Positions 1-64,000 of a stretch of 64,000 nucleotides of DNA are shown piece by piece. The notes below the pieces were generated by a model. That model was given only the letters and a program-made list of their open reading frames with translations, did not search any database and had not been told where the DNA came from. Made by a program: the position numbers and the translations under genes. The stretch covers positions 2,976,001 through 3,040,000 of the forward strand of contig CAVWLP010000002.1 in NCBI GenBank assembly GCA_963755915.1, given 5' to 3'. This DNA comes from an uncultured Phycisphaerales bacterium (GTDB lineage: Bacteria; Planctomycetota; Phycisphaerae; Tepidisphaerales; Tepidisphaeraceae). Numbering within the stretch: the stretch's first letter is position 1; each line of letters opens with the position of its first letter.

Positions 1-569
1 GAAAAATCCCCCGTCTCATACCCGTCAATATCCATGTGCGGCGAAACGTCATAAAACGTCCGGTCCGTATTCGAAACGCTCCCCCGCGTCGCCGTCCGCG
101 CCAGCCCGTAAGGCGTCCCAAACGCCATCACATCCTGCCCCACGACCAGCTTCCCGCTCGCCCCCAGCTTCGCCGGCTCAAACGCAAATTTACCCTTCCT
201 CACCGCGTTCATGTCCATCTGGATAATCGCCAGATCCGTCCAGTGATCGTCCCCGATCAAATGCGCCGGCACCCGCTCCTTGTCCGCCAGCGTCACATAA
301 ATCTCAATCGCCCGCCCCGCGACGTGATAATTCGTCAAGATCCGTCCCTGCTCGTCGATGATTACCCCCGACCCATTCCCCCGCACCAAACTCTGCTTCC
401 CATCCTTATATTCCGCCTGCGCGATATCCACCCGCACCACCGCCGGCGAAATCATCCCCGTCACGTCCGTCACCCGCCGCGGCGTCGCACCCGGATAGGG
501 TTCAACCTCGCAGCCCGCGATTATCAGACAAACCAGCCAGGCAATATTTCGAATCAATATTCGATTCAT
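1..569 (-). CDS. HtrA/DegP-like trypsin-family serine protease lipoprotein (5' part; runs off window start)
   Basis: Manual translation from ATG at 569: MNRILIRNIAWLVCLIIAGC (lipobox)...GSGVIIDEQGRILTNYHVA...TDLAII...GQDVMAFGTPYGL, typical trypsin-2/HtrA motifs. Not in the ORF track because it is open-ended. Confidence 0.85.
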   Translation of the reverse strand, partial: MNRILIRNIAWLVCLIIAGCEVEPYPGATPRRVTDVTGMISPAVVRVDIAQAEYKDGKQSLVRGNGSGVIIDEQGRILTNYHVAGRAIEIYVTLADKERVPAHLIGDDHWTDLAIIQMDMNAVRKGKFAFEPAKLGASGKLVVGQDVMAFGTPYGLARTATRGSVSNTDRTFYDVSPHMDIDGYETGDF

Positions 570-578
570 TGAAAAAGT

Positions 579-587
579 TGTGGATAA
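579..587 (-). promoter_or_regulatory. Single perfect DnaA box (TTATCCACA)
   Basis: TGTGGATAA on + strand in the divergent htrA/rdgC intergenic region; only one copy seen. Confidence 0.35.
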
Positions 588-659
588 CATGCGCGAAGCC
601 TGTCGATGCCGCAACCCTCCTGCGAAAGATTTCCTCTCTTCCGCTACATTCCCACCCCT

Positions 660-1871
660 ATGTCATTTTCTTCAGGCACCGTCTCCATGCGTCGTTTCTC
701 CGTCCTCGGCTCCCACCCAAAGTCCATCGACCAATCCCATCTCGACGCCCTCGAAAAGCACAAAATCAACCCCCAGGACTCCGGAAGTGTAGAAATCGAC
801 TACGGCTGGACCGCCGGCCGCCATATCTTCGACACCCAGTTTTCCTTCGAGCACAACGTCTTCAACGACGCCCTCTCTTTCGCCCTCCGCGTCGACACCA
901 ACCGCGTCCCCGCCGAAATCCGCGCCGCCTTTAAAATCATGGAGGAAGACGCCCTCGTCGCCCAAAATCCCTCGGGTTTCATCAGCAACAAACAAAAAAA
1001 GACCGTCCGCGAGACCCTCTCGCAAAAAATCGACGACGAGCTCCGCACCGGCAAATACCGCCGCAGCAGGCTCACCCCCATCCTCTGGGATTTCCCCACC
1101 AACACCCTCTATTCCCCGGCTACCAGTTCCGCCGCCGAAAAACTAATGGAACTCTTCGAACGCACCTTCGGCCTCGAGCTCCAGCCCCTCAGCGCCGGCT
1201 CCCTCGCCCTGAACCTCTTGAAATCCCAGGCCCATCGCCGCGACTACGAAGACCTCCGCCCCACCCGTTTCGTCCTCGCCGACGGCGGTGATTCCCACTA
1301 CCCCGACTACCCCTGGGCCGCCAAAGGCCCTCAGCCCAAAGACTTCCTCGGCAACGAATTCCTCCTCTGGCTCTGGCACGAAGCCGACCGCAACCAGGGC
1401 GTAATCAAAACCGACCCGGCCGAAATCACTCTCTTCATCGACAAGCTTCTCGACCTGGATTGCGCCTACGGCCAATCCGGCCGCGACACCCTCCGCGCCG
1501 CCGGCCCCGCCCAAATGCCCGAAGCCCTCGACGCCCTCCGCTCCGCAAAAGTCCCCAGAAAACTAGGCCTCATCCTAGACACCGGCCAGCAATTCTCCCT
1601 CACCCTCAGCGCCGAACCCCTCTCAATTTCCTCCGCCCGTCTCCCCGACGTAGAAGACGCCGAAACCCCGCGCGTCCTCTTCGAAGAGCGCATCATGCTC
1701 CTGCGCGACCTCTGGCGCGCCATCGACCACCTCTTCGCCACATTCCTAAAGAATCGCACCACATCCCACTGGGAATCCCAAACCAATGCAATCCGCAAAT
1801 GGATTCTCACACCCCCTCCCCGTTTAGCCGCGCCCCGAAGGGAAGCCCTCCCCGAACCCGCCCCCGTCTAA
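660..1871 (+). CDS. RdgC-like recombination-associated protein
   Basis: MSFSSGTVSMRRF start, 'FALRVDTNRVP', 'LMELFERTFGLEL', 'FLGNEFLLWLW' resemble RdgC-family putative exonucleases. Confidence 0.7.
   Translation: MSFSSGTVSMRRFSVLGSHPKSIDQSHLDALEKHKINPQDSGSVEIDYGWTAGRHIFDTQFSFEHNVFNDALSFALRVDTNRVPAEIRAAFKIMEEDALVAQNPSGFISNKQKKTVRETLSQKIDDELRTGKYRRSRLTPILWDFPTNTLYSPATSSAAEKLMELFERTFGLELQPLSAGSLALNLLKSQAHRRDYEDLRPTRFVLADGGDSHYPDYPWAAKGPQPKDFLGNEFLLWLWHEADRNQGVIKTDPAEITLFIDKLLDLDCAYGQSGRDTLRAAGPAQMPEALDALRSAKVPRKLGLILDTGQQFSLTLSAEPLSISSARLPDVEDAETPRVLFEERIMLLRDLWRAIDHLFATFLKNRTTSHWESQTNAIRKWILTPPPRLAAPRREALPEPAPV
1822..1846 (+). repeat. GTTTAG-headed REP-like palindrome (copies 1822-1846, 9315-9341, 13937-13963, 19602-19628, 28712-28736)
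   Basis: gtttagccgcgccccgaagggaagc at 1822 and 28712; identical 27-mer gtttagcggccgcgtttacgcggcgcg at 9315 and 13937. Confidence 0.75.
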
Positions 1872-1887
1872 ACTTCGCCACCTCCCC

Positions 1888-1916
1888 GAACGCCCACGGC
1901 GCCGCCGTGGAGCATT
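1888..1916 (+). repeat. 'AACGCCCACGGCGCCGCCGTGG' palindrome family (1888, 16681, 20021, 23556, 33597 variant; in-CDS at 35271 and 37055)
   Basis: Near-identical hairpin cccacggc-gcc-gccgtggg seen at the listed sites, all in the same orientation. Confidence 0.9.
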
Positions 1917-1921
1917 CACCC

Positions 1922-1947
1922 GTGTAGCCGCCGCACTTGTGCGGCGC
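1922..1947 (+). repeat. GTAG-headed REP-like hairpin (1922-1947, 10552-10577, 24714-24739, 26363-26388)
   Basis: tgtagccgcc + GC-rich stem around a ctt loop; a GTAG tetranucleotide ahead of a hairpin is the hallmark of RAYT-associated REPs. Confidence 0.7.
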
Positions 1948-1958
1948 TCTTCCCCCGT

Positions 1959-2033
1959 TTCGAATTTCAAATTTCGAATTTGACCTGTCCCGTGCGCCGG
2001 GGTTCGTCATTCGAATTTCGAGTTTCGAATTTC
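1959..2033. repeat. TTTCGAA/TTTCGAG heptamer array (also 7085-7173, 13969-14041, 39441-39498)
   Basis: Runs such as ttcgaatttcgagtttcgaattt and gaatttgattcgaatttcgagtttcg; each array lies between convergent genes. Confidence 0.85.
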
Positions 2034-2035
2034 CC

Positions 2036-5000
2036 CTAAGGCATCGTGCTAGGTTCACTAGCCGGGATCTGGGCTTCCCCCAACACCCCCTTCACCGCCG
2101 CCAAAATCCCCTCCCCCGTCAAATCCTTCCCCACCACTTTCCCATCCCGTCCAATCAGCCACGCATGCCCCGTCCCGAAATTCGTATTCATAATCTGCCA
2201 CGCATCAACACCCGTCACCATCCCCGCCTGCGTCCACGGATCATTCCCCATCTTCCCTGGCGTCTGTCCCTTCAGCACAAACTCCGGCGCTATCTCCAGC
2301 ATCACCAGACGATCGTCATGCCCGTACTCCCCATAAACCTTCTTCAGAGGCTGCTCCAGGAAGCTCAAATTATTCGCCGCCCCAAACCACAGCAGCACAT
2401 ACTTCCCCCTCAAGTCCGTTAGCCTCATGCTCTTCCCATCGGTCGTCATCAAATCCAAATCCGCAACCTCATCCCCCACGTCATAATGCCCAAACCTTAC
2501 CACCTCCACCGGCTGAATCAGCAGCGCCTGATCGCTCCTCCCCCCCGGCATATCCGCAACCGTAAACTGCATCTGCCCCATCCCAATCTGTTGCCCGAAC
2601 CTGTTCTCGCCGCTCGTCTGCTGAATATTGATCATCAACTGATACGTCCCCGCCGGCACGTCGTCGATCCGGAACGACCCATCGCTGGCAATCGTGAACG
2701 GAATATTCCGGTTATTCGCCATCGCCTTTATCCGCTTCTCCTGCCACGCCTTCCCCTCGTCGGTCTTCGTCCAGTTCTGCATCCACTCCCGCTGCCTCTC
2801 CTCCGAAAGCATTCGCACGATCAGCGGCATCGGTGGCATCATATTCATCCCGCTGTTCCACGTATTCACCTGGCAAAAGCCATACTGCCAATCCGAATGG
2901 CTCTGAAAATACCCCGGCAAAATCACCCTCCCGACCACCGGCCTTCCCGTCCCCCCCAGGCTCACCGTCACCGTCTCCCCCGCCTTCACCTCCGCCATCC
3001 CCAGCGTCGCCGTCGTTGACGAGTTCGCGCTCAGCGGAATCATTCTCCCCAAACTCCAATGCCCCGGCGGCACTCGATCCGCCGAAAAATTCCCCTCCGC
3101 ATCCGTCTGCGCGTTGATCCCCATATAGACCCGCGGCTCCTGCGGATCGTACGGACCCTGATTTTCATCCAGCGACGAAATATTCACTTGCTGGTTCCCC
3201 GCCGGCTTCGATCCAATCATCATCTTCCCCTCAATCTTCCCCCACGCCGACACCGTCACCACCCCCGTCTTCGCGATCGCATCCCCATCCGCCTCCCCAT
3301 ATCCCTCATCCGCGATCACCGCCACTTTAAATTTCCCCGCCTCCTCCGGCGGCAAATCCACTTTCCCATCCGCTCCGCTCTCTGCCTGCGCACCCATCCC
3401 ATTCCCAAACTGCCTCCCGTCCTGCACAAACAACTGCTCCCCCGGCATCGCGATCCCCACCTTCGCATTCGCCACCGCCTTCCCATCCGCCGTCTCCACC
3501 GTAAAAATCAAATCCTTCCCCGCCTCCATCTTAATTGCCAGAGTCGCATCCCCTTCGCTCGACATCACCACCCGCGACTCCGCCGGCTTATAACCCTTCG
3601 CCTCCACCTTCACCGCGATCCCCGGATACGGCCACGTGTTTTCAAACGAAAATCTCCCCCCAGGCTGAACCGAATTCTGCGCAAAATCCCATCCCGGCTG
3701 CCAAGTTACTTGCTGATTTCCCGGCCACATGATCCCCATCTCAAGGGAAAACTTCTCGATCGGCTGCCCCGTCCCCGCATCCACCACCGTCCCGCTGATC
3801 CGCGTTGTCTTCCCCAGCCGGATCACATTCTCCTGCCCCGCCGAAATCGTCTGGTTCTGCACCCCGCAGCCCGCGCGCCTCCACGCTCACCTGCACCGGC
3901 CCATCCGGCGCTCCCGCCCACTTAAAATTCCCATCCCCGTCCGTCTGGATTCTCGGCGTCAGCGCCCCATTTACTCCATTCCAGTTGTCGATATTGATAA
4001 ACGCCCCCCGCACCGGCGCTCCATTCGCATCCAAAACCCTCCCCGTAATCGTCTGCCCTTTGCTCAACTGGATCGTCACGCTCTGATCCGCCTGCCCCAC
4101 TCCAAACTGCTTCATCCCCGTGCACATCCCGGCGCCTCCGCCACCACCGACGCCGATTCTCCCGCATTAAAGTGATGCACGATCTGCCCCGAACCATCCG
4201 TCTTCTGCGCCGGAATGCTGTTCGAGCTGAATCGGTTCTGCCCCATCGAAACCGTCGCCCCCTCCACCGGCGATCCATCCGGCCCCAATACCTTCACGGT
4301 CACCGCCACCCCTCGGTGCAGCGTATAAACCGCCGTCCCATCATAAAGCGCCGACACCGGTGAATACGGCTGCGGATAATAAAACGTCCCCGTCACATAA
4401 TTCAGATTCCACGCCACCATCCCGATCTGCTCGCAATCCACCGGCGCCCCGTTGTAACTCCATTTCCCTTCCGCATCCGTCTTGATCGCGTGCGTCGGAT
4501 TGCTCCAGTTGTAATCCACCTCCGCGCGTGGGTTGGACAGATCCTCCGTAAAATCCAGCGCCACGTTCGCCTCCGCCACCGGATTCCCCGAATCGTCCAC
4601 CACCTTCCCCGATATTTTCGTCGCCTTCCCCATCGTCAGCGTCATACTCGCCGGAACCGGCCCTCGATACGAAGGATTGTACGGCGCCCAGATCAGCCGC
4701 TGCGCCACATACCCCTTCCCGCTCACCCGCAAATTAAAATTCGGATTCTCCACATCCGGCACCGGCACCGTCACATGCCCATCCGCCCCCGTCGTCCCAT
4801 TAAATCGCGGACGATTGATCGACACTCTCAGCCCCGCCACCGGCTCCTTCGTCTTCCGGTCCACCGCCAGCAAGTCCATCGTCTTGCTCCCCGCCGCGAT
4901 CGGTGTATTCACCACCGGCGTCGCCGCCCTCGCCCCAGCCACCCCCGCCGGCGCACCACCACCTCCACCTGCCGCCGCCGGCGCAGAATTCGCCACGATT

Positions 5001-5164
5001 CCCGTATCCGGCGTACTTAAATTCGCCCCCGAACTCCCATTCGTAAACGAAAGCGTCCCCACCCAATACAACCCCGCCGGCACCAGCACCGCCGCCAGCA
5101 CGATCAGCCCAATCAAAACCCACGTCTTCGCCCCGCCCCAGCGATTCAAGGAATTAGTCTTCAT
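2036..5164 (-). CDS. Membrane-anchored protein with repeated carboxypeptidase-regulatory-like (beta-sandwich) domains and a C-terminal thioredoxin-like domain; split by two frameshifts (~4125, ~3865)
   Basis: ORFs 4112-5263, 3741-4127 and 2036-3862 join: N-terminal TM, repeated 'ISGKVVDDSGNPV' / 'ITGRVLDANGAPV', C-terminal 'LTDLRGKYVLLWF' TlpA-like fold without CxxC. Confidence 0.7.
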
Positions 5165-5298
5165 GTTTTGCCTCAATCGAATTGCGCCTTCGTTATCCGC
5201 CTGTGAGCAATAAATTCTAACTGCCTTCCCCCTCCATAAGCCAATTTTTGCTCCCCCGTTCAAACCCCTCTAATATTTTCCGACGCGGCCACCCATCC

Positions 5299-6345
5299 AT
5301 GCCAACTCCCCCCGAGAATTCCGCCACCATCCTCACCGCCAACCCCGGCTCCGCAGGCTCAGCCATCGCCGTCATCCGCATTCGCGGTCCCCTCGTTCCC
5401 CACTTCCTCGCCACCCATTTCTCCAAACCCCTCATCCCCGGCATATGCCTTCACGCCAACCTTCACGACCAATCCGAAATCATTGACGATCCCATCCTCC
5501 TCCTCTCCCAAGATTCCCAATGGGCCGATATCTCCCTCCACGGCGGCCCCTGGATTCTCGCCTCCATCCTCGCCCTCTGCCACCGCGAAGGCTTCTCCAT
5601 CCTCAACTCCCAAACCCCTCTTCCCCCTCAATCCTTCGACGAAGCCCCCGACGATTTCCAACGCGAGATGCTCAGCCATCTTCCGCAAGCCTTGACCCGC
5701 CAATCCCTACGAATGCTCCTAAGCCAGCCCTCCCTCTGGCACGAAGCCCTGAAAAATAAAACGCTGAACCCCACCCCCATCCTGCAAGACCAAACCCTCT
5801 GGCGTCTTCTACATCCACCGCAAATCGCCATCGTCGGCGAGCCCAACGTCGGCAAGTCCACCCTCGCCAATCTCCTTTTCTCCGCCCCGCGCTCCATCAC
5901 CGCCGACATCCCCGGCACCACCCGCGACTACGTCGCCGAACTCGCCGACATCGCCGGCCTCCCCGCCACCCTCATCGACACCCCCGGCCAACGCCAAACC
6001 CCCGACCCCCTCGAACGCGCCGCCATCTCCTTCAGCCAAAAAAAAATCGCCCAAAGCGACCTCCTCCTTATCCTCCTCGACGCCACCCACCCACCCCAGG
6101 CCCCGCTCTCCTACCCCCCATCACCCAGAAAAATCACCGTCATCAACAAAATCGATCAACCCCTCGCATGGAATTTCCCCACAGACTCCATCCCCATCTC
6201 CGCCCAAACCGCCCAGGGAATCGAAGCCCTCCACGCCGCCATTCACCGCCAACTAGGCATCACCGATCTAAACGAAAATCGCCCACGCTGGTGGACCGAC
6301 CGGCAAAGGGCCCTGTTGCAGAAAATCGCGACACCCGCCCGATAA
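5299..6345 (+). CDS. MnmE/TrmE-like GTPase (short form)
   Basis: TrmE-N 'AIAVIRIRGP' and 'ISLHGG'; G1 GEPNVGKS, G2 PGTTRD, G3 DTPG, G4 NKID; helical domain much reduced. Confidence 0.75.
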   Translation: MPTPPENSATILTANPGSAGSAIAVIRIRGPLVPHFLATHFSKPLIPGICLHANLHDQSEIIDDPILLLSQDSQWADISLHGGPWILASILALCHREGFSILNSQTPLPPQSFDEAPDDFQREMLSHLPQALTRQSLRMLLSQPSLWHEALKNKTLNPTPILQDQTLWRLLHPPQIAIVGEPNVGKSTLANLLFSAPRSITADIPGTTRDYVAELADIAGLPATLIDTPGQRQTPDPLERAAISFSQKKIAQSDLLLILLDATHPPQAPLSYPPSPRKITVINKIDQPLAWNFPTDSIPISAQTAQGIEALHAAIHRQLGITDLNENRPRWWTDRQRALLQKIATPAR

Positions 6346-6350
6346 TCTAA

Positions 6351-7022
6351 ATGATGCTCGTCTCCAACGACCCCAAAATGGAGTTCGTCAACTACCACGC
6401 CAACACCAGTCTCTTCGCCCTCTCCATCCTCCAGCAAAACAAGCCCCTCAATCAGCAAAAGCTTTTCAGCATCGCCTGCCTCATGCCCCACCTCGCCGAC
6501 TATTTGGCCCTCTTCCACACCGTCCACCACAGCTCCCTCGTCGAAACCCACTGGCCCGCCCCCCCGGACCAATTCCCCGCCAGGCTCATCGAACACCGCA
6601 ATGACTTCTTCGAACTCCCTCCCCTCGACATCGACTGCGTCATCTCCCACGCCGCCATCCACTGCTTCAACGACACCCGCTACGGCAACACGAACAATTC
6701 CACCGGCTGGCAACGCCCATACCAAGTCCCCGCCAAGCTCCGCCAGATCATCGGCAAAAAACAAATCCCCATCATCGTCAGCATCTCCGTCAACCGAGAC
6801 GAGGCCTTCATCGACAACAACACCCATCTCTCCCACGAAAAGTTCATCCATTCCTTCCGCGCCTCAGGATTCGAGCTCCAGGACCACTTCTTCGACTACG
6901 TCTGCGGCGGCATCCCCCAAAAACCCGAATACCTCAAACTGGAATACCGCCGCTCCAAAACCCTCCCCCCCCAAGGCGGCCCCCAAAAAGATTGGATCGT
7001 CGGAAACTACCACTTCCACTAA
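6351..7022 (+). CDS. Hypothetical protein, possibly SAM-methyltransferase-like (DUF268-like)
   Basis: 223-aa ORF with host codon style; 'DCVISHAAIHCF...RYG' recalls DUF268/class I MTase motifs. Confidence 0.45.
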   Translation: MMLVSNDPKMEFVNYHANTSLFALSILQQNKPLNQQKLFSIACLMPHLADYLALFHTVHHSSLVETHWPAPPDQFPARLIEHRNDFFELPPLDIDCVISHAAIHCFNDTRYGNTNNSTGWQRPYQVPAKLRQIIGKKQIPIIVSISVNRDEAFIDNNTHLSHEKFIHSFRASGFELQDHFFDYVCGGIPQKPEYLKLEYRRSKTLPPQGGPQKDWIVGNYHFH

Positions 7023-7043
7023 CCCCCAACCCCCAACACAAAA

Positions 7044-7075
7044 GCCACAGGATGGCAATCCTGTGGCCTTCTTTC
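7044..7075 (+). terminator. Hairpin / probable intrinsic terminator
   Basis: gccacaggat-ggca-atcctgtggc followed by cttcttt, just after the stop at 7022. Confidence 0.5.
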
Positions 7076-7175
7076 AACTGATGTCCGAAATCCGAAATCC
7101 CAATTTCGATTCGAATTTCGAATTTCCCTCATTCGAATTTGATTCGAATTTCGAGTTTCGAATTTCGAGTTTCCC

Positions 7176-9305
7176 CTAATACCCCGCCCACCGCGCGATA
7201 TCCTGATAAGTCACCAGCAAAAACACCCCAAGAATCAACACCAACCCCACCATCTGCACAATCCTCTGCGTCTCCGCCGACAGCGGCTTCCCCTGAATCT
7301 TCTCCAGGATCAGCAGCGTAAAAAGTCCCCCATCCACAATCGGAATCGGCAGAAAGTTAACGACTGCCAGATTCGCGCTGATCAAACACAAAAACCACAG
7401 CAGCCACGTAGCCCCTCGGCTCGCCACCTGCGCCCCCTCATGCGCCATCCCCACGGGCCCCATCACATTGGAAAGCGCCACGCCACCGGTAACCATCCGC
7501 TGCAGCGTCACATAAAACTGCAAGATCAAATCCCGCGTCTCATCCACACCCCACCCCATCGCCAACAGCGGATTATGTGTATGCCGCTCGCTCATCATCG
7601 TGTGCAGCGGCAGATACTGCGTCAGCGTCACCGCCTTCGCGTCATCAATATCATTCTGCGCCAGCTCGATCGTCGCCACCGCCGGCTTCCCATCCACGTC
7701 CGGCGGCAAAAACGTAATCGCCAGCTTCTCTCCCGCCTTCCCATCCGCAACGATCTTCCGTAACTCAAACCAGTTGCTGATCGCTTGTCCGTTAATCTCC
7801 GTCAACGTCGCCCCCGCCGGAATCTTCCCCGCAACAGGCCCGTCTTTAACGACCTCCGCCACCACCAAATGCTGCTCATCCGTCCCCAGCGGCGCAATCC
7901 CCAACCCCATCCGCCCGCCGCTCTTCGGCAGCCGGTACGGCTGCAAATCCGCCACCACCCGCGGCGTCGTCTGACCAGGATCCAGCACCGTCAGCGAAAC
8001 CTTCACATCATTATCCCCAGCCCGCAAAATCGTCTGCCGAAGCTGCTGCACCGTCGGATGCGACAAATGATCCGACGCCGCATCCACCGCCAATATCACA
8101 TCCCCCGGAATCAGTCTCCCCAGCGCCGGCGATGTATCAATCAATCCCATCACCGTCGCCCGCGGCGCCATCCCCAAAATCGACAAATCCGCATCCGTAA
8201 ACGGCAACCCAAAATACGGCGTCACCGATGTATGCCGGATCTTCCCATCCGGCCCCTCAACCGTCAGCGCCACCGCCTTCCCATTCGAATCCTCCAGCGC
8301 CCCATACAACTGCGCAATCGCAGCGGCGGGGGGGTTCCGATTCACTATCTTCCCATTGATCTGTGTAACCCTATCCCCCGGATTCAGCGCGTTCTCATCC
8401 GGCAATTCCATCTTCGCCAGCGTCGCGTCATCGTCCGTATCGTCCTCTGCAAAAACCTCCGGCCCCGATAGCTCAAACGGCTGAATCACCCCAAGCTGCA
8501 GCAATCCCTTCCCATCCTCCCCCTCCCGCTGCGGCGTCGTATACAGCGTCTCGCTCTTCCCATTCGGATGCTTCACCTCCAGCGCCACCCGCGTCCCGTC
8601 ATACGTTAGCGCAACATTCAGCGGTATCCGCGAAAAATCCCCCATCATCGGCTTCCCGCGATACGAAACAATCTCATCCCCAGGCTGCAACCCCACCACG
8701 TTCCCATCCGCCGTCACCGCTCGCGCCGCCGGACTCCCCGCGATCACGCCCCCAACAATCGCCGGCGGAACCGGATATCCCACCATGAACAAAATCATGA
8801 ACCCGATCGCCGCGAAGATAATGTTCATCACCACGCCCGCGGAAACAATGATCATCCGCGCCCCCACGGACTTTTTGTTATACGCCCGCGGATCCTCCGC
8901 CGTCACCCCCGGCCGAAGGTCGTCCTGCCCGAGCATCTTCACATACCCGCCCAGCGGCACCCAGTTAAAACGGTATTCCGTCTCCCCCAGCCCGATCCGC
9001 GCCGCCACCGTCGCCGCATAATCCAGCGTCGGATTCGCCTTCTCATGCAGTTGCAGCTCTTCCTTTTCCACCTTCTCAATATGCTCGTGAATCGCCTTGT
9101 TATAGTCCGGCGTAGTCGTCCCCCAACGAAACCCGATCCCCTTCCGATACGCCACGATCGCCGGCCCAAACCCAATCGCAAACTGCTCCACTTTCACGTC
9201 GCAATATTTCGCCGCCAGAAAGTGCCCCAGCTCGTGAACAAATATCACGATCCCCAGCCCCAGCGCCAACTGCGCATAATCCAACGCGTTATGAAAGTAG
9301 ATCAT
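7176..9305 (-). CDS. rseP: RIP metalloprotease RseP with multiple PDZ domains
   Basis: HELGH, 'PLGGYVKM', 'NFLPIPIVDGG' motifs; lies downstream of dxr. Confidence 0.92.
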   Translation of the reverse strand: MIYFHNALDYAQLALGLGIVIFVHELGHFLAAKYCDVKVEQFAIGFGPAIVAYRKGIGFRWGTTTPDYNKAIHEHIEKVEKEELQLHEKANPTLDYAATVAARIGLGETEYRFNWVPLGGYVKMLGQDDLRPGVTAEDPRAYNKKSVGARMIIVSAGVVMNIIFAAIGFMILFMVGYPVPPAIVGGVIAGSPAARAVTADGNVVGLQPGDEIVSYRGKPMMGDFSRIPLNVALTYDGTRVALEVKHPNGKSETLYTTPQREGEDGKGLLQLGVIQPFELSGPEVFAEDDTDDDATLAKMELPDENALNPGDRVTQINGKIVNRNPPAAAIAQLYGALEDSNGKAVALTVEGPDGKIRHTSVTPYFGLPFTDADLSILGMAPRATVMGLIDTSPALGRLIPGDVILAVDAASDHLSHPTVQQLRQTILRAGDNDVKVSLTVLDPGQTTPRVVADLQPYRLPKSGGRMGLGIAPLGTDEQHLVVAEVVKDGPVAGKIPAGATLTEINGQAISNWFELRKIVADGKAGEKLAITFLPPDVDGKPAVATIELAQNDIDDAKAVTLTQYLPLHTMMSERHTHNPLLAMGWGVDETRDLILQFYVTLQRMVTGGVALSNVMGPVGMAHEGAQVASRGATWLLWFLCLISANLAVVNFLPIPIVDGGLFTLLILEKIQGKPLSAETQRIVQMVGLVLILGVFLLVTYQDIARWAGY

Positions 9306-9344
9306 CGATAACCTGTTTAGCGGCCGCGTTTACGCGGCGCGACT

Positions 9345-10519
9345 TTAACCCAACGGCGCACACGTACGCACCGCTATCGAACTTTCTGCCGTATCCCTTG
9401 CCCATCGGTCCGCTTCGAGCAAATCGTCCAGAGACGGTTGCTCCTGAATACGATGGAGCGAAATTGTATGTTCCACAATACCCGAAATCTCGCCAAAGGC
9501 GATTCGCCCCCCCATAAAGGCCGCAACCCCTGCCTCATTTGCCGCGTTTAACACCGCCCCAGCCGTCCCACCCGCCTCCGCAACCTTATACGCCAGCTTC
9601 AAAGCCGGAAACCTCTCAAAGTCCGGCGGCTCCAGATTTAGACTATGACATTTCGTCCAGTCCATCCGTCTCGAACACCCCACCGCACGATCCGGATAAG
9701 TCAGCGCATACTGAATCGGCGTCCGCATATCCGGCGGCGACATCTGCGCCATCACCGACCCATCCACAAACTCCACCATCGAATGAATCACCGACTCCGG
9801 ATGTATCATGATCTGCACCTGCTCCGGCTTCAGATCAAACAGCCAGCAAGCCTCAATAAGTTCCAGCGCCTTGTTAAACATCGTCGCCGAATCAATGGTA
9901 ATCTTATTCCCCATCCTCCACGTCGGATGATTCAGCGCGTCCTCCACCGTCGCGCTTCGAATCTTCTCCAAAGGCGCGTTTCTGAAGGGTCCTCCACTCG
10001 CCGTAAGAATCACCCGCTTGACTTCGCTCCCCCGTCCACAAGCCATCGCCTGAAATATCGCCGAATGCTCCGAATCCACAGGCAGCAATTTCACCCCGCG
10101 CTGCGCGCCTCCGGAATGAGCAGCGACCCCGCCACAACCAGCGCCTCCTTATTCGCCAGCGCCAATGTTTTCCCCGCCCTTACCGCCGCCAATGCCGCCG
10201 GCAACCCCGCCGCCCCCACAACCGCCGCCACCACAATATCCACCTCCTCATGCCGCGCCAGATCGACGAGCCCGCTCTCCCCCACAAAAATCCGCGGCCC
10301 CCCAACCCCCAGCAATTCCTTCAACTCCTCCACTCGCTCCCGATCCACAATCGCCACCGAATGCGGCTCAAACTCCTTCACCTGCCCCGCCAGCTTCCCC
10401 ACCTGCCGATGCGCCCCCAACCCCACCGCCCGGTAGGGGGGCCCCAGATGCCGAACCACGTCCAGCGTACTGCACCCAATCGATCCCGTAGACCCAAGAA
10501 TCGCGACGCGTTTGCTCAC
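9345..10519 (-). CDS. dxr: 1-deoxy-D-xylulose-5-phosphate reductoisomerase (frameshift ~10095, likely sequencing error)
   Basis: 'ILGSTGSIG', 'LANKE', 'LPVDSEHSAIFQ', 'LTASGGPF', 'HPTWRMGNKITIDSATMFNK'. Confidence 0.95.
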
Positions 10520-10581
10520 GACTCCACACTATAACGACGAACCTCCACCCCGTGTAGCCGCCGGGCTTCCCCGGCGCTGAT

Positions 10582-12204
10582 TTACAGTCCCCGCAGCGCC
10601 GCTCCCACTTCCCCCACAACTCCCTCCCAATCCCCCTCAACCTTCTGCCTCACCACGCGCACGCTCGGATACCACGGACTATCCTGCTTCCCGCGCATCC
10701 ACCTCCAATCCCCCTCCGTCCGCAGCAGCAAAAACGTCTTCTTCCCCATCGCTCCCGCCAGGTGCGCCACTGCCGTATCGACTGAAACCACCGCATCCAG
10801 ATTCGCCATCAACCCCGCCGTCTCCGCAAAATCGCTCAGTTCCTTCGTCCGATCCAACATCCCCATCCCCGCCCCCTCCGCCCCGCGCCCTTTCTGTAAG
10901 CTCACCCACCGAACCCCCGCGAGCCCCATCAGCGGTCTCAGCATCTCTACCGGCATCGAACGTTTCCGACCAATCCGATGCTTCGGTGACCCCGCCCATA
11001 CCACGCCCACCCGCTTTCCCTTCTCCGCGCCCAATGCTCCCGCCCACTTCCTCTCAATCTCCCCATCCGCCCGCAAATACACCTCCGCCGGAATCGTCTC
11101 CACCGTCGTCCGAAACGCCCACGGCAAACTCAGCAGCGACGCATGAAAATCAAACGCCCCCATTTCCTCCCCATCAAAAACCATCTTCACCCCCATTCCC
11201 CCAAACAGCCGCCCCAATTCTCTCTGCACGCGCAATGTCACCAACGCCCCCATCCGCGCCACCATCGGCACATACCGCACAAACTGAATCGCATCCCCCA
11301 GTCCCCCCTCATCGTGCAGCAGAATTCTTTTTTCCGTTATCTCCTGCCCCTGCCACTGCGGGAAAGGATATTTCGCCCGCGCCGCCAGCGCATGTGCCCG
11401 CCATTCATACTCCTCAAACCCCCTCCCGTAATCCCCCGCCGCAAGCAGCACCAGCGCCAGATTGTAATGCGCCGGCCCCGACCTCGGGTTGATCGCCAGC
11501 GCCCGCTCAAGCGCCGCCACCGCCTCCTCATGCCGCCCCAGCGATTCCATCGCCGCCCCAATATTCGCGTGTGCATTGGCCAGTTTCTCGTCCTGCTCGA
11601 TCGCTTTTCGATACGCCGATATCGCCTCCTCATCGCGCCCCGTCTCATGCAGCGCCACGCCCAGATTGATCTGCGCCTCCGCCAGTTGCGGATTCAGCTC
11701 CAGCGCCCGCCGGCTCGCCGCCATTGACTCCTCAAATCGGTCCAGCCGATTCAGCGCCGCCCCCAGGTTGCTGTACGCATTGGAAAAATCTCCCCGCAGC
11801 TCAACCGCCCTCGCAAACGCCTCGGCCGCCTGACCTATCTGTTTGTTCCGCAGCAGCAAAACCCCCAGGCTGTTATACGCCTCCGCAAAATCCCCTCTCA
11901 ACTCAATCGCCTTCCGATGCCCCTCCATCGCCTCCTCGACCCTCCCCAGGTTGGCAAGAATCATCCCCCGATTATTCCAAAACTCCGCGCACTCCGGATC
12001 CCCCGCAATCGACCGATCAATCAACTCCAGCCCCGCCTGATTTTCCCCCTTCTCTCCCAGCAAAACCCCCAGCAGATGCAGCGCATCCACATCCTCCGGC
12101 CACTCCCCCAGCACCCGCCGGTAAATCCTCTCCGCCCCCTCCAGCTCCCCAACCGAATGCAGCCTCATCCCCTCTTCAAGTTGTAGATCCACTTTCTCGT
12201 CCAT
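10582..12204 (-). CDS. TPR-repeat protein with C-terminal GT9-like glycosyltransferase domain
   Basis: Several TPRs, then 'EGGLGDAIQFVRY', 'VVSVDTAVAHLAGAMG', 'SPWYPS'. Confidence 0.88.
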   Translation of the reverse strand: MDEKVDLQLEEGMRLHSVGELEGAERIYRRVLGEWPEDVDALHLLGVLLGEKGENQAGLELIDRSIAGDPECAEFWNNRGMILANLGRVEEAMEGHRKAIELRGDFAEAYNSLGVLLLRNKQIGQAAEAFARAVELRGDFSNAYSNLGAALNRLDRFEESMAASRRALELNPQLAEAQINLGVALHETGRDEEAISAYRKAIEQDEKLANAHANIGAAMESLGRHEEAVAALERALAINPRSGPAHYNLALVLLAAGDYGRGFEEYEWRAHALAARAKYPFPQWQGQEITEKRILLHDEGGLGDAIQFVRYVPMVARMGALVTLRVQRELGRLFGGMGVKMVFDGEEMGAFDFHASLLSLPWAFRTTVETIPAEVYLRADGEIERKWAGALGAEKGKRVGVVWAGSPKHRIGRKRSMPVEMLRPLMGLAGVRWVSLQKGRGAEGAGMGMLDRTKELSDFAETAGLMANLDAVVSVDTAVAHLAGAMGKKTFLLLRTEGDWRWMRGKQDSPWYPSVRVVRQKVEGDWEGVVGEVGAALRGL

Positions 12205-12658
12205 CGCGCTCCAAACCTTCCCTCATCGCCCAGGGCAACGCAACCCCCGCCCCCAGCAATACCAGCACTTCCCCCGAATAAATCATCATCGAAACCCCAT
12301 GCAATTTCTTAAACTCCGCCCCGGATGATTGCCCCTGCTCCCGAAGTTGTTCCATCCTCGCCGTAACAAAAATCGGCCCCAGCGCCGCCGGCACCGCCGC
12401 AACCGCCAGCAGCGAAAAGATAACGGTGACTCTCACTGACCCCGACAAAACCCTCCACGCCACCACCCCCAGCAACCCCGCCGCCGCAACGATCAGTTGA
12501 TACCTCTCCCAAACCAAAAACATCTCCGGCGCCGCATTGAGAGCGGTAGGGCGGTCCTTAGCAAACAAGTCCGACACAAACAAAAACAGCGCCCCCAACC
12601 CCCCAAACCAAAGCCCCCACGCAACACAAACCAGCGCCGCCGCGATCTTCCGCAACAT
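12176..12658 (-). CDS. DUF4149/TMEM205-like 4-TM membrane protein
   Basis: Four hydrophobic segments, 'EFKKLHGVS' motif. Confidence 0.7.
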   Translation of the reverse strand: MLRKIAAALVCVAWGLWFGGLGALFLFVSDLFAKDRPTALNAAPEMFLVWERYQLIVAAAGLLGVVAWRVLSGSVRVTVIFSLLAVAAVPAALGPIFVTARMEQLREQGQSSGAEFKKLHGVSMMIYSGEVLVLLGAGVALPWAMREGLERDGRESGSTT

Positions 12659-12693
12659 GCCCACAAATATACTCGAATCCCACAATTACCTGA

Positions 12694-12820
12694 GCCCAAC
12701 ACCCCAAAGCCGCCCCGAACTTCACCCGGCCAGCCATGTGTTCCCGCGGCGGAACCGCCCGTGATATTCGAGTCACCGGCTACCCTCGTCGCACAAACCC
12801 CAACCGATAAAAATCCCTCT
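12694..12820 (+). repeat. ~130-bp dispersed repeat, copy A
   Basis: Core gccagccatgtg..c.gcggaaccgc-N6-tattcgag-N12-ctcgtc.c.caaacc..aaccga, shared with copies B-E. Confidence 0.88.
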
Positions 12821-12978
12821 CTTCCAAACCCCAACAGGGCCGCCACTGCCACCAAACCTCCGCCCCTGAACATTTGCCCATATGCCCGTTTTGCACATAC
12901 AATATGCGTGCCTCATGAGGGATGGATGCCCCGGGCAATTGTTTCTAAGCAAGGACGCATAACACGGAGATCTGATTT

Positions 12979-13917
12979 ATGCCCAAAGCCGAAGTAACGG
13001 AATACACCTTCCCCCAGGGATGGAACGACCCCGCCCGCTCTGACGACCTCTCCCGCAAATACTGCGAAGCCCTGGAAGACGGCGACATCGTCGTCTTCAA
13101 CTCCACCCCCTTCGATTTCTCCAAAGACGACCGCGAGTTCCTCCTCTCCCAAAAACAATCCGGCCTGAAGGTCCACAAAAACGTCTCCTACCGCCCCAGC
13201 CAGGACCTCCTCCGCGGCGACGCCTGCGAAACCCCCGAAGAAAACCAGCGCCTCCACGACATCATGCGCCGCTACTCCAAGGAAGTAACGCGTTTCCTAA
13301 GCCAGTTCCTAGCCCCCTACGCCCCTCACTGGACGTTAGATTTCGCCAGCTACCGCCCCCTGGAAGAAAAAGGCCGCGACCTCCCCTTGCACAAACGCAA
13401 CGACCTCATGCACGTAGACGCCTTCCCCAGCCGCCCGACCTTCGGCGGCCGCATCCTCCGCGTCTTCACCAACATCAATCTCACCCGCCCCCGCGTCTGG
13501 GAAACCACCGACAAATTCCCCGCCCTGGTAAAAACTTTCGCCGACGACGCCGGCCTCCCCACCTTCGCCCGCGAGTCCGGCTCCGCCGGTGAAAAACTCC
13601 GCAAAGCCTTCGCACCCGTCTTCCGCGCCGTAGGCGTCAAAGGCCTCGACCGCAGCGCCTACGACCGCTTCATGCTAAGATTCCACGACTATTTGAAGGA
13701 AAGCACCGACTACCAAACCAACTGGCCCAAGATCCGCATGGAATTCCCTCCCGGCAGCACTTGGATGGTCTACACCGACCAGGTCCCCCACGCCGCCATG
13801 TCCGGACAGTTCATGACCGAGCAAACCTACATCATCCCCCTCAAAGCCATGGTCACCCCCGACCGCAGCCCCCTAAGAGTCTTAGAAAAACACTGCGGAA
13901 AAGCCCTCGTAGGATAA
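12979..13917 (+). CDS. Kdo hydroxylase family (KdoO-like Fe/2OG dioxygenase)
   Basis: 'HKNVSY', 'HVDAFPSRPT', 'RILRVFTNIN', 'RSAYDRFMLRFHD', 'FPPGSTW..TDQVPHAAMSGQF'. Confidence 0.88.
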   Translation: MPKAEVTEYTFPQGWNDPARSDDLSRKYCEALEDGDIVVFNSTPFDFSKDDREFLLSQKQSGLKVHKNVSYRPSQDLLRGDACETPEENQRLHDIMRRYSKEVTRFLSQFLAPYAPHWTLDFASYRPLEEKGRDLPLHKRNDLMHVDAFPSRPTFGGRILRVFTNINLTRPRVWETTDKFPALVKTFADDAGLPTFARESGSAGEKLRKAFAPVFRAVGVKGLDRSAYDRFMLRFHDYLKESTDYQTNWPKIRMEFPPGSTWMVYTDQVPHAAMSGQFMTEQTYIIPLKAMVTPDRSPLRVLEKHCGKALVG

Positions 13918-14041
13918 AATGGAAACCCGATCCCCCGTTTAGCGGCCGCGTTTACGCGGCGCGTCTTCATTCGAATTTCAAATTTGTCCGGGCGCAGCCG
14001 GGATTCGAATTTCGAATTTGATTCGGATTTCTGGTTTCGAG

Positions 14042-15567
14042 TCACACCCCCGCCATCTCCCCAAACCTCTCCCTCAAATTCCCATACAACTTCCCATAAA
14101 CCCCATACCCCCTCCCATAAACCCCCTCAGTCTTCCCATTCGGCTTCCGCCTCCTCACGCACTTCACGCAACTCCTCGCCGCCTCTTCCACGCCGCTCCA
14201 AACCCCGGTCCCCACTCCCGCCAATATCGCCACCCCATACGCCGGCCCCTCCGCCGCGCTCGTGCTCACGATCGGCTGCCGATAAATATCCGCCTGCAAT
14301 TGCAGCCAAAAATCGCTCCGCGCCCCTCCTCCGCTCGCCCTCACCTGCGAAACCGGTATCCCCATCCCCTCCATGATCGTCAGCGCATCTTTCATCCCAT
14401 ACGTCACCCCCTCCAGCAGCGACCGAATCAGCATCCCCCGCGTCGTCCGCGCCGTCACCCCGATCCACCCCCCGCGCGCAGCGGATCCGGATACGGACAC
14501 CTCTCCCCGGTCAGATACGGCAAAAACTGCAACCCCTCACACCCCGCCGGCGCTTTCTTCGCCTCTTCAATCAACAGCACATACGGATCCACTTTCTTCT
14601 TCTTTGCGACTGCCACTTCCTCACCCGCCAGATTATTCCGAAACCACTGAAACGACCCGCCCGCCGAAAGCATGCATCCAAACACGCACCACTTCCCCGG
14701 CACGGCATGACACATCGTATGAACCCTCCCCTTCGGATCCCTCGTAGGCTCATCGCTATGCGCAAAAAACACTCCGCTAGTCCCCAGCGTCGCGCTCACA
14801 ATCCCCGTGGAAGTAATCCCATTCCCCACCGCCCCCGCAGCCTGGTCGCCGCCGCCCCCAACCACCGCCGTCCCCGGCGACAACCCCAATTCCTCCGCCG
14901 CCGAAACCGTCAGATACCCGGTAATCTTCGGCGACTCAAACACCTCCGGCATCAGCGCCCTATCAATCCCCAATAGCCCCATCAACCGATCCGACCACTT
15001 CCGATTCACCACATCCAGCAGCAGCGTCCCGCTCGCATCACTCACCTCCGTCGCATACTCCCCCGTCATTCGCAACCGAATAAAATCCTTCGGCAGCAAA
15101 ATATGTTTCGTCTTCTCATAAACCCGCGGCTCATGCTTCCTCACCCACAAAATCTTCGGCGCCGTAAACCCCGTCAACGCCGGATTCGCCACCATCTCAA
15201 TCAACCCCGCCCGCCCCCCAGCCTTCTCCTCAATCTCCGCGCACTCTTCCGCCGTCCTCTGATCATTCCAAAGCAGCGCCCGCCGCAGCGGCTTAACCCC
15301 ATCCCCCAGAAAAACGCTCCCATGCATCTGCCCCGAAAGCCCGATCCCCTTGATCTCCTTCTCTTTGACTTTCGCCTTCTTCCGAACCTCCCGCGTCGCC
15401 CTCACCACCGACTTCCACCAATCCCCCGGATCCTGCTCCGACCACCCCGGCTTAGGCGAATAAATCGGATGCTCCGCCATCCCCGTCGCCAGCACCTTCC
15501 CCCTCTCATCGCAAATGACGGTCTTCGTCCCCGAAGTCCCAACATCAATTCCCAGCAAATACGCCAT
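14042..15567 (-). CDS. xylB: Xylulokinase (frameshift ~14475)
   Basis: '[10 protein letters not shown]', 'GLSGQMHG', 'LLWNDQR', 'GGGDQAAGA', 'FLPYLTGER', 'SGGGARS'. Confidence 0.92.
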
Positions 15568-15580
15568 ATTCCATTTCTTT

Positions 15581-15622
15581 CCCCCTCGCCCGGTACTCCG
15601 GGAGAGGGTTGGGGTGAGGGCC
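15581..15622 (+). repeat. 'CCCTCTCCC...GGGAGAGGG..GGGGTGAGGG' palindromic element (15581-15622, 21235-21275, in-CDS 34821-34861)
   Basis: Three copies of ~41 bp; the reverse strand reads LTPxLSxxTGRG, a widespread small repeat type. Confidence 0.85.
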
Positions 15623-15674
15623 ATTTGAGCATTTGTTATTTGCCGCCACACCGGATAACAAATGCCTTCCAGCC

Positions 15675-16655
15675 ATGACAATATCCATTTCCCACCTGGC
15701 CGAAAAGATTAACGCCGCCGTCGTCGGCGACGGTGGGGCGGTCATCTCTTCCATCGCCACCCTCGAAGACGCCCAACCCGGCCAACTCAGCTTCCTCTCC
15801 AACCCCAAATACGAAAAGCTCCTCGCCACCACCAAAGCCACCGCCGTCATCGCCCCCAACCACACCCGCTCCAAATCCGTCACCCTCCTCCGCTGCGACG
15901 ACCCCTACTTCGCCTTCATGCAAGCCATGGTCCTGATCCACGGCCACCGCAAACATCCATTCACCGGCATCCACCCCAACGCCCACGTCGACCCCACCGC
16001 CAAAATCGCCGAAGGCTGCACGATCTACCCCGGCGTCTACGTCGGCCCCCGCGCCACCTTGGGCCGCGACTGCCTCCTCTACCCCAATTCCGTCGTCTAC
16101 GATGACTGCATCCTCCACGACCGCGTCACCCTCCACGCCGGCGCCGTCATCGGCGTAGACGGCTTCGGCTACGCCACCCACGCCGGCGCCCACCACAAAA
16201 TCCCCCAAATCGGCATCGTCGAACTCATGAACGACGTAGAAATCGGCGCCAACGCCACCATCCAGCGCGCCACATTAGGAAAAACCATCATCGGCGCAGG
16301 CACCAAAATCGACGACCTCGCAGTCATCGGCCACGGCACCACCATCGGCGACCACGCCCTCATCGTCTCCCTCTCCGGAATCGCCGGCTCCACCAAAATC
16401 GGCCACCACCTCACCCTCGGCGGCCAGGCCGGCATCGCCGGACACCTCCTCCTCGGCAACCACGTCTCCATCGCCGCCCGCGCCGGTGTCGCCACCAACG
16501 CCCCCGACAACGTCATCCTCTACGGAGCCCCCGCAACCCCCGCCCCCCACGGCCGAAAGGCCATCACCCTCCTCGCCCAACTCCCCGAAATCGTCGACCG
16601 AATCCGAAAATTAGAAAAATCCCGAAATAAATCCCCCCAAAAACGTCACAAATAA
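15675..16655 (+). CDS. lpxD: UDP-3-O-(3-hydroxyacyl)glucosamine N-acyltransferase
   Basis: 'LSFLSNPKY', hexapeptide repeats, 'DGFGYA', 'KIPQIG', 'VEIGAN', 'GTKIDD'. Confidence 0.95.
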
Positions 16656-16724
16656 CAGCCGACATGACATCTACTATATGGAAACGCCCACGGCGCCGCC
16701 GTGGGGCATTTATGCCCATTCCCT

Positions 16725-16797
16725 GCCCAACACCCCAATGCCACCCCGAACTTCACCAGGCCAGCCATGTGTCCCCGCGGCGGAACCGCGTTTTATA
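16725..16797 (+). repeat. ~130-bp repeat copy B, left half (right half 18273-18325), interrupted by IS110
   Basis: Joining ggaaccgcgtttt-ATA to ttcgagccacc restores the consensus spacing. Confidence 0.88.
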
Positions 16798-16870
16798 ATC
16801 GCATGAAAGGCCATCTCCCTGCCGGAAGTTAACATTCCGGTTTTGGTGTCATTCACACAAGGAGATAGCC

Positions 16871-18070
16871 ATGAAGTTATACGACAAGGTAGTTCAGGTA
16901 GGGCTGGACGTCCATCGGAAGTTCTCGTCCGCCAGTCTGCGCGACGCTTCCGGGAAGGTCATTGCTCGCGAACGCCTGGATCACCTGGATCGCCAAAAGC
17001 TTCGAGAGCGAATCGCTCAGTGGCCGCGAGGCACGCCGGTGATCCTGGAAGCGACATTTGGCTGGGGATGGCTCAGCGATGAGTTGCAGATTTTGAACAT
17101 GCAGCCCCACCTGGCCTCGAGCCGCAAAGTGGCGGCATGGCGGGAAGGACGCGGGATCGCCAAGAGCAACAAGGTCGATGCCGACCTGCTCAGTGAACTC
17201 TGGAACGAAAAACCGATATTTAAGCGAGGCATCATGAAGCGCTGGTGGGAAGTCTGGCTGGCCCCACGCGAGATTCGTGATCAGCGGGAGCTGCTGCGCC
17301 ATCGGATGACCCTCGTTCAGGCTCAAACGCAGTTGAAAAATCGCATTCACGCGACGCTGCACCGCCATGGAATCGTCAGCGAGCTCACCGACCTCTTCGG
17401 TGTGCAGGGCCGGCGTTTCCTGTCGCTGCTCACCGAGGACAAGACCCTGAGCCTCTCAGGACGCCAGACGCTCAAGGAAGATCTCATGCTGCTGGATTCT
17501 CTGCGTCGCCTGATCGCACGGGCCACCCGCCGGTTCCGCGCGACCATGAAACGATCGGAGATCGGCCAGCGCCTGATGACCGTGCCGGGCATCTCCACCG
17601 TGCTGGGATATACGCTGGTCGCCGAGATCGGCCGAATCGATCGTTTCTCCTCCAGTCGATGCCTGCTCCAATACAGCCTGCTGGCGCCGCAGGCCGACGA
17701 CAGCGGAGAAGATCGCGATGCCAAGCCCATCGGCCGCCGACTTGGTCACGCCGGTCGCACTACCCTTCAGTGGGCCTTTATTCAGGCCGCCCACTCGGCA
17801 GTGCAAAGGGACGCTTTTTTGCGAGAACTTTTCAATCGCCGTACCAACAACGGCAAACAGGACCGCGGTCGCGGCTACATCACCGTCGCCAACCGCATAT
17901 GTCGGATCGTCTATTCAATGTGGAACAACAACCAGGATTATCAGGAGGTGCCGCCCCCAAGACCGGGAAGCAAAAGACATAAGGAACTGATCTCGTCCGG
18001 AAGTGGGCCAGCCCTGGCTCGAATTGGCCATGAGCCCGAAGCAATTCAGGCTCGAGAGGCCACGTTATAA
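16871..18070 (+). CDS. IS110-family DEDD recombinase/transposase
   Basis: 'VGLDVH', 'ILEAT', 'KSNKVDA', 'TVPGIS', 'AEIGRIDRF', 'DDSG' catalytic Ser; SD GGAGA. Confidence 0.95.
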   Translation: MKLYDKVVQVGLDVHRKFSSASLRDASGKVIARERLDHLDRQKLRERIAQWPRGTPVILEATFGWGWLSDELQILNMQPHLASSRKVAAWREGRGIAKSNKVDADLLSELWNEKPIFKRGIMKRWWEVWLAPREIRDQRELLRHRMTLVQAQTQLKNRIHATLHRHGIVSELTDLFGVQGRRFLSLLTEDKTLSLSGRQTLKEDLMLLDSLRRLIARATRRFRATMKRSEIGQRLMTVPGISTVLGYTLVAEIGRIDRFSSSRCLLQYSLLAPQADDSGEDRDAKPIGRRLGHAGRTTLQWAFIQAAHSAVQRDAFLRELFNRRTNNGKQDRGRGYITVANRICRIVYSMWNNNQDYQEVPPPRPGSKRHKELISSGSGPALARIGHEPEAIQAREATL

Positions 18071-18200
18071 TTGGGCCGCCCGCGCCGGATGAGATCATGT
18101 GCCGCTCGGCCAAACGCTGTTGATCGGGCCCGGCCAGCACGAATGGATATATGGACCGCCGAGAGGCCAGTCACCAGCCGGCAGACGGACGAAGAGGTCT
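18004..18200 (+). ncRNA. Putative bridge/seek RNA of the IS1111-type element
   Basis: Stem/internal-loop whose loop strands match the target (TGGCTCGAAT 18015-24; CGTTATA 18063-69); a downstream loop has ATGGATA (18143-49), matching the IS right end. RNA ends uncertain. Confidence 0.7.
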
Positions 18201-18460
18201 CGGAATGAAAAAGAAGTAACCGCTTTTCGCGAGGAGAATTTTTTTGTTGATCGGGGAAGCCTTTCATGGATATTCGAGCCACCGCATTTCCTCGTCACTC
18301 AAACCACAACCGAAAATACTCTTCTTCTTCTCTCTGTATGCCGACTCGAATTCCTCACTGGACAAGAAAGACACCATCCCATCGCAACAATTTTGCACTA
18401 CCTTGTTCTGAATCCCCCAACATGTTCTAATTTAATTTTAACAGCAAACCCCGCGGAAAT

Positions 18461-19585
18461 ATGGGCTTCATAGAACGCATGAAATGGTGGCACTGGACCC
18501 TCATCAGCATCGCTCTCGGTGCATTCCTCGCCTACATCAACTCCGGCGGCGCCGACACCTCCGTCAACCACGAATCCGTCTCCACCGTAACCTTCGAAAC
18601 CGGCCTCCTCCTCCGCCCCTGGGTCGACCCCAGCAACCCCAACCGCCGCGAGGCCTGGTTCAGCGGCCTCGTCATCCACCCCGTCCAGGACGTCCCCGTC
18701 GGCGACCACACCGTCAAGATGCAGCTCATCAGCTTCACCCGCCTCCTCGCCCCCGACAAAGACCACCCCTCCGGCTCAACCCAAACCCAATGGTGCTGGG
18801 TGCCTTTCCCCTACGAGCCCACCCCACGCCAGAGCGCCCGCGCCAACAGCCAGCCTTATCCTGGCACCAGCGTCTACGTCGGAAAAAAAGGCGACACCCT
18901 CGACTCCCTCGCCGCTCGCTTCTATCACAAGTCCACGCCCCTCGGCATCCACTCCATCATCTATGCCAACTCCTCCCTCCGCGAAGCCCACGGCCCATCC
19001 CAAATCAAAATCACCCCCGGCCGCGCCTACTGGATCCCCTGGAACCCCGCTGACGGACACAACGTCACCGACTTCATCCTCGCCGCCAACCAATATCTCC
19101 AAAAGCAGCAGGGCGATAACGCCCTCCTCGTCTCCTTCCATTACCGCTGGTGGGAAAACTCCAAATACACCTACGAAGCCTGGATGATCGCCTCCTTCCT
19201 CCTCGTCGGCGTCATCTGGCCCACCCTCCTCTCCGTCATGATCAAAGGCGGCTACGGCCGCATGACCCCCGACGAATACAACCTAGCCCGCTTCAAAGGC
19301 GGCCCCGAGCCCACAACCGCCAAACCCACCGCTCCCGTCGTCACCCAATCCGACATGGACCGCCTCCGCGAGCTCGAAGAATCCCTCGCCGCCTCCATCA
19401 AAGCCTCTCCAACGGAAACTCCCGTCCCCGCACCCGTCGCCGCCGCCCCCCCCGAAGTCAAAAAACTCACCGCCACCCCGGAAACTTCAAAGATCGTCCC
19501 CCAATCCCCCGAAGAACCCACAGAATACACCGGAGAATTTTACCCCGTTGTAAAACCCCACGAAAAACCCAAAGATACCCCCTAG
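18461..19585 (+). CDS. LysM-domain membrane protein
   Basis: Two TM segments; 'YVGKKGDTLDSLAARFY...IIYAN..L....I.PG..YWIP' LysM; Pro-rich tail. Confidence 0.75.
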   Translation: MGFIERMKWWHWTLISIALGAFLAYINSGGADTSVNHESVSTVTFETGLLLRPWVDPSNPNRREAWFSGLVIHPVQDVPVGDHTVKMQLISFTRLLAPDKDHPSGSTQTQWCWVPFPYEPTPRQSARANSQPYPGTSVYVGKKGDTLDSLAARFYHKSTPLGIHSIIYANSSLREAHGPSQIKITPGRAYWIPWNPADGHNVTDFILAANQYLQKQQGDNALLVSFHYRWWENSKYTYEAWMIASFLLVGVIWPTLLSVMIKGGYGRMTPDEYNLARFKGGPEPTTAKPTAPVVTQSDMDRLRELEESLAASIKASPTETPVPAPVAAAPPEVKKLTATPETSKIVPQSPEEPTEYTGEFYPVVKPHEKPKDTP

Positions 19586-19646
19586 CTCCACCCATGTATT
19601 TGTTTAGCCGCGACCCGCAGGGGAGCGCTTTCTTCGACTGATCCTT

Positions 19647-19997
19647 ATGCCCAACGAAACTCCTCCCATCCTCGCCCTCGTCCGCGACCTCATGTTTTCG
19701 AGTCGCATCACCGCCGAAGCCCGCGCCGCCAGCGCAAACATAAAAATCATCCGCGACCCCACCCAGCTCGATTCCTCCGACCCCACCTCCACCCTCATGC
19801 TCGTAGACCTCAACCTCCCCGGCGCAATCCAAGCCGCCGCCGCCTGGCAATCCCAATCCCCCAACCGCACCGCCGTAGGCTTCGTCTCCCACGAAGACGC
19901 GAGCACTATTTCACAAGCCCGCACCGCAGGCCTCCAACAAATCCTTGCCAGAAGCCGCTTCGTCCAGCTCCTCCCCCAACTCCTCTCCCAAAAATAA
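19647..19997 (+). CDS. Small CheY-like receiver-domain protein
   Basis: 'DLMFSSRI', 'LVDLN', 'VGFVSH', 'AR.AG...L.RS.F'. Confidence 0.65.
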   Translation: MPNETPPILALVRDLMFSSRITAEARAASANIKIIRDPTQLDSSDPTSTLMLVDLNLPGAIQAAAAWQSQSPNRTAVGFVSHEDASTISQARTAGLQQILARSRFVQLLPQLLSQK

Positions 19998-20154
19998 GTC
20001 TCCCCCCTTTGCCTGAAATGGGAACGCCCACGGCGCCGCCGTGGGGAATTTTGCAAATTATTCACCAATCTCAATCTGACCCACCCCCGCAATCCCCATT
20101 GCAACCTCCGCCCCCATCCATAAACTCAACACCCTAATTTCAAGGAGTTCCTAA

Positions 20155-21219
20155 ATGTCTACCGCAAACCGTCAACTTATCGATCTCCTCGGCCCCGATG
20201 CCGATTCCCTCTTGAACTACACCGCCAAAGGTTTCAAACGCGATCTCCTCCACCTCCCCGGCCCCGACTTCGTCGACCGAATCCTCGCCGCCACCGACCG
20301 CTCCTCCAACGTCCTCCGAAATTTCCACCTCATCATGAACACCGGCCGCCTCGCCAAGACCGGCTTTGTCTCTATCCTCCCCGTCGATCAGGGCATCGAG
20401 CACTCCGCCGGCGCCAGCTTCTCCCCCAACCCCATCTACTTCGACCCCGAAAACATCGTCAAGCTCGCCGTCGAAGGTGGCTGCAACGCCGTCGCCTCCA
20501 CACTCGGCGTCCTCGGCTCCTGCTCCCGCAAGTACGCCCACAAAATCCCTTTCCTCGTCAAGCTCAACCACAATGAGCTCTTGTCCTATCCCAACAAGTT
20601 CGACCAGATCATGTTCGCCCAGGTCAAACAGGCCTTCGACATGGGCGCCGTCGCCATCGGCGCTACCATCTACTTCGGCTCCGCCGAATCCGACCGCCAG
20701 ATCCAGGAAGTCTCCCGCGCCTTCGCCGCCGCCCACGAGCTCGGCCTCGTCACCGTCCTCTGGTGCTACCTCCGAAACCCCGCCTTCTCCACCCCCGACA
20801 AAAATTTCGACCTCGCCGCCGACCTCACCGGACAGGCCAACCACCTCGGCGTCACCATCCAAGCCGACATCATCAAACAAAAACTCCCAGAAAATAACGG
20901 CGGCTTCACCACCCTGAAATTCGGCAAAACCAGCAAAAAAGTCTACTCCGATCTAACCCCCGGCGACCACCCCATCGAACTCTGCCGCTATCAAGTCGCA
21001 AATTGTTACATGGGCCGCAGCCCGTTAATCAACTCCGGCGGCGACTCCGGCGAGCACGACTTCGCCGACGCCGTCCGCACCTCCGTCATCAACAAACGCG
21101 CCGGCGGCATGGGCCTGATCTCCGGCCGAAAAGCCTTCCAACGCCCCATGCAAGACGGTGTAAAATTATTAAACGTCATCCAAGACGTCTACCTGGACCA
21201 AGGAATCACTATCGCCTAG
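20155..21219 (+). CDS. fbaB: Class I fructose-bisphosphate aldolase (DhnA type)
   Basis: '[16 protein letters not shown]', '[11 protein letters not shown]', 'ADIIKQKLP', '[10 protein letters not shown]'; SD AAGGAG. Confidence 0.95.
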
Positions 21220-21266
21220 GAACCGCGCATTTATCCCCTCTCCCGGTACTCCGGGAGAGGGCTAGG

Positions 21267-22064
21267 GTGAGGGCCTTGAGCCAGACCCGACCTCCAACAA
21301 AAACCGCCCTAGTCACCGGCGCCTCCACAGGCATCGGCCGCGACCTCGCCCACCTCTTCGCCCAGGACCACCACAACCTCGTATTGATTGCCCGCACCCA
21401 ACCCGCCCTAGAACAACTCGCCGCCACTCTAAAACACCAACATAAAATCGAAGTCCAAATCATCCCCCAGGACCTCTCCGACCCCGCATCCCCCCAAAAA
21501 ATCTTCGACCAACTCCAATCCCAACCCATCGACTTCCTGATCAACAACGCCGGCTTCGGCTCCCACGGCCCCTTCGCCGACTCCGACATCCAGACAACTC
21601 TCTCCATGCTCCAACTAAACATCACCACTCTCACCCACCTAACCCGCCTCTTCCTCCCCCAGATGCTCCAGCGCCGCTCCGGAAAAATCCTCAACGTCGC
21701 CTCCCTCGCCGCCTTCCTCCCCGGCCCCCTCATGGCCGTCTACTACGCCACCAAGGCCTATGTCCTTAGCTTCTCCGAAGCCCTCTCCTCCGAGCTCGCC
21801 GGAACCGGCATCACCGTCACCGCCCTCTGCCCCGGCCCCACCCAAACCGAATTCCAAGCCCGCGCCGGAATCTCCCACTCCCTCCTCTTCAAATCCAAGG
21901 TCATGCCTTCCATGACCGCCGCCCGCATAGGCTACCGCGCCATGCTAAAAGGCCATCGCACCTCCATCCCCGGCCCCTTAAACAAACTCTCCGCCCTCTC
22001 CACCCGCCTCCTCCCGCGCCAAATCACCGCCGCCGTAGCCAAAAAACTAAACCAATCCCGCTAA
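21267..22064 (+). CDS. Short-chain dehydrogenase/reductase
   Basis: 'ALVTGASTGIG', 'NNAGFG', 'YYATK'; start probably GTG 21267 or TTG 21276. Confidence 0.88.
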   Translation: MRALSQTRPPTKTALVTGASTGIGRDLAHLFAQDHHNLVLIARTQPALEQLAATLKHQHKIEVQIIPQDLSDPASPQKIFDQLQSQPIDFLINNAGFGSHGPFADSDIQTTLSMLQLNITTLTHLTRLFLPQMLQRRSGKILNVASLAAFLPGPLMAVYYATKAYVLSFSEALSSELAGTGITVTALCPGPTQTEFQARAGISHSLLFKSKVMPSMTAARIGYRAMLKGHRTSIPGPLNKLSALSTRLLPRQITAAVAKKLNQSR

Positions 22065-22068
22065 CCCA

Positions 22069-22108
22069 CTTTCACACCTTCTCACCTTCGCACTTTCACA
22101 CCTTTCAA
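22069..22108. repeat. Short tandem cactttca/caccttc repeats between convergent genes
   Basis: actttcacaccttctcaccttcgcactttcacacctttca. Confidence 0.5.
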
Positions 22109-23496
22109 ACCACAACCCTCTTCCACCCCCCATTCCAAAACCTCCCAAAAATCACACACCCCCGAATAAACAATTCCCCCGCCAACACCACCCAAACCGC
22201 CTCCAGCCCCATCTTCCAAACCAACCCCACCACGATCACGCCCGTAAACCGGAGCCCAATCACACTCGCCAGATTCAAACACATCACCACAAACGTATCC
22301 CCCGCCCCGCGCAGCGCACCCCCAAAAATCAAACTGGAAGCGAACCCCGCCTGAATAAACCCGGTAATCCGCAAACACCGCGCCGTCATCTCCACGATAT
22401 GCCCATCGTTCGGCGACAACCACTCCGCCGGATACCTCCCCAGCGTAATCATCAATATCCCGCACAAAACCATCGCCCCTCCACCCCCCGCATACGCCAG
22501 CAGCGCGCTCCGCATCGCCCGCCCCGGATCTTTCCTCCCCAGCGAAATCCCCACCATCGTCGCCGCCGCCGTGGCAAACGCGATCCCCGACAAAAAGCTC
22601 ACGCTCTCCAGCCTGACGGTATTTATATGCGCCGCCGAAGAAGCATTCGTAGGATCCATCCGATTGATCACCGCGATCACCGCAAAATTCGCAAACCACG
22701 CCAGCAGATTTTCCACGCCCGCCGGCACCCCGATCCTGAACAGCCGTTTGATCGTAAGCCAGTCCGGCCGCATCCGATGGATATAAAGCCGCGCCCCACT
22801 AGTCCCCACCCAAACGACGAGAAACTCCAACACCCCCCCAGTCACATACGCAATAATCGTCCCCGCCGCGATCCCCGTAAATCCCATCACCGGCAATCCC
22901 CACCACCCCCGCGTCAGCGCAAAGCTGCAAACCATATTCACCACGTCCACGATCACCATCACAATCGCCGGCGTCAGCGTATCCCCACCCCCGCGCCTAT
23001 ACGCCCCCGCGATAAACATCACCATCGTAAACGGCAGCGCCGCGCTCAGCATCCTCAGATACTCCAGCGCAAACCCCTTCCCCATCCCCTGCAACTGCGT
23101 CGCCTCAATAATCGGCCGTCCCCCGATTGACAACAACACCCCGCAAACCACCCCCAAAATAATCGCCGCCGCCACCGACTGTCCCGTCACCCGGTTACTC
23201 AGCGACCGATGCCGCGCCCCCTTCGCCCGTGCGATCAGCGCCGTGCTCCCCGTTCCGATCGAAGAAACCAGCAGCCCAATCAGCCACAAAAAATATGTAA
23301 CCGTCCCCACCGCCGCCCCCGCATCCGCCGCATGCGAGGGAAGATGATTCGCGAGATAGGTATCATTCAACCCCACCAGCATGTGCAAAACTTGCTCAAC
23401 CCAAACCGGCCCCGCCAGCGCAAACAACTGCCCAAAAAGCCCCCAATTGCTTTCCCGCGCAACCCCCACCCTCGAATCTTCAACCACATCCGTCAT
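22105..23496 (-). CDS. MATE-family efflux transporter
   Basis: ~12 TM, 'RGGGDTLTP', 'GALRGAGDT', 'MVGISLG'. Confidence 0.9.
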   Translation of the reverse strand: MTDVVEDSRVGVARESNWGLFGQLFALAGPVWVEQVLHMLVGLNDTYLANHLPSHAADAGAAVGTVTYFLWLIGLLVSSIGTGSTALIARAKGARHRSLSNRVTGQSVAAAIILGVVCGVLLSIGGRPIIEATQLQGMGKGFALEYLRMLSAALPFTMVMFIAGAYRRGGGDTLTPAIVMVIVDVVNMVCSFALTRGWWGLPVMGFTGIAAGTIIAYVTGGVLEFLVVWVGTSGARLYIHRMRPDWLTIKRLFRIGVPAGVENLLAWFANFAVIAVINRMDPTNASSAAHINTVRLESVSFLSGIAFATAAATMVGISLGRKDPGRAMRSALLAYAGGGGAMVLCGILMITLGRYPAEWLSPNDGHIVEMTARCLRITGFIQAGFASSLIFGGALRGAGDTFVVMCLNLASVIGLRFTGVIVVGLVWKMGLEAVWVVLAGELFIRGCVIFGRFWNGGWKRVVV

Positions 23497-23498
23497 AA

Positions 23499-24611
<1,113 letters not shown>

Positions 24612-24676
24612 CGGATTTATCGGACCCACCCAATCACAGTGACACCGCCCCCACACTGAGTTATACATATCACCCA

Positions 24677-26293
24677 GTGACCGTAGTTCGCGTTATTCCC
24701 GCCGACTCTCCCCGTGTAGCCGCCGGGCTTGCCCGGCGCGTTCTCCTCCTCTCCCTCCTCCTCACCACCGCCTGCACCACCGGACCCTATTACTACCCCG
24801 CCGCCACCCGCTCCCCCATCGACCGCCGACTCGTCGAATACCCCGAAAACTTCCAGCTACAGGAAGTCATGACCGGCCTCACCAGCCCAACCGCCATCTG
24901 CTTCGACGACGCCGGAAACATGTTCGTCGCCGAGGGCGGCCTCGACGGCCGCGACCCGCGCATCTTCTATATCCGAAAATCCGACGGCGCTCGCGTCGAC
25001 ATCTACCCCGTCGGCACCCGCATCCCCATCCCCATCTTCTCCGTCGGCTACCACATCTACGGCCCCATCGGTGGCATGGTCGCCTATCGCGGCAAACTCT
25101 ACGTCTCCCACCGCGATTACAACGACATGGGTGCCATCACCGCCTTCGACGACAACGGCAATCACCAAACCATCATCGCCAATCTCCCCGCTCAGGGAGA
25201 TTTCGGCGTCACCGACGTCGCCATCCCCGCCTCCTCCCCAGATCCGCGTCTCTACTTCGGCGTCGGCGCCGCCACCAACAGCGGCGTCGTCGGCCTCGAT
25301 AACTGGGAAGCCGGCTGGGTCCGAGACCATCCCCAGGCCTGCGACGTCCCCTACGTCCCCCTCTATCTCCTTGGCTTCCGTTTCGACGTCCCCAACCCCC
25401 AGGCCAGCATCTTCTCCCCCGGAACCCTCGTCACCGTCCCCTTCCAGCCCCTCGGCATCAGCGACATCGAACAAGTCCCCGCCGCCGACTTCCCCCTCCA
25501 GAAACCCACCGGCGCCGTCATGAGCGTCGCTCTCGACGGTGGCGACGAACGCGTCGAAGCCCACGGCCTTCGCGACCCCGTCGGTCTCTCCCTGGACGAC
25601 TACGGCAATATCTACGTCACCAACCGCGGCATGGAACTCCGCGGCACACGGCCCATCGACAACGACCCCGACGCTCTCTACCGCTGGACCTTCCCGGGCA
25701 CCTGGTTCGGCTTCCCAGACTACTCCAGCACCTTCGACCCCATATATCTCCCCAAATACCAGCCGCCCCCGTGGATGGTTCTCCCCACCGGCTATCCCGA
25801 CGTCCGCTTCGTCGTCGATCACGAAACCAGCAAGCTCCAACCCCCGCCCGCCCAGGACCTCCTCTCCCAATTCCCCTGGCAGTCCGGCGTCTCCAAAATG
25901 GCTTGGATCCCCGAATCCGGTCCCTTCCACATCCCCCGTTACGAAGGCCAGCTCCTCGTCGCCCTCTGGGGCGACTCCGCTCCCTTCTCCACCAGCGGCC
26001 GTCCCATCCCCAATCCCCTCCCCGGCTACCGCGTCGTCCTCGTAGACCCCAACCAGCACGGAAAAGTCTCCGATTTCATCTTCAACACCAAGGGCACCCC
26101 AGCCAGCAAAGTCCCCGGCTCAACCTCCCAGGCCCTCGAACGCCCCATCGACGTAAAATTCTCCCCCGACGGCAACCTCTATATCCTCGACTTCGGACAA
26201 GCCGAATTCAAACACTCCCAACTAACCACCCCCAACGCGACGGGAAAAATCTACGAACTAATCCCCACCCCCAGCACCCAATCCCCCCAATAA
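24677..26293 (+). CDS. Glucose/sorbosone-dehydrogenase-like beta-propeller lipoprotein
   Basis: Lipobox LTTAC; 'GLTSPT', 'YFGVGAATNSGVVG', 'AHGLRDP', 'ERPIDVKFSPDG.LYILDFG'. Confidence 0.75.
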   Translation: MTVVRVIPADSPRVAAGLARRVLLLSLLLTTACTTGPYYYPAATRSPIDRRLVEYPENFQLQEVMTGLTSPTAICFDDAGNMFVAEGGLDGRDPRIFYIRKSDGARVDIYPVGTRIPIPIFSVGYHIYGPIGGMVAYRGKLYVSHRDYNDMGAITAFDDNGNHQTIIANLPAQGDFGVTDVAIPASSPDPRLYFGVGAATNSGVVGLDNWEAGWVRDHPQACDVPYVPLYLLGFRFDVPNPQASIFSPGTLVTVPFQPLGISDIEQVPAADFPLQKPTGAVMSVALDGGDERVEAHGLRDPVGLSLDDYGNIYVTNRGMELRGTRPIDNDPDALYRWTFPGTWFGFPDYSSTFDPIYLPKYQPPPWMVLPTGYPDVRFVVDHETSKLQPPPAQDLLSQFPWQSGVSKMAWIPESGPFHIPRYEGQLLVALWGDSAPFSTSGRPIPNPLPGYRVVLVDPNQHGKVSDFIFNTKGTPASKVPGSTSQALERPIDVKFSPDGNLYILDFGQAEFKHSQLTTPNATGKIYELIPTPSTQSPQ

Positions 26294-26442
26294 CTACCCG
26301 CCCCAAAAATGAGCCGGGCTGTCCCCAGCCCGTCCCCCCGCGACCCAAAACTCGCTTTCCCATGTAGCCGCCCCCGCTTGCGGGGTGCGTTTTTCGAACC
26401 CCTCAAATCGCGGGTTCCCCTTCTTGTCTCCGGTCCAAACAC

Positions 26443-26570
26443 GCCGAACACCCCAAGGCCGCCCCAAACGTCACCAGGCCAGCCATGTGTCCCCGCGGCG
26501 GAACCGCACGCGATATTCGAGTAACCGCCTTCCCTCGTCAAACAAACCTCAACCGAAAATAGTCTTTATT
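26443..26570 (+). repeat. ~130-bp dispersed repeat, copy C
   Basis: gccgaacaccccaaggccgccccaaacgtcaccaggccagccatgtgtccccgcggcggaaccgc...ctcgtcaaacaaacctcaaccgaaaat. Confidence 0.88.
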
Positions 26571-26647
26571 CTCTATCTCCATCCGACAACACACGACACC
26601 CTTTTCCAATTGACCCTCCCCTCACCCAGACATAAAGTCCCCCCAAA

Positions 26648-26947
26648 ATGTCCGCGCCATTTCCCTCAATCCTCGCCGACGCCGACCCCCTTGACATCTT
26701 CCTCGCCTGCTTCTTCCTCTTACTCTTCGTCCTCGCCGGCTTCTACGCCGTCTACTGGCTCCGCAAACGCATCTGGGGCGTAGATGACTCCGCTACCCCG
26801 TCCCTCGGTTTCACCATCGGCGACCTCCGCGACCTCCACCGTTCCGGAAAACTCACCGACGAAGAATTCCAAAAAGCCAAACAAAAAATCGTCGCCTCTC
26901 ACCTGGCGACCCCACCCTCACCCCCAAAACCGCCCCATAACCAATGA
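26648..26947 (+). CDS. Small membrane protein with SHOCT domain
   Basis: TM, then 'FTIGDLRDLHRSGKLTDEEFQKAKQKI'. Confidence 0.75.
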   Translation: MSAPFPSILADADPLDIFLACFFLLLFVLAGFYAVYWLRKRIWGVDDSATPSLGFTIGDLRDLHRSGKLTDEEFQKAKQKIVASHLATPPSPPKPPHNQ

Positions 26948-27273
26948 AAGTGCCGCCGGTGTCCTCACCGGCGGAATCCCCCCGTCCCCCATTCGGCATT
27001 TGGCATTCGGCATGCGGCATTCCATCTGCCAATAATCTCCCCCTCCATCCCCCAAAACCGCACCCCAAAAAATCTTTTCCCCGGCCCACATTTTGCCTTT
27101 TCCCTTTCCCATATTCCCGCTGTAAGATTGCCTTAACCTCATGGATTGGAGGTCAAGTCTCCACCCATGAATGTTCGATACTTAACTTGACGTTAAGTTT
27201 TGATCTTACTGACGTTTGGCGCTCAATAACATATTGACTGGGCCGCTCATCGGCCCCGAAGGATCGAAAGTCG

Positions 27274-28661
27274 ATGGCCACCACGAATCGCACCGGCAAC
27301 GGCGGACCCCCGGGAAATCTTCCCCCTCCAGGCAACAATCCCAGCAATCAATCCGGATTCCGCGGCCGTAGAATCACCACCTGCTCCTTCTGCGGCAAAT
27401 CCTCCCGCGATGTCGGCCCCATGGTCGAAGGCCCCAGCGAGGTCTACATCTGCGCCAATTGCGTCGACCTCGCCCACAACATCATCCGCCAGGAAAAACG
27501 AAAGCTCTCCGCCTCCCAGCCCCTTTTCAGCACCATCCCCTCCCCGCGCAAGTCAAAGAATTCTTAGACCAATATGTCGTCGGCCAGGGCCACGCCAAAA
27601 AAGCCCTCGCCGTCGCCGTCCACAACCACTACAAACGCCTCACCACGTCCGACTCAACCGCCAGCGCCAACGCCGTCTCCCCCGATGCCGCCGCCCCCGT
27701 TACCCCAACCGTCGCCGACGTCGAGATCGACAAGAGCAACGTCCTTCTCATCGGCCCCACCGGCAGCGGCAAAACGCTTCTCGCCAAAACCCTGGCCCGA
27801 ATCCTCAACGTCCCCTTCGCCATCGGCGACGCCACCACCCTCACCGAGGCCGGCTACGTCGGTGAAGACGTAGAAAACATTCTTCTGAAGCTTTTACAAA
27901 ACGCCGACTACGACCTCGAATCCGCCCAGCGCGGAATCGTCTACATCGACGAAATCGACAAGATCGGCAAAACCCAGAACAACGTCTCCATCACCCGCGA
28001 CGTCTCCGGCGAAGGCGTCCAGCAAGCCCTGTTGAAAATGCTCGAAGGCACCATCGCCAACATCCCCCCGCAAGGCGGCCGCAAACACCCCGAGCAGCAA
28101 TACATCCAGATGGACACGTCCCAAATCCTCTTCATCTGCGGCGGCACCTTCGTAGGCCTCGAAGACATCATTCGCAAACGCCTGGGCAAGCGCCAGATCG
28201 GCTTCAACTCCGAAACCTCTCCCGCCGAAACCTCCCGCGACCGCGCCCGCATCCTCGCCCAGGTCCAGCCCGAGGACTTAGTCGAGTTCGGCATGATCCC
28301 AGAATTCGTAGGCCGCCTCCCCGTCGCCGCCACCTTGGATCCGCTAGACATCAAAACCCTGATCAACATCCTGACCGAGCCCAAAAACGCGCTGGTAAAG
28401 CAATTCCAAAAATTCTTCCGTATAGAAGGCAGCGAACTGGATTTCACCCCCGGCGCCCTGGAATTAATCGCCGAGCGCGCCCTGAAACGCGACACCGGCG
28501 CCCGCGCCCTCCGCGCCGTAGTAGAAGAAATCATGATGGACCTGATGTACCGCCTCCCCGACCAGGAGCAGGGCGGAAAATATTTAATCACCGAAGACAT
28601 CGTAGAAGGCCGCCAAAGCCTCTTCGACCTGAAACCCGAGCGCCGCAAAGAATCCGCCTAA
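27274..28661 (+). CDS. clpX: ATP-dependent Clp protease ATP-binding subunit (frameshift ~27549)
   Basis: Zn-finger CSFCGK...[13 protein letters not shown]; '[16 protein letters not shown]'; '[14 protein letters not shown]'; IGF loop. Confidence 0.97.
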
Positions 28662-28681
28662 ACCCCGCACGCCAAAGAAAG

Positions 28682-28708
28682 CCCCACGATGGTATCGTGG
28701 GGTTTTTC
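28682..28708 (+). terminator. Intrinsic terminator after clpX
   Basis: ccccacgat-ggt-atcgtgggg followed by ttttt. Confidence 0.7.
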
Positions 28709-28757
28709 ATTGTTTAGCCGCGCCCCGAAGGGAAGCAGCTTTCCCCCTCGCGCGCAA

Positions 28758-30695
28758 TTACCCCGCCTTCCCAAACCCAAACACCATCGTCCGCGACCCA
28801 TTCCCATCAACATTAACCTCCACCTCCCCACCCCCGAGCGAATCCCCCTCAACCCCATCCGCCCCCGTAACCCTCACCCGAGAACCCCCACGCACCAGAT
28901 CAAACCCATCCCCCACCCTGAAAATCTTCACCCCCCGCGCCAACTTCAACCGAAACCCCACCCGATCCTTCGGATCCTTCGACAGATCCTCAATCCTCAC
29001 CGTCATCGAAGTCGCTGAAAACGAATAAGTCTCCCTCACCCCCAAATCGCTGAAGCAAATCGAACTCCCCGTCTTCTCCACCACATTCTGCAACTGCCGC
29101 GCCCCAAAAAAAGTCGGAAAATTCCCCACCCCAAACCCATCCAGATCATTCGAAACAAACTGCTCCTTATCCACCCCCAGACTCAACAAATCCCCATTCC
29201 CGGAAATAATGACATCATACAATTCCGTTGCCACCCGCCGCGACCCAATCACCGGCTTAATCTCAATCCCAACCGTCGGCGCAAATTCATCCGTCCGAAA
29301 CGGCCCCGCCGGCAACCCCGCCGAATTATAAAGATCGCACACCGGCACCGCCCCCCACGCATACCGCACAAACCGCGGCTCCTTCACATCCTCGCACCTC
29401 ACCACCACCGCATCCTCCCCATCGATCCTCCCCTCCGCAAAATGAAAAACCCCATCCCCACCCGCCACCGCGAACCCCGTCACAAATTCCCCACCCCCGC
29501 GCGCCGCCAGCGCGCCATCATGCGTATCAAATCTCACCCGCATCCCATCTCCCTCCCGCGTCGCGCTCTCAAACGTCGGCCCATCCGCCACCACATCCTC
29601 GTGATACGCCAACCGCTCCGCCTGCAGCGCCGCCCGCCTCCCAATCTCCCCCTTCTCCCGCGGATGCAGATTAAACCCATTGGTCGTATCGATCGAAACC
29701 ACCAGCCCCGTATCCCGATTCTCTTCCACCACCCGCCTCTGCGCCTCCCTCACCCAGGTAAACGGAAACCCCGCATACAAATCCGTAAACGCCGGCAATT
29801 GCACAATAATAAACGGCAAATCCCCGCGCCCAAATTGCTCCCGCCACCCCTCAATCAGCTCATGCATGATCGCAGGATAAAACTGCGACTTCCCCGAATT
29901 GTTCTCCCCCTGATACCACACCACTCCGCTCAGCCCCACCGGCCCCAGCGGCGCGATCATCCCGTTATACAAAGCCCCCGGCCCCAGATTAAACATCGAA
30001 GGCGAAAACTCGTCCTTCGAAAAATCCTTCAATCTCCCCACCGGCGTCCACCCCTCCGCCGAAGTCCCCCCAAACGAGCTGTCAATCAGCCCAATCGGCA
30101 CCCCCTTAAGTTTCGGATCCCGCGAAAGCCACAACCCAAAATGCACCGCCACCGCGCTGAACTTCTCCACCTCCCCCGAATCCCCCGTCACCCAACGCCC
30201 ATCCACCCGATAGTTCGGCTTATCCGCCCCAAATTTCGGCACCTCAAGCAGCCGCAGCCCCGCCAACCCCCTCGCCTCCTTCTCCATCTCCTCCGCCTCC
30301 ACATCTTCCCCCACCCCCAGTTGCATATTCGACTGCCCCGCGCACAGCCAAACATCCCCGCAAAGAATATTCTTTAGCCCAATCGACTCCCGGCCACTGG
30401 AAATCTCCGCCGTATACGGCCCACCCACCCCCAGCGCCTTAACCGCTGTCTTCCAATGCCCTGAAGCATCCGCCACCGTCGAAGATCTTTCATCCCCGAA
30501 CCTAATCTGAACAACGGCGCCCGCAGTCGCCTCCCCCCAAACGACGACATCCCGACCCCGCTGCACCACCATATTGTCCGAAAACGTAGACCCCAGCATC
30601 AGCGCCGCCCGAGCCGTTTGAGCGCTCGCCAGGACACCGACGATCACCGAAAGGACAACCCCAATTAAGCCATTTAACCGATTGCTCCGAGCCAT
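28758..30695 (-). CDS. Sialate O-acetylesterase (SASA/SGNH) family protein, secreted
   Basis: Signal peptide; 'FSDNMVVQR', 'GDVWLCAGQSNM', 'WYQGENN', 'LHPREK', 'RYAW'. Confidence 0.9.
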   Translation of the reverse strand: MARSNRLNGLIGVVLSVIVGVLASAQTARAALMLGSTFSDNMVVQRGRDVVVWGEATAGAVVQIRFGDERSSTVADASGHWKTAVKALGVGGPYTAEISSGRESIGLKNILCGDVWLCAGQSNMQLGVGEDVEAEEMEKEARGLAGLRLLEVPKFGADKPNYRVDGRWVTGDSGEVEKFSAVAVHFGLWLSRDPKLKGVPIGLIDSSFGGTSAEGWTPVGRLKDFSKDEFSPSMFNLGPGALYNGMIAPLGPVGLSGVVWYQGENNSGKSQFYPAIMHELIEGWREQFGRGDLPFIIVQLPAFTDLYAGFPFTWVREAQRRVVEENRDTGLVVSIDTTNGFNLHPREKGEIGRRAALQAERLAYHEDVVADGPTFESATREGDGMRVRFDTHDGALAARGGGEFVTGFAVAGGDGVFHFAEGRIDGEDAVVVRCEDVKEPRFVRYAWGAVPVCDLYNSAGLPAGPFRTDEFAPTVGIEIKPVIGSRRVATELYDVIISGNGDLLSLGVDKEQFVSNDLDGFGVGNFPTFFGARQLQNVVEKTGSSICFSDLGVRETYSFSATSMTVRIEDLSKDPKDRVGFRLKLARGVKIFRVGDGFDLVRGGSRVRVTGADGVEGDSLGGGEVEVNVDGNGSRTMVFGFGKAG

Positions 30696-30749
30696 AATTT
30701 TCAGTCTACGCCATTTCCAAGCGCCCATCACCATCGCTCCCGAAGCCCT

Positions 30750-31070
30750 GCCACCTCACAGCTCCCTCGAACGTAACCAGGGCAGCCATGTGCTCCCCCC
30801 GCGGAACCGCCTGTTATATACGAGTCACCGGATCCCCTCGTCACTCAAACCGAAACCGAAAAAACTCTTTCTCTGATTGACCTCCCAAAAAATGCAAAAA
30901 ACGGATCCCCACAGTTTTGCAAAACACGCCCGGCCATGTGCTCCCCCCGCGGAACCGCCTGTTATATACGAGTCACCGGATCCCCTCGTCACTCAAACCG
31001 TAACCGAAAAAATCTTCCTCCATTTGATTTACCCTCAACAAATACAAAAAAATTCACCCCACGTTCCAAA
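30750..31070 (+). repeat. ~130-bp dispersed repeat, tandem copies D (~30750-30872) and E (~30932-31022)
   Basis: gccatgtgctccccc(c)gcggaaccgcctgttatatacgagtcaccggatcccctcgtcactcaaaccg occurs twice, ~149 bp apart. Confidence 0.9.
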
Positions 31071-31115
31071 ATAGGTCCAAAACGTACACCCTTTGGACCT
31101 GTATATAGAGGCACA

Positions 31116-32192
31116 TGCTCTGTCTCAATCCTCATAGGTTGAGGATAAGCATGACGTTGTGGGTAACGGCTCTGAGCAAAAGATCCCTCTTCCGCCCCCA
31201 GGCGGTCCGGGAACGGCACGCTGAACCCAGATTACGTTTCACCATGCTGTTTACCGTCTCACTCTGCCAGCGTTGACAATAACGCTTATGGTCCGGCAGT
31301 CCCCGCTTCAGCCGTCGTGACATCAGACGGCGGTAGCGAGTCGTCGGTTCGCGATTCCACAGCCAGCCCCGTCGGGCGGGGATGATCGAGCGAACCTTCA
31401 GGACCTCTCTTGCCAAGCGGTGATTGGCCTCTGAATCGAAACCCGCATCCGCCAGCACCACGCGCGGACGCATTCGAGAACAGGCACGCGACAACAGCGG
31501 TGCAAAGTGGGCATGATCGGTTCCCAGGCCAGTGGTCGCTTGTGCCGCAACGATCAAATGGGATGCGGCCTGAACCGCCAGCGAAAGCTTGGGCAATTGT
31601 TTGGCGGTTGCAGATCGGCGTCGATTCACTCGCTGGGGCGTCGGGTTGGGCTGGAATTTCAGAGCATTTTTGTTGCGTCTCTTCTCAAAATACCGACTGA
31701 CGTGATGGTGTTCAAACCAACTGGAATCCAGCGTAATCAGATGGAAAAGATCATTGCCAACCGACTTGCCTACTTTTTTTTCTTGCGACGTTGCGCCTGC
31801 TTGGCCACAGCGATGGACAGGTCCAGCATCGTTTCGACCAGCCGGGGTTTGACCAGCCGATGAAACGCCCGACACAGCGTGTTGTGATCCGGCACTTTTT
31901 TCAGGCCGATGTCCTGACACCACTGCGGACAATCCTCCAGAAGCGCCACCAGCCCGCGATAACTCTTTTTCTGATGCTCACGTAAAACCAGACAGGCAAA
32001 CAACTGGGGATCAGTAAAATCTTTGCGGCTGAACTTCGAGCGACCCTTCAGACAGGCCAATCCCAATGCATAAGCCGCATTCAGTACCTTCCGTGGCGAT
32101 TTGCAGGTCTCCATCCTGCATGATGTAACAACTCAACGCCGAATGCGCAAATTTCTGCAAGGTCGCTTCGCGTCGAGGATTGAGACAGAGCA
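31116..32192 (-). mobile_element. IS5-family element, IS903-like architecture (1077 bp)
   Basis: Perfect 18-bp IRs TGCTCTGTCTCAATCCTC (31116-33) / GAGGATTGAGACAGAGCA (32175-92); 9-bp TSD AGAGGCACA (31107-15, 32193-201). Confidence 0.92.
31132..32114 (-). CDS. DDE transposase in two overlapping ORFs (-1 shift at A AAA AAG, 31773-31782)
   Basis: OrfA 'SYR...L...PDHNTL'; OrfB 'LDSS', 'LADAGFDSE', 'Y.QRWQSETVNSMVKR'. Confidence 0.88.
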
Positions 32193-32207
32193 AGAGGCAC
32201 ACAAAAA

Positions 32208-33587
32208 ATGATGCTCAATCAATCCATCGATATTCTCCCCCATCTCCCCCCAATCCTCCGCGATTTCTCCACCCAAACCGCCAGTTCTCTCAATCTCGAC
32301 CCCCTGGCCCCCATCCTCCCCATGCTCTCCGTTGCCTCCGCCGCCATCGGCAACTCCCGTCCCCTTTCCCCCACCCCCGACCTCCTCATCCGCCCCGTCC
32401 TTTGGTCCGCTCTTCTCTCCCCCAAATCCCCGCGTTACGCCCACCTACTCCGTCTCATCCTCAATCCCCTCGCCCTCCACCACGCCCACATCGCCGCCAC
32501 TTTTGAAAGAGATCTCGCCGACAACCAAGCCCAGCGCCAAGCCTTTAACGAACTTCCCCCCAAACACCGCCTCTCCCGCCCCCACATCGTCGAGCTCCGC
32601 CACCCCATGCTCTACCTATCCGATCCCAATCCCCGCCTCATCGCCCGCAACCTCCACGCAAACCCGCGCGGCCTGCTCCTCTTCCTCGAAAACCTCCATC
32701 CCGCTCTCCCCAACCTCCGCGACGAATTCTTCACCCCCTCCCCCCTCAGTTTCGACCAACCCAAATCCCTCCCCCCAACCCTCTTCATCCGCAACCCCTT
32801 CCTCTCCATCACCGGCCAATTCCCCATCTCCTCGGATCCCCTGATCACCTGCTCACCTGCTCTAAATTTTCTCCTCTATTTCCCCACCCCTCCCGGCCCC
32901 CTCATCCCACTCCCCGCTCTCCCTCTCTCCATCCGCCAATCCTGGCACGACCGCATCCGCACTCTCAGCGACATCCCCATGCCCGGCTTCGGCCACGACC
33001 CCCAGCCCCTTACCCTTGCCCCCGGGTCCAAAAAAATCTACATCTATGCCCACAATCGTCTTCGCCGCCTCGCCGACTCCCAATCCAACCCCATTCTCCG
33101 CGACCACCTCCACAACCTCATTCCCCTCGCCCCGCGCCTCGCCCTCATCTTCCACCTCCTCGACTCCCCCAATCCCGCGCAAGAAACCACCATCCCCACC
33201 CAACAGTTAGAGAATGCCATCACCGTCCTCGAATTCTTCCTCCATCACACCATCCATCTCCACGCCACTCTCCCCCAGCTCGCCCAAAACGACGACCCCG
33301 ACTTCGACCGCCACCTCCGCATCATCCGCTCCCTCGGCGGCGCCATCACCCCGCGCCAACTCGTCCACTCCTCCCGCTTTTTCCGCTCCTCCACCACCAT
33401 CGCCGCCTCCTTCCTCCAAAGTCTAGAAAAAGCCGGCCTCGGCCAAATCACCTGGCCCCACCACAACGGCCACCCCTCCATGCTTTTTAAACTCTTCGAC
33501 CCCGTCAACGGTAACGAAACCCCCCGTAGCACCCCCAAAAACCCCGTTTCACCAAAACCCAACCCCCATTCGCATAAACGAAAGTAG
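32208..33587 (+). CDS. Degenerate DUF3987/YfjI-like protein
   Basis: Layout 'LP..LRDF....A.SL..DP....LPMLSVASAAIGNS', 'NPRGLLLF', 'RLALIFHLL', C-terminal wHTH-like segment; Walker A and B eroded. Confidence 0.6.
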   Translation: MMLNQSIDILPHLPPILRDFSTQTASSLNLDPLAPILPMLSVASAAIGNSRPLSPTPDLLIRPVLWSALLSPKSPRYAHLLRLILNPLALHHAHIAATFERDLADNQAQRQAFNELPPKHRLSRPHIVELRHPMLYLSDPNPRLIARNLHANPRGLLLFLENLHPALPNLRDEFFTPSPLSFDQPKSLPPTLFIRNPFLSITGQFPISSDPLITCSPALNFLLYFPTPPGPLIPLPALPLSIRQSWHDRIRTLSDIPMPGFGHDPQPLTLAPGSKKIYIYAHNRLRRLADSQSNPILRDHLHNLIPLAPRLALIFHLLDSPNPAQETTIPTQQLENAITVLEFFLHHTIHLHATLPQLAQNDDPDFDRHLRIIRSLGGAITPRQLVHSSRFFRSSTTIAASFLQSLEKAGLGQITWPHHNGHPSMLFKLFDPVNGNETPRSTPKNPVSPKPNPHSHKRK

Positions 33588-33657
33588 ATATGTCCGGGAA
33601 CGCCCAACGCGCCGCGGTGGGGCATTTCCACTATTCTAAAAGACAAAAAAAACGCCC

Positions 33658-35983
33658 ATGTCCAACCCCACAGAATCCAACTTCACTCTCCCCCAGGCCC
33701 TCGCCCTCGCCCTCCAGCATCACCAGGCCGGCCGCCTCCGCGACGCCCAATCCATCTACCAAAAAATCCTCGCCGCCGATCCCAACAACCCCGACGCCCT
33801 TCACCTCCTCGGCCTCCTCTTCTCCCAATCCGGCCATCACCCCCAGGCCCTCGAATTGGTCCGCCGCGCCATCCATCTCCATCCCACCACTCCCACCTTC
33901 CACGCCAGCCTCGCGAGCATCCATCACGCCGCCGGCCAATTCAACGAATCCATCTCCTCCTATCGCCGCGCCATCGAGCTCCGCCCCGACTACGTCGAAG
34001 CCCTCTCCAACCTCGGCGGCCTCTATTTCGAACGCCGTCTCTATAACGACGCCGCCGACTGCTGCCGAGCCGTCTTAAAAATCCGTCCCGACTTCGTCAT
34101 CGCCTGGTCCAACCTCGCTCACATCCTCAACGAGCAGAAAAGATTCTCCGAAGCCCTCGATTGCGCCGACAAAGCCCTCTCCCTCCAGCCCGATTTCCCC
34201 GACGCCGCCGCCCGCGGAAATTCCCTCCGCGAGCTCGGCCGAATCGACGAATCCATCACCTGCTTCAACCAGGCTCTCACCCTCCAGCCCAACGCCCCCA
34301 AAATCCTTAACAACCTCTCCATCTCCCTCACCGCCCGAAAACGTTTCGACGAAGCCCTTTCTGCCCTCGATAAGGCCATCGCCCTCCGCCCCAACTGGCC
34401 CACCCCCTGGGTCAACCGCGCCACCACCCTCCGCGACGCCGGCCGCCCGCACGAAGCCGCCCTCGCCGCCCAGCGCGCCATCGACCTCGATCCCAACCTC
34501 CCCGAGGCCCACATCAACCTAACCGGCTCTCTCCTCATCCTCGAACGCATCGACGACGCTCTCTCCCCCGCGCCGCGCCGTCGAACTCAACCCCCGCTCC
34601 CCCGAGGCCCTCGCCACCCTGGCCTGGGCCCTCAAAGACGCCGGCGACATCCCCGCCTCCATCGCCGCCCTCGATCGCGCCCTGGACCTCGACCCCACCA
34701 ACCCCACCCATCGCAGCAACAAAATCTACACCCTCGAATTCGACCCCCGCGCCGATGCGAAGTCCTTGCTCGCCGAACAACGAAAATGGAACGACATCCA
34801 CCGCATTTCCCCCGCAATTTCCCCCTCTCCGAGTTCTCTGGGAGAGGGCAGGGGTGAGGGCGGTGAAAACCGTCGGCTGCGCATTGGTTATCTCTCCCCC
34901 TATTTCCACGGCCACGCCGAATCCTTCTTCGTCCTCCCCCTCCTGGAATCCCACGACCACGAAAATTTCGAAATCCACTGCTACAGCGACTCCATCCGCA
35001 CCGACGAAATTACCGAGCGCCTGAAGCGCACCGCCAACGTATGGCACATCACCACCGCTCTCACCCACAACCAACTCGCCGACAAAATCCGCGCCGATCG
35101 CATCGACATCCTCATCGACCTCGCCATGCACATGTCCCACAACCGCGCCCTTACCCTCATCCAAAAACCCGCCCCCATCCAGATCGCCTGGCTCGCCTAC
35201 CCCGGCGGCATCGGCCTCGACGCCATCGACTACCGCATCACCGACCCATACCTGGATCCCCCGCAACCCAGGAACGCCCACGGCGCCGCCGTGGGTTCTT
35301 CGATTACTCAAGACGAAAATTACCACGAGCAATCGATCCGCCTTCCCCACACCTGGGCCTGCTACAACCCCCTCACCGACATCCCCGCCGCTCCAATGAA
35401 CGACTCGGGCCCCCCCCGTTTCGGCTGCCTAAACAACCCCTGCAAACTCACCGACCCCACCCTCCGCCTCTGGGCCAAACTCCTCAGCGCAATCCCCGAT
35501 TCCACGCTCCTCCTCCAATCCCTCTCCCGAGAGCAGCGCGACAAAATCACCGCCATCTTCGATTCCGCCGCCGTCTCCCCCGCCCGCCTCCACTTCGTCT
35601 CGCGCCTGAACCGCGATCAATATCTCCGCCTCTACGATCAGATCGACATCGCCCTCGACCCTCTCCCCTACAACGGCATCACCACCACCTGCGACGCCCT
35701 CTGGATGGGCGTCCCCGTCATCACCCTCCCCGGCCGCACCGCCGCGGGCAGGGCGGGCCAAAGCATCCTCACCAACATCGGCCTCAATGAACTCATCGCC
35801 TCCGGCGAAGACCAATTCATCCAAATCGCCAAATCCCTTGCCGCCGATCGCCAGCGTCTGAAAGACCTTCGATCCAATTTGCGCGACCGTCTTCGCCAAT
35901 CGCCCCTGATGGATTTCCCCCAATTCGCCCGCGACATGGAATCCGCCCTTCGGCAAATATGGATCGGGGGAATCGCCCAATGA
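33658..35983 (+). CDS. TPR + GT41 (SPINDLY/O-GlcNAc transferase-like) protein; frameshift ~34565
   Basis: Many TPRs; 'LRIGYLSP.F..H', 'IDILIDL', 'KPAPIQ.AWLAYP', 'DIALDP.PYNG.TT.CDALWMGVPVITL.G'. Confidence 0.9.
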
Positions 35984-38900
35984 ATCTCCACCAGCAACTA
36001 ACCGCCGCGATGGCCCACCACCAGGCCGGCCGTTTCGGCGAGGCCGAACGCCTCTATCGCGAGGCCCTCGCAACCTCACCCGATTCCCCCGACGCCCTCC
36101 ACCTCCTCGGCGTCCTCCGCGCCCGAAAGGGCGCGCACTCTGAAGCCATCGATCTGATCCGCAAAGCCATCGCCCTCCAGCCCAACACCTCTGGCTTTCA
36201 CATCAATCTCGCCCGCGCCCGAAAATCCGCCGGCGATTCCAAGGGTGCCGTCGAATCCTTTCGCCGCGCCATCCAGCTCCAGCTCACCCCTCCCGAAAAT
36301 TTTGACGCCCATTATCATCTGGCCGTCTGCCTGATGAACCTGGCACAAATCGACGACGCCCTCCCCGTCGCCCGCCGCGCCGTCGAGCTCAATCCCAACA
36401 GCGGCGCCGCCCACAACACCCTTGCTTCCATCTTAAAAGAAGACGGTCAAATCGAAGCCGCCCTTGCGGAAAAGGACAAAGCCCTCGACCTCGAGCCCAA
36501 CCACCCCGTCTTCCTCAGCAACCGCGCCTACCTCCTCGAATTCGACCCGCGCTCCACGCCCCAATCCCTCCTGGCCAACCAGCGAATACTAAACCAGCGA
36601 TTCACCGAATCCCTGAAGATTCAATTCCGCCCCCACGAAAACGATCGCAACCCCAACCGCCGCCTGCGCATCGCCTACGTTTCCCCCTATTTCCGCCATC
36701 ACGCCGAGTCGTTCTTCGTCCTCCCGTTGCTGGAATCCCACGACCCCGCGCAAGTCGAAATCCACTGCTTTAGCGACTGCAACGAGCCCGATGAGATCAC
36801 CAACCGCCTCCAAAAAGCCGCCCACGTTTGGCACGAAACCGCGAGCCTTTCGCACAACCAACTCGCCGAAAAAATCCGCGCCGACCGCATCGACATCCTC
36901 ATCGACCTAGCCATGTACATGTCCCACAACCGCGCCCCGGCCATCGCCCAAAAACCCGCCCCCATCCAAATCGCCTGGCTCGCCTACCCCGGCGGCTCCG
37001 GCCTCGACGCCATCGACTACCGATTCACCGACCAGTATCTCGATCTACAATCCCGGAACGCCCACGGACTTCGGCGAGCTCAGTCGAGCCGCGCCGCCGT
37101 GGGTCCCTCGATCACCCGAGACGAAAAATACCACGAACAATCCATCCATCTCCCCACCACCTGGATCTGCTACAACCCGATGAGCAACGAGCCCCCCGCA
37201 ACCCCGCGCCCTATCGGCCCCATCCGTTTCGGCTCCGTGAACAACCCCTGCAAGCTCAACGACCCGCTCCTCGATCTCTGGTCTAAAGTCCTCCACGCCG
37301 TCCCCGATTCCCAGATATTTCTCCAGGCCAACTCCGCCGCCCATCGCGCCCGCATCCGCGCCTTCTTCGAATCCCGCGGAATCCCCGCCAACCGAGTCAA
37401 ATTCGCCGTCCGCTGCCCGCGCCCCAAATATCTCCGTGCCTACGACCGCATCGACATCGCCCTCGACCCCCTCCCCTACAACGGCATCACCACCTCCTGC
37501 GACGCCCTCTGGATGGGCGTCCCCGTCATCACCCTCCTCGGCCAAACCGCCGCCGGCCGCGCGGGTTCAAGCATCCTCCAAAACGTCGGCCTCCCCGACC
37601 TCATCGCCAAAACTCCCGACGAATTCGTGAAGATCGCCGCGAATCTCGCCGCCGACGCCCCCCGACTCGCCGACCTGCGCCAATTCCTCCGCGCCCGCAT
37701 CGAATCATCCCCCATGATGAACGCAAAAAAATTCGCCCGCGACATCGAAGCCGCCTATCGAAACGTCTGGTCCGTCTGGTGCAACCCGCGTCCCGCCGAT
37801 CCCGATCCCGATCAATTGCACGCCCTGACCGTCAAATTTGTCAATGAAAACCGCTACGCCGACGCCCTCACCACCCTCGACCAACTCCTCGAACTCCGCC
37901 CAAATTGGCCCCATGGCTGGGCCAACCGCGCCTGGCTCTTTCGCCACCTCGCCCGCGCCGAGGACGGCCTCGCCGACGCCCGCCGCGCCCTCGCCCTCGA
38001 CGCAAATTGCTCCGATGCGCATCACATTCTCGCCCTCTGCCTCTACGACCTCGGCCGCATCGACGAAGCCCTCCCCTCCGCCCAAACCGCGGTCAAGCTC
38101 AACCCGCGCGACGCCTCCTACCGAAACACCCTAGGACTCATCCTCAAAGAGGATGGCCAGATCCAACCCGCCGTCGAAGAGTTCAAGCAAGCCGTCGAGC
38201 TCGATCCCCACAACCACATCATCCACAGCGGAATGGTTTACTCCTTGGAATTCGATCCGCGAAGCACGGCCCAATCCCTCCTCGCCGAGCAGCGCCGTTG
38301 GAATCAGTTCCACGCGGTCCCCCTGAAGCACCTCATCCGCCCCCACGAAGATAATCGCGATCCCGATCGCCCCCTCCGCATCGCTTACGTCTCCCCCTAT
38401 TTCTGGGAGCACGCCGAGTCGTTTTTCGTCGTCCCCCTCCTCGAATCCCACAACCCCGCCCAGGTGGAAATCCACTGCTATAGCGACAGCAACCGCCCCG
38501 ACGCCGTCACCCAGCGCCTGAAAAAAGCCGCCCACGTCTGGCACGACGTCGCCGGTCTTTCGCACGAGCGTCTCGCCGAAAAATCCGCGCCGACCGCATC
38601 GACATCGCCATCGACCTCGCCATGCACATGGCCAACAATCGCCCCCTGACCTTCGCCCAAAAACCTGCCCCCGTCCAGATCGCCTGGCTCGCCTATCCGG
38701 GCGGCTCCGGCCTCGACGCCATCGACTACCGCATCACCGATCCCTTCCTCGATCCGCCGGAATTAGGTGATTCGGATTACCACGAAAAATCCATCCGCCT
38801 CCCCAGCACCTGGATCTGCTACGACCCCCTAAGCAGCGAACACTCCGCCGCCCCGCGCCCACCGGGCCCGATCCGTTTCGGTTCCCTCAACAATCCCTGC

Positions 38901-39438
38901 AAGCTCAACGAGCCGCTGCTAAAGCTCTGGTCCCAGGTCCTGCGCCGTCCCCGATTCCCAAATCCTCATCCAGGCCATCTCCAACGCCCACCGCGCCCGC
39001 ATCCTCTCCACTTTCGATTCTCACGGCATCTCCGCCAACCGCGTCCAATTCGCCCCGCGCTGCGCCCGAAACCAATATCTCCGCGCCTACGACCGCATCG
39101 ACATCGCCCTCGACCCCCTCCCCTACAACGGCATCACCACCTCCTGCGACGCCCTCTGGATGGGCGTCCCCGTCATCACCCTCCTCGGCCGCACCGCCGC
39201 CGGCCGCGCGGGTTCAAGCATCCTCCAAAACGTCGGCCTCCCCGACCTCATCGCCAAATCCCCCGAAAATCTCATCCAAATCGCCTCCACCCTCGCCGCC
39301 GACACCGCCCGCCTCACAGATCTCCGCTCAACCCTCCGCGCAAAATTCCAATCCTCCCCCCTCATGAACTTCCCAAAATTCGCTCGCGACATGGAAGCGG
39401 CTTACCACCAGGCCTGGAAAACCTGGTGCGCACGATGA
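35980..39438 (+). CDS. Tandem (TPR-GT41)x2 O-GlcNAc transferase-like protein; frameshifts ~38580 and ~38945
   Basis: ATG overlaps the previous stop (ATGA); two full GT41 motif sets separated by TPRs. Confidence 0.85.
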
Positions 39439-39485
39439 CTATTTCGAATTTCGGGTTTCGAATTTGATTCGAATTTCGAGTTTCG

Positions 39486-41967
39486 TCATTCGAATTTCCT
39501 CCTGGCCTTCCCCTTTGCCTCCGGCTTCGCCCGAAGCGGATCATCCGGCCAGGAATGTTTCGGATACCTCACCCTCAGGTCCTTCCGCACCTGAAAATAC
39601 GTCGTTTTCCAGAAGCTCCCCAGATCATCCGTGATCTGCACCGGCCGAAAATTGGGTCCAAGCAAATGCAAAACCACCGCTACTCTCCCCGCCGCGATTC
39701 TCGGCGTATCCTGCCAGGAGAAAACCTCCTGCAAACGCACCGCCAATATCGGCGCCTGCTCCCCGCGATACTGCAGCCGAATCGCGGCTCCCGCTCGGAA
39801 CCTCCAGCGCCTCCGGTGCTTCGCGGCGAAGAACCTGATCCAGCGGATATTGAAGCCGCGCCTCCAGCGCCGCCCCAGCCCGGATCGGCGAACCTCCTCC
39901 ACGCTCCGCCTTCCCGCGCAAAGTTCGCTCAGAATCTCCCCAAGCTGCACCTCGTCGAACGTCGGCCAGGCATGCTCCGGCATCGCCCGCCGAAGCAGCG
40001 CCACGCGACTCAAAAAATTCCCCGCCTCTTCATCCGTGCCAAAAAATTCCCCCGCCCGCGCCCAAGCGCCTCAGCCAGCTTTTTCCCCGCTTTGGCCGGA
40101 TCTACCGCCGCATCCATTTCTTCGGACAGAACCAGGTCGCGATACCGCACGATCCGCCGCCCGACCACCGCCTCGCGCTGAGGATCAAACTCCGCAACCT
40201 GCTCCCGAACGATCGACTGCGGGAACATTTCCACCAGCCACCCCGACTCGATCGCACTCGCGATCCTAACCGCCGCCTCCCGGCTCGACATCCGCGGATC
40301 GCTCCGCGCATCCAGCGCAGAAAAAATTCCCCCTGCCGCACCACCGATTCCCGATCCAGCCTCACACCCCCTCCGCCCACCATCACCGCCGCCGCTGGGT
40401 CCCGCTGTCTCCGCCGGCAAACCCGATCCGGATAGCCGAAAAGCGGCAGCTTCAAAAGCGTCTCCCGATCCGGCGATCTTCGCGCCGATCCCCCCAATCT
40501 CCGCCCAATTCGCAGCAACTCCGCGCTTACCCGCCGTACATCGGGGTCCTGCGAACCATCCATCATCACCAACAAATCGCTATCCCCGATCGTCGCCGGC
40601 GCACCCTTCTTCGCCTGCCTCACCTCCTCCGAAAGTATCGCCGCCAGAATCGCCCCCTCCTCCACGCACCCTCGATCCGCAGCCTCGCACAGCATCCTTC
40701 CGATCCGCGGATGCACCGGCAATTTCATCAGCCGCCCGCCCAATTCCGTCACGCCTCGCGAATCAACCGCCCCCAGCATCTCCAGCAAATTCCTCGCATG
40801 TTCCAGCGCCTCCGGCGGGGGGGCTTCAAACCACCCGAACTCCCCCGGATCGGATTTCCCCCAGGCATGCAGATCCAGAACCGCCCCGCACAGATCGACG
40901 CGCTGGATCTCGGGCAATTCAAAATCCTCCAGCCCCGCCTGCTCTTTCGCCGACCACAGCCGCAAACATTTTCCCGGCGCGGTCCGGCCCGCGCGCCCGC
41001 TCGCTGCGTGGCCGAAGCCTTGCTGAGCCGCTTCAACTCCAGCCGATCCAATCCCCGCCGCACGTCAAACATCGGTACCCGCGCCAATCCCGCGTCGATC
41101 ACCCAGCGCACCCCTTCAATGGTCAGCGAAGTCTCCGCGATGTTCGTCGCCAGAATGATCTTCCGCCGGCTCGATGGCTCAAGCGCCGCCATCTGCTCCT
41201 CAGCCGGCAAACTCCCATACAGCGGCAGCACCGCCAAATCGTGCCGCTGCCCAATACCAGCCAGCTCGCGCTGCGCCCCCGAATCTCCTGCGCCCCCGGC
41301 AGAAAAACCAGCACATCCCCCGCGCTTTCCTTCCGGCCCACAACCTCTTCCACCGCATCCCTCACGCGCTCCACAGCCGAAACTCCGCCACCCGCCCGAT
41401 ACTCTATCTCCACCCCAAACGTCCTCCCCGGCACATCGATAATCGGGCAATCCCCCAGAAACTTCGCCGCCGGCCCCGCGTCCATCGTCGCCGACATCAC
41501 CACGATCAGCAGGTCCGGGCGCACCGTCTGTCGCATCTCCCGCAGCATGGCGATCGCCAGATCCACATGCAGCGACCGCTCATGAAACTCGTCCAGAATC
41601 ACCGCACCCACGCCCTCGAGAAACGGATCGTCCAACATCTGCCGGGTGAGCACCCCCTCCGTCAAAACCCGCAGCCGGGTCTGAGGAGTGATTCGCCTTT
41701 CAAAGCGTATCTGATACCCCACTTCCCGCCCCAGGTTCCAGCCGTTTTCCTGCGCGATTCGCGCCGCCGCCGCCCGCGCCGCAACCCGCCGCGGCTGAAG
41801 CATCACGATATTCGGATGCTCGCGGGAAAGAATCCCGTCCCGCAAAATCCCCGGCGGCACCCGCGTCGTCTTCCCCGCCCCCGGCTCAGCCACCACCACC
41901 ACCGATTTCGCTCCCGCAGCGCATCGACAATCTCCCCCAGATACCCATCAATCGGCAGCGGAATCAT
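39486..41967 (-). CDS. hrpB: ATP-dependent helicase HrpB (several frameshifts)
   Basis: 'AEPGAGKTTRVP', 'QPRRVAAR', 'DEFHERS', 'MSAT', 'ATNIAETSLTI', C-terminal 'RLQE.F', 'Y..VRKDLR.RYPKHSWP.DP'. Confidence 0.92.
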
Positions 41968-42021
41968 CTTCGCATCTTGACCGAAACGCGGCCCGATTTC
42001 ACCGCCCGCTGCGCTAGCAGC

Positions 42022-43140
42022 CTATTTCAGTTTTTCCGGATTCAGTCCCAGCAGTTCCTTTACGACAAACCGCCCATCCCGCCGGATCACTTTGCCGTCG
42101 AACCACACTTCCCCTCCGCCCGCTTCCGGCGTTTGCCGCATCACCAGGTCCCAGTGGATCTTGCTCTTGTTCCCGTTGCTCGCATCGTCGTAACAGGCGC
42201 CGGGCGTGAAGTGAATGCTGCCGGCGATTTTCTCGTCAAAGAGAATGTCCTTCATCGGCTTCGTCACGTAGGGGTTGAACCCAATCGCGAACTCGCCGAC
42301 GTACCGCGCGCCGGGATCGGTGTCGAAAATTTCGTTCAGTTTCTCGGTCGCCGAGCTGGTAGCTTCAACGATTTTTCCGTTGCGGAAAACCAGCCGCACG
42401 TCGTTGAACGTCGTGCCGCGGTAGACGGTCGGGCAGTTGTAATGGATGACGCCGTTCACGCTCGTTTTCACCGGGGCGGTAAAAACCTCGCCATCGGGGA
42501 TGTTGACCTTGCCGTCACACGGAATCGCGGGAATGCCCTTGATGCTGAAGCTAAGGTCCGTATCCCCCGGTCCCTTGAGCCGCACCGCGTCCGTCTTCTC
42601 CATCAGCTTTTTCAACGGCTGCATGGCCCGGCTCATCTTCGCATAATCCAGCGTGCAGACGTTGAAATAAAAATCCTCGAACGCCTCCGTGCTCATCTCC
42701 GCCATCTGCGCCATCGAAGGCGTCGGCCAGCGCAAAACGCACCAGCGGGTCTTCGCGATCCGCACCTCGCGATGAACCTTTTCCCACACCGTCGATTCAT
42801 AAAGCTTTTGCTTGTCCGCATGGACATCCGAAAGCTCGGAAACGTTCTGGCTGCCCCGCGCGCCGATGTAGCACTGCACCCCTTCCATCTGCAATCGCTC
42901 GACGCGGGAGATCAGGTCCCACTGCTCCTTCTGGCCCACAAGCTGGAGAGCGCGCGTGATCGGATTGCTCTTGAGCAGAACCAGCGGATGGCCGCCGGCT
43001 TTGGCCGCGTGATTGATCAGAGCGATGGTGAATTCCTCCGGCACGTCGATCGCTTCAATCAGAATCTTTTCCCCTTTTTTCACCGCGCAGGAGTAGTTGA
43101 TGAGCATATTCGCGAAGTGGTCAATGCGTGGGTCTAGCAT
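42022..43140 (-). CDS. M29-family aminopeptidase (AmpS/PepS-like)
   Basis: 'MLDPRI', 'NIPDGEVFTAP', 'GEFAIG', 'LFDEKIAGSIH', 'IHWDLV'. Confidence 0.92.
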   Translation of the reverse strand: MLDPRIDHFANMLINYSCAVKKGEKILIEAIDVPEEFTIALINHAAKAGGHPLVLLKSNPITRALQLVGQKEQWDLISRVERLQMEGVQCYIGARGSQNVSELSDVHADKQKLYESTVWEKVHREVRIAKTRWCVLRWPTPSMAQMAEMSTEAFEDFYFNVCTLDYAKMSRAMQPLKKLMEKTDAVRLKGPGDTDLSFSIKGIPAIPCDGKVNIPDGEVFTAPVKTSVNGVIHYNCPTVYRGTTFNDVRLVFRNGKIVEATSSATEKLNEIFDTDPGARYVGEFAIGFNPYVTKPMKDILFDEKIAGSIHFTPGACYDDASNGNKSKIHWDLVMRQTPEAGGGEVWFDGKVIRRDGRFVVKELLGLNPEKLK

Positions 43141-43204
43141 GGCGGTTATATACTGGAGGGGAGAGGAAGTTGCGAGTGCCGCACGTGAACGTGTGAGCGG
43201 CAGA

Positions 43205-43405
43205 TCAGCGCTGTACAGCGCCTTTGACGAGCTCTTTGGCAAGCTCATCCCCGAGCGAGCTTAGATCGAACTGGATCAGCCCTTTTCGCACCAGGGAAAG
43301 GAGGACAGGCTCCGGCGTCCGGATCGAATTGCGTCTTCGATCCGCCAGTTCAAGGAGGAACTTGCGCTCTTCGTCGGTGATGTTGATCCCGGTCGCGATT
43401 CGCAT
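43205..43405 (-). CDS. Small hypothetical protein (66 aa, possible wHTH-like)
   Basis: ATG preceded by GAGG; 'L..L..KGLI....LS.LG.E' pattern. Confidence 0.45.
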   Translation of the reverse strand: MRIATGINITDEERKFLLELADRRRNSIRTPEPVLLSLVRKGLIQFDLSSLGDELAKELVKGAVQR

Positions 43406-43465
43406 GGCCTCATAATAAATCGGTCCGATTTGTGCTGTGCTTTATTTCCAAAAACCGCCCCCCGC

Positions 43466-43494
43466 TTGAAGGGCGGCGGGTGTCGCGATACCAT
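43466..43494 (+). promoter_or_regulatory. Original host tRNA-Val promoter (TTGAAG-N17-TACCAT)
   Basis: -35 at 43466-71, -10 at 43489-94, 11 nt before the tRNA 5' fragment. Confidence 0.75.
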
Positions 43495-43504
43495 CAAAAA
43501 GCCT

Positions 43505-43527
43505 CGGGCGATTAGCTCAGTTGGCCA
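43505..43527 (+). repeat. attL: 23-bp direct repeat (5' 22 nt of tRNA-Val plus one preceding base)
   Basis: CGGGCGATTAGCTCAGTTGGCCA, identical to 55040-55062. Confidence 0.95.
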
Positions 43528-43714
43528 ACACACGGCAAATGTAAGCGGGGGCGACTCCAAGCAGTTACAATCCACTGATGTTGCGAGCGCAGCATATTTG
43601 ACAGCAGTTGGTCCGGATCAGGGACTCGCAATCGTCTGCGAACGCTGGACAGCCCTACCGGCGATCTTGCGAAAAGTAATCGTGGCAATGGTCGAGGCAG
43701 CCGTGGAAAAGTAA
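43505..43714 (+). other. Displaced 3' end of the integrase gene (in frame with the att core)
   Basis: Reads RAISSVGQ (same as integrase aa 458-465), then HTANV...DQGLAIVCERWTALPAILRKVIVAMVEAAVEK*. Confidence 0.85.
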
Positions 43715-43736
43715 CAGCACATTGCAGTCCTATCGG

Positions 43737-44057
43737 TCAGGGAGATAGTTTAGCCGTGCTCTTTCCGGCGAGCTCGACACCGGCCTTCGAAAGGATTTCT
43801 GCTACTTCACGGGCGTTCTTCAAAATGACTCTGTTCTCATCAGTATCGGTAAGCCCAAAATTCTCAGGCTTCGCCCCCACAGCAACTAAACAGTGCTTTA
43901 ATAGCACCTGTTCCTGATGTCCTACACCGAAGATAGCCAATTCGTTGCTCTTTTGCGAAAACTGGATTTGACCGCCGTAATAGTTCAATACCTCGATCGC
44001 AGTATTCACCGAGATTTTGCCACCACGCAACTTGCTCTTCCCGCCCCAGCCTGACAA
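43737..44057 (-). CDS. Hypothetical cargo protein (106 aa)
   Basis: TTG start preceded by GAGGA; lower GC; no recognisable motif. Confidence 0.55.
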   Translation of the reverse strand: MSGWGGKSKLRGGKISVNTAIEVLNYYGGQIQFSQKSNELAIFGVGHQEQVLLKHCLVAVGAKPENFGLTDTDENRVILKNAREVAEILSKAGVELAGKSTAKLSP

Positions 44058-44364
44058 TCAATCCTCAAATGCAATCAATATACCGTGCTTAGCAACTATA
44101 AAACTACACGTGGTGAATGTAAAGACAAATCGATTTCCACAAATAAGTTAAATACCGGCCCAAATCAGTAATCCGCGCTTGCGTCAAAGATTTGAAGTAT
44201 TCTGGTCACTAGGCTTGGGTGGCCAAATACCTTCGATACTTCCCGTGTCTTGGTGACCACGGTGCGTTAGAAGGAGTTTGAGGCTGTGTGCCTCTCATCT
44301 GGCAAGTATGTGAGACGCCGCCGTCGCCAGCGTTTTGGGCGCGCTCGGCGGCGGAGTTTCGATA

Positions 44365-44560
44365 GACCTTTTAAGTATAAGAAAGAGGAACCACTTAACA
44401 CTTTGATTTATATAAACCGCGACGGACAGTTTTTGTCCGAAAACGGACAATTTGTGGTTTTCGACGGCCAAAAAACCGTTGCAATATTGGCCAAATAGTG
44501 ACAGGGTGCTGGTAGTTCCTGACCAAAAAAGCGGGGGTAAGATGGCCGAAAACGGACAAA
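44365..44560. promoter_or_regulatory. Putative replication origin/operator region of the element
   Basis: AT-rich tract 44369-44417, inverted repeat CGGACA..TGTCCG, 14-bp direct repeat CCGAAAACGGACAA (44437-50, 44546-59). Confidence 0.45.
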
Positions 44561-45162
44561 CATCGCGAGCGGAAACGAATCAGGTCGCCACGAAACGTGG
44601 GCTTCCGGTTTACCGCGTCAATCCCAGCATCCCGCCGTCGAATGGCTTGGCAACGCGACAGAAGCGTTTTGAAGTGCCAGGCGGCAAAGCTGCCGTCATC
44701 GTGGACAACGGCACCGGCGAAATCAAAGGCATCGGCGGCATGGGTTTCTGGTGGCAAGAGGAAGTGGATGCCAGCCGGTTCGTGAAACTGTTTCTGGATG
44801 GCATCAAGCAAGCCTGCGGGCTTTCCAAATCCGGCATGGCGGTCTTTGAATTGGTGTACCACCAAATCAGGGAAAATCCCGGCAATGACAAGATCGAACT
44901 GAGCCAATACATGGCACAGGATCGCGGCCTGAATGAACGAACCTTCCGCCGGGGCCTGCGGGAATTGCTCGAAAAGGAATTCTTGTACCGCAGCACCAGC
45001 GACGGCGTTTTCTTCATCAACATCCGGTTCATGTTCAACGGCGACCGGCTCGCGTTCGTGCGGACGTACCATTTGAAAGGTGCGAGCCGCCAACAGGAAT
45101 TGCCGCTTGGCGATGCCCCCGCGTTGCCCGGTCCAACCGTGCGCGAGCCGACGGGCGACTGA
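44542..45162 (+). CDS. RepL-like plasmid replication protein
   Basis: 'Y..NP', 'EVD...FVKLF..GI', wHTH 'TF.RGL.EL.EKEFL', 'FIN..F.FNGDR'. Confidence 0.75.
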   Translation: MAENGQTSRAETNQVATKRGLPVYRVNPSIPPSNGLATRQKRFEVPGGKAAVIVDNGTGEIKGIGGMGFWWQEEVDASRFVKLFLDGIKQACGLSKSGMAVFELVYHQIRENPGNDKIELSQYMAQDRGLNERTFRRGLRELLEKEFLYRSTSDGVFFINIRFMFNGDRLAFVRTYHLKGASRQQELPLGDAPALPGPTVREPTGD

Positions 45163-45206
45163 ACGCTACGTCGTCGCAATTGATTTGCGCGTTACAATTC
45201 CACCCG

Positions 45207-45781
45207 ATGAAACGTTTCCGTCGAGGGCTATTCAACGGGGTGGCCGGGATCTCGCTGGTCCTTTCTCTCGCCGGGGCGGCATATGGGCACGCAGTTACAG
45301 TTACGCCGAAGACCTCATCTATTACGGACACTCCGGGGGCGTCGCCATGCACGACGCGAAAGGCCGACTCGCGTTCGTATTCGAAAATGTGATGTCGATG
45401 AGCCCGCATTTTGAGTATTACTCTTCGACGCCCGTTCGCGGACTCGATTACGCGGACCCCCGGAGGACCCCTACGCTGTGGAACCGTCTGGGCTTCTACA
45501 TCGTTCGATTCACCAGAGCGCGCGATATCCAGAAGATGACTCCTCCACCGGGCATGAGTTGGCCGCCGGTGGTTCGGTACACCGACGTCGTCGTCCCCTT
45601 CTGGCTCGTGCTTCTGGTGCTGGCATTGCTGCCTTTCTGGAACTTCGTGCTGCCTATTCTCCGGGGCGCCCGCCTCCAGCCGGGCTATTGCGCGAAATGC
45701 GGCTACGATCTTCGCGCCACGCCCGACCGTTGCCCAGAGTGCGGGACAATCCCGCCGAAAAAGGAAATCATTTCAAGCTAA
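45207..45781 (+). CDS. Membrane protein with C-terminal zinc ribbon (frameshift ~45280)
   Basis: MKRFRRGLFN...WARSY; TM 'VPFWLVLLVLALLP'; CAKCGYDLRATPDRCPECG. Confidence 0.75.
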
Positions 45782-45819
45782 ACGAATCGCCGCAATTGCG
45801 GAAAATCGGAAAATCGCAT

Positions 45820-46053
45820 TTACGACGGCGTTCCGCCGGGCGGGAATCGTTTTTCCAGCAAGTCGCGGACGACATCCGCCATGATGAGGTTTTCAATCGC
45901 ACACTGGCTCTTGATTCGCTTATGCAGGCCCAGCGGCACGTCGATGGTAAGCCGCTTCATTGGCTGGCCCGCATTCTTGTCGTTAATCCATTCATCCGGC
46001 GATAGTCGTGCGGGCGATCCGGCGGGTTTGGAGCGAAAGGCAACTTTCTTCAT
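45820..46053 (-). CDS. ParG-like ribbon-helix-helix partition protein
   Basis: 'MKRLTIDVP..LHKRIK..CA.....MADVVRDLL'; overlaps the parA stop. Confidence 0.82.
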   Translation of the reverse strand: MKKVAFRSKPAGSPARLSPDEWINDKNAGQPMKRLTIDVPLGLHKRIKSQCAIENLIMADVVRDLLEKRFPPGGTPS

Positions 46054-46679
46054 GCCCCAAACTCCAAAACTTCGTTTACGAGCGCGGTTAACTCATCCCC
46101 TGCCTGGCTGTCGGGTGATGTCTCGAAAACGCTCTGGCCATGCCCTGCCGACTCGGCAAATGCCACTCGCTGGCAGATTGCGGATTTCAACACCGGCACC
46201 GGGTATTCAGCCAACGCGTCCACCACGTCGCGGCCCAACGCCGTATTTACGATTTTACGATTAATTACAAATGCCGATTTCAGGCCGGGCTTGAATACCA
46301 TCGCCTCCTGCAACAGGTCCACGATTTCCTTCGCGGCCCACACGTCGTAAGGCGACGGCTGCACAGGAATCAATACAACATCGCTGGCCATGATGGCCGA
46401 CCGGGCGACTTCGTACACCCGTGGCGGACCATCGATCAGAACATGCTCATAGCCCTGGGCCAACGCGGGCAATTCCTTGTGGATGGATGACCGGGGCAAT
46501 CCAGCCACGGGAAACAGCGGATCGCTATTTCGTGACGCCGCCCAATCGAGTGCCGAACCTTGCGGGTCGGCATCGACCAGCAACACCTTTTTCTTGCGTC
46601 GGGCCAGTGCATCGGCGATGTGAACGGCCAGCGTCGTTTTGCCGACGCCGCCCTTCTGATTCAGTAGTCCGATGATCAT
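46050..46679 (-). CDS. parA: ParA-family (type Ib) partition ATPase
   Basis: 'NQKGGVGKTT', 'VDADPQGS', 'IDGPP', 'PVQPSPYD'. Confidence 0.92.
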   Translation of the reverse strand: MIIGLLNQKGGVGKTTLAVHIADALARRKKKVLLVDADPQGSALDWAASRNSDPLFPVAGLPRSSIHKELPALAQGYEHVLIDGPPRVYEVARSAIMASDVVLIPVQPSPYDVWAAKEIVDLLQEAMVFKPGLKSAFVINRKIVNTALGRDVVDALAEYPVPVLKSAICQRVAFAESAGHGQSVFETSPDSQAGDELTALVNEVLEFGA

Positions 46680-46782
46680 ATTTTCACCGTGAAATTCGCG
46701 ATTGGGCGGAATTGCGATTTCACGGTTATCACGAATTGCGGAAGTGCGCAAATACAGAATTGCAGATTTACGATTTACAGGA
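46680..46782. repeat. Degenerate 8-bp repeat array upstream of parA (putative centromere/operator)
   Basis: cggaattg, cgatttca, (a)cgaattg, cggaagtg, cagaattg, cagattta, cgatttac; similar units at 45781-45825. Confidence 0.6.
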
Positions 46783-47036
46783 GTTTCCCGGGGAAATTCC
46801 TCCTTAGCAGTGCTAAGGGAAGATGTCTGTGGGTACTCAAGAATTTTCCACTCATTATGTCTAAACGGGGCCATGGGTTCCGAAGGGCATCTCGAATCGG
46901 TGCGAATCCGCCACAAATCGGTTGCCGACACATGAAATAATCCGCTCTTTCAAGCCAATAGATGGTAGGTGGCTGGCGTGCATCGGCACACCTCTGGTTT
47001 AACGATTTGTAAAGCAATCTTGGGGTAAACTGGCAG

Positions 47037-49673
47037 ATGCTTCGCATCATTCAAAGCAATTCCGCTGCCGGGGCCATGAGCTATTACAGCACGGCGGACT
47101 ATTACAGCGAGGGCCAAGAGCTACTCGGCCAATGGCGCGGGCAGGGTGCCGAACGGCTTGGCCTGACCGGCGGCATCGACAAGGCGGCGTGGGACGCCCT
47201 GTGCGATAACCGCGACCCGGCAACGGGGCTGCCTCTTACGGCCCGCCGCAATCAGGATCGTACCGTCGGCTATGATTTCAATTTCCACGTCCCCAAGAGC
47301 GTGTCTGTGCTCTACGGTCTGACACGGGATGATCGCATCCTCGATGCATTCCAAGCGTCCGTCGATGAGACGATGCGGGATATCGAGCGCGATATGAAAA
47401 CCCGCGTGCGGGTGAACGGTAAGAACGAAGAACGCACGACCGGCAATATGGGCTGGGGCGAGTTCACGCATTTCACGTCGCGGCCCGTGGACGGCGTACC
47501 TGATCCCCACCTCCACGCCCATTGCTTCGTTTTCAATGCGACGTTCGACGAAAGCGAAGATCGTTGGAAGGCGGGTCAGTTCCGGGAACTCAAGCGTGAC
47601 GCTCCTTTCTTTGAGGCCGCGTTTCATTCTCGGTTCGCCCGGCGAATGGAGGAATTGGGCCTTGAGGTCGAGCGAACGAAAGCCGGATGGGAGTTGGCCG
47701 ATATGCCCAAATCAGTCCTCAAAACCTTTTCCCGCCGAACGGCCCAGATTGAGCAAACGGCGAAAGAGGCGGGCATTACAAATCCGGCGGATAAAGATTC
47801 CCTCGGTGCCCGGACGCGGGAAAGCAAAAAGAAGGATATGCCGTTTTCGGAACTACAGGCCGAATGGCGGTCCCGGTTGCCCGTCGAGGATCAGGACGCC
47901 ATTAACCGCGTTGCGGCAAGCATCGGTGGTCCGGCATTGCCGGAAGATCCCACGCTCGGCAAAGAGGCGGTGACGTTCGCCGCCAATCACTGGTTCGAGC
48001 GCAATTCGGTCGTACCGGAGCGAACGGTGTTGGCAAAGGCACTGAAGCACGGGGTAGGGAAGGCGAGTTTGCAATCGGTGGAGTCCGCCTTTCGGAAACA
48101 CGATCTGGTCTTCGGCGAGCGGGATGGCCGGAAATTGGTTACGTCCAATGACGTGCTGATGGAAGAATCGCGGATGCTGAAATTTGCCCGCGATGGACGG
48201 GGCACGTGTCCACGGCTATACGACGGGCCGCATTCCTTCAACGATGCCAAGCTCAACGCCGGGCAATGTCGGGCGGTTGAGCATGTGCTGAATTCCTCCG
48301 ACCGGGTCATCATCGTCAACGGCGCTGCCGGCGTCGGCAAAACCACAATGATGCGTGAAGCGGTGGCCGGTATCGAAATCGGCGGCAGCAAAGTTTTCAC
48401 CTTCGCCCCTTCTGCCGACGCCAGTCGCGGGGTGCTCGCCCAAGAGGGATTTGAGAATGCCGACACGGTTGCCCGGCTCCTCGTCGATGAGAAATTGCAG
48501 CAACAAATCAGGGATCAAGTTATCTGGATCGATGAGGCCGGTCTGATTGGAACCAAAACTATGGGCCGGGTATTCGACTTGGCCGACAAACTGGATGCCC
48601 GTGTAATCCTCTCCGGCGACCGCAGGCAACATGGATCGGTGGAACATGGTGCGGCACTGCGTTTGCTCGAAACTGAGGCCGGGTGCCTTCCCGCTGAAAT
48701 CAGGGACATTCAACGGCAAAAAGGGGAATACAAACAGGCCGTGCAATCGCTTAGCGATGGCCGCACCGAAAAGGGATTCCAGCAACTCGACCATTTGGGC
48801 TGGATTAAAGAGGTTCCCGAAGGCGAACGGTACAAGGCCCTGGCCGATGAATACGTTGCGACCGTCGCCGCCGGGAAATCAGCTCTGGTTGTCAGCCCTA
48901 CGCATTCTGAAGGCGAGCGGATTACGGGTCACATCCGCGAATCGCTCAAAGATTTGGGACGGGTGAATACGGATGAACGCGAGGTTTCGATTCTGGAAAG
49001 ATCGAACCTGACGCAAGCGGAGCGTGGCGACGCGGTGAATTACGCTCCCGGCGACGTGCTGGTGTTTCAGCAGAACGGCAAGGGATACCGCAAGGGCGAG
49101 CGAATCGTAGCCGGAGAGGGTGCGTTGCCGCTCGATCAGGCAAGCAAATTTCAGAAGTATCGCACCCGAAAGATCGCAATTGCTGAGGGTGATCTCCTCC
49201 GCGTCACGCAAAATGGGAAAACCGCCGATGGCAAGCACCGGCTCAATAACGGCGCGCAATATGTGGTGGAGGGATTCACCCGCCAAGGCGACATCCGGCT
49301 CAACAATGGGTGGACCATCGACAAAAACTTCGGGCATCTGGATTATGGGTACGTCGTCACGAGCCATGTGAGCCAGGGCAAGACGGTGGATCGCGTTTTC
49401 ATCGGGCAATCGTCCGAATCGTTCCCCGCGTCATCGCGGGAGCAATTCTACGTGTCCGTCTCGCGTGCCCGGCAGCAGGCGACGATTTACACCGATGACA
49501 AGGAATCGCTGCTCGATGCGGTGAGCCGTTCCGATGATAGGATAACGGCGACGGAATTCGTCATGGATCGGGGCTATCATGCACGCGGGATGCACATTCA
49601 GCGGATCGCGGCGATGACGCCCGCACGGGATGAACGCACGCCAACACGCGAGGGGATCGAATATGACAGATAA
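47037..49673 (+). CDS. MOBF (TrwC/TraI-like) relaxase-helicase
   Basis: 'YY..ADYY', 'GYDFNF..PKSVS', 'H.TSR....PDPHLHAH', 'FSRRT', Walker A GAAGVGKT, 'IDEAG', 'SQGKTVD'. Confidence 0.93.
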   Translation: MLRIIQSNSAAGAMSYYSTADYYSEGQELLGQWRGQGAERLGLTGGIDKAAWDALCDNRDPATGLPLTARRNQDRTVGYDFNFHVPKSVSVLYGLTRDDRILDAFQASVDETMRDIERDMKTRVRVNGKNEERTTGNMGWGEFTHFTSRPVDGVPDPHLHAHCFVFNATFDESEDRWKAGQFRELKRDAPFFEAAFHSRFARRMEELGLEVERTKAGWELADMPKSVLKTFSRRTAQIEQTAKEAGITNPADKDSLGARTRESKKKDMPFSELQAEWRSRLPVEDQDAINRVAASIGGPALPEDPTLGKEAVTFAANHWFERNSVVPERTVLAKALKHGVGKASLQSVESAFRKHDLVFGERDGRKLVTSNDVLMEESRMLKFARDGRGTCPRLYDGPHSFNDAKLNAGQCRAVEHVLNSSDRVIIVNGAAGVGKTTMMREAVAGIEIGGSKVFTFAPSADASRGVLAQEGFENADTVARLLVDEKLQQQIRDQVIWIDEAGLIGTKTMGRVFDLADKLDARVILSGDRRQHGSVEHGAALRLLETEAGCLPAEIRDIQRQKGEYKQAVQSLSDGRTEKGFQQLDHLGWIKEVPEGERYKALADEYVATVAAGKSALVVSPTHSEGERITGHIRESLKDLGRVNTDEREVSILERSNLTQAERGDAVNYAPGDVLVFQQNGKGYRKGERIVAGEGALPLDQASKFQKYRTRKIAIAEGDLLRVTQNGKTADGKHRLNNGAQYVVEGFTRQGDIRLNNGWTIDKNFGHLDYGYVVTSHVSQGKTVDRVFIGQSSESFPASSREQFYVSVSRARQQATIYTDDKESLLDAVSRSDDRITATEFVMDRGYHARGMHIQRIAAMTPARDERTPTREGIEYDR

Positions 49674-50076
49674 GTTTCTGCATCATCGCCCCGGGCGTGT
49701 GCTTGACGACAGATTTGATTCGGGCCCGTCAGCGGATTCCGGCGGTGTCGATGATTTTCATTCGTTTGGCTGGCTACGCGGTATTCGCGAGCGGGCCACA
49801 ATGCTCGAGCTGCGGAAGAAATCGGGCGATGTCCTGGCCATTGGCTATAGCTGGATTGAGTGTGTGGAATTCAATCCAACCCAAGGGATTACGTTGCACG
49901 TTCATGGCGACAAGATTCACATCAAAGGCCGCAATCTGAACGCCGAAGTCCGGCCCGAAGTTCGACTGTTTCAAGGAATCGCCCGTCACCGCGTGGCATG
50001 GGTGCAGGAAGCGGACAGGCCGCGAAACCTGACGGGGGACAAGCAACTGACGATTATTGACCAAATCGCCTGGTGA
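49663..50076 (+). CDS. Hypothetical protein translationally coupled to the relaxase
   Basis: Start overlaps the relaxase end, with SD GAGGGG; 137 aa. Confidence 0.7.
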   Translation: MTDKFLHHRPGRVLDDRFDSGPSADSGGVDDFHSFGWLRGIRERATMLELRKKSGDVLAIGYSWIECVEFNPTQGITLHVHGDKIHIKGRNLNAEVRPEVRLFQGIARHRVAWVQEADRPRNLTGDKQLTIIDQIAW

Positions 50077-50160
50077 CGCTTGATCAAGCCTCAGCCAAAT
50101 CTTGTCGATGCCAATAAATGATAAGAGTTCCGCGTTCGTGGTTATCAACCGGATTTAGAA

Positions 50161-50670
50161 ATGTGGTTACCCAAGGACGAACGGCGTTTGCTTGCCGGTT
50201 ACTTCAAGATAATTGGCGAAATTGATAAGGAACGCATTTATCGCGAATCTGATCTAATTCCTCTACTGTGGTGGCGACAAAAGATTGAATCCATCAAGAC
50301 ATATCGAGAATCAGTAGGCAGGTCGGATGGTTCGGCCAGCATGGAAAATATGACGGCGTTCAAGCGCGAGGTCAAACAGCTACTCGCCGATATGGCACGG
50401 ATAAAGAGAGCCAACAAGTTGTTGGTCGCCCGGAAGATGGTGGCGATTCGACCACATGCCCACGAGCAGAATGTCATCCTAATTTCATTGACCGTTAAGG
50501 GATTCGACTTTGGAAGGCGATATGGCAATTGACTAGATTCAACGGGACTTTGGTTTGCCTATTACAAGAATCACTGGATTTGGCTAATTGTGGCTGCCGT
50601 CGCGGGCGGCATTATTCCGAAATTAATTGATCGTATCGGAGCGATTATTGCCGCCTTGCACCGACCGTAG
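50161..50670 (+). pseudogene. Cargo membrane protein interrupted by in-frame TGA (50530-32)
   Basis: After ...GRRYGN*, the same frame continues LDSTGLWFAYYKNHWIWLIVAAVAGGIIPKL...HRP* (a TM helix). Confidence 0.55.
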
Positions 50671-51297
50671 CTAGACCCCGTGTCCATGAATGAGCCGCCG
50701 CACAGAAGTTCTCCCAATACCGAGCCGTTTGGCGATCTGGCTCTTGCTGATTCCCGAAAGAAACAGCTTGTTTGCCTCATCCGCAAGTGCTGTCACTGTC
50801 GCGGGTCTTCCGTGCGGCTTCCCGTTCTTCCTGGCCTCTGCGATTCCGGCTTTGACGCGATCCCGCAGGATGTCACGCTCGTATTGTGCAAACACTGCCA
50901 GCATCCCGGCCATTGCCTGGCCGCTCGGTGTCGTGAAATCCAACGAATCGTTCGGCGAAACAAAATTGACGCCCACTGCGTGCAATTCCTTCAATGTCGT
51001 CACAAGGTCGAGCAACGAACGGCCCCAGCGATCCAGCTTCCAGACCAGGACGATATCAATCTCCCGTCGCATTGCAGCGTGCAGCACTTCATTCCTTGCC
51101 GGACGATCTTTCGCCCCGGACCCGACTTCCTCAATCTGCATGGCGACAGTCCAGCCCCGTCGCTCGGCGTATTCCCGCATCGCCGAAATTTGCAGCGGCA
51201 ATGTCTGCTGGTCGTGGGTCGAAACACGTGCGTACAACCCGACGCGTAAACGGTCGCCTGCCCCCTGGCCAAAAACCTCCCCCCGATTTTCGGTCAT
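50671..51297 (-). CDS. Serine resolvase/invertase
   Basis: 'YARVST.DQ', 'VWKLDRWGRS', 'GRP', C-terminal HTH. Confidence 0.93.
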   Translation of the reverse strand: MTENRGEVFGQGAGDRLRVGLYARVSTHDQQTLPLQISAMREYAERRGWTVAMQIEEVGSGAKDRPARNEVLHAAMRREIDIVLVWKLDRWGRSLLDLVTTLKELHAVGVNFVSPNDSLDFTTPSGQAMAGMLAVFAQYERDILRDRVKAGIAEARKNGKPHGRPATVTALADEANKLFLSGISKSQIAKRLGIGRTSVRRLIHGHGV

Positions 51298-51299
51298 GC

Positions 51300-51410
51300 C
51301 CCCTCGATAATTCAACTGCTTGCAGAAAACCCTTTACACCGGCCAAAAACTATAGTTTATGGTCAGGTCAGGACGTATCACGATTCAGCAAAAGGGACAA
51401 GAGAAATTCT
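51300..51410. promoter_or_regulatory. Putative res site / divergent promoter region
   Basis: Imperfect dyad ggccaaaaac-tata-gtttatggtc between the resolvase and WGR genes. Confidence 0.45.
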
Positions 51411-51416
51411 CGCCGC

Positions 51417-51857
51417 ATGGAAAACCTGCTCACGATTGCACTGGAAGCCCATAACAATGATCTCAATCATCACCGCCGCTATGAAATTACCGTCGGTCGG
51501 GATTTGCTGGACGATTGGACGCTGAGCATCCGCTACGGTCGCGTCGGCGGCGGATATCAAACGCAAAAGTTTTCCGGGAAAGACAAGCATCAAATCCGTG
51601 CTATCATTCGGGAACGGTTACGGCGTAGGCGATCCGCCCCAAAACGGATTGGATGTGCATACCGGGTAACGACATTCGACGCTGTTGCGGAATTCGACAC
51701 ATCCGCATGGTTGCCGAATGATTCGATTGTCTTTCTTCCTGACCCACCATTTTCCCTGACCCCGATGGTGGACAAAATTGCTTTCAGCGGAGCGAAGCGG
51801 GGTCAAGGTGGAACCGTCGGAGAAGAGGCTCCATGTACTCATGGAGTAGCACCTTGA
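51417..51857 (+). CDS. WGR-domain-like protein
   Basis: 'N..RRYEI.V..DLL.DW.L...YGRVG'. Confidence 0.75.
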   Translation: MENLLTIALEAHNNDLNHHRRYEITVGRDLLDDWTLSIRYGRVGGGYQTQKFSGKDKHQIRAIIRERLRRRRSAPKRIGCAYRVTTFDAVAEFDTSAWLPNDSIVFLPDPPFSLTPMVDKIAFSGAKRGQGGTVGEEAPCTHGVAP

Positions 51858-51969
51858 GGCCGATTCGTGGAGCGTACAATGTCGGAATTGGGGGCAGGGA
51901 AAGCTTGCCCTAGAAATCGCTCCTCCCTCAGAAATAATTGCTCTACGCTTTTAATCAACTTCTGCTGGA

Positions 51970-52422
51970 TCACTTACGCGGGTCGAACGGAACCGGCCTA
52001 CCACATTTTTCACAGAAGCGTGATTCGGGGTGAAAATTGAATGGAAACGCGTGAACCATGGTGGAGTTTTCAGTCAGGACCGCCATGACTCCACTGCATG
52101 TTGATGCAAACACACCATTGTTGTACTGCATTCCTGTTGTGCTACCCGCGAAAAGGATAAGGTTCTTGCGTCCCCAGTCGTCAATTTCAAGACATCCAGA
52201 CGCCATTGCTGACACCATGTGATGTTGATAGCTGTTCCAAGTCGAATTAAGGAATACCGAGTTGATCGAATAAATCTCAGTTGGGACGGTATGTTTTACA
52301 TATTTTTCCAACTGGTAGTCGTAGGGATATTTGCCTCCTGCATTGGCCTCAAGCGTTGAAGAATCGACGGGCACTATGAGACCTGAATTCCGTGCGCATT
52401 CATGGCAATAATATTTAGACAT
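51970..52422 (-). CDS. Hypothetical cargo protein with terminal CxxC pairs
   Basis: 150 aa, low GC; CHEC at the N-terminus, CEKC at the C-terminus. Confidence 0.7.
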   Translation of the reverse strand: MSKYYCHECARNSGLIVPVDSSTLEANAGGKYPYDYQLEKYVKHTVPTEIYSINSVFLNSTWNSYQHHMVSAMASGCLEIDDWGRKNLILFAGSTTGMQYNNGVFASTCSGVMAVLTENSTMVHAFPFNFHPESRFCEKCGRPVPFDPRK

Positions 52423-52520
52423 GGCGAAGGTGGTTTTGTAACACGCCGCCGCTAACAGGCTGCCCGTGCAGTTATCCGAGCACCTAACTCTATCGGCTGG
52501 ACCGCAAAAATAGCAAATAC

Positions 52521-52859
52521 TTACGGCATTTCTTCCCGAAGTTTGTTTTGCCAGTCCTGGGCGGTATGGAAGACGTGCAGGATATGGACCTCTTTATCGT
52601 CGAAATTGTAGACGGCCACATGGCCATGCCCGCTGGTCCTCCGCCTGATGACGACATAACGCAAATCGGGCCGTGTGCTGACTTTCTTGCCCCTGGCATA
52701 GCTGCTGGCCAGACCGGCGATGCTTTCCTTTAGATACCGGAGATAAGCATCGGCATGGGGGACGCCGTAACGTCCAGCGTTCCATCGCCAAACATCGTCG
52801 AGTTCATCAATCGCCGTCGGGGAGCGAATGACCGTCAGCGGGGATTGTTCCGAAGCCAT
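52521..52859 (-). CDS. ParE/RelE-family toxin
   Basis: 'SPTA..ELDDVW.WNA..YG..HADAY', 'H...Y......V.ILHVFH..QD'. Confidence 0.85.
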   Translation of the reverse strand: MASEQSPLTVIRSPTAIDELDDVWRWNAGRYGVPHADAYLRYLKESIAGLASSYARGKKVSTRPDLRYVVIRRRTSGHGHVAVYNFDDKEVHILHVFHTAQDWQNKLREEMP

Positions 52860-53113
52860 TCCGCCCTACGTTTCGCAAGTTCCGCGTCCGCTTGGTCTGC
52901 CGTATAGAAATTCCCGGCTTTGATTTCCGCTTCCGCCTTGTCAATGTGGGCAAGCCGTTCGGGCGTGAAAAGATGGTCGAGGTTTTCGGTTCCCTCGTGA
53001 AGATCATAGCTCAAAACGTCGGCGATGTATTCGTCAACGGTCGAGAACCCGGCTTCCGTCGCCCGGCGTTGGACCTCTTTGTAAAGATGATCGTTGAGTT
53101 GGACTTGTTGCAT
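52835..53113 (-). CDS. Cognate antitoxin (RHH-like N-terminus)
   Basis: Small acidic ORF immediately upstream of and overlapping the toxin. Confidence 0.75.
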   Translation of the reverse strand: MQQVQLNDHLYKEVQRRATEAGFSTVDEYIADVLSYDLHEGTENLDHLFTPERLAHIDKAEAEIKAGNFYTADQADAELAKRRAEWLRNNPR

Positions 53114-53417
53114 AGGCAATCTTTCTGAACGGCTGTCCGACATTATAACGGCATTTGAGGCCGATTGTCATTGAGAAATTGGCCCCTGGCATTGCAGGAT
53201 TCGACCCGAACAGGCACACGCCGCGTTGCGGCGGCCGGAGATTTGCCGGTCTATTCAGGTCGCTTGAAGATTTTTGGTGAAAGATTTCGGCCCTTTGACG
53301 CAAATAGTCTTAGGGTGTGTTCTGCGGCCACGGGCAGCGTCCGACCCCATTGTACAGTCAATGGAAATAAGGCCGCGCGCTCCCGCGCGGTCGGTGTCGA
53401 ACAACGGAGATTTCACG

Positions 53418-53648
53418 ATGCAGATTCAAACAATCCAAACGCAAACGGAAAATCCTCCCGCTTTGCTGACTCTGGCGATGATCCGGCGATATTATGTTCC
53501 GATTGCTTCCCGCACCCTGTTCCGGCTGATTTCGTCGGGGCGATTCCCCAAGGCGGATATCGGCATCGGCGGGAAGCTGCGGCTATGGAAGCGTGAAACG
53601 GTTGAAGCGTGGATCGCGTCCAACGCGGTGCGGGTGGGCGTAGAATAG
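53418..53648 (+). CDS. AlpA/Xis-like excisionase (recombination directionality factor)
   Basis: 'IASRTLFRLISSGRFPK...GGKLRLWKRETVEAWI'; SD GGAGA; directly upstream of int. Confidence 0.85.
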   Translation: MQIQTIQTQTENPPALLTLAMIRRYYVPIASRTLFRLISSGRFPKADIGIGGKLRLWKRETVEAWIASNAVRVGVE

Positions 53649-53668
53649 CGTGAAAGCGATGGTGCTTT

Positions 53669-55306
53669 ATGGCCAGTGTTTTCAAACGTGGCGGCAAGAA
53701 AAACCGCGAAGGAAAGTACGTCGCATCGTTCTTCGATGAGAATGGGAAGCGTGTCAGCCGAAGCACGGGCACGACGGATTACGATGCCGCTTGCCAGGTT
53801 GCGGCACGATGGGACACCGACGTTGCCCTGCGGCGCCATGGCGTGATTGACGCGACGCAAGCCCGCATCGCCGATCAGAACCGGCAGCATATCAGGGAGC
53901 ATGTCGCCGATTATCTGGCCCATTGCAGGCATGTCGGGCAGGACAAAGCCCACATTGCCATCAAAACATCGCAGTTGGCCAAGCTCGTGGCTGGAATCAA
54001 CGCAACCCGGCTGTCCGATCTTGAGCCGAACCGGGTAGAGCGCTATCTGGCCAATCTGGTGACAGCGGGCAAATCACACAGAACGCACAACCAAAATCGG
54101 GCCACGGCAGTCGCGTTCATGCAATGGTGTTTCGAGCAAGGGCGAGTAGCGTCCAACTTGCTGAAAATCGTCCCGACGCTCAATGAAGCCAAGGATCGAA
54201 GACGTGTGCGGCGGGCGTTGAGCGAAGATGAATTGTCCCGACTGCTCGCGGTATCCGATGAACGTCGGCCCTACTACCTGTTTGCCTATTACACCGGCTT
54301 GCGGGTCAAGGCCGTCAAAGCCGCTATGTGGGGCGACGTGGATTTCGACAGTGCTTTGATTCGCGTAAAAGTCGGCAACGCCAAGGGCAAAAAGGATGAC
54401 ATTTATCAGCCTTTGCATCCCCGATTGCTGCAAGAATTGCGGCGGATGAGAAGTGAAATGCCGTTTGCATCCCAGGCTGATCCGATTTTTCCCGGTGTGC
54501 CGCTGGTCAAGACGTTTCACCGGGATTGCCAGCGGGCCGGAATCGAGCGATATGACGCGGACGGCAGGCAACTGGACCGTCATGCCCTCCGCACCACGCT
54601 CGGCACTCACCTGGCCCGTGCGGGCGTTCTGCCGCAACTGGCGATGAAGGTGATGGGCCACAACGACGTGCAGACCACGATGAAGCATTACACGGCGTTA
54701 CGTCTGGCGGACACGGCCAAGGCGATGAACGCTCTGCCGTCCATCGAACCGAACGCCAATGCGAATGCCGCGGCCCTGCGGGCGACGGGAACGGACCCGG
54801 CTAATGTGCCGTCAAATTTGTCGGGTTTCGGCGCACAGCATGTTCGACAGCAGTTGTGCGGCTCGGATACGCAAAATCTGACACCCACTGTCGCTGATAG
54901 CGAAACGACAAAATCGTCCGCACAAAAAACTGTGGTGTTCATTTCGCCCCAGAAAAACAGGGGTTTTGGCGATATTCAGCAGCGTGCGACAGCCATCGAC
55001 TTGAAGGAAATCGCCGCTCGCGATACCATCGAAAAAGTACGGGCGATTAGCTCAGTTGGCCAGAGCGTACGGATCACACCCGTGAGGTCACAGGTTCGAG
55101 CCCTGTATCGCCCATTTCCACTTCTTCGCACTGCGTCGCATTATCTCGCACAGAGTCGCAAGGCCCCGCAAGCGTGGGACTTACGGAATCTTCGCCGGAA
55201 CTGGGTGCGATATCCTGCGACGCCTTGCGAGCAGATGCTGCACCGGATTCTGCACCGCCTGTCTCAGACGCTGCTTCCGCCGCCTTTGCAAAATGCTCAT
55301 CGGTGA
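53669..55306 (+). CDS. Tyrosine integrase (integrated form, reads through attR and the tRNA)
   Basis: N-terminal arm-binding-like domain; TGLR, HALR, MGH, HY catalytic motifs. Confidence 0.93.
   Translation: MASVFKRGGKKNREGKYVASFFDENGKRVSRSTGTTDYDAACQVAARWDTDVALRRHGVIDATQARIADQNRQHIREHVADYLAHCRHVGQDKAHIAIKTSQLAKLVAGINATRLSDLEPNRVERYLANLVTAGKSHRTHNQNRATAVAFMQWCFEQGRVASNLLKIVPTLNEAKDRRRVRRALSEDELSRLLAVSDERRPYYLFAYYTGLRVKAVKAAMWGDVDFDSALIRVKVGNAKGKKDDIYQPLHPRLLQELRRMRSEMPFASQADPIFPGVPLVKTFHRDCQRAGIERYDADGRQLDRHALRTTLGTHLARAGVLPQLAMKVMGHNDVQTTMKHYTALRLADTAKAMNALPSIEPNANANAAALRATGTDPANVPSNLSGFGAQHVRQQLCGSDTQNLTPTVADSETTKSSAQKTVVFISPQKNRGFGDIQQRATAIDLKEIAARDTIEKVRAISSVGQSVRITPVRSQVRALYRPFPLLRTASHYLAQSRKAPQAWDLRNLRRNWVRYPATPCEQMLHRILHRLSQTLLPPPLQNAHR
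54833..54856 (+). repeat. Putative integrase arm-type site (partner at 43587-43610)
   Basis: gcacagcatgttcgacagcagttg vs gcgcagcatatttgacagcagttg, 21/24 identical. Confidence 0.7.
55001..55029 (+). promoter_or_regulatory. Element-encoded replacement tRNA promoter (TTGAAG-N17-TACCAT) inside int
   Basis: Same -35, -10, 17-nt spacer and 11-nt distance to the tRNA as at 43466-43494. Confidence 0.8.
55041..55114 (+). tRNA. tRNA-Val(CAC)
   Basis: Acceptor GGGCGAT/ATCGCCC, D-arm GCTC/GAGC, anticodon arm TACGG-AT CAC AC-CCGTG, T-arm ACAGG-TTCGAGC-CCTGT; CCA not encoded. Confidence 0.95.
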
Positions 55307-55490
55307 TCTGCAGGTAGTGATCGCGCGCTACCACCTCGCTGTTGCCAATCCAGGCACACACCACGTGAGCAGGCCAGCTTTCCGTCAGTTCCGTCTGGCG
55401 TGAAGACCGAAGATTCTGAAAAAGCTTTGGTTACGGCTCGATCCCTGCCTTGGCAAGAATCCAGAGAAATTGTGTGCGAATGTTCATCTG
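55074..55490 (-). pseudogene. C-terminal remnant of a second tyrosine integrase, running antisense into the tRNA 3' end
   Basis: Manual translation: MNIRTQFLWILAKAGIEP*PKLFQNLRSSRQTELTESWPAHVVCAWIGNSEVVARDHYLQ...; in-frame TAA, N-terminus missing. Confidence 0.85.
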
Positions 55491-55577
55491 TTCCGACGTT
55501 CATCTGTTCTGATTCTCGGAATTTCCACGCGACATTTTGCATATTACATCGGCCGGTCGATTTCCGTAGTCCCGTCG

Positions 55578-56968
55578 TCAGAAGCTCAAATTCAGGCGCA
55601 TGCCCAGGATCACCGCCGTACTTGTGTTCGGCAGGGAGGGGTCATTGACTTGCACATCAAGAGCAAGGTGAGTCGCCGGCGTGATTGCTATGTTGTAGAA
55701 GGCCTCAAACCCTTGCCCGAAATCGTCGATACCCAGCAGACCGTTGATGCGCGTGTCCTGGAATCCGGTGTAGTAGTAGCCGACGCCAAAGACGTCGTTG
55801 CCGCGCGATGGAATCATTCCGCGTCCGCCCAGGCCAATGCTGGCAGACCATTCGACCGGATTGGTTTGCTGATCGGCGAGGCCGGCGCGGGCAAAAAAGC
55901 CAAAGCCCTGATGATCGGGCACGCCGTCGGCAAGATTGATCAGGTTGTTGGTAGGGTCTTTGACAAAGAGATATTGCCAGGTACTCCAGTAGACCGCCCA
56001 TGTGCTGTTCTTTTGAGCAACTGACAATTTCTGGCCCGGCTGTAATATCAGCTCTCCACCAACCTGGTTAAAGTTCTGATCGAAGGAGTAGAGTCCGCCG
56101 ATGTTCATTCCCCCAGGCAGCGTAACCAAGCGATATTGAAAGTCCGCCTCCGCACTCCACGACGCGCCTTTTCCGAAGTCTTCGAAACCGGTGGTCGTGG
56201 AGGAATCAGTCGTGTTGATCAAGCTGCTGCTGACGGAGATATTCCGCGTCGGCATCCACCGAACTGCCAGGCCCAGACTGCTATATGGCAGCCTTAACGC
56301 CATCGCGGAATTGAAGAGAAAGTTGGCGTTCATGAACTGGCTCTTGCCGCGGCCGGAGGCGAATTCGTTGAGGTCGCCATCGAGCGTGTCGAATTTTCCG
56401 ACGGATACCGCCAATTTCTCGCAAAGGACCTGTGTGTAATTCAGATCCGTGACGGTGATAGGGACACCTTCATCAAGCTGCGGTGTCAGCGGGAAAAACG
56501 CGGTGGTATTGACCGGCAGGATCGTCCCGGCGATTCCATTAACCGAGTTGCCGTAGCGCGACTCTGCCCGAATCGTCACCAGCGCACCGGCAGAATTCCC
56601 ATGCGCATCAGGTCCAGGTCGAGCAGGTAGTCGAGGTGCCCGCCGTACTCCGTGCCGCTCTCCGATCCACCACTGACGACGCTCTGCATGTACTGCGTCC
56701 AGTCCACATCAAGTTGGACCCCCTTATTGGCTAGTTTGGTCCGCGCACCGTACCAATCGCCGGTGAGATATGAGCGATTCCAAAGATCACCGCCATAGTC
56801 GGGAACGGACAATAAGCCTTCTGGCTGGGTTGTAGTCGCAGTTGCACGCAACGTCGTCGCCGGGGGCGATTCGCCGTCGGCCGCGAACGTGGGTGAGGCC
56901 ATCACAAGCAACATTGCCAAAGCGGGCCCGCTCAACCAGCCGCTCACCGATGAACTGATTCGCATCAT
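55578..56968 (-). CDS. Carbohydrate-selective porin, OprB family (frameshift ~56580)
   Basis: Signal peptide, 'LTGDW.G.R..L...G', 'EAFYN..ITPA..L..D.Q', C-terminal F. Confidence 0.85.
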
Positions 56969-56977
56969 GTCGGCTCC

Positions 56978-58411
56978 TCACCGAATGGCGGTTTCCATCT
57001 CCGAACGCGAGGTTTCTGTCGGGAATCGGCCGGCGCAAGTCGCGGCGCGGAACGCCTCGTAGTCCGTTTCCACCTGGTCGGCGTAGACGACCGCGTAGTC
57101 CATGACTGCGGCATCGAACTTCCCCCCGGCACCGAGATACCCGCTGATCTCCGCCGCTTTCCCTGATTTAGCATGCGCGAGCCAGCGTTCGCCCGCAGAG
57201 CCGCGCATAGCCCAGCAGAAGCTCCTCGTTGACAGTCGCGATGTCCGGAGAGACCTTATGATCCCGCAGTTGTCGAACGTAATAGTCGTTCCCGTGCGGG
57301 CCGCGCGACCAGCCGAGAAAAACGTCACTGGCGGATTGCATCACCCGCTGTCCAACAACCACGCGCTCGCCGTTATTCTCGCTCTTCGACCGGCCGGCCA
57401 ATCCTTCGAGCACCGAAGGTCGCGTCTCTTTCACCTGAAGAAAGAGGGGATCGTTCGTGTCCGCCATCCAGAGTGTCACAAAACAACGAGTTCCCACAGA
57501 GCCGACGCCGACGACTTTGTACGCAACATCGACGAGCCGATAGCGATCGAAGAGAATGCGCCGCTCGGGCGGTAAAGTCGTCCTGTATGCGTCGAAGAAC
57601 TGGATGATGTCCTTCTTCATGGTGTGGTCGGATAGATTGCCGTGATAGAGAAGCGGCGGCTGGTCCACGATTCGCGGCTGGTCGTTTACATTCATCGTCA
57701 TCTTGTGAAAGATCGCCTCCGACGTGCTCTTCGTGGCGCTGCGGACGAGCCGGTTAAGCCGTTTGCGCAGCACCGGATCTTTCCGCACAGGTTCCATTAC
57801 ATCGTCAAATGTGATGCGCGCATACCAGACATCCAGCACGCTCATCCCGGCGAACTTGGCAATCTTTTCGCGGTATGCCCGCACGACTTTCGTTGCGGAG
57901 TCCCGCGCATCGCGCTACCGAAGTTGCGCCACCGGGCCGCCAACACAAAACTCGCCGCCAATCGCTTCAGGTCCCACTCGAAGGGCGCGGGGAACGTCTC
58001 ATCGAAATCATTGATGTCGAAGATCAGGGTACGCTCCGGCGAGGCGAATCCGCCGAAGTTCAACAGGTGACAATCTCCGCATGATTGCACGATGATCCCG
58101 GCCGACGACGTGCGGTACAGATCCTGCGCCTGAACTACGGCCGTGCCGCGAAAAAATGCGAACGGCGATTCCAGCATTCGTGAGAACCGGACGGGTAATA
58201 GATTCTCGAGGCGCCCGCCATTGGATTTCTCGATAAGCGAAAGCGGATCACGCTTCGGATAGTCTAGGCCCGCTTTCGAATGACTAGATCGCGGACACTT
58301 GGAGCGCAGCGATCGCCCTTTGGATTGCCGTGCCGTGCGCGATTCCGGCATATCCCGCGGCATTCCTGCCCGCTTTGTGCGCTTGCCACCTGATGTCTTC
58401 TTTAACCGCAT
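56978..58411 (-). CDS. DUF2252 family protein (frameshifted)
   Basis: 'RM..SPFAFFRG', 'CGDCHLLNFG', 'FDINDFDE', 'KVVGVGSVGTR', 'YYVRQLRD.K'. Confidence 0.88.
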
Positions 58412-58451
58412 GGAAATCCGTCCGCGTTGTTGCTCAAAACTCCATCCATCT

Positions 58452-58550
58452 TCAACTTGCCTCGCGGGCCTCGGGTAACTTCCAAATTCAGTCGAGGATT
58501 TCCTTGCGCGGGCAATACAGCCGCACCATGTAATTCCAGCCGGGCACGAT
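58452..58550 (-). pseudogene. Remnant 3' end of a DUF1214-type gene
   Basis: IVPGWNYMVRLYCPRKEILD*IWKLPEA resembles DUF1214 C-termini. Confidence 0.6.
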
Positions 58551-58584
58551 CGCTCCATCCCGGAAAGGCGGAGCCGCTCGACTA

Positions 58585-60203
58585 TCAGTCGTTGCCATTG
58601 GCCTTTCCCATGTCCTCCATCTTCCGCATCACCTCATCGAGGTTGAAGCTCGCGGGTTTTTGACGCGGCGGGAACTCCTTGAAACTTGCCAGCCACTTGG
58701 CGGCGAAGGTCTGCATCGGCACCTGCACGAACGCCCGGCGGAACATCCAGTCGGCGTAATAGATGCTCTCGGGGCCACGCTCGAAGGGGTCGGTGCGCAG
58801 GTTGTAGAGTTTCGGCAGACGCAGCCTGGTGAACTGGCCCTGCCACACGCCCACGGGCGCTTCGGGGGACATGTGCGTGTTCTGCTCCATGAACGTGGTC
58901 TTCCACATCTCGTAGCGAATGGCCATCAGGTCGCCGTCGTCGGACCAATAGATGAATTCCTTGCGCGGCGACTCTTTCACATCGCCCTTCAGGAACGGCA
59001 TGAGGTTGTAGCCGTCGAGGTGAACCTTGAACGTCTTGCCGTCGGCGTCGTAGCCTTTCATCACTTTGGCGACGAGATCGGGCTCGCCAGCGGCGGCGGC
59101 GAACGTGGGGATGAGGTCTTCGTGGGCGCAGATGTCGTTGATGACAGTGTTGGGCTTGATCACGCCGGGCCAGCGGATGAGCGTGGGCACGCGGAACCCA
59201 CCTTCCCAGTTGGTCGCCTTCTCGCCTCGGAAAGGCGTGGTGCCGCCGTCGGGCCAGCTGATCAGCTCCGCGCCATTGTCGGAGGTGTAGACGACGATGG
59301 TGTTGTCGGCGATGCCGAGGTCGTCGAGTTCCTTAAGAAGCTGGCCGACATGCGCATCGTGCTCGACCATGCCGTCGGGATAGACGCCCAACCCCGTCTT
59401 GCCCTCGCTCTCTTTCTTGAGATGCGTGATGATGTGCATGCGGGTGGAGTTATAGTAGCAGAAGAACGGCTTGTTGGCCTTGGCCTGCTTGTCGATCCAC
59501 CCGACGGCGGCATCAGTGAACTCATCGTCGATGGTTTTCATTCGCTCGACGGTGAGCGGGCCGGTGTTTTCGATCTTCTGCTTGCCGACGCGGCCCCACT
59601 GGGGATCGACGGTGGGGTCGTCGGTATCGGTGGCCCAGGTGTGCATGACGCCGCGCGGGCCGAACCTTTGTTTGAATGCAGGGTTCTTCGGGTAGTCGGG
59701 GTTTTCGGGCTCTTCCTCGGCGTTGAGGTGGTAGAGGTTGCCGAAGAATTCGTCGAACCCGTGGACGGTGGGGAGGAACTTGTTGAGGTCGCCCAGGTGG
59801 TTCTTGCCGAATTGGCCGGTGGCGTAGCCGAGGTTCTTCATGAAGTCGGCGACGGACGGGTCCTTGGGATCCAGGCCGATGTCCGCGCCCGGCAGGCCGA
59901 CCTTGGTCAGCCCGGTGCGAATCGGGGACTGCCCCGTGACGAACGCCGCGCGACCGGCGGTGCAAGATTGCTGGGCATACCAGTCGGTGAAGCGGCACCT
60001 TCATTGGCGATGCGATCAATGTTGGGCGTACGATAGCCCATCATCCCGCTGTTGTAGCAACTGGGATTAAACCAACCGATGTCATCGCCCATGATGACGA
60101 GGATGTTGGGCTTGGCCTGCTGGCGCGCGCCACTGGCCGGGCGCAAAAGCATGATAAAGACTGCCCCAAATATGGCGGCGATCAACGGTTTAGGCGTACG
60201 CAT
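58585..60203 (-). CDS. Arylsulfatase, Cys-type (frameshifts near the N-terminus)
   Basis: 'KPNILVIMGDDIG', 'QQSCTAGRAAF' (CxAxR), 'FGKNHLGD', 'TSDNG'. Confidence 0.92.
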
Positions 60204-60228
60204 GACGGTCTCCTTGTAAAAATGTCCG

Positions 60229-61218
60229 TTACCTGGCTGGGAAAATCGTTTTCCAATCATTTTTCATATCAACGACGGTCCATCCGCGGTGCTGGGCCTC
60301 GTCGAGGGCTTTATCCAGTTTTCCAATGGACGATTGGCGGTCGTAGGCGAACTCGCGGACGGCATCGGTGTGATGCACGATCATGCCGAAGCGAGCGCCT
60401 TCGCCCGTCGTCGTCCACTGGAGCATTTGCAGATCGCCATCGGAGTTGCCGAAAGCCATGACCGGACGCCGGCCGATGAAGCGGTTGATGCCGATCGGCT
60501 TACCCGGGCCGTCGTCCACAAATTCGATCTTCGGTTCCTTCACCAGAACCGGCGTCCCCTCGCGCATCTCAAAGCGCACCTCGCCACTGCTGCCGATGAC
60601 CTGCTCCGGAGGAATGCCGTAGGTTTCCTCCGCGAAGGCGCGCATGAACTCCACGCCGCCGCCGGAAACGATGAAGGTCTTGAATCCGCTGGCCCGCAGA
60701 TAATTCAGGACTTCGAGCATCGGCTGATAGATGCACTGGTTGTAAGGCCGGTCGTATTTCGGATGCTTTGCCGTGGCGATCCATTCCCTCACGATGCGAT
60801 TGAACTCGTCGGTGGTCATGCCCGCGTGCGTGGCGGCGATGATTTCGAGCAATCCTTTTTCGCCTGTGGCGGCGAGCCCCTTCATGTCGCCTGCGAGGAT
60901 CGATTTATACGGCTCGGCGTCCTTCCACTCCGGATGGACATCTGCCATCGCCTTGATGCGATCGATGGCGAAGAGAAGCTCGAAATACATCGGCTGCTCG
61001 CACCAGAGCGTGCCGTCGTTGTCGAAAACCGCGATGCGATCAGCGGGCTTGACGAAATCCGGCGAACCATCCTTCGTCACCCTGGTGACGAAATCGATGA
61101 TCGCGTTCTTCGATGCACCGTCATTCCATGACGGCAATACATCGTCTGGCTGGGCCCATGTCGCGCGATTCACCAACAGGACAAGCGCTATCGCTATGGA
61201 AATCATCCGTTTCATCAT
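60229..61218 (-). CDS. HAD-family secreted acid phosphatase-like hydrolase
   Basis: 'AVFDNDGTLW.EQP', 'VSGGG', 'AFGNSDGD'. Confidence 0.9.
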   Translation of the reverse strand: MMKRMISIAIALVLLVNRATWAQPDDVLPSWNDGASKNAIIDFVTRVTKDGSPDFVKPADRIAVFDNDGTLWCEQPMYFELLFAIDRIKAMADVHPEWKDAEPYKSILAGDMKGLAATGEKGLLEIIAATHAGMTTDEFNRIVREWIATAKHPKYDRPYNQCIYQPMLEVLNYLRASGFKTFIVSGGGVEFMRAFAEETYGIPPEQVIGSSGEVRFEMREGTPVLVKEPKIEFVDDGPGKPIGINRFIGRRPVMAFGNSDGDLQMLQWTTTGEGARFGMIVHHTDAVREFAYDRQSSIGKLDKALDEAQHRGWTVVDMKNDWKTIFPAR

Positions 61219-62290
61219 TTGCCTTCATCAATGGAAATCACGCAGCGAAACCCGATATGCTCCGCCCCGGTATCCGGCGGCGTGCCTCGGCGAGCGGTGG
61301 GTCGATAACTTTCGCAATAGCTCACGCTGCACAGGAACGAGCCACCCTTAATGACCCGCCGGGTGGAGTACGGATCGCTGGGGTCGAATGTGTCGGCGGG
61401 ACCGGCGGGATTGATGCAGCAGATCGACTTTTGGCTGTAAAGCGATGCGATCGATTGGGCATGAGCGTCGGCGCGATACCAGTCCGCGGTCCATTGCCAG
61501 ACGTTGCCGGCCATGTCGTAAAGGCCATATCCATTGGCGGGGAATGCTTTGACCGGACTGGTGCCGGCGTAGCCGTCTTCGCCGGTGTCTTTCACCGGGA
61601 ATTCGCCGGTGAAGGTGTTGCACATGAATTGTCCACCGGGGCGGAATTCGTTGCCCCACCAGTAGCGCGTGTTGGTCTTGCTACCGCCGCGCGCGGCGAA
61701 TTCCCATTCGGCTTCGGTCGGCAGGCGCTTGCCCGCCCATTTTGCATAGGCGACGGCATCGTACCAACTCACCTGCACGACGGGATAATCCCCCTTGCCG
61801 TCGATACTGCTGCCCGGCCCCCGTGGATGACGCCAATTCGCGCCGCGCGTCCAGGTCCACCATTGCGACAAATCATTCAGGTCAACCGGATGATCCGTCT
61901 GAGTGAAGACCAGCGATCCAGGCTGGAGCATCTCATCCGGCGGCTTGGGCGTGCCGGGCGGAACCTCTTTCTTCATCTCATCCCAATTCACCGGACGTTC
62001 GGCGGTGGTGACATATCCGGTCGCGTCGACGAATTTCTGGAATTCGGCATTGGTGACATCGTGCTCGTCCATCCAGAATCCGTCGAGCTTGACCTGATGG
62101 GCGCCATGCTCGTTGGCCGGGGTGTTCAAATCTTCGGTGCCCATGAGGTACTGGCCCGCGGGAATCCAGCGCATCCCCGCCGGTGCCGTGCCGGGCCGCG
62201 TCGAGCCATTCGTGCGATGCGATAGCATTCCCCAGCGCCGGCGGCGAACAGACCCACGCCGACGATCGATAGGATGGCGAATCGTTTCAT
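61215..62290 (-). CDS. Formylglycine-generating enzyme (SUMF1/FGE family); N-terminal frameshift
   Basis: 'RLPTEAEWE', 'DMAGNVWQW', 'KGGSFLC..SYC..YR', 'HIGFRC'. Confidence 0.92.
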
Positions 62291-62823
62291 CACACGACTT
62301 CTTGAATGGGATTCTTTTGGTTTCATGGTTTGCTCCATGGGTAAAATTTCGGAAAACCATTCCATGCCCTGAGTGCCGTCGTTTTCCCATTGGGCTTTGA
62401 CAATTCCGAGACACGATTAACGCCAATGCCCGGTTGCCACAGCAACCTTTGTTCCGATGGAATCTCCGGTGGGCATTATCTCGGTTGGAAATGAAGGAAA
62501 ACACAGGATTTTTACGGGGATAATGGTCAGAAATCTTACGCGCGTGGACCGCTGGGCGAGCGCCGACGCATCGCACGCGGCTATGCGACTGGCGTGTGGG
62601 GAAAGAGGCATCTCGGCAGCAGCGAAGGACGATAGCCGAAATCAACGCAATGCTCAGGTGGAAAAGTGCGAGGCAATGCAGCGCCTGCAGGAATAGCTGA
62701 CGAGTATGTCACTCCGTATTTTTACCGAGTCTCCGGTCCGGTCATTTTCGCTTATCCCAATTTCACTATTCGATACCATGGAACTAAAGCTAATCCACAT
62801 GACTCTATGCGAATGGAGGAGCC

Positions 62824-64000
62824 ATGAACCCCGAATCGACCAGGCTGGAAGAAGCCAGGACGCATGGAACCCCCTGGCGGAAGTGGGGACCGTATCTCAG
62901 CGAGCGGCAATGGGGAACCGTGCGCGAGGACTACAGCGAATCGGGCAATGCGTGGGATTACTTCACTCATGACCAGGCCCGCTCGCGCCTATCGACGCGG
63001 TGAGGATGGATTGGCGGGATTTTCCGATAACAAACAATACCTCTGTTTTGCCCTGGCCTTCTGGAATGGAAAGGATCCAATTCTCAAAGAGCGTCTCTTC
63101 GGACTGACCAATAGCGAAGGTAATCATGGCGAGGATGTAAAGGAATACTATTACTACCTCGACAGCACTCCGACGCATTCGTACATGCGCTATCTATACA
63201 AGTATCCGCAGTTGGCCTATCCCTATGGCGACATCATCACGACTAACCACAATCGCAGCCTGACCGAGCCGGAATACGAACTGATCAGCACCGGCGTATT
63301 TGATAAAGACCGCTACTTTGATGTCTTCGTCGAGTATGCCAAAGCGGCGCCAGAAGACATTCTGATCAGAATTACGGTCGCCAATCGCGGAAGTGAACCG
63401 GCGACCCTGCACATCCTGCCCACGATCTGGTTTCGTAACACTTGGTCTTCGCGGCAGCAGTCCGAAAAACCCGCCATGCACATCATTGATGGCCCGCGCA
63501 GATTGCGCACCATCGTTGCGGCCCATGAAACCCTGGGCTCACGCTGGTTCTACTGCGACGGCGAGCCAGAGCTGCTCTTCACCGAAAACGAGACCAACAA
63601 CGCGAAAATCTTCAACACACTTAACTCTTCGCCTTTCGTCAAGGACGGCATCAACAATTACGTTGTCGGTGGAGACCGCAATGCGGTAAACCCGTCGCAC
63701 ACCGGGACCAAGGCTGCCGCTCACTACGTCGTGGAAGTGCCTGCTAATGGCGAATCGATCATCCGGCTTCGGCTGCGCGATACGGCGCCAAGCTCCGAAC
63801 CGCCCTTCGGCATCGGATTCGACAACGATTTCCGAACACGCAAACGCGACGCCGACGAATTTTACGCCAGCGTCCTGCCTGCAAAGGCCACAAAGGACGA
63901 GGCGCTGGTAATGCGTCAAGCCTTGGCCGGGATGCTCTGGTCCAAGCAGCATTATAATTTCAATCTAAATGAATACCTGCTCGAACGCGGCGTGGATCCG
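62824..64000 (+). CDS. GH63/MGH1-like glucosidase (5' part, runs off window)
   Basis: Manual translation: MNPESTRL...[18 protein letters not shown]...GEDGLAG...[31 protein letters not shown]; small frameshift ~62995. Confidence 0.85.

Follow-up and report, generated by a model that had tools for sequence, protein, structure and literature searches.

Where an insertion sequence lands, and what directs it there, is the question raised by an element found in the window, i.e. the whole 64,000-nucleotide stretch of DNA analysed here. Insertion guided by RNA has been known as a mechanism since 2024 (available portions of PMC11187229 and PMC11208160), and the initial annotation of this locus had proposed an IS1111-type element whose RNA guides match its own insertion site. 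The comparison with about 20 homologous elements presented below bears this out: the locus very probably holds an IS110/IS1111-family element with a 3′ hairpin carrying the target guides. Support comes from the element's ends and its TA core, the conserved structure, the covariation between guides and flanks, and a potential junction promoter. The statements that the initial annotation made about the letters themselves were all confirmed. The system is known in kind, with one uncommon layout, namely a transposase gene that ends inside the guide hairpin. All features described lie on the + strand and are numbered as in the window.

Insertion site, ends and core of the element

The element measures 1475 bp (16798–18270 plus one TA) and is an ordinary, probably active insertion sequence of its host genome, where four copies, 100% identical, all occupy the same position of a repeat of ~130 bp, in line with the initial annotation (4/4). 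Each is flanked by GGAACCGCGTTTTA and TATTCGAG from a single repeat family, whose unoccupied members have the same sequence with one TA. In the window, the repeat is represented by a left half (16725–16795; family D3), with a terminator-like end hairpin CGCGG-CGGAA-CCGCG (16776–16790) followed by TTTTA, and a right half (18273–18335; family D7). The repeat that harbors the element is located behind lpxD in the host genome. A chromosomal repeat family as target had been put forward as a novelty, a claim that does not hold since REP sequences have already been published as targets of IS621, ISPa11 and ISPpu9/10, according to the available portions of the literature.

The left TA (16796–16797) belongs to both target and element, as seen by comparing junctions. 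It is followed by the left terminal extension ATCG (16798–16801), which reads ATCN in homologs, and by the left sub-terminal inverted repeat CATGAAAGGC (16802–16811). This repeat is complementary at 10/10 positions to its right counterpart GCCTTTCATG (18259–18268), and both are kept in homologs. Homolog comparison further delineates the right terminal extension GA (18269–18270) and, together with the junctions, the right TA (18271–18272). Such perfect 10-bp inverted repeats lie within the 7–17 bp (usually 11–13) of the IS1111 group. The terminal extensions of this group measure 7 (or 6) bp at the left end and 3 bp at the right, as given for ISEc11, ISPa11 and ISKpn4 in the available portions of PMC11187229 and 10.1101/2024.04.26.591405. 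Those of the present element differ; with one TA counted, 8 bp (ATCG, GA and TA) would separate the inverted repeats in a circle, compared with 9–10 under the IS1111 rule, a small departure.

No target duplication exceeds the core, and insertion takes place at a short core common to element and target (4/4 copies; TA common in all homologs). Empty repeat copies contain the trinucleotide ATA a single time, it flanks the element at either end, and the initial annotation had read it as the core. Exchange of all three bases in the present element would agree with the four copies and the empty sites, which leave exactly ATA unassignable to target or element, and with the 3′ loop of the hairpin described below, where UUAUA spans the three bases. 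It is contradicted by the clade, which shares TA only: among 32 copies, the target position preceding the left TA holds G 26 times, C 3 times, A twice and T once, whereas the right end always reads GGA-TA; UA alone is invariant in the 3′ loops (32/32 distinct); the left junction of a near relative (L042) is CCC-TA-ATCA; and the last A alone is paired by the 5′ loop of the present element. A true ATA crossover core is thus very improbable. As judged from these alignments, the core is TA, and the A of ATA is a coincidence of the present target, because only UA is invariant in the loops and the base preceding TA varies in targets while the right end is fixed.

Transposase

The transposase open reading frame (16871–18070) encodes 399 amino acids, with matches over residues 10–355 to PF01548 (DEDD domain; 7.4e-09), PF02371 (1.6e-13) and the NCBIfam model NF033542, ‘IS110 family RNA-guided transposase’ (161.5 bits versus a cut-off of 140), which ends at residue 355. 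In the serine region P-x4-SG, residues P273, D277, S278 and G279 are invariant among 28 aligned homologs. A DEDD/RuvC-like PF01548 domain combined with a C-terminal PF02371 domain bearing the P-x4-SG serine is the signature of IS110-family transposases sensu lato. The protein is longer than the ~330–350 residues of the IS1111 group (330–350 for ISEc11, ISPa11 and ISKpn4 in the available portions of the above reports) and has a clade-specific tail; its last ~27 codons lie within the hairpin. The predicted guide RNA, i.e. hairpin plus donor module (17991–18195), is located 3′ of the conserved transposase domains, as in the IS1111 group. The element is placed as a probable IS1111-type member, as judged from its homologs and the published traits of the group.

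Putative target-binding hairpin

The hairpin (17991–18095, 105 nt) is a short, seekRNA-like module. The fold described from the letters alone was reproduced by RNAfold over 18000–18090, with outer stems, a 10 × 10 internal loop, an inner stem UGGCC/GGCCA and an apical hairpin, at −39.7 kcal/mol (z = −2.57; equally good folds in 3/200 shuffles). An additional basal stem, pairing 17991–18000 with 18084–18094, lengthens it. Among related elements the stems are kept and the two loop strands are variable. In the alignment, 96.3% of cells pair, 13 of the 26 pairs never vary and 8 pair positions include G-U pairs; the covariation score reaches 0.177, versus 0.092 in shuffled alignments (0/500 as high) and at most 0.076 when partners are slid.

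A covariance model of the hairpin gave 42 matches on the transposase strand, one for each locus that has at least 44% transposase identity and reaches past the gene end, and 0 matches in 38 loci of 28–34% identity (L061–L098). Across the whole genome, its matches are the four element copies only. The model scores 87 bits on the + strand and 29.6 on the − strand, and this 57-bit gap together with the G-U pairs points to an RNA read from the + strand. No Rfam family matches: one search gave nothing beyond a chance match (E 0.83), and across the whole window a tRNA was the sole result.

Predicted pairing of the target guides with the flanks

The 5′ loop strand TGGCTCGAAT (18015–18024) is a putative guide complementary to the top strand, covering the core A and the right flank TTCGAGCCA. 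As first pointed out in the initial annotation, it is the exact reverse complement of ATTCGAGCCA (18272–18281), and the 10-mer is present at these two places only in the 64-kb window. Three other perfect 10-nt inverted pairs exist within 1.7 kb, so that such a pair is not rare alone and the weight rests on position and covariation. The opposite 3′ loop strand (18063–18072) has the sense of the left flank and core (UUA-UA, 18065–18069) and would pair with the bottom strand.

Both strands covary with the flanks. Over 21 distinct elements, the right guide has a mean longest match of 7.24 to its cognate flank, versus 3.96 over 416 non-cognate pairs, and for the left guide the core-anchored run averages 2.07 versus 0.93 over 25 distinct elements; 0/10000 shuffles reach either value, in tests that overstate independence because the ~20 independent homologous elements behind the covariation are related. 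The register typical of the clade comprises the core plus 6 bases on the right and the core plus 1–5 on the left. The 5′ loop pairs with the core UA in most homologs and with one of its bases only in the present element.

The left side is less complete. A recount agrees with the matches first listed for CGTTATA (18063–18069), i.e. 5/7 to the left junction and 6/7 to copies A, D and E of the repeat (at 12763, 30815 and 30963), and adds 5/7 to copy C. Three bases and the core are matched by the left guide of the present element; one genomic site, …CTGTTA|TATTCGAGCC (contig C2 near 4406643), offers a better ungapped match on the left and carries no insertion; and GCGTTTTA is common to all four insertions. 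Pairing therefore does not fully explain recognition on the left. The base following the core in the 3′ loop equals the first left-end base in 19/25 distinct elements, but the left end hardly varies, which deprives this figure of power for a handshake-like reading. Other segments beyond the hairpin that match a flank, such as AAACGC (18112; complementary to the left flank), were considered as extra guides and rejected as chance matches (cognate 5.28 versus shuffled 5.23; 126/300 shuffles as high).

A natural variant is provided by one RNA-library run, where assembled contigs of a 90–95% relative cover 17878–18321 and also run into the flank, with DNA carry-over or read-through being possible. 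In this relative, the guide changes G18017A and A18022T are found together with the flank change T18274A. The contigs contained neither a circle junction nor an excision joint.

The hairpin could instead act as DNA, in the form of a cruciform or single-stranded hairpin, or be a mere structured mRNA 3′ end or attenuator with flank matches that guide nothing. The RNA-library contigs, which may be DNA carry-over or read-through, would allow this, and so would the nearly invariant stems, since with half of the pairs fixed much of the structure reflects conserved sequence rather than covariation. Yet, on the left and on the right, the two loop strands vary in step with the flanks of the element that carries them, a property not shared by the remaining 3′ region (cognate 5.1–5.3 versus shuffled 5.2–5.3), and G-U pairs at 8 positions with a reverse strand 57 bits lower are unlike a DNA cruciform. 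Moreover, the protein belongs to a family in which RNA guidance has been shown experimentally (available portions of PMC11187229 and PMC11208160). We give next to no probability to the DNA or mRNA-end readings and retain loops that would act as RNA guides.

It may also be asked whether the four genomic copies spread by homologous recombination or duplication among repeats, so that the match between guides and flanks would record one old insertion. The events are only four, they have a 14-bp left flank in common, and the left flanks of the copies at C2:348420 and C3:899521 are alike over ~100 bp. However, the right flanks diverge past 7–9 bp (CCACCG, CCCCCG, CCCCCG and TAACCG), the copies are 100% identical whereas the repeats are ~85–93% alike, and independent homologs elsewhere occupy sites that match their own, different guides. 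Spread by recombination is extremely unlikely on this evidence, and guided insertion remains the preferred reading.

Donor module

A second module (~18096–18195) presents AAUGGAUA as a single strand flanked by two hairpins: stem A (18096–18141), in which UA is replaced by GC on both sides in 5/14 sequences, and stem B (18152–18169), supported by homolog comparison. The intervening strand, AAUGGAUA plus UA (18142–18151), is a candidate donor guide, identical to the right end of the element followed by the core. The initial annotation had recognized this identity for ATGGATA (18143–18149), and it holds. ATGGAT is present in 16/16 elements, and the motif is regarded as a conserved donor (right-end) guide. 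Position 18150 tracks the target: the base after the donor motif is the first right-flank base in 19/20 elements and agrees with the one expected from the right guide in 23/24.

A convincing second donor guide had not been found before, and the hexamer comparison of 16 elements reveals none of at least 6 nt either: of all hexamers that the RNA region has in common with either strand of the circle junction, ATGGAT and TGGATA alone recur (16/16 and 15/16). Likewise, a scan of 22 distinct 3′ regions for possible complements of core and left end (GATTA, GATTG, GGTTA and ATTA) gave no match at a conserved position.

Overlap of the transposase gene with the hairpin

The target loop had been seen to lie inside the transposase reading frame, and this proves to be a trait of the clade. 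The hairpin begins 77 nt before the stop codon, so that the RNA region is not wholly non-coding, and the overlap is kept in 30/32 elements and in all three reading phases. The stop codon (18068–18070) falls within the 3′ loop strand, where the core UA (18068–18069) and the following A make the stop of the open reading frame. In contrast, characterized IS1111 seekRNAs begin 39–86 bp past the stop codon, according to the available descriptions. An overlap of guide RNA and transposase gene is not described in the available portions of PMC11187229, 10.1101/2024.04.26.591405, 10.1101/2024.06.21.599552, PMC13604230 and PMC12288879; the supplements of Durrant et al. and Siddiquee et al. may show such cases or TA cores.

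The overlap might be a selected feature of the clade rather than an accident of compaction, linking translation termination to how the guide RNA folds, is processed or is loaded onto the freshly synthesized transposase. This proposal, which we hold to be unlikely, stems from a frame that stays open up to the hairpin in 30/32 elements, with the hairpin arm in all three phases and ~15 phase switches on the tree. The linker contains 0 in-frame stops versus 5 and 10 in the other two frames (motif anchor worked in 12/32 elements), a stop avoidance that is suggestive only. If the proposal were true, the ribosome would have to open up both the 5′ arm and the 5′ guide, and translation would stop between the guides, in the present element on the core-pairing UA plus A itself; such coupling would favor action in cis and keep translated mRNA from guiding.

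Predicted junction promoter and proposed course of insertion

Scanning of the linear element for a sigma-70-like promoter detected none, and the 5′ leader contains a predicted, terminator-like hairpin with a T-run (16821–16841), a function presumed from its form. A predicted promoter would arise once the circle is joined: TTGATC (18247–18252) would then serve as the −35 box, with the GATAAT −10 box created 16 nt further across GA-TA-AT. GATAAT would form in 15/16 elements, and 14/16 have a −35 box with at least 4/6 matches.

By analogy with characterized relatives, from which transcription, RNA processing, protein binding, circle formation and chemistry are borrowed here, the element would leave the chromosome as a circle and the promoter completed by its closure would drive transposase mRNA and guide RNA as one transcript. 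The transposase–RNA complex would then recombine the TA core with the TA of a chromosomal repeat matching the guides.

Comparison with known systems

The following comparison relies on the available portions of the cited reports. ISEc11, ISPa11 and ISKpn4 (PMC11187229; 10.1101/2024.04.26.591405) resemble the present element by their DEDD transposase, sub-terminal inverted repeats, RNA on the 3′ side, a longer seekRNA form with two hairpins and a circle-junction promoter (the last three predicted here), to which ISPa11 adds a REP-like target. Their hosts are Proteobacteria, whereas the present clade occurs in planctomycete-type metagenome genomes. As here, IS1111 seekRNAs (PMC11187229) are built on a short internal-loop hairpin that places the complement of the top strand 5′ of the match to the bottom strand, with matches meeting at the insertion point.

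The bridge RNA of IS621 (PMC11208160, PMC11208158) likewise has two modules, with a target loop and a donor loop, and recognition of each DNA involves both of its strands around a core of 2 nt; further common traits are guide-adjacent bases that pair with the partner DNA (‘handshake’), a REP target and the family NF033542. In IS621, however, the RNA lies 5′ of the gene with the guide order reversed, whereas it is on the 3′ side here; its core is CT instead of TA; and it has four guides, compared with the three found here, none of them for the left end, so that the present RNA falls short of a four-guide bridge RNA. The partner-tracking base adjoins the donor guide that pairs with the bottom strand here, but top-strand-pairing guides in IS621. 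The location of the donor guide in the junction between hairpins is that of many IS1111 orthologues (Durrant et al., PMC11208160).

ISPpu9 and ISPpu10 of Pseudomonas putida (PMC12288879), also of the IS110/IS1111 family, similarly occupy one position of chromosomal REP repeats, and they form circles with a junction promoter, both of which are predicted here. ISPpu9 possesses a strong promoter of its own, together with a 5′ RNA and additional small RNAs, unlike the present element, where no native sigma-70-like promoter was detected.

Significance for the family

RNA-guided IS110/IS1111 recombinases are under development as programmable tools for DNA insertion, and few IS1111-type systems have been characterized. 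In this clade, the annotated transposase gene takes in a portion of the guide RNA, so that surveys restricted to non-coding ends can miss or truncate such RNAs. The target-tracking base beside the donor guide hints that strand exchange follows an order, or the handshake a geometry, mirroring that of IS621. Finally, the clade represents a natural reprogramming series, in which a single unchanging RNA scaffold and a TA core are combined with >20 distinct pairs of guides and the sites cognate to them, and from which rules for guide length and register may be drawn.

Element, genomic copies and setting

The IS110/IS1111-type element spans window positions 16798-18270 plus one TA (1475 bp), and its sole ORF (16871-18070, + strand) encodes a transposase of 399 aa. 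Both IS110-family transposase domains, Pfam PF01548 and PF02371, are found in this protein, and the NCBI model NF033542 (‘IS110 family RNA-guided transposase’) covers residues 10-355 (161.5 bits; cut-off 140). The assembly holds four copies of the element with 100% identity; once they are brought into one orientation, each is flanked by ...GGAACCGCGTTTT-ATA on the left and ATA-TTCGAG... on the right, both belonging to one repeat family. A BLAST search of the genome with the flanks retrieved 32 left and 22 right halves of this repeat. Empty copies of this repeat read ...GCGTTTT-ATA-TTCGAGCC... with ATA once; since filled copies carry ATA on both sides, the element corresponds to 16798-18270 plus a shared core. 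Perfect sub-terminal inverted repeats of 10 bp, located by sequence pairing, lie at 16802-11 and 18259-68. The initial annotation had asked whether other genomic copies sit at the same position of the repeat, and four of four do; the chromosomal repeat as target, which it considered novel, is already known.

An lpxD-like gene lies upstream of the element. At 16776-16797 the target repeat has a hairpin, CGCGG-CGGAA-CCGCG, that resembles a terminator and runs into TTTTATA. The insertion point directly follows this T-run, so that the element lies immediately past a probable terminator located downstream of lpxD. The element's own leader, which separates its left end from the start of the transposase, contains a second terminator-like hairpin with T-run (16821-16841; similar sequence in the relative L012), which may dampen read-in transcription.

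Structure and conservation of the guide hairpin

The fold previously noticed at 18005-18081 was reproduced by RNAfold of 18000-18090 (-39.7 kcal/mol, z = -2.57, 3 of 200 shuffles equally good), and an extra basal stem (17991-18000/18084-94) extends it to a 105-nt hairpin. Its 5′ loop strand (18015-24, right guide) is, as first reported, the exact reverse complement of 18272-81, and the 10-mer occurs at no other place in the 64-kb window. The partial match of CGTTATA, in the 3′ loop strand (18063-72, left guide), to the left junction was likewise recovered, at 5/7 here and 6/7 in repeat copies A, D and E (12763, 30815 and 30963), as was the identity of ATGGATA (18143-49) with the right end plus core. 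Three other perfect 10-nt inverted pairs are present in 1.7 kb; such pairs not being rare, the 10-nt guide–flank match alone is weak evidence.

Comparative data were obtained from transposase relatives, 1448 of which were detected at E ≤ 0.001 among 8000 candidates scored, those named being from Tepidisphaeraceae and Humisphaera metagenome genomes. Loci were fetched from species-representative genomes (78) and from genomes of the same family (16), and a covariance model was made from a hairpin alignment of 21 loci, picked by motif search, plus the window. This model gave 42 matches on the transposase strand, one per locus with at least 44% protein identity reaching past the gene end (L045, L056 and L060 end before the hairpin region), and none among the 38 loci L061-L098 (28-34% identity); in the window's genome it matched at the four element copies only. 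The stems are almost invariant while both loop strands vary, and 96.3% of the alignment cells pair on the named structure. Covariation across homologous elements, put forward initially as a check of the fold, scored 0.177; shuffled alignments gave 0.092 (none of 500 as high), and slid partners no more than 0.076. G-U pairs at eight pair positions and a reverse-strand score lower by 57 bits fit an RNA read from the + strand.

The 5′ arm UCUCGUCCGG (17991-18000) can pair either with the closing arm at 18084-18094 or with a similar CGGACGA(A)GAG segment at 18186-18197, which follows the donor module and has the consensus CGGACGAGA in relatives; with these two partners, two alternative RNA closures are possible.

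Guides match the flanks of their own elements

For the right guide, the reverse complement of the 5′ loop strand was compared with TA plus 10 flank bases in the 21 distinct elements, among 32 guide pairs, whose right flank is in the locus. The longest common run was 4 in one element, 5 in two, 6 in three, 7 in two, 8 in 12 and 10 in one (the window), with a mean of 7.24 for cognate pairs versus 3.96 for 416 non-cognate pairs, and no assignment shuffle out of 10000 was as high. For the left guide, the identity run leftward from the core was counted in 25 distinct elements (32 copies), L021 being excluded for its aberrant left junction; the mean was 2.07 versus 0.93 (0 of 10000 shuffles as high), so the left guide is short, in the window 3 bases plus core. 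These shuffle tests overstate independence because the relatives are kin. Targets nevertheless differ outright among them (TTCGAGCC, TACGAGCC, GGGTCCGC, GGGTGGGC, GCCGGGGG, GCCGGCGG, AGCCCC, AGTGCT and GCCACGGG), and the remaining 3′ region, taken as control, showed no flank matching (cognate 5.1-5.3 versus shuffled 5.2-5.3). An extra compensating case comes from an assembled RNA-library contig that matches the window at 90-95%, in which guide change A18022T is paired with flank change T18274A.

In all relatives with ends in the locus the arrangement is (left flank)-TA-ATCN-CATGAAAGGC ... GCCTTTCATG-GA-TA-(right flank). All 32 distinct guide pairs have UA in the 3′ loop. Across 32 copies, the base that precedes the left TA in the target is 26 times G, three times C, twice A and once T, while the right end always has A there. 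Because UA alone is invariant in the loops, and because the preceding target base varies while the right end keeps its A, the core is TA. An ATA core, as originally proposed, is unsupported, TA alone being common across relatives; the extra A in the window's genome is a coincidence of this target.

In L021, which among relatives from other genomes is the closest (83% protein identity), the left junction, GGCTCGTA-TATC-CATGAAAGG (2411-2445), and the right junction (3893-3925) are exact reverse complements of each other, flank included; the 3′ loop of L021 does not match its left flank. These apparently two ‘right’ junctions suggest inversion, or recombination of two oppositely oriented copies.

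Target choice and other repeats

Among 168 genomic occurrences of TATTCGAG, four are occupied. GGAACCGCGTTTTA stands on the left of all four, and also of three empty sites. Sites with the full 10-nt right match and a different left side are empty, as is one repeat copy whose ungapped left match is better. That such sites are unoccupied argues, from four events only, that the left side counts for more than 3+2 pairing explains.

The window contains further repeats. Three tandem copies of a ~1.7-1.8 kb unit, 66-89% alike (34824-39242; families D1, D2 and D4-D6), probably correspond to three adjacent paralogous genes. A 74-nt stretch (54989-55062), comprising the upstream region and first ~22 bases of tRNA-Val (55041-55114), recurs 11.5 kb upstream at 43454-43527 with 76% identity; no tRNA is called there, and the copy could be a remnant or a duplication resembling an attachment site. 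The motif TTCGAATTT / TTCGAGTTT forms short intergenic arrays at 1948-2034, 7132-7174, 14011-14053 and 39443-39499 (family D8), a second dispersed repeat of the genome. A third is a REP-like 41-nt palindrome, CCCCTC.CCCGGTACTCCGGGAGAGGG..., at 15582-15622, 21235-21275 and 34822-34862 (80-93% alike).

Overlap of the hairpin with the transposase gene

The hairpin starts 77 nt upstream of the stop codon, and the stop TAA (18068-70) is made of the core-pairing UA plus the next A. The overlap of target loop and coding sequence noted at the outset stands for the clade: of 32 distinct elements, 30 have an ORF that runs 33-81 nt into the hairpin before it ends, and in the remaining two the ORF stops 4 and 36 nt short of the hairpin. 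Across the window and its best 120 protein relatives, the reading phase of the conserved 5′ arm CGUCCGG..GGGCCAGCCC is 0 in 61 (peptide SRPGTGQP), 1 in 51 (SSGxGPAL) and 2 in six (LVRER), with three left unassigned; 15 phase changes were counted on a FastTree tree (last 60 residues removed, one row <330 aa left out). Reading in all three phases means that conservation applies to the RNA rather than to the peptide, although the frame almost always stays open as far as the hairpin. In 12 elements with anchored linker, no stop lies in frame, compared with 5 and 10 stops in the two alternative frames. The linkers are K- and R-rich. In characterised IS1111 members, as described in the preprint 10.1101/2024.04.26.591405, the RNAs begin 39-86 bp past the stop codon, and the main-text portions of the literature searched yielded no description of a guide RNA overlapping a transposase gene.

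Donor module

Downstream of the target-binding hairpin on the + strand, stem A forms a second hairpin (18096-18141), in which 5 of 14 sequences have GC in place of UA on both sides. It is followed by single-stranded AAUGGAUA+NN at 18142-51, and then by a third hairpin (stem B). ATGGAT is kept in 16 of 16 elements. The base next to this donor motif differs from the first left-end base that the circle would require. In 19 of 20 elements it equals the first right-flank base of the target, and in 23 of 24 (18 G, 3 T and 2 A) it agrees with what the right target guide implies, a value reached in none of 10000 shuffles. One position further on, the flank is no longer tracked (7 of 20). This resembles the handshake guides of IS621 (PMC11208160, PMC11208158) in that the donor-adjacent base follows the target, whereas the tracking base here adjoins the guide that pairs with the bottom strand. 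It may act as a handshake, or in recognising the integrated right junction during excision. In agreement with the initial annotation, which could not find a convincing second donor guide, none for the left end was found among the relatives' 3′ regions; plausibly, the protein instead reads the left sub-terminal repeat.

Predicted junction promoter

No sigma-70-like promoter is found in the linear element. Joined ends are predicted to give TTGATC-N16-GATAAT, the second box spanning GA-TA-AT. The same GATAAT would arise in 15 of 16 relatives, and 14 of 16 have a -35 box of at least 4/6 matches. A promoter at the circle junction is a known arrangement of the family (PMC12288879).

Comparison with known IS1111 members

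From its sequence, the element is very probably RNA-guided and of IS1111 type, with a seekRNA/bridge RNA. It differs from characterised IS1111 members in that its inverted repeats are 8 bp rather than 9-10 bp apart in the circle, its transposase is longer and has a basic tail, its guide hairpin is embedded in the ORF, and only one donor guide was found. What sets it apart is one uncommon layout, and the elements of this clade are a useful natural series of reprogrammed guides.

Follow-up and report, generated by a model that had tools for sequence, protein, structure and literature searches.

The window, that is, the whole 64,000-nucleotide stretch of DNA from an uncultured Phycisphaerales bacterium that was analysed here, contains an integrative mobilizable element of 11,535 bp, measured core to core, at the 5' end of a tRNA-Val(CAC) gene (Table 1). 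A 23-bp exact direct repeat, CGGGCGATTAGCTCAGTTGGCCA, is present at both ends of the element; by our own arithmetic, such exact pairs are expected by chance about 1e-6 times per 14-kb stretch. The likeness between attL and attR reaches upstream beyond this core, to 74 nt in length at 76% identity, and includes the exact blocks TTGAAGG and TCGCGATACCATC. The assignment to the integrative mobilizable elements is based on the presence of an integrase and a TrwC relaxase together with the 23-bp repeats and tRNA-Val; no type IV secretion genes were found among the 10 ORFs scanned, which are a subset of those of the element. The excisionase-like gene directly upstream of the integrase gene (int) is only a weak HTH_17 match, and clear HTH_17 genes lie upstream of int in four related elements (L048, L050, L053, and L064).

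Table 1. Features of the element and its borders, in window coordinates.
Feature	Position	Strand	Remarks
Upstream region of native tRNA-Val at attL, putatively promoter-like	43466-43494	+	TTGAAG-17 nt-TACCAT
attL core	43505-43527	+	displaced copy: tRNA-Val positions 1-22 plus one base upstream
Element body	43528-55039	.	
Detached integrase 3' end	43529-43714	+	61 codons plus stop; in phase with core
Conserved helix-turn-helix hairpin of the tail	43616-43708	+	D..L..V...W..LP...R..I.AMV.AA; invariant W, L, P, and A columns
RepL-like replication protein	44452-45162	+	weak PF05732 match, 20.7 bits (cut-off 20.3)
ParA-type partition ATPase	46050-46931	-	domain match
TrwC-type relaxase with helicase domains	47037-49673	+	PF08751, 239 bits
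Serine resolvase	50671-51315	-	PF00239, 146 bits
ParE toxin	52521-52859	-	ParE match, 47.2 bits
Small ORF overlapping ParE, upstream	52835-53143	-	presumed antitoxin, by position only
Excisionase-like HTH_17 gene	53274-53648	+	directly upstream of int; 23.5 bits, below Pfam cut-off of 27
Tyrosine integrase gene, integrated form	53669-55306	+	545 aa; core = aa 458-465
Element-borne TTGAAG-17-TACCAT copy	55001-55029	+	inside integrase coding sequence; 11 nt before tRNA
attR core	55040-55062	+	within integrase ORF; 5' end of intact tRNA
tRNA-Val(CAC), intact, integration target	55041-55114	+	

Two promoter-like blocks occur with equal spacing at both attL and attR, and the TACCAT block at attL ends 11 nt ahead of the tRNA 5' end. 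A consensus promoter scanner flagged neither copy, that at attL because it matched at 8 of 12 positions when the threshold is 9, and a loose version of the motif precedes only 3 of the 83 tRNAs of this genome, compared with 5 of 5000 sites taken at random. The promoter reading of these blocks is therefore best called weak. On that reading, the copy at attR would replace the displaced tRNA promoter, and elements at tRNA 5' ends appear to carry a replacement promoter for the tRNA inside the integrase coding sequence.

The first-pass annotation had proposed that the core is read as RAISSVGQ within the integrase ORF and that the last 80 residues of the 545-aa integrated form are translated tRNA and flanking DNA; both proposals were confirmed by translation. 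The catalytic domain (PF00589) occupies aa 184-344 (70.9 bits; cut-off 27.1), and the motifs HALRTT and HY are found in the window integrase. Across an alignment of 105 integrases, R187, H329, R332, and Y365 (in the numbering of the relative P0118) are invariant; we take these to be the catalytic residues of a tyrosine recombinase. The core thus lies about 115 codons downstream of a complete catalytic domain, beyond a linker of aa 345-457. The counterpart of this linker in P0118, a relative with a contiguous tail, is predicted to be disordered. The model of P0118 has an N-terminal module of three strands and a helix, of the type that binds arm sites, a fold that ends at residue 379, a disordered stretch from 380 to 500 (pLDDT 35-60), and helices at 503-531. 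Four close relatives (78-100% identical) have different ends after the tRNA. Integration cuts int because the attachment core lies inside its ORF, and the integrated integrase, judged by its sequence, is catalytically complete with an arbitrary C-terminus made of tRNA and host flank.

What is cut off is found at attL, where, in the same phase, RAISSVGQ is followed by 61 open codons ending in DQGLAIVCERWTALPAILRKVIVAMVEAAVEK and a stop codon at 43712-43714, as had been noted at the outset. Joining the two parts in silico across attP gives (1371+207)/3 = 526 codons on a circle of 11,535 bp, in agreement with the first-pass annotation. In silico, then, the C-terminus is exchanged on integration and a single ORF is restored on excision; recombination between attL and attR would rebuild the gene for a 526-aa integrase on the circle.

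A profile of the tail was built from seven related integrases with a contiguous tail and is, hence, independent of the window. The window tail matches it with 34.1 bits (E 1.2e-9), the best of 1000 shuffles reaching 9.5 bits; on this match, the detached tail and the C-terminal tails of related contiguous integrases are homologues. The compact helical tail expected earlier is borne out by AlphaFold2, which predicts a confident two-helix hairpin for the 61-aa tail, with helices at 31-38 and 45-60 and a pLDDT above 90 for the last 30 residues. The tail is the best-conserved stretch beyond the catalytic domain. Over 30 columns and 35 tails, nucleotide diversity at codon positions 1, 2, and 3 is 0.43, 0.32, and 0.61, and the invariant Leu is encoded by CTG, CTA, CTT, CTC, and TTG. 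Since third positions vary at conserved residues, it is the protein that is under selection. The tails show no evident degradation tag, and their extreme C-termini vary.

The arrangement is not peculiar to one element. Six tail matches (E <= 1e-5) occur in this genome, five of which are paired with a same-strand integrase of the family 7.7-16 kb downstream. All five pairs share an exact tRNA-derived repeat of 18-30 bp, the core is inside the integrase ORF, the phase is kept, and the frame is open for 59-63 codons from the core to the tail stop; the sixth tail has neither an integrase partner nor a tRNA piece. Three of the five elements have a sense 5' tRNA piece and two an antisense 3' piece. 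From other genomes, 20 tails were taken with 20 kb downstream, of which 4 were cut by contig ends. A same-strand integrase is present in 10 of the 16 full loci and absent within 20 kb in the other 6. In nine of the ten integrase-bearing loci there is an exact repeat 18-60 bp long, and each of the nine is in phase and open; in the tenth (L054), no repeat reaches 11 bp. In total, 14 of the 14 repeat-sharing pairs (five from this genome and nine from others) have a core that is contained in the integrase ORF and agrees in phase with the tail, for which random phase would give a probability of about 2e-7. The frame across att is, hence, conserved in related elements with various tRNA cores, and the tail stands at a near-constant 52-97 codons past the core. 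Tail homologues also lie downstream of tRNA fragments: 15 of the 35 tails have one in the 300 nt upstream, versus 0 of 65 control windows. The integrase reads into an intact tRNA in every case. The same layout is found in related elements of many Planctomycetota, with different tRNA genes and at both tRNA ends.

The tail profile matches 8,022 protein cluster representatives (clusters at 50% identity) at E <= 1e-3. Among the best 150 of these, 149 are 35-234 aa long, with a median of 76 aa, and 77 of the best 80 GTDB loci bear Planctomycetota-type labels, which upholds the earlier statement that the motif is common in short Planctomycete ORFs. In 401 genomes of the phylum, 61 contain tail matches, 96 in all, and 95 of these are in open frames of at most 316 aa. 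The lone longer frame, of 468 aa, was rejected as a joined integrase, being the antisense of an LpxB gene. No tail joined to a whole integrase was found among the 96 matches in the 401 genomes, nor among the best 80 GTDB loci, and none of the 17 viral-contig relatives examined carries a tail. Starts predicted for the short ORFs are scattered, and many of these ORFs open with translated tRNA pieces. The suggestion that such orphan ORFs are displaced integrase tails is supported by the 14 in-phase pairs and by the tRNA fragments beside the 15 tails.

As to the excised form, neither an attP nor an attB joint was found in those contigs of four soil metagenome runs that bridge attL and attR; metagenome contigs drop rare variants. 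Seven contiguous integrase-tail proteins are present among the 120 homologues listed, all on contigs of 1.9-6.9 kb; instead of real circles, these may reflect assemblies that ran through the repeated core. In DNA, of the cases in which int, core, and tail are colinear, L195 and L156 are frame-shifted, and the integrase of L214 is no more than a fragment.

How are these observations to be explained? With int split by its own integration, we consider it probable that the tail acts in the free state. Its most likely role, from logic and from the analogy with Mx8, would be to promote or control the integration reaction, or else the stability of the integrase or its assembly on attP. In the first-pass annotation, the tail was seen as a putative state-dependent switch for activity, oligomerisation, or degradation. 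Excision would be left to the tail-less enzyme, probably aided by the excisionase-like protein encoded upstream. Since the tail-less enzyme would have to excise, selection on the tail would have to act via the full-length protein of the excised element. Loss of the tail upon integration would damp further recombination, as is reported for IntP and IntX of the myxophage Mx8. The core in the disordered linker may serve as a free slot, so that the tRNA target could be changed without harm to the enzyme. A further idea, tentative and perhaps somewhat doubtful, is that the hairpin is a detachable integration-specific module, such that the recombinase would rewrite its own gene and thereby leave a heritable record of the free or integrated state. 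The free form would then make a fully competent integrase, and the enzyme made by the integrated form would be damped and in need of help to excise.

It is also conceivable, although we think it unlikely, that the layout is real but without regulatory meaning: attP is near int, the ORF happens to cross it, and the tail helps the enzyme in some minor, unspecific way, for example by making it more soluble or letting it associate weakly with itself. Integrases with and without the tail would then differ little in behaviour. Excision must do without the tail, the P0118 prediction has a disordered linker, and HTH_17 genes lie upstream of int in the related elements and, weakly, in the window; such excisionase-like genes could set directionality in the conventional manner. 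However, no part past the catalytic domain is better conserved than the tail, on which selection acts at the protein level, phase and open frame are kept in all 14 pairs with different tRNA cores, and the behaviour of the Mx8 integrase is modified by integration, according to PMC6070905.

Two other explanations fare worse. The tail ORFs might be small genes in their own right, located at the element's far end, the contiguous integrases being fusions or assembly chimeras. The shortness of 149 of the 150 best profile matches would fit this, as would the failure to find a tail joined to a whole integrase in the 96 genomic matches or the 80 best GTDB loci, and the one tail-like ORF of this genome that has no partner. 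An independent gene, however, needs neither a fixed phase with the core nor a frame open back to it, both of which are found in 14 of 14 pairs; nor does it account for the scattered starts, the ORFs opening with translated tRNA, the tRNA fragment that immediately precedes 15 of 35 tails, or the near-constant distance from the core, and we regard it as highly improbable. Even harder to credit is conservation past the core at the level of DNA, in the form of attP sites for host factors or arm-type sites for the integrase, with the motif as a by-product. The arms of attP must flank the core and, therefore, overlap the tail-coding region, and the predicted N-terminal module of P0118 is of the kind that binds arm sites. 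Yet variability is highest at the third codon position (0.61 versus 0.32 at position 2), conserved residues use 4-5 synonymous codons, and the AlphaFold2 hairpin is confident.

If the tail is indeed such a detachable integration-specific module, a self-editing switch would be standard in thousands of Planctomycete mobile elements, beyond one myxophage. The findings extend what was known from a single phage to a rule for a whole family, in which the protein module is defined and conserved. The self-regulation of an integrase by the editing of its own gene would become testable with simple constructs. A large class of hypothetical short Planctomycete ORFs, in genomes and metagenomes, is explained as detached integrase ends. 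For annotation, a match to the tail profile after an in-phase tRNA fragment marks the far end of an element, the integrase of which reads into the intact tRNA. Island-finding programs gain precise boundaries in a phylum whose mobile elements are little studied. A literature search of the main texts of mostly open-access papers found none on this family.

Integration of the SSV type parts the N-terminal portion of the integrase from the catalytic portion and so breaks the enzyme. A split of this kind was rejected for the window element, the whole catalytic domain lying upstream of the core. The likeness is that, as described in PMC4383910 for SSV1-type archaeal integrases, attP lies within int and the gene is partitioned upon integration; in both systems, the attachment site is inside the integrase gene and the integrated copy is split. 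In the mycobacteriophages BPs and Brujita, attP is inside the repressor gene, where the removed C-terminus carries regulatory information in the form of a degradation tag (PMC3694055); because attP is within a coding sequence, the viral and prophage C-termini differ, which is the feature shared with the window element. An integration-dependent immunity switch was rejected here, since the split gene is that of the integrase and the core is not spanned by a repressor. Targeting of a tRNA gene at its 5' part is the rarer polarity (Zhao and Williams 2002, as cited in PMC6563490). The window element matches this 5' class in that it replaces the 5' end of tRNA-Val; the family as a whole uses both polarities.

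The closest likeness is to Mx8, which, like SSV, had been put forward as a precedent in the first-pass annotation; both are in print, in PMC4383910 and PMC6070905. There, the C-terminus of the Mx8 integrase is changed by integration from IntP to IntX (Tojo et al. 1996 and Magrini et al. 1999, as cited). Mx8 has, like the window element, a tyrosine integrase with the attP core in its own gene past the catalytic domain, and its int gains a new 3' end on insertion into a tRNA gene. An excisionase-like gene (uoi in the Mx8 record) lies just upstream of int in both, and a translated antisense tRNA piece, STGLEPV, occurs near residue 415 of 533 in the Mx8 integrase. The latter, with a tail of about 110 aa, has no match to the tail profile at E <= 10; it is 22% identical to P0118, the BLASTP likeness being confined to the N-terminal half. 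Whereas Mx8 is a single phage lineage, the elements described here form a large family that is mostly non-phage and that, unlike Mx8, has one conserved 30-aa hairpin and targets the 5' and 3' ends of many tRNAs.

The DNA between the two copies of the att core in the window is an integrative mobilizable element of 11,535 bp, inserted at the 5' end of a tRNA gene. This is the rarer polarity for such insertions according to PMC6563490, which cites Zhao and Williams 2002.

Features of the element, its att sites and the adjoining DNA (window positions)
Feature	Position	Remarks
Hairpin with T run	43459-43473 (-)	terminator-like
att core, left copy (attL)	43505-43527	23 bp, exact direct repeat; tRNA-Val positions 1-22
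RepL-like gene	inside element	weak match
ParA ATPase gene	inside element	
TrwC relaxase	inside element	with helicase domains
Serine resolvase	inside element	
ParE toxin	inside element	small partner ORF upstream
HTH_17 excisionase-like ORF	inside element	score below Pfam cut-off
Tyrosine integrase	inside element; integrated ORF 53669-55306	545 aa; directly 3' of excisionase-like ORF
LRATGTD	about 54779-54799	in the integrase
att core, right copy (attR)	55040-55062	23 bp, exact direct repeat; start of intact tRNA-Val(CAC)
tRNA-Val(CAC), intact	55041-55114	
Second-integrase remnant	55074-55364 (-)	96 aa, C-terminal

The first-pass annotation had placed attP inside the integrase gene. This observation is confirmed: all its coordinates and lengths proved correct when the sequence was re-checked. 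The Pfam catalytic domain of the window integrase stops at residue 344, while the core is translated as RAISSVGQ at residues 458-465, and the 80 residues that follow in the integrated form are translated tRNA and flank. At attL, the core is read identically and in the same phase, and it is followed by 61 open codons, which end DQGLAIVCERWTALPAILRKVIVAMVEAAVEK; computed from these frame lengths, the rebuilt circle would encode an integrase of 526 aa. The structural interpretation, in which the core lies within the integrase gene and integration detaches its 3' end (the tail), is supported.

The same arrangement recurs in the window's genome, where a tail profile gave six matches at E <= 1e-5. 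Five of them lie 7.7-16 kb upstream of a same-strand integrase of the family, and each of these five pairs shares an exact repeat of 18-30 bp made of a tRNA piece (a sense 5' piece in three, an antisense 3' piece in two). In all five, the core is within the integrase ORF, the codon phase is equal on both sides, and 59-63 open codons separate the core from the tail stop. The sixth match (C2:3575386-3575487, minus strand) forms the C-terminal end of a 114-aa frame whose N-terminal part is hydrophobic; neither a tRNA piece nor a repeat partner accompanies it. Its pairing with the minus-strand integrase at C2:3566748-3568110 was rejected, there being no common repeat of at least 10 bp and no tRNA-Val piece.

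Among 401 genomes of the phylum, 61 contain a tail match (58 of 288 genera). Of the 96 matches in these genomes, 95 are in open frames of at most 316 aa; the remaining frame, of 468 aa, runs antisense to an LpxB gene and lacks an integrase match. Twenty tails, chosen by E <= 1e-5 and by a position suggesting a long contig, were examined with 20 kb of downstream DNA. Contig ends cut four of these loci, and in ten of the remaining 16 an integrase of the family is present on the same strand. An exact repeat of 18-60 bp occurs in nine of the ten, always with the core inside the ORF, in the same phase and with the frame open back to the core; at one locus (L054), an integrase is present and no repeat of at least 11 bp was found. 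Both sets combined, 14 of 14 pairs are in phase, which would have a probability of about 2e-7 if phase were random. Moreover, with just the 83 tRNAs of the window's genome as probes, 15 of 35 tails proved to have a tRNA fragment in the 300 nt upstream, versus none of 65 control windows.

The first-pass annotation had also described the tail motif as common in short Planctomycete ORFs and had proposed that these may be displaced integrase tails. The motif in such ORFs is real: the profile retrieved 8,022 cluster representatives (clustered at 50% identity) at E <= 1e-3 and 517 at E <= 1e-10, and 149 of the best 150 are 35-234 aa long (median 76) with the motif at the C-terminal end. Many of these 150 have, at their start, tRNA pieces translated in frame with the motif, which, together with the 14 pairs in phase and the tRNA pieces upstream, bears out their proposed origin. 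Six ORFs (P0124, P0126, P0127, P0129, P0131, and P0149) each contain two tandem tail motifs, which may be stacked leftovers of successive integrations. Among the best 80 tail loci in GTDB species genomes, 77 have Planctomycetota-type labels; at none of the 80 is the tail continuous with a complete integrase. Three loci (L117, L120, and L136) are on MAG contigs labelled Myxococcaceae, beta proteobacterium, and Leptolyngbya; these labels could reflect mis-binning or spread beyond the Planctomycetota.

The proteins themselves connect the tail to the integrase. A search for integrase homologues gave 412 at E <= 1e-10, and C-termini were sorted among the 120 matches listed. In 27 of these 120, as found by regular expression, and in three more found by eye, the C-terminus is exactly a translated tRNA start (RAISSVG, RAIGAVG and similar), and in many others listed it is translated sense or antisense tRNA. 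Since close relatives (78-93% identical to the window integrase) read into the same tRNA but diverge in the residues after it, the C-terminus of the integrated integrase is arbitrary. In seven of the 120 (P0048, P0088, P0089, P0092, P0101, P0116, and P0118; 499-553 aa), the C-terminal end is a contiguous tail with the motif D..L..V..AWP.LP..VR.GI.AMV.AA. A profile of these seven alone matches the window tail with 34.1 bits (E 1.2e-9), whereas 1000 shuffled tails reached at most 9.5 bits. The seven are on contigs of 1.9-6.9 kb and may represent routes that the assembler took through the repeated core. Of the tail searches, only the profile search succeeded; as a single-sequence query against a set of 5.8 billion proteins, the 61-aa tail had no match among longer proteins at E <= 10. 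Neither Pfam nor NCBIfam has a model for the tail, and a protein atlas placed it only with unnamed Planctomycetota clusters (score 0.91), a lead rather than a test.

An excised form was not observed: in four soil metagenome runs, the contigs bridge attL and attR only and contain no attP or attB joint. Colinear integrase-core-tail DNA is rare and damaged wherever found. Of 80 metagenome tail loci, one (L214) has the tail joined to just a C-terminal piece of an integrase. Another of the 80 (L195, on a contig of 11,354 nt) and a MAG contig of 6,035 nt (L156) have the integrase, a tRNA-derived core and the tail colinear as in attP, but with a shift between the integrase and tail frames, for which sequencing error, decay or programmed frameshifting could each account. 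The L214 and L195 contigs have no terminal overlap, so that no circle is demonstrated. Viral contigs gave 24 integrase relatives, of which 17 were checked for a tail match up to 4 kb away; there was none, and this collection is uninformative.

Conservation of the tail could reflect either arm-type DNA sites or the translated protein. In an alignment of 35 genomic tails (30 columns), codon positions 1, 2 and 3 have nucleotide diversities of 0.43, 0.32 and 0.61, and the invariant Leu and the conserved Pro are encoded by five and four synonymous codons, respectively. Such variation is characteristic of selection on the translated protein rather than on arm-type DNA sites. A GAESGA-like motif between core and tail was dropped as a family feature, being found in just 6 of 35 loci. 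AlphaFold2 predicts for the tail 30 disordered residues followed by two helices (pLDDT > 90), and Foldseek found no match to this model in the PDB; a complex prediction with two tail copies scored 0.31 (mark 0.42), which speaks neither for nor against self-association. In P0118, the predicted structure begins with an N-terminal module of three strands plus a helix, followed by helical and catalytic domains as far as residue 379; residues 380-500 are disordered (pLDDT 35-60), and the hairpin occupies 503-531. The translated core falls within the disordered stretch, a placement that would account for the family's use of many tRNA targets and both polarities with the enzyme unharmed. A near-invariant A-T-G-T motif (LRATGTD in the window integrase) about 25 residues past the catalytic Tyr is also within this linker, and its codons vary at third positions.

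With the integrated integrase tail-less, excision must fall to this form of the enzyme, probably in concert with the excisionase-like protein encoded just upstream of it. Of nine related elements inspected, four have an HTH_17 gene preceding the integrase; in the window, the match is weak. Since the integrated enzyme lacks the tail, selection on the latter must work via the full-length protein of the free element. The tail may thus serve the integrative reaction or its control, and a regulatory role is plausible.

Upstream of the core, the repeat extends to 74 nt at 76% identity, with the blocks TTGAAG and TACCAT spaced by 17 nt and the second block stopping 11 nt short of the tRNA. [quoted passage not shown] An element that replaces a tRNA 5' end would need a replacement promoter, and the integrase-borne blocks might, with modest confidence, be the element's own copy of the tRNA promoter. 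A promoter scanner flagged neither copy, and a loose form of the two-block motif precedes 3 of the 83 tRNAs of the window's genome versus 5 of 5000 random sites. The terminator-like hairpin shares bases with the -35-like block that precedes the displaced tRNA start. On the other side, a second tyrosine integrase, different from the first, has left a C-terminal remnant (…HYLQITDEHF…MGDTGLEPVTSRV*; no Pfam match) in antisense orientation, whose frame enters the tRNA-Val from its 3' end, so that integrase genes read into this tRNA from both sides. Full-length copies of this second integrase are at C2:3566748-3568110 and near C2:3646330-3646815.

A literature search found no paper describing the Planctomycete integrase-tail family. 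In SSV-type integrases, the split breaks up the enzyme proper; in the window, the catalytic domain stays whole upstream of the core. In integration-dependent immunity, as described in PMC3694055, it is a repressor gene that is split rather than the integrase gene. The Int of the Myxococcus phage Mx8 has the same architecture as the window integrase, although its tail is unrelated to the Planctomycete one. Its prophage form is reportedly less active, according to the primary papers. According to PMC6070905, integration gives the Mx8 int gene a new 3' end and alters enzyme behaviour. Such an alteration agrees with a tail that serves integration or its control.
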